DNA of 63,719 nucleotides, the filler included, from Collodictyon triciliatum (Eukaryota): assembly GCA_043381765.1 (NCBI GenBank). It is 34 parts of 34 records of this genome, joined end to end, with 100 filler letters (N's around TTAATTAATTAA, not from the genome) between each part and the next. Parts side by side here need not be neighbours in the genome. Positions count along the whole stretch, not along the records: positions 22,838 to 24,637 come from JBHJMP010010186.1; 33 more parts are not named here. One strand, given 5' to 3'. The notes under the pieces were generated by a model. The model was given only the letters and a program-made list of their open reading frames with translations. It had not been told where the DNA came from and searched no databases. The position numbers and the translations under genes were made by a program. Shown in pieces: positions 1-63,719 of this stretch. The stretch's first letter is position 1; each line of letters begins with the position of its first letter.

Positions 1-403
1 CCACCATGCAGAGAAGTCCTCTTTGCACTCGACCTAGTGCTTATCAAACGAACCTCACTTCTCTTTTCACCATCCTTTTCGACAGCTTGCGCCATCAAAG
101 CAGTATTCCCCCTCCTCCATCCAATCAATATCACCCGTCCTTTTTTTTTTTCTCATGCTCGCGGGACACTATCACGCGTCCCCAAAAGAAATCCATGCGT
201 CTCTTATCAAGCCTCAAGGACATCTCTTTTCCCTTTTTTCTTTTTTTTTTATCTTTATCCCTGTTTTTTCTTTTTTCTATCTCTCACACATCCCACCTAC
301 TTTGGAACTACTTGCCTGATGGCTGAATGAAAGATTGTTGAGACGGGCTCAACAGCTAAGACTTTTAGAATAAAAAAAAAATGTTTCATTCACCAAAGTA
401 TTT

Positions 404-1385
404 TCAAGCCCATCCAAAAAGCTTCCTCCACTTTTGTGTGATTACCCTATTCTTTTCTTGGAAATTAGTCTCCTTTTTTGCAACAGAGGGCGGAATATTC
501 AATAACATCCACATCTGGGAGTCGGTCTGCAAACGTGGGAGATAAGACAAAAAAAAAGAAAAAGAAAAAAAAAGCAACAACCGCAAACAGCAGGACGTCG
601 TAATGCTCTCTCTTCGTTGAGGAATGAGGAAGCACTTTGCGACCAGGCGGAGGTGAAGAGCTGCGCCATGTCATTATGAAGCTGACGAAAAAGGAAAGAA
701 AATAATGTTGAGTCTGAATGCACGAAAAGAGCCAGCCGAAACCACTTCGAGCATGGTTCTTTTTCTTTCCTTTTGTGCGAAGGAGCGTCTTTTCTGAATC
801 CATTCATCCGGAATTCGTGATGTAAAAATAATGTGGAATAGACAATAAAACGAGAGGCTCTAGAAATAAGGATTATTGAAAATAGAGTGTGATAGTTTTT
901 TTAGAATTCATTTTATTTATTTATTTATTTATTACAAGGAGAGCTGGGAAATCATCGAATGAGAAAAACACTGCAGATTCCTATTCTATGATTTTCATCA
1001 GCAATGGACAATTCCTACCGATTTTGAATGATTCTCACCGCCTCGCGACCATTCGAATTCTTGAAATAACACTTCCATTTGTACGAAGCAACCAACAAAG
1101 TCTCATGCATTTCGGTTTTTTGCCGCCCACGTTTCCTAGATTCAGAACTTTCGCTTAAACTGCTGGTCTCGTCGCTTTGGACAGGCTGTTTCTCATTACC
1201 TGCGCGCTTTTTTTTTAAAATCTCGATTTGAGCACAGTTCGTCTCATTCTTTTTATTTTCAGGATGACCTAACTCTTGTCCAAGAGACTGCAGTGCGTCC
1301 AGTACTATAGGAATAACTGAGTCATAAAATGCCACAAAACATTCCCTTTTAATACAAGCTCTTATTTCTGGACAATCACCAGTTT
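404..1385 (-). CDS. Probable multi-exon hypothetical protein (fragments)
   Basis: Coding-like open stretches (AFYDSVIPIVLDALQ..., LHNDMAQLFTSAWSQ...) separated by GT..AG, T-rich segments. No recognisable domain. Confidence 0.3.
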
Positions 1386-1809
1386 ACCCTACGACATTTG
1401 ATACCACGTATTCCAATTTTTGCGTATATAATTGATTCGTTTATTTTTTCATTCGTTTCCATGTTTATGCAGTTATAAAATACATGACAGCATATTGAAA
1501 AGCCGGGCTTCGATTTTTCGAATGTTTACCATGATAAAGATTCAACGCCACCCTTATCCAGTCGCCCGGTGGTTGCAAATATTCATGCATCATGTATTGC
1601 AGCAGTAAGAAAAAAACTCACAAGGTCATAAAATAACAGTATTCGACTGAAATTACCACACAATAATGGAATAGGCGATGAAAAGTCAGATTAGCGCCAG
1701 TTCCACAATTCTCCTGATTCAAAAAGGGTACTTTTTTTTGTGTGCATAGCCAGAACAGATGCGTTCAAAAAGCCCCTGAGCTGAAAAACTGGCCCCATTG
1801 TTTACATTT

Positions 1810-1909
1810 NNNNNNNNNNNNNNNNNNNNNNNNNNNNNNNNNNNNNNNNNNNNTTAATTAATTAANNNNNNNNNNNNNNNNNNNNNNNNNNNNNNNNNNN
1901 NNNNNNNNN
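1810..1909. other. Artificial contig linker N44-TTAATTAATTAA-N44 (first of 33)
   Basis: Identical 100-nt linker with stops in all six frames recurs about every 1.9 kb, starting at 1810, 3715, 5620, 7524, 9428, 11331, 13233, 15135, 17037, 18938, 20838, 22738, 24638, 26538, 28438, 30338, 32237, 34134, 36030, 37926, 39821, 41716, 43611, 45505, 47397, 49291, 51185, 53078, 54971, 56864, 58756, 60647 and 62538. Contig lengths fall from about 1805 to 1791. Confidence 0.99.
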
Positions 1910-2013
1910 TTATTATTAGTATTATTATTAGTATTATTATTAGTATTATTATTAGTATTATTATTAGTATTATTATTAGTATTATTATTAGTATTATTAG
2001 TATTATTATTAGT

Positions 2014-2053
<40 letters not shown>

Positions 2054-2096
2054 TTTCTAGTTCGGCGATCTTTGCAGTGTTCTGGACGAGAATATC

Positions 2097-3499
2097 ATGT
2101 CCAAGTGTAAGAGATCAACCGATGGCGTTGTTAAAGTGGAAGATATGGCCATTCAGCAGGTTTTTTTTTAGCCCTTTTTCTCTTTGTTCTTATATTTTTG
2201 TTTGCAGTTTGAATTTGTAAGTGTCTGGAATCTGGTTAACGATAAATCATGTGTTTTTAATCATAATATATTCATTTCATTTTATATCTCTATAAGATTG
2301 TGATGTTTTGAAAACCCACCTAAATATTATAAAAAAATTGGACGTCGTTGAACTTCTAGGAGAGCGGATGTCGTCTTTACCAATTGAAGATGTTTTCTTC
2401 TTTTGAAAATTCCTGCAATGTTGCATTGCAAATCAACAAGATATCCATCCAAAATAAAGCAAGGCTAGAGAGCAAATCTGATGGTGGTGCAAACACGTTG
2501 GCACTACGAGTCTTTACTGTCTCCAAAACCCTTCAAGAATTTGCTGTGCAAACTATTCCGTCCATTCGTAAGGTTCGTACTCGGTTTCCGAAGGACTTTT
2601 CTTTTACTTTTCTTGAGTCGCAAACAACACCCGTTTTTATCCCGATGGTTTATTTTGGGTTTAGAATGATCACCAGGAACGCCCTTGATTTGAAAGTAAT
2701 TCGTAAAACAGTTGGGAAAAGTGGGTCGGGTGAGGCAGAGTTCAACACTTCGTACGGCATCACAACTCATCCAGAAACAGGAAATGTATATGTGGCCGAC
2801 TTTTGCAATCACCGTATTCAAGTTTTTGATCGAGAGATGAACTTCCTATTTCAATTCGGCTCTCGAGGAAAGGATGCCCAAGATTATGAATATCCATCTG
2901 GTCTAGCCTTCATGAGCAATGGTGAAACACTTGTCATAGTGGATAATGATAACCGTCGCATCAAGTTTACAAATCCTGAAGGCAAGGTCCTGAAAATCAT
3001 TGATGGGAGTTCTCCGGGCACACATAATTTCGATGAACCATATTTTGTAGCCTTAGATGCAGATGACAATATATATGTTTCAGACAGAGATAACTATCGA
3101 ATTCAGAAGTATGATAAAGAAGGCAATTTCGTTATGTTTATCGGAGAGCGCGAAAGTTCTGAGCCTGTGGGTCGTGTATGCGCCATTTTGGTGACAGATA
3201 ACAATGAGGTAATTGGGCTCGAAGAGGGAGGAAATACATTAAAGATATACACCACGCAAGGAACATTTACAAAGTCTGTTACCATTCCCCAGACTCAATC
3301 TCGAAAGAACTTCCTTGCCCGTGCCTCTCACGGCGGATATATGCTTTCCGACCGAGGCAATAACTGTATTTTATTCTTTGACTCGAATCACAGCTTTTAC
3401 CACCGAATCGATATCAACACTCCTATAGGTGTTGCGTTTGGCGACAACGATACCCTTTACGTTGTTGGTTGTGATAGTTCAATCGTATCGCTTTACTGA
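2097..3499 (+). CDS. NHL-repeat (beta-propeller) protein
   Basis: Exons 2097-2159, 2208-2216 and 2360-3499 join in phase 0. NHL motifs VYVADFCNHRIQVF, IVDNDNRRIKF and IYVSDRDNYRIQKY. Ends at TGA; the 5' end may extend upstream. Confidence 0.88.
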
Positions 3500-4256
3500 G
3501 CCTTCCCATAAGCAATAACGCTACTCCGCTTTGGATTGAATTCGGCTTTTCGCCACAACATAAAAAAAAAAGGCTTTGGGTGCCCTGAGATAAAAAAAAA
3601 TGTTACATAAGGGGGCTTTCTTTTCTTTTTCTTTTTCTTTTTCTTTTTCTTTTTCTTTTTCTTTTTCTTTTTCTTTTTCTTTTTCTTTTTCTTTTTCTTT
3701 TTCTTTTTCTTTTTNNNNNNNNNNNNNNNNNNNNNNNNNNNNNNNNNNNNNNNNNNNNTTAATTAATTAANNNNNNNNNNNNNNNNNNNNNNNNNNNNNN
3801 NNNNNNNNNNNNNNGCCCAAATATCCTCTCGTATCTCGAGCGACATTCGTCCCTTGGCTGATTCAAACACAAACCAGCCACAAAATTTCGTCCAGAATAA
3901 AAAAGAGGCTTTTGTTGTGGTGGAACATTCTATTGTGCTTAGGGATGATATAAAACCGCCGTTGTCGAGACAGGTGCAACTTTGATTTGGATGTGATAAG
4001 CCGTCCACAGACATTTTGTGACATGTAGCTCCAGCATCACGCAATGATTTGAATCCACCGTGAAATCAATAACCCATCGAAGTGCCAGCCTCAACGGAAT
4101 GGAACATTCGATTGTCCAGGATAATAACAATGATAATAATCGTGGGAATATCCTTTGACACAGGGGTTTCCATCGGGTGATGTCACATGAAAAGAATTTA
4201 TTGATTGAAGCAATTTCTTTACTCAATTTAACTATAACCTATATAGACCAAGAAAC

Positions 4257-5156
4257 ATGGCCAAATACCTCTTCATCACCGCCTTCATCGCTGCTGCCCT
4301 TATGAGCGGCGGAGTGTTATGCATCGGCCCGTATGCAAAGCTTACGAAGTACCTGGATGACCCCACTTGCACCAAAGAAGATACTCTTCTTCAGGTCATA
4401 TACTTCTCACGCGATTCCTGTCTGCAACTATCCGTGACTCCCCGAACAACGGCCGGTGGGTCCATCCAGCGACACTGTTTTGATGACCTAAGCGGCTTGA
4501 ATGCGACCTACTGCCCAGTGAACCCTGATGGGCCTCAGTGCGCCACTTGCTCTGGGAGCCGTCCTTATCGCGCATGCACACTCGAGAACACATCGGACTA
4601 TGCCCCCTCTCGCATGTATGTCAAGTACGATTGTGTCGCAGAGATGGACCCGTGGGACCGAACCTCTATCTACGCTGATCTGCAGCTGTTTGATACGAAC
4701 ACATGTAACAACGTTGTTTATCGAGAGATTATCCCTCTTTCAAACAAGCAGAATCTCCGTTGTGTCAAAGCACCTGGTCTCACATGGAGGTATCTCTATG
4801 TGTGCGAAGGCAATGCATTGAGTGTTCACAACGATTTAACTAGCGGCAACTACTGTCCTGGAAATGTTAACTTGGGCGGAGATTATGTGTGGACCATCTC
4901 TTCTCAATGTGTTCCAGTCCCTGATCCTGCCTCTGCCTGGAAAGGACTGTACGCCAGGGCCTACTGTGGATCAACGCTATCTGATTCCTCGACGCCCATC
5001 GTGAAGGAAGACGATGATTGCGACGACACTACGCTCGCTGTTGGACTCGGAATAGGTCTGCCATTGGGAATTGCCGTCCTTATTCTAAGCGCGTCTCTCT
5101 TCTTTGTCACTCGCACCATCACCAGCTCACCGGCAAAATCATCCGCAAACTTATAA
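4257..5156 (+). CDS. Cys-rich single-pass (type I) membrane protein, unknown family
   Basis: Intronless 299-aa ORF with N-terminal signal peptide, Cys-rich ectodomain, C-terminal hydrophobic helix (LAVGLGIGLPLGIAVLILSASLFFV) and short tail. Confidence 0.8.
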   Translation: MAKYLFITAFIAAALMSGGVLCIGPYAKLTKYLDDPTCTKEDTLLQVIYFSRDSCLQLSVTPRTTAGGSIQRHCFDDLSGLNATYCPVNPDGPQCATCSGSRPYRACTLENTSDYAPSRMYVKYDCVAEMDPWDRTSIYADLQLFDTNTCNNVVYREIIPLSNKQNLRCVKAPGLTWRYLYVCEGNALSVHNDLTSGNYCPGNVNLGGDYVWTISSQCVPVPDPASAWKGLYARAYCGSTLSDSSTPIVKEDDDCDDTTLAVGLGIGLPLGIAVLILSASLFFVTRTITSSPAKSSANL

Positions 5157-5207
5157 GGAAGAGGCAAGATCTAACACGAAGGAGAAACTCTCCTCGCTTT
5201 TAATCCC

Positions 5208-5278
5208 CACTCACTCACTCACTCACTCACTCACTCACTCACTCACTCACTCACTCACTCACTCACTCACTCACTCAC
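5208..5278. repeat. (CACT)n microsatellite
   Basis: Perfect tetranucleotide run. Confidence 0.95.
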
Positions 5279-5719
5279 CCAACGACCCGAGAGTCGAACA
5301 CTGTCACTTTCTTCTTGATTGCAACTGGGGATTAGCTTCGAAAAAAAAAAAGAATAAAGAGAAAGGCGTGTGCAAGAATTTCTTTTCGAGTCAAGTCTGT
5401 GGTTCGTACAAATATTCTCATATTTAAATTGTTGCTTGTCAATCAAGAATGTAATTCCCACAAGGAAAATGAATCACATCCAGATATTGAGCGCTAAGGA
5501 TATCATTATTTCACACTGCCACAGAAATGGATGCTCCCTTCACATTTCAACAGGCCGCTGGTTGCGTGCGATTGGATGCATTCTCACTGGCCAAAGCAAA
5601 TGGGTTGTTTTGATTGCTGNNNNNNNNNNNNNNNNNNNNNNNNNNNNNNNNNNNNNNNNNNNNTTAATTAATTAANNNNNNNNNNNNNNNNNNNNNNNNN
5701 NNNNNNNNNNNNNNNNNNN

Positions 5720-5813
5720 TGTCTTTGTCTTTGTCTTTGTCTTTGTCTTTGTCTTTGTCTTTGTCTTTGTCTTTGTCTTTGTCTTTGTCTTTGTCTTTGT
5801 CTTTGTCTTTGTC
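5720..5813. repeat. (TGTCTT)n microsatellite at contig end
   Basis: Perfect hexanucleotide run abutting the linker. Confidence 0.95.
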
Positions 5814-5973
5814 TATGTTTGAGATCACTGTTGATCGCCTACGTTTACGTTGGATACAAGCAGCTTTTTTGCGGTTGAAGAGAAACGTGGACATTATCGT
5901 TATAGCCTTATTCATCGAGTGCTTTTTGCCGTGCTTTTGTTCACCATCATCTTCTTTTTGCTTCCCTGCTCTC

Positions 5974-6093
5974 ATGAGTAAGCTTTCAATCCTGACCGGC
6001 TTAACCATTATTGCTGCCTTCAGCACAACAACACTAAGGCGATCAGTGCAGCAAGCTCAAAGGGCCTGGAAGGAAGCCAGGGCCACGCCATGA
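5974..6093 (+). mobile_element. Putative 5'-truncated C-terminus of a non-LTR retrotransposon ORF2
   Basis: KLSILTGLTIIAAFSTT...WKEA aligns without gaps to QISFLNSFLVTCTFSTT, followed after a frameshift by WKEA, at the end of the zf-RVT-bearing LINE ORF2 at 38026-38460. Confidence 0.5.
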
Positions 6094-7052
6094 GAAGACG
6101 CTTTCGTGAGTGCCCGAACTGCGGTGACTTTTTCGAAGAAGGCGGACCCGAAAAGCATCAGACCTCGAGTGGAATCTGCACCAGCCTCCAGTCAGAAACG
6201 CCAGCGGCCCAGCCGGCATCTTCCCAGACAGAACCCGTCGAGGAGGAGGCGCGAAGGTTGGTTCAAGAACCTGTCCGCCAGTTTTCTTGGGGTTGCTTGG
6301 ATGGCAGCAACAATCTTTGGGAGGAAGCCAGCAGCATCATCGGCAGGATGCTGGCTGCTGATACAGTTTATTCCAGGCCCTCAGCAGACACCTGCCAATC
6401 ACAAGACCCGCGAATAAGAGCTTGGATTAATCAGGTATCATGGGTGCTCTGCGATGATGCTTACGACCAGGGCTGGGGATGCAGTTATCGTGTGATCCAG
6501 ATGATTCTCCCCTTTACTAACAAGGCAAAGAGCGCTCCGTTCTGTTGGACTCATGTATGGGATTTGGGCCAGGGCTTGCGAAATGCTTGGAAGGGTGGGT
6601 GGGATAGGACAGCAGCCCGGCATTTTCTTGGCATTCAGGGATGCCCATCGACCAAGAGCGAGGACGTATGTGAGTTTGACGAGATATATGTTGATGCTGG
6701 ATGCGAATGGGACTTCCCAGCTTTTGGGTTGGAAGGTAAACATGTTGGTGCGGCAGATTGGATGGCGTATTTCGCGTATACATGGAAAGAGAAGACTACG
6801 TGGTGGAAGGCTGAGCCATCTCACAGCCCAAGCCTGAAGATGGTTTCACTGTTGAAGGAGATTGGATTAAGCTTAGATTCACCTTTGTACTGGCAAATAC
6901 CAGGACATGCTTTGCTGATAATTGGTTGGGAGTTTCGACCGATGAGCTCCAGTGTCGTATATGCACTAGATCCGAGCGTAAAAACCTGGCAGATAGAGGA
7001 GTGCATTGCAAAAGGTTCATTTTTGAAAATAATGTGTTTTTTATACCTTTAA
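6090..7052 (+). CDS. ZUP1/ZUFSP/Mug105-family (peptidase C78) deubiquitinase-like protease with N-terminal zinc finger
   Basis: Motifs DQGWGCSYRVIQM (catalytic Cys), AWKGGWD, LEGKHVGA, PLYWQIPGH (oxyanion Gln and His) and ALDP (Asp). N-terminal CPNC..H..C finger. No introns in 320 codons. Confidence 0.85.
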   Translation: MRRRFRECPNCGDFFEEGGPEKHQTSSGICTSLQSETPAAQPASSQTEPVEEEARRLVQEPVRQFSWGCLDGSNNLWEEASSIIGRMLAADTVYSRPSADTCQSQDPRIRAWINQVSWVLCDDAYDQGWGCSYRVIQMILPFTNKAKSAPFCWTHVWDLGQGLRNAWKGGWDRTAARHFLGIQGCPSTKSEDVCEFDEIYVDAGCEWDFPAFGLEGKHVGAADWMAYFAYTWKEKTTWWKAEPSHSPSLKMVSLLKEIGLSLDSPLYWQIPGHALLIIGWEFRPMSSSVVYALDPSVKTWQIEECIAKGSFLKIMCFLYL

Positions 7053-7765
7053 GATTGATATGTATTACATGTTCTGTCCGCCCTTTTCTTCTCTGTGGGT
7101 CGATTATGTAACTCTAAATGAAACATCATAGTGTGCTATTGGCTTTTCATGATTAATGCTTGTGTGTTTAGTGAATTTTGAGACAATAAGGTCTAACCTT
7201 ACTATAAATCTTAATAGGAGATTGGGCCTTAATCACATACGATGAGAAAAGAATTGACGAAATGATGACCGAGTTTGAGATTCTCCAACTAGGAGGTCAA
7301 ATCACACACGGAGAAATGAATGAAAAGAGAACAACTAAATGGTCATACTCTCATATGAAATAGCATATTTTTTTTTGTGTTTTGTTTGTTATTTGTTTGT
7401 GTTTTGTTTGTTATTTGTTTGTGTTTTGTTTGTTATTTGTTTGTTATTTGTTTGTTATTTGTTTGTTATTTGTTTGTTATTTGTTTGTTATTTGTTTGTT
7501 ATTTGTTTGTTATTTGTTTGTTANNNNNNNNNNNNNNNNNNNNNNNNNNNNNNNNNNNNNNNNNNNNTTAATTAATTAANNNNNNNNNNNNNNNNNNNNN
7601 NNNNNNNNNNNNNNNNNNNNNNNAGAAAGAAAGAAAGAAAAAAAGAAAGAAAAAAAGAAAGAAAAAAAGAAAGAAAAAAAGAAAGAAAAAAAGAAAGAAA
7701 AAAAGAAAGAAAAAAAGAAAGAGATTTGTTGAAAGTATGTCTGGAAGTGGGTGAGCGAGACAAAC

Positions 7766-8495
7766 GTTGTGGGGGAACATGGCGGCACCATGGATGTAAT
7801 TTGCACCGTGAACAGAGTCTATCCCGTAAATCATTGGGATGCGGCAGCCTTCGGAAATGAAGATGTTCTGCAGGTCAGTGACAAGCTTGACCCATTGCTG
7901 CGGAGTCAGATTACGAACGACTTCGTTGGATGAGGGCGAGTTTAGGATGGAGCCGATGCAATATGTGCTGACCAACTCTCGCGTCTGTGTTGCGTAGGAG
8001 CCGGGTTGTAAAGATAACAAAAAAAATATGAAGAGGAAAAAAAGATATAGATGAGTAATAAAACAGAGTTATTTAGAAACTGGGTGTAATAGGGCTTCCG
8101 TAAATGAACCCTGGAAACATTACTGGTGTATTAGTATCCTAAGATTGGGAAACAATAGCCAAACTCATCTATTGAAAAGGTCATGACAAAATGCACAAGC
8201 TGCTCGGTACATATCGCATGTGTCTCACCTTCTCCACATCTACTTCCAAAGGATTCGCTCGTCGCACAAACTGAAGAATCTCCAGCTGGGTCATCTGCCC
8301 GATCTTCTGCTCGAGGGTCAAAGAAAGCAAAAGCTTCTGCACACGAGGCGAATACACCGACGTTTGGTTGCCGGTGGCTGAGTTTCCTTGGCTGTGGCTC
8401 TGCACATCAAGAGGCACAGATTGAACGGACAAAAAGCTCGCGGAAACCAACGCAAGGGTCAAGGCCAGCAGGAGAGATCCACGGAAGTGCTTCAT
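7766..8495 (-). CDS. Secreted/lysosomal glycoside hydrolase family 3 beta-glucosidase, 5' part
   Basis: Signal peptide, LTLEQKIGQMTQ, IGSILNSP, IPMIYGIDSVHGANY..FPHN. Multi-exon; runs off the contig. Confidence 0.92.
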
Positions 8496-9527
8496 TGCCG
8501 CTAAACCGTCAAGAGAGTTACTAGAATTGCTCTGGTTTCTTTATCTTTTCTTTTGTGTCTTGTTGCTTCGTGACTCTGATTCGTCGAGTACAAGGATGTG
8601 TTTCCTTCTAGATGGAGTCTGTGGGGGTCTGTGGTTGGAATGCACCAATACCGAGTCGATCTGACGGGCGAGGCTTGAATATGGGCAGCATATGAAGGAA
8701 TGATTCAGAGACAAAGCGCTTATGTTCTGCATTGCGATTAGGGGCGGGTGCGCGAGTGGCTGTAATTGAGCAGCTCCACATCCTGTCAAACGAAAGAAAT
8801 TCGAATGGCCGATTGTCGAGGACACGCAAACACTGCGGGGATGACAAGAACGTCAGTCTTCCTATGCAGTCTTGTTGCGTGCCTTGTCTTGTTTTGTTCT
8901 GGCTCTTTGACAGGCGGCAACGATTCTGGATATGGAATGGGCTAAGCAGGACGCTGTTAGTTTAGACTGCATAGCGCACCATAGCGAATTTTTCCATTTC
9001 TGGATGGTTACTTTGAGAATATGTTCGTTAATTCAGCCACGGCCGAATCCAAGTGCGGTCATCCGCGCTGCTGCGCTCGAGCGTGTTGGTGGTGTGGTAT
9101 GACCAGGATTGCTCCGCTTTCTGGAAGGCAGGCACACGATCACAGGGGCTGCGCAACCTCCAACGCCGCGGCTCTGCGCTGGCTGAAGGAGGCGTGTTTC
9201 TTTTGAACTGGTGACAAGGCAGACTCTGGCCAATTATATTCGTTTTTTTTTTTTTTATGAAAACAAACGAAACAAGAGAAACAAACGAAACTACTAAACA
9301 AAAAAAGAAAAAAGAAAAAAAGAAAAAAAGAAAAAAGAAAAAAGAAAAAGAAAAAAGAAAAAGAAAAAGAAAAAGAAAAAAGGAAAAAGAAAAAGAGAAA
9401 AAAAGAAAAAAAGAAAAAAAGAAAAAANNNNNNNNNNNNNNNNNNNNNNNNNNNNNNNNNNNNNNNNNNNNTTAATTAATTAANNNNNNNNNNNNNNNNN
9501 NNNNNNNNNNNNNNNNNNNNNNNNNNN

Positions 9528-9870
9528 GTAGTGGAGATAGATACGGAGACAAAGACGGACGCAGAGGAAGACTTAAGAAGCCAAGATGTTCAAGAGAACG
9601 CACACGTAGTGGAGATAGATACGGAGACAAAGACGGACGCAGAGGAAGACTTAAGAAGCCAAGATGTTCAAGAGAACGCACGCGTAGTGGAGATAGATAC
9701 GGAGACAAAGACGGACGCAGAGGAAGACTTAAGAAGCCAAGATGTTCAAGAGAACGCACACGTAGTGGAGATAGATACGGAGACAAAGATGGACGCAGAG
9801 GAAGACTCAACAAGTCAAGATGTTCAAGAGAACGCACGCGTAGTGGAGATAGATACGGAGACAAAGACGG
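9528..9870 (+). repeat. 78-bp coding tandem repeat (26 aa VVEIDTETKTDAEEDLRSQDVQENAH), more than 4 copies
   Basis: Units start at 9528, 9606, 9684, 9762 and 9840; the array continues into the gap. Confidence 0.95.
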
Positions 9871-11077
9871 AAACCGAGGGAGGCACGAGAAGCCAGGAGA
9901 CTCATGAGGGTATCAAGGCGGAGGAGACAGATACGGAGACAAAGGACGGGACAAGGAGCGAGGAGAAGCCAGAGGAGGCGCATGTGGTCTCTGCGCGCTT
10001 CCGCCCTGTGGACGGAGAAGCAAGCGCGGCGATGAGCAGGCTGCTGTCTGCAGGGCTGCTCGGGCGTGCGTGGCGGTGGGTGCGGATGGGGAGCGGGATT
10101 CTCGTGGGCGGGGCGGCCATGCTGTGTCTGCTGCTGCTGTCGCCCCTGCGTCTGCTGCACCCGCTGCTGAAGCTGCTCCGCGTGCCGCGCAGGTATCTCC
10201 CGCTCGACGTGCTGCAGCGCGTGTGGGCCCGCCTCATGCTGCTGCTCTTTGGTGTCCGCGTGCGCGTGCACGGGGCCGAGCTCGTCCCGCAGGACCGGCC
10301 GGTCATTGTGATGTTCAGCCACTCGTGTGAGTGCTCTCGTCCTCACCATCTGTCTAATATGTCCTCATATCCATCGCTCGTCTAATCTGCCCTCATCCTC
10401 GCCATCCATCTAATCCGCTCTCATCTTCGCCATCCATCTACTCTTCTCTCATCTTTTCCATCCATCTAATCCGCTCTCATCTTCACCATCCATCTACTCT
10501 TCTCTCATCTTCACCATCCATCTAATCCGCTCTCATCTTCGCCATCCATCTACTCTTCTCTCATCTTCACCATCCATCTAATCCGCTCTCATCTTCGCCA
10601 TCCATCTACTCTTCTCTAATCCTCACCACCACCCATCTAATCTTCTCTCATCTTCGCCACCCACTTAATCCGCTCTCATCTTCGCCATCCATCTACTCTT
10701 CTCTCATCTTCTCCACCCACCTAATCCGCCCTCATCTTCGCCATCCAATCAGCTCTCTCCTCTATCTGCTGAGATCAAGTTATACACACGTAGCCGGGCT
10801 GGACCCGTTTGTCATCGTGGGCCACTATCCAGGGTCCGTGCGCCTGGTGGCGAAGCGGTCTCTGCTGCTGGTGCCGCTCTTTGGACTCACCGGCTACCTC
10901 TACGGCCACATCTACATCAACCGCGGCGACCGGACCAGCGCCATCGGGTCCCTCAACCAGGCCGCCTCCGCCATCACACAGCGCAAGCAGAGCATCGCCA
11001 TCAGCCCGGAGGGCACCCGCTCCACCGACGGCCGCCTGCATCCCTTCAAAAAGGGCCCGTTCCATCTTGCCCGCCAG
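9528..11077 (+). CDS. 1-acyl-sn-glycerol-3-phosphate acyltransferase (PlsC/LPAAT) with N-terminal acidic repeats, partial
   Basis: Splicing 10326 to 10794 gives the HX4D motif HSSGLD. Also VAKRSL, INRG and SPEGTRS..FKKG. A hydrophobic anchor precedes the domain. Confidence 0.93.
10375..10750. repeat. Intronic 28-bp minisatellite with alternating variants
   Basis: Unit CATCCATCTA(ATCCG/CTCTT)CTCTCATCTTC(G/A)C at 10403, 10431, 10459, 10487 and onward. Confidence 0.9.
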
Positions 11078-11080
11078 GTT

Positions 11081-11330
11081 CGAACCAGAGACAATATCCC
11101 CACCATCTTGCACACAATTGAAAGGAATAATCATAGTCATAGTCATAATCTTAATAATAATAATCATAATAATAATAATCATAATAATAATAATCATAAT
11201 AATAATAATCATAATAATAATCATAATAATAATAATCATAATAATAATAATCATAATAATAATAATCATAATAATAATAATCATAATAATAATAATAATA
11301 ATAATAATCATAATAATAATCATAATAATA
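11081..11330 (+). mobile_element. 5'-truncated LINE 3' end (family A) with (AAT/AATCAT)n tail
   Basis: CGAACCAGAGACAATATCCCCACCATCTTGCACACAATTGAAAGGAATAA matches the terminus of the LINE at about 38596-38650. Confidence 0.8.
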
Positions 11331-11430
11331 NNNNNNNNNNNNNNNNNNNNNNNNNNNNNNNNNNNNNNNNNNNNTTAATTAATTAANNNNNNNNNNNNNN
11401 NNNNNNNNNNNNNNNNNNNNNNNNNNNNNN

Positions 11431-13232
11431 TTTGCTCTTTACTTCAATTTTCGAGACCGTGGATTGGTGAAAGTCAAAGGAAAAGGAGAATTGTATACTT
11501 ACTATGTTGCAGGCAGAATTCAGGTATTAACAATATATATATATATATTTACAGATAACTACTATCATCGATTCTTTGAATCGAATAAAGGAAAAAAAAA
11601 ACTACTATTATCGATTAAAATCATAACCATGGAGCACTATGTTTTCCTACATTTCTACGTTCATTATTTTTAAAATTATTGGGCTACTCTGCTACTTTTC
11701 ATGGATAAAATATTCCTTCTCCGTCCTGGGATAGACATCGATAGTGAATCACAATATAAAAAGAAGCTCCACCGGGTCTTTTCATCAACGCAGATTATGT
11801 TCGCTCCAATCAATATTTGAAAAAATCTCACAATATTTTCATATATCGGATAACGTGTTTGAAAAACTTACTATTATATTGACTAATGCATACAATTTTT
11901 TTTTATTTAATCGTGCTCTACCCTCCAGCTGATTCTCAAAGTAGTCGAGGGAGTATTGTGCGGGCCATAAACGACGCAGCATCCAGCACTCTCGCTCAAG
12001 TTACATCACAAATTCAGGAGGCCATGAAGAAGGAACTCGAGGGCGGTGGTAATCGCAATGATGGGGCTGAAGTTGCCAGTGAAAGTATTGAAAAGGAAAC
12101 GTTAAATGACAAGTATGAAAAGAGAAGGTATATTTTATTTCAATAAGCAGATAAACACCGCAAGACCCGACCATATTTGTATTTTCTTACATCATGTTTT
12201 TATTCACTCATACACTCGGCACCAAATAATAGTCACGAGTCCCACAAAAAATTCAAAGAGTTGATACGCCCAGTGTCCCTGATATTTAAAGATAAAGAGC
12301 TCGAATACTTGTTTATGTCAAAAACGTTTGGAATTCGAGCAGCATATCATTCGATGAGGTTTTTTTTTCTATAAAATACTAATTGAAGTGTTTTAATTCC
12401 TGATATCGCATTCTTAAGAACCAAGTTCAAAAATCAACTTTTTTTTTTCCTGTTCAAAAGAATTTCACTGGTTATACTCGCCGGGTTGTTCACCCTTTTT
12501 GCGATATTGGAAACTCTAGATCCACCCAATATGTGGAAATTTAGGGTTTTTTTTTAATCTCTCGTTACAAGCTCAACAGTATAATATTAATCGAGTGTTA
12601 CAAGTTCTTACTAGGGTATTCAATTAAAACTATTTTTCTGTAGATTTTAGTTGCTGTGTATTCCGCCACAATTGCAACTGCCTTGATTGTTTATATGCTG
12701 TTATACCTCGAATTTCATGGGAAAATATGTCTTATAAGCGTACTTGTGATTGGTAATGATAATTCAATCTCAATAACCTCTTTAAAATTCTTTTGGCTGA
12801 CTGCTTGATATCGATACATCAACTTCTTGCCAATATTATTCCCTTCATCCGATGGCAATTAACGTTGAATATTATATTCGATAAAAAATATATATTAATA
12901 GCTGGGTGCCTTCAGTCAGTGCATTTTCTTTTTTCAATCTACCTAGCATCACCCCAGAAGGTTTTTTTCTTTGGAATCCTCGTTTGGTTGTTATGTATTA
13001 ATTTTCACATAAGCATATTCTCACATTTATGTATATGCATATGCGGATATGAAAATTTTAATTCATAGGTCCTGTTTTATCTGCACGTTATGCTCATCGC
13101 ACCCATCACGTTCCACGAGTCAATTATCATCGCAATTACCGACTTTTCGCTTTACTCGATTCTGCTCCTGGTTTATCATACCAACAAAGGTGATATTTTG
13201 GTGTGGCTTTTGGTTCTGGGAAATGCAGTAAC
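11431..13232 (+). CDS. Transmembrane adenylyl/guanylyl cyclase, internal fragment
   Basis: End of a class III cyclase domain (RGLVKVKGKGELYTYYV), linker, FKDKELEYLF motif, then several hydrophobic exons. Confidence 0.8.
11574..11599 (+). mobile_element. Ultra-short retro-insertion (family B) with 17-bp TSD
   Basis: CTTTGAATCGAATAAAGG(A)n flanked by AACTACTAT(C/T)ATCGATT at 11557-11573 and 11600-11616. Confidence 0.75.
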
Positions 13233-13332
13233 NNNNNNNNNNNNNNNNNNNNNNNNNNNNNNNNNNNNNNNNNNNNTTAATTAATTAANNNNNNNNNNNN
13301 NNNNNNNNNNNNNNNNNNNNNNNNNNNNNNNN

Positions 13333-14823
13333 TTATTACCAATAATTCCATTCATGGCGAGACTCAGGATTGCCTCGGATATGAATCATATGAATATATT
13401 TTCCCTGTAGCTAATAGTGCTTTTATTAAATTAATTAACAAAGGTTTAAGGACATCAAGCTGGAAGAGGAATATAGAATTTATTCCACAAAAACGTTCCT
13501 TCAAACTGCTATCTGGATTAACGCTATAGCATTTTTTTATCTTGTAATGACAGCAACAATGTAGTGATTTTTAATCAATAAGTTTTATGCCTATTGCACA
13601 TTTAATTATTTATCATTAGAAATTGATATTTGGCCAGTAGATTTCAGTATAAAAGAGCTAACATATAATTTTGCTAGCTCTTCGATTGCCCTGTCAATTA
13701 CTCTATTATCCCTATCAGCTGCGTTTGGAATGGTCATGCAGATAATACATTTGCATATTCTAAGGCGCTTTATTAGACAGATGAAGCATGAATTACTATG
13801 CGCGATGTTAGTTGTTTAAATTTTATGTGCTTTAAAACAATTTTGCATATTTCATTTTTACAAAGAAACCTCGGTAACACGATTAAAGAATTCCACCGGC
13901 ATAGATATTTCTATAGAAGCCAATACGCGGTGATGTTGACCCTGTTCACGATATTTTCATCTTGCATATTTATTGACCAGAATAGATTTCTTACTGATAT
14001 AGAAATAGCTTTGATGGTATGTTTTTATATAATTTAGTGTGGATAGATAAGTCCCATTAACTGATATTAATGTAAATTTCATTGCAGGCGTATGCGATAG
14101 TATTACCTGGGGACTATAGGACGAAATTGAAGCTGTGTCTTTTTTCAAACATTTATCCACTTTCTTTATTGGTTTACTTTAATCAAAGAAATAGCATGGC
14201 TGTAATTCGCTCTTACACGCCGCTAATGCTTACCACCATTCTATCATTCACGGTATTGAGGATTGTGGAAATTCAGAAGAAAAAGTTTGCATTTGATATC
14301 ATACGTAAATGTTAATATATCTTAAACATGGCCTTAGAGTCACTCACATCCATTACTATTTCTCTTTTCTTTTTCTTTTCTTTTTCTTTTCTTTTTCTTT
14401 TTCTTTTTCTTTTTCTTTTCTTTTCTGTAAAGTTCTTTTTATTCTATAAAAAAGTTAGAATTGGTTGAGAAACAAACAAAGGCGACCAGGGACAACACAA
14501 AGAAGCTGTTGTCTAACCTCTATCCCATGTAAGAATAATGAGCATGTCTCCATCAACCACACCCATAATTTCACTCATCAATTTTTTTGGTCACATCCCT
14601 ATCTTTTTCAATCGAAAAATCTTTCATCACTATAGCCCTGTCATTTTTTTCCCCTTTATTCGAACTATAGCCCTGTCATGAACTCTCTGGTTGGGGATAC
14701 GTCGTGCTCAGCCGATTATCGAGGCAAAGATTGTCAAATACTGTGTGTACTTATTGACCTTCGCCTCAACCTTCCGACCTTTCAGAAGCAAAATGTAATC
14801 AGTGAGGTGGAGGAGCTGTTCAA
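13333..14823 (+). CDS. Multi-pass membrane protein entering a degenerate nucleotidyl-cyclase-like domain, fragment
   Basis: Hydrophobic exons, then KKLLSNLYPIPVMNSL...ADYRGKDCQILCVLID...NVISEVEELF, resembling the LLxNxLP helix and the start of a class III cyclase domain. Confidence 0.6.
14645..14663 (-). mobile_element. Ultra-short retro-insertion (family B) with perfect 16-bp TSD
   Basis: TCGAATAAAGGGGAAAAAA (minus strand) between ACTATAGCCCTGTCAT copies at 14629-14644 and 14664-14679. Confidence 0.75.
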
Positions 14824-15070
14824 GTAAGACAATATGCAATCATGTTTGTTTGTTTGTTTGTTTGTTTGTTTGTTTGTTTGTTTGTTTGTTTGTTTGTTTG
14901 TTTGTTTGTTTGTTTGTTTATCACCATGATGTGATGTATGTAATATTGCAGGCTCTTATTCCCGCTATAATAAACAGACTCGTCATCAGCTCTGCAAAAA
15001 GGTAGACAGAAGAAAACGATAATCCATCCATTTATACAAGCCTTCTTGATAATTAAAAGCTCCATAAATC

Positions 15071-15134
<64 letters not shown>

Positions 15135-15234
15135 NNNNNNNNNNNNNNNNNNNNNNNNNNNNNNNNNNNNNNNNNNNNTTAATTAATTAANNNNNNNNNN
15201 NNNNNNNNNNNNNNNNNNNNNNNNNNNNNNNNNN

Positions 15235-16766
15235 TATCTTGAGGTTCATTCTTGGCTATTTTTTTGGATTTCCCTATCTTCTTGGCTCCACTCTTTTTCG
15301 GTTTCTCTTTGGTCACTTTTAGGGCTGGACTTCCTTCGTTACCTTCGTGTGGTGATGTATCTGGCTCTGCTACATGTATTTCAACATTCTTGTCTCTAGT
15401 AGCGGGAATGGACACCGAGTCTCTGTGTGAAAATGGATTTTCTTCGCGAACAATTACAGAAGGTGATCGATCACCTTGGGCTGGCACATTCGGTGACTCT
15501 TTACTTTGATCACGTCTTTTAATCATATTATCTAGGCCATCCTCAAGATCGTCATTTCTTTTAGTGGGTATATTTGGATCTTCTCTACTCGAAGGTACAT
15601 GCCTTTTGCCTAGCTGTAAGTCTCCTATTGTATGTAATTAATTGTCATTCTCCATATTTTCTTTTCTTTGAGACATTTTAGTTAAGGGCAAAACAGGCTT
15701 GTGGACAATAAGCTCTTGATTCTTTTCGTTACCTTTTCGCGTCCCACTTGTCGTTCTGCTCTTTTTCTTCGGCTTTTTCCCTTTTGCATCCTGTTTGGGT
15801 AACTCTTCAGCGTTTTGAGGTAGATTAGGTATTGACTGCGGTTCTGCACTCGAGCGGGTTTCCCGCGTCTCTTCACCTATCTCGTCGTTTTCGTCAAAAT
15901 CAAAGTCGATCTCGCGCTCATTAGGCAATTGTTCAATTCCATTTCGTGGCTTTTCATTCGGTTGAATGTGTTCTTGATTCCCTGACTCATGTGAATTTTC
16001 TTCAGAGGCTTTAGAATGATTATGCCTATCTGGTAGAGGAATGTTTTTTCCATCGACAGTAGTGCGTCTCTGGCTGGCTGGCGATCTTCCTCCTTCACTT
16101 GAATCTTTTTGTCTGGAACGCTTGTTTGCAGATTTAAAGTTGTGTGGTGTATGCACAGGAGATTCCATTGCCCGAGGTGAAGCTGGGGTTTGGCGCCCAG
16201 CTGCGTCTTTATCAGATGTATTGGTAAGCCTCGAGGATGATGCGGTTTTCATACCCACAGAATTAGCAAAAGAAGATGATGGTGCAGGTGTTTTCTGCTT
16301 CGTATCTGGTCCTGTCCCAGTTGACCGTGTCGTGACTATCTCGGTCTGCAATCCTCTATTAATGTCTTGTGGACTGCGGTATATTACCATAGAAGTACTT
16401 CTCGGAGTGCGCTGACTTGGTGTGGTTGTTTTACTTTCTGGGGGCGCCCCAGAGGGTAAACGTCGAGTAGGTGTTTTTGACTTTTTTGGAGGTGTGTGAA
16501 CTAGGGATGTTTCATCACCAGTAGGTACATCACATGTGCTTTCGGCAGCAGGAATTTCTCTGGTCGTTAGTGATCGGGCTTTCAATTCTGCTGATTGTCT
16601 GGATTCTGTTGCTTTCCTTATTTTTTTCTCTGGAGTCGATGGCTTATTTGGAGCAGGTGAAAGATTCGGACCAGATAGATTGGTAGTGGATTTGTGAGAT
16701 GAAGGGTTTGCCAATCCCGACCCTGGTTTCTTTGCTTTGTTTGAACCCAGAGAGGTATTATTCGCC
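15235..16766 (-). CDS. Long low-complexity (S/P/T/K/E-rich) coding exon with one in-frame TAA
   Basis: Exon starts after tgtag at 16766. The same frame stays open for about 130 codons past TAA 15638-15640 to the contig end. Confidence 0.65.
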
Positions 16767-16779
16767 CTACAGTTATAAA

Positions 16780-16824
16780 TTATTTTTTTTATTCTTCCTT
16801 TCAATTTTGTGCAGGATGGTGAAG
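16780..16824 (-). mobile_element. 45-nt LINE 3' end (family A) with perfect 12-bp TSD
   Basis: CTTCACCATCCTGCACAAAATTGAAAGGAAGAAT(A)n flanked by TACAGTTATAAA at 16768-16779 and 16825-16836. Confidence 0.85.
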
Positions 16825-16837
16825 TACAGTTATAAAA

Positions 16838-16935
<98 letters not shown>

Positions 16936-16938
16936 GAT

Positions 16939-16955
16939 TTTTTCCTTTATTCGAT
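16939..16955 (-). mobile_element. Ultra-short retro-insertion (family B) with 15-bp TSD
   Basis: ATCGAATAAAGGAAAAA (minus strand) flanked by TTATTAT(T/C)ATTAGAT at 16924-16938 and 16956-16970. Confidence 0.65.
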
Positions 16956-18295
16956 TTATTATCATTAGATATACGAGGAAACGTGTAATATGAATAATAA
17001 TGTTTTGCTTAATTTCACTCTTCTTTTTTTTTTATANNNNNNNNNNNNNNNNNNNNNNNNNNNNNNNNNNNNNNNNNNNNTTAATTAATTAANNNNNNNN
17101 NNNNNNNNNNNNNNNNNNNNNNNNNNNNNNNNNNNNATACATACATACATACATACATACATACATACATACATACATACATACATACATACATACATAC
17201 ATACATACATACATACATACATACATACATACATGAACGCAAGTAAATATAGAAAGCATTTGGTTAAAGCATCAGGTATAAAAAAAGAAATGCAGTGCCA
17301 CAAGCCTATTTGTAAAGGGATGCGCAAGGTCGGAAGGTAGATGTATATCCTTGCTATCTGGTATAAGTAGCTGCCCTATGCCGGAGAGACTGGAGCTATC
17401 CTCAGACAGATTCGACGACACGAGCAAGCTAGGGTCTCTGTCATTTTCTTTCTTTTCCTTTATCTTTGGATCTAACCAGGCTTTCTTTGCTATAAAAAAG
17501 GGAGAGGGAGAGGAGAGAGAGAAACAACATGGGCTGCTCAGGAATCTAAAATTCTGACTTTTTTTTTTTTTTTTTTGCGATGATCAACACGATGAAGTTG
17601 TCATACATAGATGTATACCTTTTTGAGATGGGTTATGACTTCTTCCATCACCACTGATATCACTATCTCCATTCCGATGTTTTTGCGTGTGCTTGTGCTT
17701 ATTCTCGACACGAAGGACTAAAGTTCGGCCAACCCGGCGAGTGCTCGCAAAGGGAACAGCCTCTGTGTAGCGGTTGTGTTTCCCCGATACCCGAACCAAT
17801 TCTTTCTCATTCAATCCCACGGTCATGTGAGCAAAACGTGACTTCGCCTGTTGAAGAGCTTGCCTCGCACGTACTTGTCGCGTATCTGGCACACCAACAA
17901 ATATGAATAAATCACATGCATAATAACTGTTTCTTTGGTTCGTGCTTGTCTTTTTTGCTGCTTTCTACTCGTTTCGCCTGATTGATCAGCTCCGTGAACC
18001 CGTGGGAAATCGGTCTCTTTTTCCAAACATGGCCTGGTCCTGAAAAGGGAAAGAGACGCTCTTATTTTGTGGTGCGGTGAATGTCCATCCCAGAGACACC
18101 GCCAAATTACATATGAGCTAGACTTTCTATATGTGGATTTATCCATACCTGGAAAACAGATTGTTTCTGTTCTTTCTTGATATTGCACCGTTGATTTAGT
18201 CTCATCTACATATATGATGACGCGTGTATTATATATGCATGAGTATGAAGTCGGATGCGGTAAGATGTATACGGATCAAGGTGTGAAGAAGGGTT

Positions 18296-18937
18296 TTGCA
18301 AGCTGCAGCGAGTTCTTCTAGTTCCAACACTGGCGCGGAAAAACCCCGAGTTGCACGTAAGTCTAGGAAGACCCGTGCAAGGAAGCCTCCTGCAAGTCTG
18401 TCTGATCGGAAAGTATTTTTGCACGGGGTCGAGCAAGTCGTTTACAACAAGAACAAGACCCGCAGGCTCACAGATGCGCTCGCCTCCTTCTTGAAAGCGA
18501 ACAAACTTTGGGAAGAGTCCATCCAATTGCGCTTACCGGACAGCGAAGACCTTTGCCTGATTGCCCTCCGCACTGCAGAAAACGCCCGAAAGCTTCTGAA
18601 GCTGAAGCAGGTAGGTCTGATCGATATTATGATCAGCTTCAGCAGAAGTAAACCAACAGAGACCTCGGTGATGATCTACCAACTACCGCTGGACGTGTGG
18701 CTGTAACTCCTTCGCGAGGAGCTGGAGCCGTTCAGACCGACCCACGTGGAGATCAAAAAGGACAAAGGCTTCTTCACAGACACGGCCGTGGTGAAGCTTC
18801 TTTGTCATAAGAAATAGCTCCCTGCAAAGTTTACGGCCATGGGCAAAAAGTGTCCAAAGCGCATCCTCAAAGAGCGTCCGCCAGCCGCGAACAACGAACG
18901 ACAAGTAAAAGCCCCGCAAAAGATTACACCCGCCAAG
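18296..18937 (+). mobile_element. Degenerate ORF1 of a non-LTR retrotransposon (L1/Tx1-like, RRM-like fold)
   Basis: Intronless frame with in-frame TAA 18704-18706 and TAG 18815-18817. Aligns along its length with the 34609-36029 product (LASFLK..WEE vs LAQVLK..YEE; GFFTDTAVVKL vs GI*TNDALVKF). Confidence 0.65.
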
Positions 18938-19151
18938 NNNNNNNNNNNNNNNNNNNNNNNNNNNNNNNNNNNNNNNNNNNNTTAATTAATTAANNNNNNN
19001 NNNNNNNNNNNNNNNNNNNNNNNNNNNNNNNNNNNNNGAAAAAAAGAAAAAAAGAAAAAAAGAAAAAAAGAAAAAAAGAAAAAAAGAAAAAAAGAAAAAA
19101 AGAAAAAAAGAAAAAAAGAAAAAAAGAAAAAAAAGATAAAGTTAAAGTTAC

Positions 19152-20375
19152 CTCGTAGGTGATTGGCTGGGAAGCTGAGCGGTAGATGTCTGCTTCTTTG
19201 CTACAGGAGGGTCGTATTGCGCAGGAGCGGAATAAGACGGAGTTGAGGAGGGGTAAACGGCATCGTCAAAGGAGAGGCCAACATAGCGGCCTTTTGCAGA
19301 TGCAGCCCTCTTTCTTTCCTCCTCCCATTTTTTCTCGTCTCGGACAAAATCAATCAATTTCTTTGCTTTTTCACGAACTGTGTATGGTTCAAATACAATC
19401 TTACAATTTTTCGCATAATAAACATATATTTGTACATCTTACTATGAATGAAAGAATAAATCCCCTTTACCACTCAATCCCCGGTCTACTGACTGCTCGT
19501 CAACGAATGAGTAAGTGGTCAAAGAATTAATCATGTAGGAGCGCTCCAAAACGAAATTGCGACAGACTTCTGCACCTTGGATGGTCAAGTATTCCATCAG
19601 AACCAGGGACTATTGCAATACACAAATAATTAGGCAATATTAAAGAAAAGAATATACATACAGCAAAAGCAAGAAGCTAAGGCAATTTAATCAAATATTA
19701 TGTTTGGGAATATATTCAAAAAATAAAAAGGAGACAATTAGCAGTAAATGCGATTGCCTTGTAAATGTGTCTCCAATTGCGTTCTGGATTTTGAAGCCTC
19801 ATGTCAATAGTTCTCCAGATGACCTCGTTATCTTCCCTGTTTGATTTCACAAATTGAAAAATCAATCGGTTCCGTGCGCAAATACATTTTTTAAACAATA
19901 GTACATGATAAACTTCTAATGCACATAAAAGTAATGCAAATATATGCAAATATATGCAAAGATACAAGGATATATACTTATAGGTCGAGTACTATTTAGA
20001 AGAGGCATAAATTTATTTAATCTATGGCTCATAGTTCCGATTTATCTGACTGATAATCGATTCTACCAACCAGCGAAAGGAGGCTTCAGCAAGTTCCAAC
20101 AACGTTGTAGATGATGCACCCCATGCTTGTTTGTTTGTTGCAGCGCGAACTTTCTCTTCCATCTCAGATCGGTTCAACACAGCGCTCTTTCTGATAATAT
20201 TCGAGGGGATGGGAAAAGTGATGATTTATTTATTTTTTTTTTAAAAAAAAAAGCGGAAACAACAAATACAAATATGAATACATGCATTACAGACTGACTG
20301 ATAAGTATGAGTCTTTTGCCACTGTGGCAGTGTATGTTGTTGAATGAAAGCTGCGACTTACACCGAGCTGAACAT
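19152..20375 (-). CDS. Epsin / ENTH-domain protein, 5' part
   Basis: MFSSVKSAVLNRSEMEEKVRAATNKQAWGAS, NWRHIYK|SLVLMEYL, DRGLS|VREKAKKLIDFV. Canonical introns. Confidence 0.95.
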
Positions 20376-21181
20376 GTTTTTCGATTTGGACACCAGGTCA
20401 GACATCTGCTGGACTCTAGAAAGAGAAAAAGAAATAGAAGAGAATTAAAAAAAAAGGGAAAGAAAAAAGAAAAGAAACAGAAAAAGAAAAAGAAAAAGGA
20501 AAAAGAAAAAGGAAAAAGAAAAAGGAAAAGGAAAAGGAAAAAGAAAAAGAAAAAGGAAAAAGGAAAACGAAAACGAAAAGGAAAAAGGAAAAGGAAAGGA
20601 AAAAGAAAAAGGAAAAAGGGACAGAAAAAGGAAAAGGAAAAGGAAAAAGGGACAGAAAAAGAAAAGGAAAAAGAAAAGGAAAAAGAAAAGGAAAAAGAAA
20701 AGGGAAAGGAAAAAGGAAAAAAAAGGGAAAAGAAAAAAGAAAAGTAAAAAGGAAAAGGAAAAGGAAAAGGAAAAGGAAAAGGAAAAGGAAAAGGAAAAGG
20801 AAAAGGAAAAGGAAAAGGAAAAGGAAAAGGAAAAGGANNNNNNNNNNNNNNNNNNNNNNNNNNNNNNNNNNNNNNNNNNNNTTAATTAATTAANNNNNNN
20901 NNNNNNNNNNNNNNNNNNNNNNNNNNNNNNNNNNNNNTTTCTCTTTTCTCTTTTCTCTTTCTCTTTCTTCTTTTTCTCCTTTTTTCTTTTTTCTTTTTTT
21001 CCTTCTTTTTTTCCTTCTTTTTTTCCTTCTTTTTTTCCTTCTTTTTTTCCTTCTTTTTTTCCTTCTTTTTTTCCTTTTTCCTTTTTTCTTTCCTTTCTTC
21101 GTTTTCTTCTTTTTTTTCGTTTTTCTTTTTCTCTAAGATTATAAATGTGGTGGCTCATTATTGTTCAATCATTCTGATCAG

Positions 21182-21680
21182 TCTGCGCTGGAAAATCTGC
21201 GTGATGCCAGTGACGAGCTCGCCTTGGCTGATGATGAGCAACCAACCATGTATTTAATTCTCGTCATATTATTTTATAGTTTCGAGTGCTCTATTCTATG
21301 CTGTTCTCTTATCGTTGGAATCTACTAGGATTAATGTCGGAGAGGGATTTCTGTCGCTGCCCAAGGAAGAAGTTGAAGCACATGTGGAAAAACTGCAGAC
21401 CGAAACAACCGCGTTTGCATTTATATTCCACTTTCATTAATTTTGCAGCTACAAAGGTGCATACATTGTAAACATTTATTTATTCTTTTCCTTAACAACC
21501 AAAAATCTCGGGATTGTTTCTTTGTATCAATGCTCATCACGTCATTCATATATATGCAGTGAAATCGCGAAACTCGAAGCAGAATTGGCCAGTGTGAAGG
21601 TACAAATGCAAACGCTGAAGAAGAAGCTCTATGCAAAGTTCCAAAACTCCATCAATTTGGAAGATGGCTCAGACGAATAA
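21182..21680 (+). CDS. PFDN4: Prefoldin subunit 4, 3' part
   Basis: LENLRDASDELALADDE, VGEGF and MQTLKKKLYAKFQNSINLE across three exons; ends at TAA. Confidence 0.93.
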
Positions 21681-22232
21681 AGAGGATATGATTAATAGTA
21701 GATACGTTTTAAAGATACTCCTTTTATTTCCATGTTTTACTTGCGCTAAAAGGATTAGAAGATAAAATATGTAATTCTTCGAACATATGAAAGTTAGGGG
21801 GTTGGGTTCGTCCCAGCATCAAAAATAAAATGGAATAGAATGAAACAGAGTAAAATATATGGAAAAAGTGGAATAATATCCGCACAACGTGCCAATTCAA
21901 ATTACAACAACAAATAAACTTTTATCATCGTTTCCCCCAAGATTTATTGTGTTCACGACTTTGGACGAATATTTTCGCGGACAAGCTCCTCTAAATAATA
22001 CAAAATGAAATGATGAGCCTGATGCAAGTGACGGAAGAGAAGATCGCCAGATATTCAGGCACTACTAGTTTCAATCGCATGAAAAAAATTGATATACAAC
22101 GCCAGTAATTTTATGCCTTCGTTACAGTTCTCGGTTTTGCATATCTGATTTTGTTTCCTTGTTTCACAATTGCGGTGTTCTTTGCTTCTTTTCATCTTTT
22201 TTTTTCTTCTTTGCATTTATTTGTAGCTTTTC

Positions 22233-22620
22233 TCAAGTGCCGAAATCTGTTCCTCTGTTGGCGAATCGGTGTTCCCTGTGCTTTCTCTCATCTTCCCAAA
22301 AATCTCCTTCAGTGCTAATGATGGCATGGAGCCGTGTGTGACATAATTCAGCAATTTTACTGAAAGCTACGAGCCTTTTCGATAAGAATGGAAGAAAGGG
22401 AGATATAAAAAAAATAAAAGAAAAAGGAAGACGTTCAACATTATCAATCAAATATGCTCCACCCGCTTTCCCTTTGGCGTCCAGCATGGCTATGTTGAAC
22501 GAGAAGCGATTCACTTTGCACAACGCAGAAAGGCGAGAGTAATTTGATGAGCTAATAGGTAGATACATATGGAGCCAAAAGGCAATGGTTTGGTTCAGTG
22601 ATTTTTCATGTGAACGAACC
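22233..22620 (-). CDS. Hypothetical protein, last exons
   Basis: Coding-like exons after a (CA)n intron, ending ...FANRGTDFGT*. Confidence 0.4.
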
Positions 22621-22623
22621 GCA

Positions 22624-22695
<72 letters not shown>

Positions 22696-22837
22696 GGTGG
22701 GGGTGTGTGTGTGTAATCCCGCGTCATATATATATATNNNNNNNNNNNNNNNNNNNNNNNNNNNNNNNNNNNNNNNNNNNNTTAATTAATTAANNNNNNN
22801 NNNNNNNNNNNNNNNNNNNNNNNNNNNNNNNNNNNNN

Positions 22838-22874
<37 letters not shown>

Positions 22875-23054
22875 AAGAATCATACACCTCTCTCTAAAAA
22901 ACAGGATTTTGTGTCTTTCCTGGCAGCCTTCACCACTACACGATCTTTTGTGAAAAAAGTGGTGAGACCTTGGATACTAACGCACCAGGTTTATCAATCG
23001 AAAGATTGGATACCCATCTAGTGGCATAAATCAATATAAGCCATCGACCTTGTC

Positions 23055-24507
23055 TCATTGCTTGGTATACTCCGAATATTTCGGTTCTTGCTCGTTCATG
23101 TGCTGGACATTTTCCAACATTTTCTTTGCCCAGATTAAGTGCTCCACGATTAATGTATCTGTTTCTGTTTTCAAAACCTTTTTTTCACAAGAATCGAATC
23201 GGTTGTTAGCATGTTAAAATGGTATGAAAGCCTTTTGAAAAAAAAAAACTAAGTAGTAATAGGAAAAATTATGGACACCTGCAAAGGAAAAGCAATAAGT
23301 TCCAAAAAGAGAGTAAGAACAAAAACAAGGACAGAAAAAAAACAAGTTAAAGTAAAACAAAGCTTTCATACCTCATCGACAACCTCTAAAAGTTGTATAT
23401 TTTTGGAGTTCCCGATGGCCACCGCCACATTTCTGAGCAACCTCGACCTCTTTATTCTCAGGATTGGAGATCCCTCGAATCTGGTGTAAAAGTTGTCAAC
23501 CGTAGTAGATAATTATAAAAGTCGCAACTAAAGCATGGACATATTTCTCTATCAGGATGCGACGGCTGATGTTATTTGAAGAAATTGAGAAACAACCTTC
23601 TTCGAAATCCTTCTTCATCAAGTCGAATCAGCTCTGCAAGCTTTGGAGCAGTTACAGCGTCATCAGGAGAACCCCAAAGCGGGGAAGGATCCTGGAAGAT
23701 TCTGTTGAACGGACAGACTTGTTGGCACACATCGCATCCATATATCTAGCGATTTCGAAAAAGGGTTATAGTTGTTACAATTATTACAGATATTATTTGG
23801 ATTGGACATGGAATTGGAATTGGGTATTTCTAATTGCCCGAAATACGACTGGATGGCTGAACTATATGTCCAAACCAACATCAAATCAGAAACAAAAACG
23901 TATTCATAAATATGTGTCACCAACCTCCTTCTCTCCGACATATTATCACACAAACCGAGGACTCCGAAAGAAATAAAGGGGTAAAATCACAAAAATCAGT
24001 TGAAACATTACCTTGTTCTGCATAAGTGGTCGCAATTCCTCTGGGATTGATGTCTTGAGCTCAATAGTGAGGTAGGAGATACACCTGACATGTATTATTG
24101 CGTTCAACATTCGATATGGGAATGAAAAGAGTCGAGCAGAAATCAAAAAGCATGCACCTGCGAGCATCCAACACTTTGGGCCCCACAAATGCCTGTGTTG
24201 GACAAGCGCTCATGCATCGTGTGCATGAACCACAGGAAGGCAGTTTTTTGGTTGGCTTTGTCTCTGGTTCAAGTTTAGGAGAGCTATCCGGCTCAAAGGG
24301 GACAACAGACAAGATTTCTCCTAGAAAGAAGCCACTGCCATACTTTGGATGGATCAGAAGCGAATGTTTGCCGATGAAACCAAGGCCAGCTCGCACGGCC
24401 CACTGCCTTTCCATAATCGCCCCAGTGTCCACATACCATTTTGTTGGTGTCTGCGTGCGCTCTTCAATCAATTTGCAAATATCCTGTAACCGAAATGAAT
24501 TCATTAC
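23055..24507 (-). CDS. queG: Epoxyqueuosine reductase QueG, 3' part, intron-containing
   Basis: Exons (24507 or 24483)-24158, 24084-24012, 23745-23597, 23480-23372 and 23177-23055 splice in frame. Motifs YVDTGAIMERQWAVRAGLGFIGKHSLLIHPKYGS.FFLGEI, CGSCTRCMSACP, LDARRCISYLTIE, IYGCDVCQQVCPFN, FEGSPILRI..LLRNVAVAIGN, VEHLIWA. Confidence 0.95.
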
Positions 24508-24539
24508 CTCGTCGTTAATCAAATCAAATCAAATCAAAT

Positions 24540-24637
24540 CAATTCAATTCAATTCAATTCAATTCAATTCAATTCAATTCAATTCAATTCAATTCAATTC
24601 AATTCAATTCAATTCAATTCAATTCAATTCAATTCAA
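24540..24637. repeat. (AATTC)n microsatellite inside a queG intron
   Basis: Perfect pentanucleotide run up to the linker. Confidence 0.95.
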
Positions 24638-24759
24638 NNNNNNNNNNNNNNNNNNNNNNNNNNNNNNNNNNNNNNNNNNNNTTAATTAATTAANNNNNNN
24701 NNNNNNNNNNNNNNNNNNNNNNNNNNNNNNNNNNNNNGCATAATGTGTTCATTATTGTC

Positions 24760-25850
24760 TATATGGCATTTAGTATAAACCTGTTGAGAATCTCCACGTT
24801 TCCGTCGAAATCTGCGAACCGTCTGCCAAGCTCTTCTCCAGCCATCCAGAAGTTATGTAAATGGAAGTGCCATTTGCTATGCACGCATGGCCCATTCTAT
24901 TTGATGGAACGGAACTGCTCGGCCCAGAGATAGAAATCCGAGTCCATATACTGAATAATGAATTTTTGTTATAAAAAAGAAGTAAAACTCTCAATCGTGC
25001 ATCTTGCACATATTGGCTAACCTCGAACCAAGATGGAGGATGTATGTAAAAAGGTCGCCGTTGTCATTCTTATTGAATCCTCCGTAAAGATATATCCTTT
25101 AATCAACAATTTTGTATGAGTACTTCCCAACTGAAACATTCTAATGCGCCAGTATATGTATCGAATTCATTCATACCGATGTTTATTCTTTCATTTCAAT
25201 ATCATTATTGGCTCTGTGTAAGTAATTGTAGTTATTTAATTGTATACAAACTTGTTGTTAGTGAGGACTGCACAGGCTCCGTATCTTTTTGAAGGAATGT
25301 CTCCAGATGCTCGAATCAACTCCCAACCGAATGTGGCTTTTATTTTCGAGTAATTTTTTTTTAAAAAAAGTAGAAAACTGAGTGATTATTTTTTATATTT
25401 GAGAGAAAATTTTTGGATGAATAAAGCGATGGGTCTCCTTTTTTTTTCCTTTGATTCTTGAAGGTGAGTAACCTGCATTAGTATCTCTCAAAAGATAAAT
25501 AAGGTCCATGTCTGTGAATTCTGCACTAGAAGATGAGAGCTTTGCATTGTTACGGTATCCACCCAACAAGTAAACGTGTGTTGAGTTGGATGCAACAGAG
25601 CCATGGATGATTGCAGGGGGCTGCGAATCTGCTTGAATCCAGTCCAAGCTCACAGCGTCTTTGAGTATGCAATTATTATTGAATCATTGGTTTGGTCGTT
25701 CACAATAGTGGATGGTCATGCTCATGTATGAAGGATGGAGATTAAAACAAATAAATCTGAAACATAAATGTTGACCTAGAGAGGAGGAGATCAACAGGAA
25801 GCATGTCCAAATGGTGAATGGTGACAGAGCAAACATGGTGGGCCAACTCA
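24760..25850 (-). CDS. Secreted/membrane kelch-repeat protein, 5' part
   Basis: Signal-like first exon (MSWPTMFALSPFTIWTCFLLISSSL); kelch motifs HVYLLGGY, GDIPSKRYGACAV and YLYGG. Confidence 0.75.
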
Positions 25851-26432
25851 TCGCAGCACTTTTCTTTACGATTTACCTTTGATTCCCTTTGATTGTCGTT
25901 TTTCTGTGATTTCTTTTCGAAGGGATATTCTCTGTGCTGGACTAGGCTTTCTGGGAAAATCGTGGAAAGAGTCAGTCATGGATAATCTTTGAAAGCGTGC
26001 CAGGTAGCTTCATGATAAGCTTTCCGTGGGTCACTTGCCCAAACCGCCGAGCAGTTCTCTGTCGCATCACTCCTCAATAATATATTGTTCTTCTATAGGC
26101 GAGCCAGATGTATTTGGTTGTGATTTTGACGAGCTCCAGATTCCCAAGCCCGCTCGAGGCAAAGCAACAGCAACATCAAGTAGGTGGGTTATTGCTTTGC
26201 TTCGACCGTTCCCTTTACTCCAGAAAGAGGTTGATATCTGAATGGGAAGAATCCATCAAAGCTGGAAAATATTGATTTGAATATAAATATTGGGATAATC
26301 GGGCACTTATGAGTGTTTTGTTCCTAAATTTCGTGCTATAATACGAATCATATCATACCGACAGATGTCCAATGAACGCCACACGAGAAGATTGAAAACT
26401 ACGGTTGTATCTCAATTTTACCCCAGTTTAAA

Positions 26433-26537
<105 letters not shown>

Positions 26538-26637
26538 NNNNNNNNNNNNNNNNNNNNNNNNNNNNNNNNNNNNNNNNNNNNTTAATTAATTAANNNNNNN
26601 NNNNNNNNNNNNNNNNNNNNNNNNNNNNNNNNNNNNN

Positions 26638-26758
<121 letters not shown>

Positions 26759-26781
26759 CAAAAAATGCATTCGTCATCTGT

Positions 26782-27830
26782 ACCTGATCCGAGTGGAACG
26801 GCTCAGAAGGATTCTCAATTTCCCACAGGTGAAAATTACGATTCTCTATGGATGCAAATATGTTTCTACATTTTATGTAATAAATAAACATATTATCCCA
26901 AGGTTTGGTGAATACTTGGTTCATAAATGCTGGTGGAATCTTTATAAAGTTTGATATTACTCTGCATTAGGATTGATAGAAACTCGGTTAATTCGGTCGG
27001 TTATAGGATATTTTGATGGGGGCATTACGTAGCTTACAGGATACCTCTGCAATTGAATTGTGTAAAACAGGTTGCATAATTAAAAATCAAGTGGGTACCC
27101 CATGATTCGCTTCGCATTGAATAGAAATGCCAGTTTCAAGACAGTGGAATCGAATCTATTGCATGGTAATCAAGAAACTCGGATGGTTTCTTATATATAT
27201 ATTTTATAAAAAAAAAAAACTGAACTTACAAGGTCTTCAGGAAGTCTGTATGTTTGGTCCCATTTCATAAATTCTTCATTCGACGTTTCGCAGGGTTTAA
27301 CCTGGATTTATCAAGTTTTTTTTTTAAAAAAAAAAAACCAAAAAATAACAAAACATACTACAGATTCAGCCTTATCGAGTTGAATAGTATTACATGAACA
27401 GCAGGGTCGGTCTTCGCCAAGTGAATGCTGTGTTCGTTTGATGCAACAAGCAGTGTGTTTTTGATCCAGTCGACATCATATCCTGGTCCTTGCGTTCGCA
27501 TCAACTTTGTGGGCTTTTATTCGTAATGAATGAATAATAATTCGATGATGTGTTTTCGAATATGAAATCCAGTACAACTCTGAGGATACAAGTGTCTTGG
27601 AATGAATAGGTTACATAGATTTCTTGTCCGTTGGAGGATACTCGAATGATTTTGAGGCTTCCTTTGTTCAGAGTTCCTACGAGAGCCACACATGTGGCAG
27701 TCTGAGATAAAAGAACCTTAGTGCATCATATTGCCAGATGATGAAGTAAAATTCAATACAAAAAGAAGAAAAACTAACGTCATGGCATGCTAGCGCAGAA
27801 GTGAGTCGGGACTCGTATGTTTTGTTCATG
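26782..27830 (-). CDS. WD40-like repeat protein, 5' part
   Basis: Exons give GYDVDWIKNTLLVASNEHSIHL and FASIENRNFHLWEIE. Confidence 0.55.
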
Positions 27831-28271
27831 TTCGTTGGTTTCAGCGTTGTTTGGCTGGTAAAAAGTCATTTTTTTTTTTTTTGGTTAATGTGTTATCCTT
27901 CACGTAAACCTTACCTCGAAATCAGATGCGATCACAGAGACGCAAAATACCAAAACAAATAAAAAAAAACCGAGTAAAATCGCATAGACTAGAAAAAAAG
28001 GAAACCAAACCTGAGACCTTGCAGGCTCATAGGCGATCTCCACAGAGAAGCATCGGCAGTGTTTGACATTAGGCGGTTTCCCCAAGAAAAACAGGATTTT
28101 GTCGCCTGAAGCGTGGTGTCAGAGTTTCGGGCAATATGGAAACTTGGATCTTGGCAGGACTAGAGGGGCTCATTGGGTGGCGATGGTTTTTATATTGTTC
28201 TTTAACGAAGCTGTCATCAACCACGCAAAATCGTTGGAACCAGGTGTTCCACAATAAAAGTGATAAATGCG

Positions 28272-28437
28272 ATTATTATTTTTTTTTTATTCTTCCTTTC
28301 AACTTTTGTGCAGGACCGAGGGGGGAGATGTTGGCTTTGGTTCGCTAGCCATCGTTTGCATGGACGCTACTTGGTGGCCGGGTGGCGGAGAAGTAGTCGG
28401 TAATCAGGAATTGCATCCTGCGGTTTGGCCTGTAGCC
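28272..28437 (-). mobile_element. LINE 3' end (family A) with A-rich tail
   Basis: Reverse complement matches about 38503-38650 over roughly 150 nt and ends ...TGCACAAAAGTTGAAAGGAAGAAT(A)n. Confidence 0.9.
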
Positions 28438-29574
28438 NNNNNNNNNNNNNNNNNNNNNNNNNNNNNNNNNNNNNNNNNNNNTTAATTAATTAANNNNNNN
28501 NNNNNNNNNNNNNNNNNNNNNNNNNNNNNNNNNNNNNGTCGACGGCGGCTTGCTTTGGATGTCTTGTTGCTGATCTCTGGCTGCCTCGTCCGGCTGGAAA
28601 CCTGGAATATCGCGGGGCGCTGCATTATAAATTCCGGATTTGGGCTTTTACATCATGTCTTTATGGTCTTTATTCTTTGAATGTTTTCCTACCGCATCCG
28701 TCTTTCGCACGCACAGCCCGCGGGAGGGTATAAGCGAAAGGCCAGATGAAGTTTGTGCAAAGAACAGGGAAATGAGAAAAAAAAAAAGAGAAAAGAAATG
28801 TTCCTGGTCAGGTAAGCAGTTCTGAAGCACACCATTCAAAATGCCCTCCCAGAGTGCAATAAAAAGAAGAAAAACAGGATATCAAAACATGGATTATTCT
28901 GACGTATTTTGATATATGAACGGTGCATGTGGACATCCATAGCTCATCGCTCATCACTAATCACTCGCCGTAGACTAATTATGACATTTTACACAACTCA
29001 CGAGTTGCCCTTCGAAAGGCTTTTTATATTCTCACAACTCGAATAATTTATTTTTTTTTAAAAAAAAAATGGTTTTTCCACGACAACAGGAAATGGTTGC
29101 TAAATTCATGGGAAAGCTTTTTCCCAGGACAAGGATATGAAAGATTCGATATCTGGGCTCCATCGCTAAAGCCACGATATTCAAATTCTTATACTTGGAT
29201 ATTCAATAAAACTGGGCTTGATTCTGTTCAAAGGCTAATACCCGACAAACTGTTCAATACCTATGCAAATAAACCGATTGCTTTCTCTTTTCTTTTTTTT
29301 TTCCAGCATCTATAAATTCAGTTAATGGTACTAATGCAAAAAAAAATAAAATAATTTCTTCTCGTTCGTTAATATGCGATAGTTCTCTTTGCAGGTCAGA
29401 CTAATCCAAAAACGGAATATATGGAAGGATATGTTAGCCAAGTCAAAAATTTTAACTCACAATGAGGCATTTCTCGAAATGGAGTTTTATTCATGCTTTG
29501 CAGGTGGTTAATCCATAACTTGAGACGAAACGGGCAGCGAAACTCAAGTAAATCAAGAGGTGTCGGCAAGAATA

Positions 29575-30075
29575 TGATCACAGGCAAATGCGCTTGTGCT
29601 GGTTAGGAGAGATCTCCATAAAGACCTTTCTCTACGAAAAGAAAATATAATCAGCAATCAGTCCACGAAACAATCAAATGGCATATACACCATCACATGG
29701 CAATCTCACGATTAGCATATTAAGAAACCTCTGTTCTGATGTATCATTTGGTAGACATAGCGGGAGATGGCCAGGTGGGTCATCATTCCTCCAGCTATCG
29801 TGATTGCGCTCAACCAAATTACATCCACCCCGGAGCTATATGATTAAGATTCACATTGTGAGATGATATGTGATCTGGTCAACTAGATTGCAGTTGTCAA
29901 GTTCAACTTGAGTTGAGAAATGAACAGTTGAAATCCAATGACAAAACGAAAAGAGAGAAAAAATAAAATTCGCACATCGTTGTTACACAAGTTGCGTCAA
30001 CGAAGTCGTCGTAAGAATCAGCGACGTATGAGCAGTCACATAACTCTTCTATGTTGTCGATATCAGCTGTGATGT
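29575..30075 (-). CDS. Hypothetical Cys-containing membrane protein, last exons
   Basis: IEELCDCSYVADSYDDFVDATC exon and a hydrophobic exon (VIWLSAITIAGGMMTHLAI). Confidence 0.35.
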
Positions 30076-30452
30076 CAAGAAAGAAGCAACAAATGGCGGT
30101 TAGATTTTGGAAGTTTTTTTTCCCCCACAGAATATTGACATTAATGACCAAATGAAAAAAATAAGACATGATGTGCTATGGAGATTAATTTTAAATTCAT
30201 ACATACATACATACATACATACATACATACATACATACATACATACATACATACATACATACATACATACATACATACATACATACATACATACATACAT
30301 ACATACATACATACATACATACATACATACATACATANNNNNNNNNNNNNNNNNNNNNNNNNNNNNNNNNNNNNNNNNNNNTTAATTAATTAANNNNNNN
30401 NNNNNNNNNNNNNNNNNNNNNNNNNNNNNNNNNNNNNGGCTCGTGTTTTCCA

Positions 30453-30593
30453 TCAGGCGCGGGAAGCTTGATTGAAAATCAGGCGCGGGAAGCTTGATTG
30501 AAAATCAGGCGCGGGAAGCTTGATTGAAAATCAGGCGCGGGAAGCTTGATTGAAAATCAGGCGCGGGAAGCTTGATTGAAAATCAGGCGCGGG
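30453..30593. repeat. Perfect 26-bp tandem repeat, about 5.4 copies
   Basis: Unit TCAGGCGCGGGAAGCTTGATTGAAAA at 30453, 30479, 30505, 30531, 30557 and 30583 (partial). No spacers. Confidence 0.97.
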
Positions 30594-30596
30594 CAG

Positions 30597-32236
30597 CCGT
30601 CGTGAAGTTGATAAAGTCGGGTCAAACTTACCGACGAGATTTGGTGAGAACAAGCAAGGTGGAACTGTCAACTGGCAAGCACCGGAAATCCATGAAGTTT
30701 CTTGTATACCGTTTTATAATGATAATCCAGAAATGGTTGGTGATGATGGGGTGAATCAGGGGCATCGAGGAGAACCAAGCAATGTGTATACTTCGGGAAT
30801 GCTCGTTTGGTACATGTTCTCTGGCATCGAGCCGTTCTAGAATGAAGCACAAACACAAAGTTTCATTATCAGGAGATTACGGCCTGAAATACTGAAAGAA
30901 GCCATTTATGAACTTAACCACCTTATCAGAGCGTGCTGGAGGCAAAACTACAAGCTCCGACCTTCTCTGAATCAAGTTTGTGTATACCTGGATGAATTGA
31001 AATCGGGCGAACAGATATTTTCTCAAAAAGCAATGAACGAATTACTTCCAATTCAATGTGCTCCTTTGGCTGATATGTACCAGTGTGAATTTGTGGAGTG
31101 GCTGCGAGAGCATGGCTTTTTAAAACTAAGCGATACAATTTCAAATCAAAGGTGGGAAAGATTTGAAGAAATTCAAGACAAACTATATGAAAGCACGATG
31201 GTTGATATGTATCACATATCGCCAGATGACATTTCTGCATTTGTAGAACTGTCGAAAGAGGAAGACACTAGCGATTCCCAAGCTCCAAAGAAAAAAGTTG
31301 AAGAATTATTTTACAGCCAATTGGTGACTCATCTGCAGAAAAAGAAAGACGAATTGTCGAAAAGACTGCTTGGGAAAGTGAAAGCCTTGAAGCTTGATGG
31401 AAGCACAATATCCAAGCTTGACCAGCCTGATGTCCATGCGACCCATTCGCTCTCTGAGCAAGAACTCTCGTTTGCATCCCAATTCATAAACGACCACCAA
31501 CATCCAAATGAGATGAAGTCTCCTAAACACCCATTAAGCTCCGGTACTCTTCAAGAATTGGAAGAAATTCAATATATGAATGCGCAGTACTTCCCTTACA
31601 ATCATGGAATCCAACACGCAACCTCGCTGTGGATGGGCGATATGAAGCTCTCCCAGATTCCTGATTGGCTCAAGCATTTAGTTGGGCTAAAGAAACTCTT
31701 CCTCCATTCAAACGAAGTAATATTCACATAAATAAATAAAAAAAGGCCACCAACAAATTTTATTATTGACCATATTGTAACTCACCACCTTTTTACAGCT
31801 TGTATCTTTCCCGGAGTCATGCTTCGCCCTTACAAGCCTAGTATATCTGGACTTATCAAAAAATAAGGTTTTCAGCTTGTGTTTTTTTTTTTCATTTCAT
31901 TTCTAATTTTTTTTTAAAAAAAATTAGTATTTAATTTCATACTTGCATTTGAATCAACTTTATTCATACCTCAATTCTTCTCATTTACCATGATTTACAG
32001 ATACCATCAGTACCAGCTCAAATATCACACCTGACGCTTTTAACTCGCCTCGATGTCTCTCAAAATCAGTTGTCATCACTACCTTCAGAAATATCATGCT
32101 TGAATGGTCTTATTCGCTTCGATGTCTTTCATAATCGGCTGTCATCACTACCTTCAGAAATATCATGCTTGAATGGTCTTATTCGCTTCGATGTCTCTCA
32201 AAATCAGCTGATGTCACTGCCACAAGGATTATCGAG
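30597..32236 (+). pseudogene. Kinase (C-lobe) - SAM-like - LRR protein with an in-frame TAG, partial
   Basis: One frame gives GTVNWQAPE, NVYTSGMLVWYMFSGIEPF*, LIRACWRQNYKLRPS, then FVEWLREHGF and LRRs (exons 30597-31716, 31799-31867, 32001-32236). TAG at 30838-30840. Confidence 0.75.
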
Positions 32237-32715
32237 NNNNNNNNNNNNNNNNNNNNNNNNNNNNNNNNNNNNNNNNNNNNTTAATTAATTAANNNNNNNN
32301 NNNNNNNNNNNNNNNNNNNNNNNNNNNNNNNNNNNNAAAAAAGAAAAAAAAAAAAAAAAAAAAAACAGAATTTCAATCCAAATAAATGTTCTCTCATGTC
32401 CTTTTGCTTTTCTTGTTGGGTTTACAAGTGAATTTTTTCTTTATCTCTCTAGAAATGCAAGATTATGGTGGCTGTCTCGTTCATAATGACTGAGTGTCAC
32501 ATATATTTGACCATAGAAGATAAAAGAGCATGGACAAAGAGAAAAGCTGAAACAAACCAAAAAAAAAAAACCGTCAAACCAACCAGCATTCCAACCAACA
32601 AACAAATATAAGTGAAGAAAAAGGTAGCTAATATGAAGGGAAAGAAGAGACATATATAAAAAGCCATGTCTCTTACATTTTCCAATAAATAGTTGTTATA
32701 AAAGCAAATATATTA

Positions 32716-33938
32716 CCTGAAGATGGAAGTCGGGGCATTAAAGGCGGTGGAGTCACTATTGAATTCTTCGGAGAGGGATCGTCTTCCTCACTGGGATTTT
32801 GAGTCTACATTTTCCCAACCGGATGACGAATATTGTCAATTTACACACAATAGACGCTCAATTGAGATGAAAGCAATACTCATAATAAATAAATAAAAAC
32901 TTGTTAAGAGCAATATGTAATTTGGTTAAAAAAAATAATCATACCGCAGTTTCTTCGGCGTGCCCTGTGGGTTTAAAATATGACGGCGGTGGTGGGACAG
33001 CATTTAGAGACCGAGTTGCTGGTGGTTGTACGGAAGGAGGAATGTAGCCATACTGAGCAGTAGGTGGGGGGACAATGTAGCCAGGCGGGAGAGATGGTTG
33101 GACAACAGGTGGTTGAGGAGGGATATCATATGGATTATGATATCCGGGAGGTGCATATGCATAGGGACCAGGTTGGACAGGCGGATATCCGTATGGAGGA
33201 TAGGGGCTACATGAGATTAGCGGATACATAGTGAGGGGCTTTATGCGCGAAGAATACATAAAGTAAAGGAAAAGAAGTGATAGGATGTACGTGAACGATG
33301 TTTTCAATGGTTGGAATGAAACTAACCCAGCGTAATAGCCTGGATAGGGTTGAGGCCTGGAGAACAGAGGTTTAGTCACTATTAAGTTGTAAGAAAAGAA
33401 AAGAAAAGAAAAGAAAAGAAAAGAAAAGAAAAGAAAAGAAAAGAAAAGAAAAGAAAAGAAAAGAAAAGAAAAGAAAAGAAAAGAAAAGAAACAGAAAAAG
33501 AAAAAGAAAAAGAAAAAGAAAAGAAAAAGAAAAGAAAAAGAAAAGAAAAAGAAAAGAAAAAGAAAAGAAAAAGAAAAAGAAAAGAAACAGAAAAAGAAAA
33601 GAAAAAGAAAAGAAACTGTAATTACTGATGCGACTTGAATGCTGTTCGAACAGAATTGAGCAAAGAATCGCATAAACTTTTTGCCATATTGATGTGTTGT
33701 AAGGTGGGCCCCTCAATATAAAAATGCAGAGAGTCTTCAGCATCTAAGTAATGATTGGCTTAAGAACGCTGGAAGTTGTATGATATGAAAAGAATTTTTA
33801 ATTCCATTTTTTTTAGTTACAAAAAAGGCTGTTGATTTATTTACCTATAGGTGTCTGCCCAGGGATAATTGGTGCTCCTCGACCACGAATATCAATCTTC
33901 ACTTTAGCCTCCTTCTGGATGTGTTTTATGTACGAATT
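32716..33938 (-). CDS. KHDC4: KH-domain protein of the KHDC4/BLOM7 type, 3' part
   Basis: SYIKHIQKEAKVKIDIRGRG and SLHFYIEGPTLQHINMAKSLCDSLLNSVR, followed by a Pro/Tyr-rich tail. Confidence 0.75.
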
Positions 33939-34040
33939 CTAGAAAAGAATACTAGGTTAGTCTGCAAGATTCAGACAATACTATTCTTAGTCGATATACA
34001 ATCCCATTATTCACCGGATGATTATACAATCGCTAAAAAA

Positions 34041-34132
<92 letters not shown>

Positions 34133-34608
34133 ANNNNNNNNNNNNNNNNNNNNNNNNNNNNNNNNNNNNNNNNNNNNTTAATTAATTAANNNNNNNNNNN
34201 NNNNNNNNNNNNNNNNNNNNNNNNNNNNNNNNNTTTTGTTTTTTGTTTTTTGTTTTTTGTTTTTTGTTTTTTGTTTTTTGTTTTTTGTTTTTTGTTTTTT
34301 GTTTTTTGTTTTTTGTTTTTTGTTTTTTTGTGTTGCAGAATTGTGATTCCATAAGCTTTGAAGCGGCGCGTGTCTGTTTCGCAGGAGCGTAGCGGTGAGT
34401 AGCAATTCGAAGAAAAAGTCTGCAAATAGAGGATTCGGTAGTCTTTGGTATGTCACCTTATCCTACACGCATATTATTCCTTTCGTATTATTAGCCAATA
34501 TTTCACCGAAGAATCTATCACTGGAAGCTTGGGCCTCAATTGCCAATAGGCCACCTGTGCATTATAACGTTCTGTCGTGGAGCTCTTCGATCTCGTCGGG
34601 AACAACTC

Positions 34609-36029
34609 ATGGAGCCCGACTCGAGGGTGAAGTTTGAAAGCGCAAGCTTGAGACAAACACACTCGAACGCACGAGAATCGAGCACATCACTCGACCAAGG
34701 CCCCTCGGCCACACCGATCCGCCGATCAAAGAGAGCCCAGGAGCAGAACCTGTACTAAGCTGGCTGCTACGTCCGCCTTCGAGGTAAGCACAAACTGCCC
34801 CAGAACCACGAAGCCCGCAACCAAGCGAAGAAGGAACTCGCCCAAGTCCTTAAACAACTCAAGTGCTACGAGGAGAACGTCATCATGCAACTGTACAGTC
34901 AACCCCAAGGTTACACAGTAGCCTTCCCGCACCAACAAAACGCCGCAGAGTTTGCTAAGGCAGGACAGTTTAAACTGCTTGGCCGCTCTTTCCGCCCATA
35001 CAAAGAGAGGCCACCTCTCCACTCCGCTATCACCGGCGATATCCCCCCAGGCTTCACCAAGGCAGACATTGAAGAGGCCTGCAAAGTATTATTTTCGCCT
35101 ACCATAGTTTACTACGAAGCTGTGGACGGTATCTAGACCAATGACGCGCTGGTCAAGTTCCAGGCATCAGAACTGCCCAGAGTGCCAAAAAAGAAAATAA
35201 ACCTGCAAGGATTCCTCGTCCCCTTCATACTCCTCCCTGAACGGAAGGAGAAGCCCAATCACGATACCAAACATAACAAGCACCAGGGCAAATACCACGA
35301 CAAGCACAACCGCAAACCCTCGCAACCCACGCAGTCCAGGGGTGAAAGGCGAGCCCAACCCTCCCGGACACCATCACCCGAAGCCATGGAAGACGAAGGC
35401 GATGAACTACCTCAGCCCATTACCGCCACCCAACCAAGATGCTCCTCTCGCAAGGAACTCCCAAAGAAAGCAACTGAGAATTTGGGAGTGAGCGTCATCC
35501 TGAAACCAACCGAACAAACAGACCAAGGCACGGCTTCTTCGTCTGGAAGAACCCCTGAGAATAAGACGACTAAACCAAATACACCAACAGCAAACCTGAG
35601 CCCCAAACCCCAATCTAGACCACCGAGAGCAGAAAGGCCTTCATCAGCGACCCAATCCAAGTTGAAAAGACAACCAAACATAGCCAGCTTCATGCTCCAT
35701 AGGAGCCCCGATGTGACCCCAGCAAAGCACGTGCAAAAATCGAATAGCCCTAAAGAAGCAAACTCCAGAAACGACTCGCTCTATCTCTGACCTACGTCCC
35801 AAGAGGCAGTGGCTGAATCAGAAACACCCCAGAGCAGCGTCAGCTTCACATCGCAATTCCCAACATTCGAGGGCGCCCCTATCAAAGCAAACCACCAGCA
35901 TGCTGCAACACCCATGTATATTGCTCGCGCAAGCCCTAGCCCAAAAAGAGCGAGCACAGAGCTGACAGCCTCGCCGGAAAACACACAACTTCCCACCGCA
36001 GAGGCCGTAGCGTCACCCGCACAACACAG
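34609..36029 (+). mobile_element. Degenerate ORF1 of a non-LTR retrotransposon
   Basis: About 470 codons in one intronless frame from ATG 34609, broken only by TAA 34756, TAG 35134 and TGA 35788. Homologous to 18296-18937; A/C-rich strand bias. Confidence 0.7.
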
Positions 36030-62741: not shown

Positions 62742-63520
62742 TTAATCAGACGGAGAATCCGGGCAGCCGGGTTCAAAAGCTGCCAAGGCCTTTTCTGCAT
62801 AATGGCGGACATACGGGCTCGAATGGCCTGTCAGAGCAGAGAGGACGCTTGTGGCGCCGTCCGTCATCAGGCACATTCTGTTTACATCTTGTGATTGCGT
62901 GACAGAGTTTAGAACCACAACAAGAAAAGGAGAGAAAAGAGAGATACAGATGAAGGATGTAGGGAATGTAAAATATATATGTATATGACGGATTGATGGG
63001 TGTATTGGAGTTTTGATGACGCCTTGGTCTTATGTTTTTGTATCTCATGTTCATATATGCAAGGAGGGATTAGAATTGGCGATTGATATCATATATGAGG
63101 CATATAATCTTGCATATACCACTGTTTTGAGCAAAATAACACAGTAAGCGAGCTGTTCTCCATTGAACTTCGGCCTCTTTGCAGTGCAAGAGCCCCACCA
63201 GTCTAGGAAATCCATTTAAAAGCCTCACCGAGGCAGTATTCTGGTCTAGAGAACCAGAGAATCATTTGAGTAAGGTTTAGACAGGAATAACGGTACAATC
63301 TCGTATTGTAGTTTAAATGAACCTTCTTTCATAATGTTTCTTTCTTTTTCTTTTATTTTTCATACTCGCTTTATGGCGTCAATACTAAAATACTTAACCG
63401 TTCTCGGTGACTGCGTGATGTAAAGCAGAGACTATCCAAACTAAAGTTCCATAGTTTTGTTGATTTTGAGTGGTAAGTTTCAGTAAAGTGGCTATACCTC
63501 CATTCTCCCCAAATTGTTTT
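62742..63520 (-). CDS. Armadillo-repeat protein, 3' exons
   Basis: NGFPRLVGLLHCKEAEVQWRTARLLCYFA and NRMCLMTDGATSVLSALTGHSSPYVRHYAEKAL. TAA at 62742-62744. Confidence 0.75.
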
Positions 63521-63719
63521 TTATTCAATTCTGAATGAAGCAGGAGTCCACAAAGGAAAAAAATGGAAAGAATAAAGTCAGAACCATGCTCGTAAATTAG
63601 CCATTTACTCTCTGATTTTTTTTATTTATTTTTGCGATATATTTGTAACGGATATGAATTGGGTTCTCTCCCTAAACTCTTTTTTTCTTTTTTTTTTTTG
63701 TTTCTTCACTGGGTGACCT

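What the first reader, a model, noticed from the sequence alone, without database searches (positions are those of the whole stretch)
23055..24507. Intron-containing queG: a bacterial cobalamin-dependent queuosine enzyme in a eukaryotic genome
Seen: five exons joined by GT-AG introns rebuild an uninterrupted QueG C-terminal portion. It keeps all eight Fe-S cysteines (CGSCTRCMSACP, RRCISY, GCDVCQQVCP), the VDTG..ER segment, RNVAVAIGN and the terminal EHxxWA helix. The upstream intron holds a host-type (AATTC)n microsatellite. Established: QueG performs the last step of bacterial queuosine synthesis on tRNA (epoxyqueuosine to queuosine) using cobalamin and two 4Fe-4S clusters, while eukaryotes are generally described as salvaging queuine through QTRT1/QTRT2. 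Inference: an old, domesticated horizontal transfer. It would imply either a more complete queuosine pathway in this lineage or a way to use epoxyqueuosine from ingested bacteria, and it adds a cobalamin-dependent reaction beyond the usual eukaryotic ones.
Basis: partly seen in the sequence, partly recalled or inferred. Interest (0 to 1): 0.9.

Follow-up and report, generated by a model that had tools for sequence, protein, structure and literature searches.

The report
Intron-bearing queG fragment in a protist
A 1.8-kb contig from a freshwater protist assembly (probably Collodictyon) carries the last two-thirds of a bacterial-type, vitamin-B12-dependent tRNA-queuosine enzyme gene split by four spliceosomal introns, which adds a new lineage to a kind of eukaryotic gene first reported in algae in 2025.

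Summary
On the minus strand, five exons (24483-23055) separated by four GT..AG introns give an open 259-codon frame. It is 58-60% identical to bacterial QueG and collinear with TIGR00276 positions 112-313. All eight Fe-S cysteines and the catalytic Asp/Arg are present.

The window is 34 unlinked ~1.8-kb contigs glued with 100-nt spacers. The queG piece is one contig (22838-24637), so it has no real neighbours. The N-terminal third (most of the cobalamin-binding domain, the DYH histidine, any targeting peptide) lies beyond the contig end.

Another contig encodes an ARPC3 exon 98% identical to that of Collodictyon triciliatum. Unitigs from four freshwater or subsurface metagenome studies match the locus at 99-100%, introns included.

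In trees it sits in a fully supported clade with Myxococcota-type QueGs and a eukaryote-like subclade. Its place inside that clade is unresolved.

Nuclear, mitochondrion-targeted QueG with bacterial-like TGT and QueA is already published for Chloropicon and red algae (PMC12301720). This is therefore a new member of a known kind. Expression, completeness and host assignment remain untested.

The parts
22838..24637 (.). The single 1800-nt contig that holds the finding. It is bounded by artificial 100-nt spacers at 22738-22837 and 24638-24737.
   Evidence: 33 spacers, pieces sorted by falling length; piece 13 of 34, GC 0.387, trinucleotide distance rank 8 of 34.
24484..24637 (-). 3' part of the upstream intron, with acceptor ...TTACAG at 24484. 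It contains the (AATTC)n / (TCAAT)n microsatellite at 24519-24637, which runs to the contig end. The 5' exons are off the contig.
   Evidence: Homology to QueG starts at the first codon after the AG. The upstream in-frame stretch is closed by a stop and does not align.
24158..24483 (-). Exon A (326 nt, ends in codon phase 2). It encodes the end of the cobalamin-binding domain with the catalytic Asp of VDTG and the following Arg, a 10-residue lineage-specific insert, the first CxxCxxCxxxC, and the start of RRC.
   Evidence: TIGR00276 112-205, E 2e-29. PDB 5d08/5d6s QueG, E 5e-17 / 4e-16. Fer4_16.
24085..24157 (-). Intron 1, 73 nt, GTGCAT...TGTCAG.
   Evidence: Covered end to end, together with exon B, by a 151-nt metagenome unitig (X4 record 11).
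24012..24084 (-). Exon B (73 nt): CISYLTIELK...LMQNK, with the fifth cluster cysteine.
   Evidence: TIGR00276 207-230, E 3.6e-7.
23746..24011 (-). Intron 2, 266 nt, GTAATG...CGCTAG.
   Evidence: X1 record 2 covers 23838-23988 with 2 differences.
23597..23745 (-). Exon C (149 nt, ends in phase 2): IYGCDVCQQVCP (last three cluster cysteines) and the start of the HEAT-like RNA-binding domain.
   Evidence: TIGR00276 231-278, E 3e-11. X1 record 1 spans the exon C / intron 3 border with 0 differences.
23481..23596 (-). Intron 3, 116 nt, GTTGTT...CACCAG.
   Evidence: X3 record 8.
23372..23480 (-). Exon D (109 nt): ...RIKRSRLLRNVAVAIGNS..., a helix of the HEAT-like domain.
   Evidence: TIGR00276 281-313, E 1e-4. 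Covered with both flanking intron borders by X3 records 7 and 8.
23178..23371 (-). Intron 4, 194 nt, GTATGA...AAAAAG, GC 0.29.
23055..23177 (-). Exon E (123 nt including stop TGA at 23057-23055): the EHLIWA helix and a non-conserved tail.
   Evidence: No family hit of its own. Pairwise alignments to homologues continue to residue 240-246 of 259. A 1-residue indel lies at the D/E junction.
22838..23054 (-). 3' flank. It holds a short dispersed repeat at about 22950-23010 and an A35 run at the contig end (22838-22872).
   Evidence: unitigs at 90-95% identity with differing loose ends..

Best explanation
What it is. The contig holds the 3' two-thirds of a real nuclear gene of a microbial eukaryote, most likely the Collodictyon-like organism that the assembly represents. 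The gene encodes a bacterial-type epoxyqueuosine reductase (QueG, EC 1.17.99.6) and has acquired at least five spliceosomal introns: four complete, and one cut by the contig end.

Inferred mechanism, from the family. The protein binds cobalamin and two [4Fe-4S] clusters. Electrons pass through the clusters to the cobalamin, which attacks the epoxide of epoxyqueuosine at position 34 of tRNA-Asp, -Asn, -His and -Tyr. The VDTG aspartate donates the proton, giving queuosine.

Inferred cellular role. Because QueG only works on oQ already in tRNA, it should act downstream of a bacterial-like TGT and QueA. The most likely place is the mitochondrion, acting on organelle-encoded GUN tRNAs with salvaged preQ1, as proposed for Chloropicon.

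Shown: gene structure, family, conserved catalytic and cluster residues, and occurrence of the intron-bearing DNA in nature.
Inferred: completeness of the gene, expression, activity, localisation, partners, and assignment to Collodictyon.
For: Family and collinearity.

Residues. Exon A residues D19 and R26 align with chain residues 162 and 169 of 5d08_A. These are Asp134 and Arg141 of B. subtilis QueG by my offset of 28. Asp134 is the proposed catalytic acid, and its Ala variant loses most Q (PMC5175355, passages). All 8 cluster cysteines are present.

Eukaryotic nature. 4 of 4 introns are GT..AG, frame-breaking and AT-richer than the exons. A plausible acceptor precedes exon A.

Not an assembly artefact. 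Eight 151-nt unitigs from 4 runs of 4 studies match at 0-2 differences and cross exon/intron borders.

Selection. The frames are intact at about 60% identity to the nearest homologues, and conservation is concentrated in the motifs.

Organism. The ARPC3 exon on piece 30 is 98% identical to Collodictyon triciliatum ARPC3. Other pieces carry eukaryote-typical domains: P21-Arc, HMG box, Peptidase_C78, Pkinase, NHL. The queG piece is compositionally typical, rank 8 of 34. Like 8 of 34 pieces (the ARPC3 piece among them), it has microsatellites at both ends.

Organellar pathway precedent. PMC12301720. Three of the 9 rows of the eukaryote-like sister group carry basic N-terminal extensions of 103-147 residues. 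The sister genus Diphylleia encodes 27 mitochondrial tRNAs, enough for all amino acids (PMC4779616, passage).
Against: Missing N-terminus. The N-terminal ~125 residues are not in the window: most of the cobalamin-binding domain, the DYH histidine (His106 in B. subtilis) and any presequence. tblastn with 120 homologues found nothing credible elsewhere. The best non-queG hit is E 0.004 and contains stops. The 9 upstream ORFs tested gave no QueG hit, and they belong to an unlinked contig anyway.

Possible truncated product. An in-frame ATG at 24504 could start a truncated, probably inactive protein.

No close relatives or companions. No transcript or protein of near identity exists in the protein collection. 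Companion genes could not be searched because no genome is held.

Host assignment is indirect. The marker is on another contig. GC3 of queG (0.48) differs from the ARPC3 exon (0.71), and the ARPC3 contig is GC-richer along most of its length. Such protists are grown on, or caught with, eukaryotic prey (PMC3351787).

Nearest relative. P0016 has no N-terminal extension and may be bacterial.
Confidence: 0.6

Rival explanations
1. The gene is real and eukaryotic, but the contig comes from another eukaryote in the sample (ingested or co-cultured alga such as a cryptomonad or green alga, or another protist) and not from the Collodictyon-like main organism.
For: Collodictyon cultures are fed Plagioselmis or Chlorella, and prey sequences had to be filtered out (PMC3351787, passages). 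Published eukaryotic QueGs are algal (PMC12301720). queG GC3 is 0.48, against 0.71-0.85 for the ARPC3, kinase and acyltransferase pieces, and the ARPC3 contig is GC-richer throughout. No sequence other than poly-A links the queG contig to any other piece.
Against: The piece is not a compositional outlier (rank 8 of 34). It shares the microsatellite-terminated style of 23 of 34 pieces. Several other pieces with eukaryote-typical genes have similarly low GC3 (0.38-0.54). The protein does not fall inside the MMETSP / long-extension subclade, which is 100/99 without it.
Confidence: 0.2
2. It is a decaying or truncated relic: the 5' part is lost or the gene is silent, and the protein no longer reduces epoxyqueuosine.
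For: Only profile positions 112-313 are seen. No close protein or transcript exists in the collections. The last exon is poorly conserved: 7-8 identities in 39 residues.
Against: Five exons stay open, with all eight cluster cysteines, the catalytic Asp and Arg, and the RNVAVAIGN helix conserved at about 60% identity to distant homologues. The break coincides with a contig end inside a microsatellite, as at most pieces. That is the expected artefact of a short-read assembly, not evidence of loss. No differences were seen in the 450 exon-A bases covered by three metagenome unitigs, and both listed variants lie in introns. These numbers are very small.
Confidence: 0.13
3. One reading: the enzyme lets a bacterivore use epoxyqueuosine (free base or nucleoside) from ingested bacteria, acting in the cytosol on salvaged material.
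For: The organism is a phagotroph (PMC3351787). Localisation is unknown because the N-terminus is missing.
Against: QueG converts oQ to Q in situ on tRNA and recognises the anticodon stem-loop through its HEAT-like domain (PMC5175355, abstract and passages). That domain is retained here. No route is known, to my recollection, that inserts an oQ base into eukaryotic tRNA. The only published eukaryotic model places QueG in mitochondria after BL-TGT and QueA (PMC12301720).
Confidence: 0.05
4. Bacterial contamination or an assembly chimera that only mimics introns.
For: The closest homologues are bacterial: Myxococcota-named proteins at 57-58% identity to exon A and Chloroflexota loci at 51-59%.
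Against: Four frame-breaking, AT-rich GT..AG interruptions lie exactly at homology breaks. The same interrupted sequence occurs in unitigs of four independent studies. No bacterial homologue exceeds 61% identity to exon A.
Confidence: 0.02

Closest known systems
Nuclear-encoded, mitochondrion-targeted QueG of Chloropicon primus / C. roscoffensis and red algae such as Galdieria sulphuraria (PMC12301720, 2025)
   Same: A bacterial-type QueG encoded in a eukaryotic nuclear genome. In that model it acts with bacterial-like TGT and QueA in an organellar preQ1-salvage route.
   Different: Here the host is, by a marker on another contig, a heterotrophic CRuMs flagellate and not an alga. Only the C-terminal 259 residues are available, so targeting is unknown. 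Companion genes were not searchable. I could not place the algal sequences in my trees: none was identifiable in the search output, and Fig. S5 of that paper is a supplement I could not see.
Bacterial QueG (TIGR00276; structures 5D08 of Bacillus subtilis and 5D6S of Streptococcus thermophilus)
   Same: Collinear match to profile positions 112-313. The catalytic Asp, the Arg, eight cluster cysteines and the HEAT-like C-terminal helices are present. Identity to the nearest Myxococcota-type proteins is 58-60%.
   Different: It is interrupted by spliceosomal introns. It has a 10-residue insert before the first cluster motif (relative to P0002, P0006 and P0007; about 11 residues relative to 5d08). 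It has VCPF where the 23-row alignment has a nearly invariant W. The N-terminal domain is unseen.
Environmental and MMETSP 'eukaryote-like' QueGs (P0082, P0009, P0015, P0018 and relatives)
   Same: They fall in the same fully supported clade (100/100) as the window's protein. Monophyly with them is not rejected (p-AU 0.63).
   Different: The free trees put the window with P0016 among Myxococcota-type rows, with weak support (80/83 and 90/81). The 'eukaryote-like' label is my inference from an MMETSP source and from long basic N-terminal extensions in 3 of 9 rows. One cluster member is named in NCBI as a Promethearchaeia MAG protein.
Reductive dehalogenases (RdhA/PceA, e.g. PDB 8Q4H)
   Same: Related cobalamin plus two-[4Fe-4S] architecture. 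Weak hits: TIGR02486 E 0.0018; 8q4h E 1e-4.
   Different: More than 25 orders of magnitude weaker than QueG. They lack the HEAT-like tRNA-binding domain.

Membership tests
QueG (tRNA epoxyqueuosine(34) reductase, TIGR00276) | Whole-protein score at or above the curated cut-off (200 bits) | tested here: inconclusive
   Exons were scored singly: 102.5 + 29.5 + 42.9 + 21.2 = 196 bits, over 202 of 337 profile positions. The joined protein could not be sent to the tool, and the N-terminal third is missing.
QueG (tRNA epoxyqueuosine(34) reductase, TIGR00276) | Two [4Fe-4S] clusters bound by eight cysteines (CxxCxxCxxxC ... C ... CxxCxxxC) | tested here: met
   Cys at 84, 87, 90, 94, 110, 137, 140 and 144 of the spliced product. 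Fer4_16 hits on exons A and C.
QueG (tRNA epoxyqueuosine(34) reductase, TIGR00276) | Catalytic aspartate of the VDTG loop (Asp134 in B. subtilis) and the neighbouring Arg141 | tested here: met
   The alignment to 5d08_A puts exon A D19 and R26 on chain residues 162 and 169. Roles are from PMC5175355. Both columns are invariant or nearly invariant in the 23-row alignment.
QueG (tRNA epoxyqueuosine(34) reductase, TIGR00276) | N-terminal cobalamin-binding domain (PF08331/DUF1730) with the DYH histidine (His106) | not testable with these tools
   It lies upstream of the contig end. No hit in the rest of the window. No genome is held.
QueG (tRNA epoxyqueuosine(34) reductase, TIGR00276) | C-terminal HEAT-like tRNA-binding domain | tested here: met
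   TIGR00276 positions 231-313 are matched by exons C and D. Alignments to full-length homologues continue to within 2-9 residues of their C-termini. The fold was not predicted.
QueG (tRNA epoxyqueuosine(34) reductase, TIGR00276) | Enzymatic activity: oQ-tRNA to Q-tRNA, cobalamin-dependent | not testable with these tools
   Needs complementation or an assay.
Eukaryotic organellar bacterial-type Q pathway (BL-TGT + QueA + QueG, PMC12301720) | Nuclear gene with eukaryotic gene structure | tested here: met
   Four GT..AG introns. The intron-bearing DNA occurs in four metagenome studies.
Eukaryotic organellar bacterial-type Q pathway (BL-TGT + QueA + QueG, PMC12301720) | N-terminal mitochondrial targeting peptide | not testable with these tools
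   The N-terminus is off the contig.
Eukaryotic organellar bacterial-type Q pathway (BL-TGT + QueA + QueG, PMC12301720) | Co-occurrence with bacterial-like TGT and QueA in the same genome | not tested
   No whole genome is held. I did not scan the window's other 33 pieces with TGT or QueA profiles.

The most novel reading that the evidence does not exclude
A heterotrophic, deep-branching CRuMs flagellate keeps a working, cobalamin-dependent QueG as part of a complete bacterial-type TGT-QueA-QueG route in its gene-rich mitochondrion. With the algal cases, that would make the route an early, possibly pre-LECA, eukaryotic trait that was lost many times, not an algal oddity. It would also add a fourth B12-dependent enzyme family to eukaryotes, one that ties a predator's organellar translation to B12 and preQ1 obtained from prey.
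Probability: 0.15. Interest if true: 0.6.

Novelty: new member of a known kind. Interest (0 to 1): 0.35.

Why it matters
Textbook accounts say that eukaryotes only salvage queuine. They list just three B12-dependent eukaryotic enzymes; the table in PMC7435645 (seen) lists epoxyqueuosine reductase only for prokaryotes. A 2025 paper broke that picture for two algal groups.

If this gene belongs to Collodictyon and is complete, the bacterial-type route extends to a non-photosynthetic lineage near the base of Amorphea. That bears on whether the route is ancient or was transferred repeatedly. It would also predict a B12 and preQ1 requirement for organellar tRNA modification in a phagotroph.

As it stands, this is a partial gene on a 1.8-kb contig, without expression data. 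It is a useful lead, not a discovery.

Tried and rejected
Looking for the rest of the gene
- No whole genome is held for the window, so the 5' exons and queA, tgt, QTRT1/2 and QNG1 could not be sought.
- tblastn of 120 homologues against the whole window gave only chance-level hits outside the contig. The best is 53518-53682 (+), E 0.004, with two stops. A repeated 'AGLGFLGK' match at 25837-25959 (+) has E 1.7.
- Nine ORFs 'upstream' (24762-25392) gave no QueG hit. After these are known to be an unlinked contig anyway.

Related sequences elsewhere
- Metagenome-contig scan with exon A: 4 loci at 44-48% identity, no close relative. They also failed my ORF filter and were not used in the trees.
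- Short-protein search: 37 hits, best 52% identity over 90-92% of exon A (up to 60% over shorter stretches). No near-identical fragment spans a junction.

Sequencing runs
- No RNA holder listed, so splicing could not be tested. Laid DNA unitigs showed no joints, as expected for DNA.
- Parts of the stretch without cover are not evidence.

Host assignment and links between pieces
- The 22950-23010 repeat and the rest of the contig have no copy in other pieces except poly-A.
- GC3 and GC profiles were heterogeneous and did not settle the host.

Other
- Earlier-findings look-ups returned nothing relevant.
- Rfam found only one tRNA in the window.
- Structure prediction was not run. The joined protein may not be typed into the tool, and a single exon would say little.
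- The first AU-test runs did not finish or gave no answer. The test was completed.
Full report
1. WHAT THE WINDOW IS

The 63,719-base window is not a contiguous genome stretch. A scan for N runs found 33 identical 100-nt spacers (N44-TTAATTAATTAA-N44). They cut the window into 34 pieces of 1809 down to 1791 nt in strictly falling order; the last is cut at 1082 nt.

These are unlinked small contigs of a fragmented assembly. The finding lies wholly in piece 13 (22838-24637, 1800 nt). What looks like flanking genes (for example the kelch-like ORF at 25393-25683) belongs to other contigs and carries no contextual information.

No whole genome is held for this window.

2. THE OBSERVATION

Gene structure. 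On the minus strand five coding blocks are separated by four intervals that start GT and end AG. Joined by coordinates in a script:

| Feature | Coordinates | Length |
|---|---|---|
| Exon A | 24483-24158 | 326 nt |
| Intron 1 | 24157-24085 | 73 nt |
| Exon B | 24084-24012 | 73 nt |
| Intron 2 | 24011-23746 | 266 nt |
| Exon C | 23745-23597 | 149 nt |
| Intron 3 | 23596-23481 | 116 nt |
| Exon D | 23480-23372 | 109 nt |
| Intron 4 | 23371-23178 | 194 nt |
| Exon E (with TGA) | 23177-23055 | 123 nt |

- The joined exons give 780 nt: 259 codons plus TGA, with no internal stop.
- No intron length is a multiple of three. Intron GC is 0.29-0.38, against 0.38-0.50 for the exons.

Family. Scored singly against NCBIfam, exons A-D hit TIGR00276 (QueG) in order, at profile positions 112-205, 207-230, 231-278 and 281-313 of 337. 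The scores are 102.5, 29.5, 42.9 and 21.2 bits. The runner-up for exon A, reductive dehalogenase, has E 0.0018 against 2e-29.

Solved structures. Exon A matches the solved QueGs 5d08 (E 5e-17) and 5d6s (E 4e-16).

Spliced product. It aligns over 241-253 residues at 58-60% identity with P0006, P0002 and P0016. There are no gaps at three junctions and a one-residue indel beside the fourth.

Motifs.

Residues. By the 5d08 alignment, and with an offset of 28 between chain and native numbering (my own count), exon A residues D19 and R26 correspond to Asp134 and Arg141 of B. subtilis QueG.
- PMC5175355 (abstract and passages) describes Asp134 as the likely catalytic acid above the cobalamin. It also describes His106, which hydrogen-bonds to Asp134 and whose Ala variant likewise lowers Q, and a C-terminal HEAT-like domain that binds the anticodon stem-loop.
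- His106, which I take by recall to be the His of the DYH motif, would lie about ten residues upstream of where exon A begins (my count on P0002), so it is off the contig.

3. WHAT IS MISSING

Homology starts at the first codon after the acceptor TTACAG at 24484. The in-frame stretch upstream is closed by a stop and does not align.

The contig then runs into a (TCAAT)/(AATTC) array (24519-24637, 23.8 copies) and ends. So about 125 N-terminal residues are simply not assembled here. These include most of the cobalamin-binding domain and any targeting peptide.

tblastn of 120 homologues against the whole window found no credible N-terminal piece.

An in-frame ATG at 24504 could in principle start a truncated protein. 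I consider that unlikely, given the good acceptor and the conserved remainder.

4. IS IT REAL EUKARYOTIC DNA, AND WHOSE?

Evidence from metagenomes.
- Public-run search listed only small shares, in freshwater, lake and subsurface metagenomes.
- Laid on the stretch, runs X1-X4 (four studies) each gave 151-nt unitigs with 0-2 differences. Together they cover 23258-23532, 23555-23705, 23838-23988, 24007-24157 and 24122-24423.
- That is introns, exons and six exon/intron borders.
- The intron-bearing sequence therefore exists in nature, independent of this assembly.
- The two listed variants (23902, 24121) are intronic.

Identity of the assembly.
- An 84-residue ARPC3 exon on piece 30 is 98% identical to ARPC3 of Collodictyon triciliatum. 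The next hit is at 79%.
- Other pieces carry HMG box, Peptidase_C78, protein kinase, NHL and acyltransferase domains.

Does piece 13 belong to the same organism?
- For: piece 13 is compositionally ordinary (trinucleotide distance rank 8 of 34). Like 8 of 34 pieces, including the ARPC3 piece, it has microsatellites at both ends; 23 of 34 have one at one end or more.
- Against: GC3 is heterogeneous among coding pieces, 0.38-0.85, with queG at 0.48 and ARPC3 at 0.71. The ARPC3 contig is GC-richer throughout.
- Collodictyon is grown on cryptomonad or Chlorella prey (PMC3351787).
- I therefore put about 0.2 on the contig belonging to another eukaryote in the sample.

The microsatellite. The (AATTC)n array occurs nowhere else in the window, so 'host-type' is not shown.

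5. RELATIVES AND PHYLOGENY

Search results.
- Exon A found 2079 proteins at E <= 0.001 among 2125 candidates. The best 120 were listed, and none is above 61% identical.
- The named ones at the top are Myxococcales, Deltaproteobacteria and Myxococcota MAG QueGs.
These are mostly Chloroflexota and Verrucomicrobiota at 45-59%.

Quick tree: 85 rows, namely the window, 44 of the 120 listed proteins, and 40 of the 79 locus ORFs that passed my motif filter. Five of the 84 loci gave none, among them L001-L004. The window falls in a 24-row clade with 100% support, sister to Chloroflexota (98).

Careful tree: 32 rows, namely the 24-row clade plus 8 Chloroflexota.

| Grouping | Support (UFboot / SH-aLRT) |
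|---|---|
| 24-row clade | 100/100 |
| Nine-row subclade: MMETSP transcript P0082 and environmental proteins | 100/99 |
| 15-row remainder with the Myxococcota-named rows | 80/83 |
| Window + P0016 | 90/81 |

- In the nine-row subclade, three rows (P0009, P0015, P0018) have basic N-terminal extensions of 103-147 residues.
- P0016 shares an insert at the same place as the window's 10-residue insert, and also the VCPF motif. It has no N-terminal extension.

AU test. Holding the window together with the nine 'eukaryote-like' rows is not rejected. The constrained tree even scored 10.4 log-likelihood units better than the quick free tree (p-AU 0.63).

Conclusion on origin. Bacterial ancestry is clear. 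Donor, timing and the number of transfers into eukaryotes are not resolved. The 'eukaryote-like' label is my inference; one member of the P0009 cluster is named a Promethearchaeia MAG protein.

6. MECHANISM PROPOSED

Shown: a QueG-family reading frame with intact cluster ligands, catalytic Asp/Arg and tRNA-binding helices.

Inferred from the family (PMC5175355): cob(I)alamin, fed by two [4Fe-4S] clusters, opens the epoxide of oQ34 on tRNA-Asp/Asn/His/Tyr, with proton delivery by the VDTG aspartate.

Consequences of the tRNA-bound substrate.
- The enzyme is only useful after a TGT that accepts preQ1 and after QueA.
- The published eukaryotic model (PMC12301720, passages) places BL-TGT, QueA and QueG in mitochondria, fed by salvaged preQ1.
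- The sister genus Diphylleia has a gene-rich mitochondrial genome with 27 tRNA genes, enough for all amino acids (PMC4779616). Organelle-encoded GUN tRNAs are therefore plausible substrates.
- Localisation, partners and activity are all untested here.

7. NOVELTY

[quoted passage not shown] It also reports 'both bacterial and eukaryotic' homologues of QueG. Its Fig. S5 is a supplement I could not see and may already include other protists.
- A 2020 review table lists epoxyqueuosine reductase among prokaryotic cobalt enzymes only (PMC7435645).
- Searches for QueG or epoxyqueuosine with eukaryote, alga, protist or mitochondrion terms turned up no other eukaryotic report.
- No paper in the library holds both 'queuosine' and 'Collodictyon'. 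The ten listed of 88 papers show no queuosine term.
- The finding is therefore a new member of a known kind: the same sort of gene, probably in a new, non-photosynthetic supergroup.

8. VERDICT

The gene fragment is real and eukaryotic, and it looks selectively maintained. However, it is partial, unlinked, unassigned by direct evidence and without expression data, and its kind is already in print. Interest 0.35.

Noticed in passing
window 1-63719 (spacers at 1810-1909, 3715-3814, ... 62538-62637): The window is 34 unlinked contigs of about 1.8 kb, sorted by falling length and glued with N44-TTAATTAATTAA-N44 spacers. Any finding in this window that relies on gene neighbourhood across a spacer is void.
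   Followed up: yes
window 55260-55511 (+): An ARPC3 (P21-Arc) exon is 98% identical to Collodictyon triciliatum ARPC3, with the next hit at 79%. This is the only taxonomic anchor I obtained for the assembly.
   Followed up: partly
window 22950-23010: This short stretch downstream of the queG stop matches metagenome unitigs from three runs at 90-95% identity with differing flanks. It looks like a small dispersed repeat of the organism. No copy occurs in the other 33 pieces.
   Followed up: partly
coding pieces across the window (e.g. 10790-11089, 52539-53075, 55260-55511 versus 2699-3499, 25393-25683, 57343-58233): Third-position GC differs strongly between coding pieces: 0.71-0.85 against 0.38-0.54. 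The cause is either expression-linked codon bias or isochore-like heterogeneity, or more than one eukaryote in the assembly.
   Followed up: partly
23 of 34 pieces, at their ends (e.g. 22629-22714 (GT)43, 30198-30337 (CATA)35, 55071-55189 (ATAC)30): Most contigs begin or end in a perfect microsatellite of about 100 nt. This suggests a very microsatellite-rich genome whose short-read assembly breaks at these arrays.
   Followed up: partly
window 60748-60817 (+): Rfam tRNA hit (31.8 bits, model positions 8-63) at the very start of piece 33, apparently cut at its 5' end by the contig edge.
   Followed up: no
window 9528-9871 (+) and 10381-10747 (+): A 78-nt coding tandem repeat (4.4 copies, acidic VVEIDTETKTDAEEDLRSQDVQENA units) and a 28/84-nt repeat lie on the same contig as an acyltransferase (PlsC-like) domain.
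   Followed up: no
P0016 (protein) versus exon A residues 67-76: The nearest relative has a longer Arg/Pro-rich insert at the same position as the window's 10-residue insert before the first cluster motif. It also shares VCPF where other homologues have VCPW. Its origin (bacterial or eukaryotic) is unknown.
   Followed up: partly
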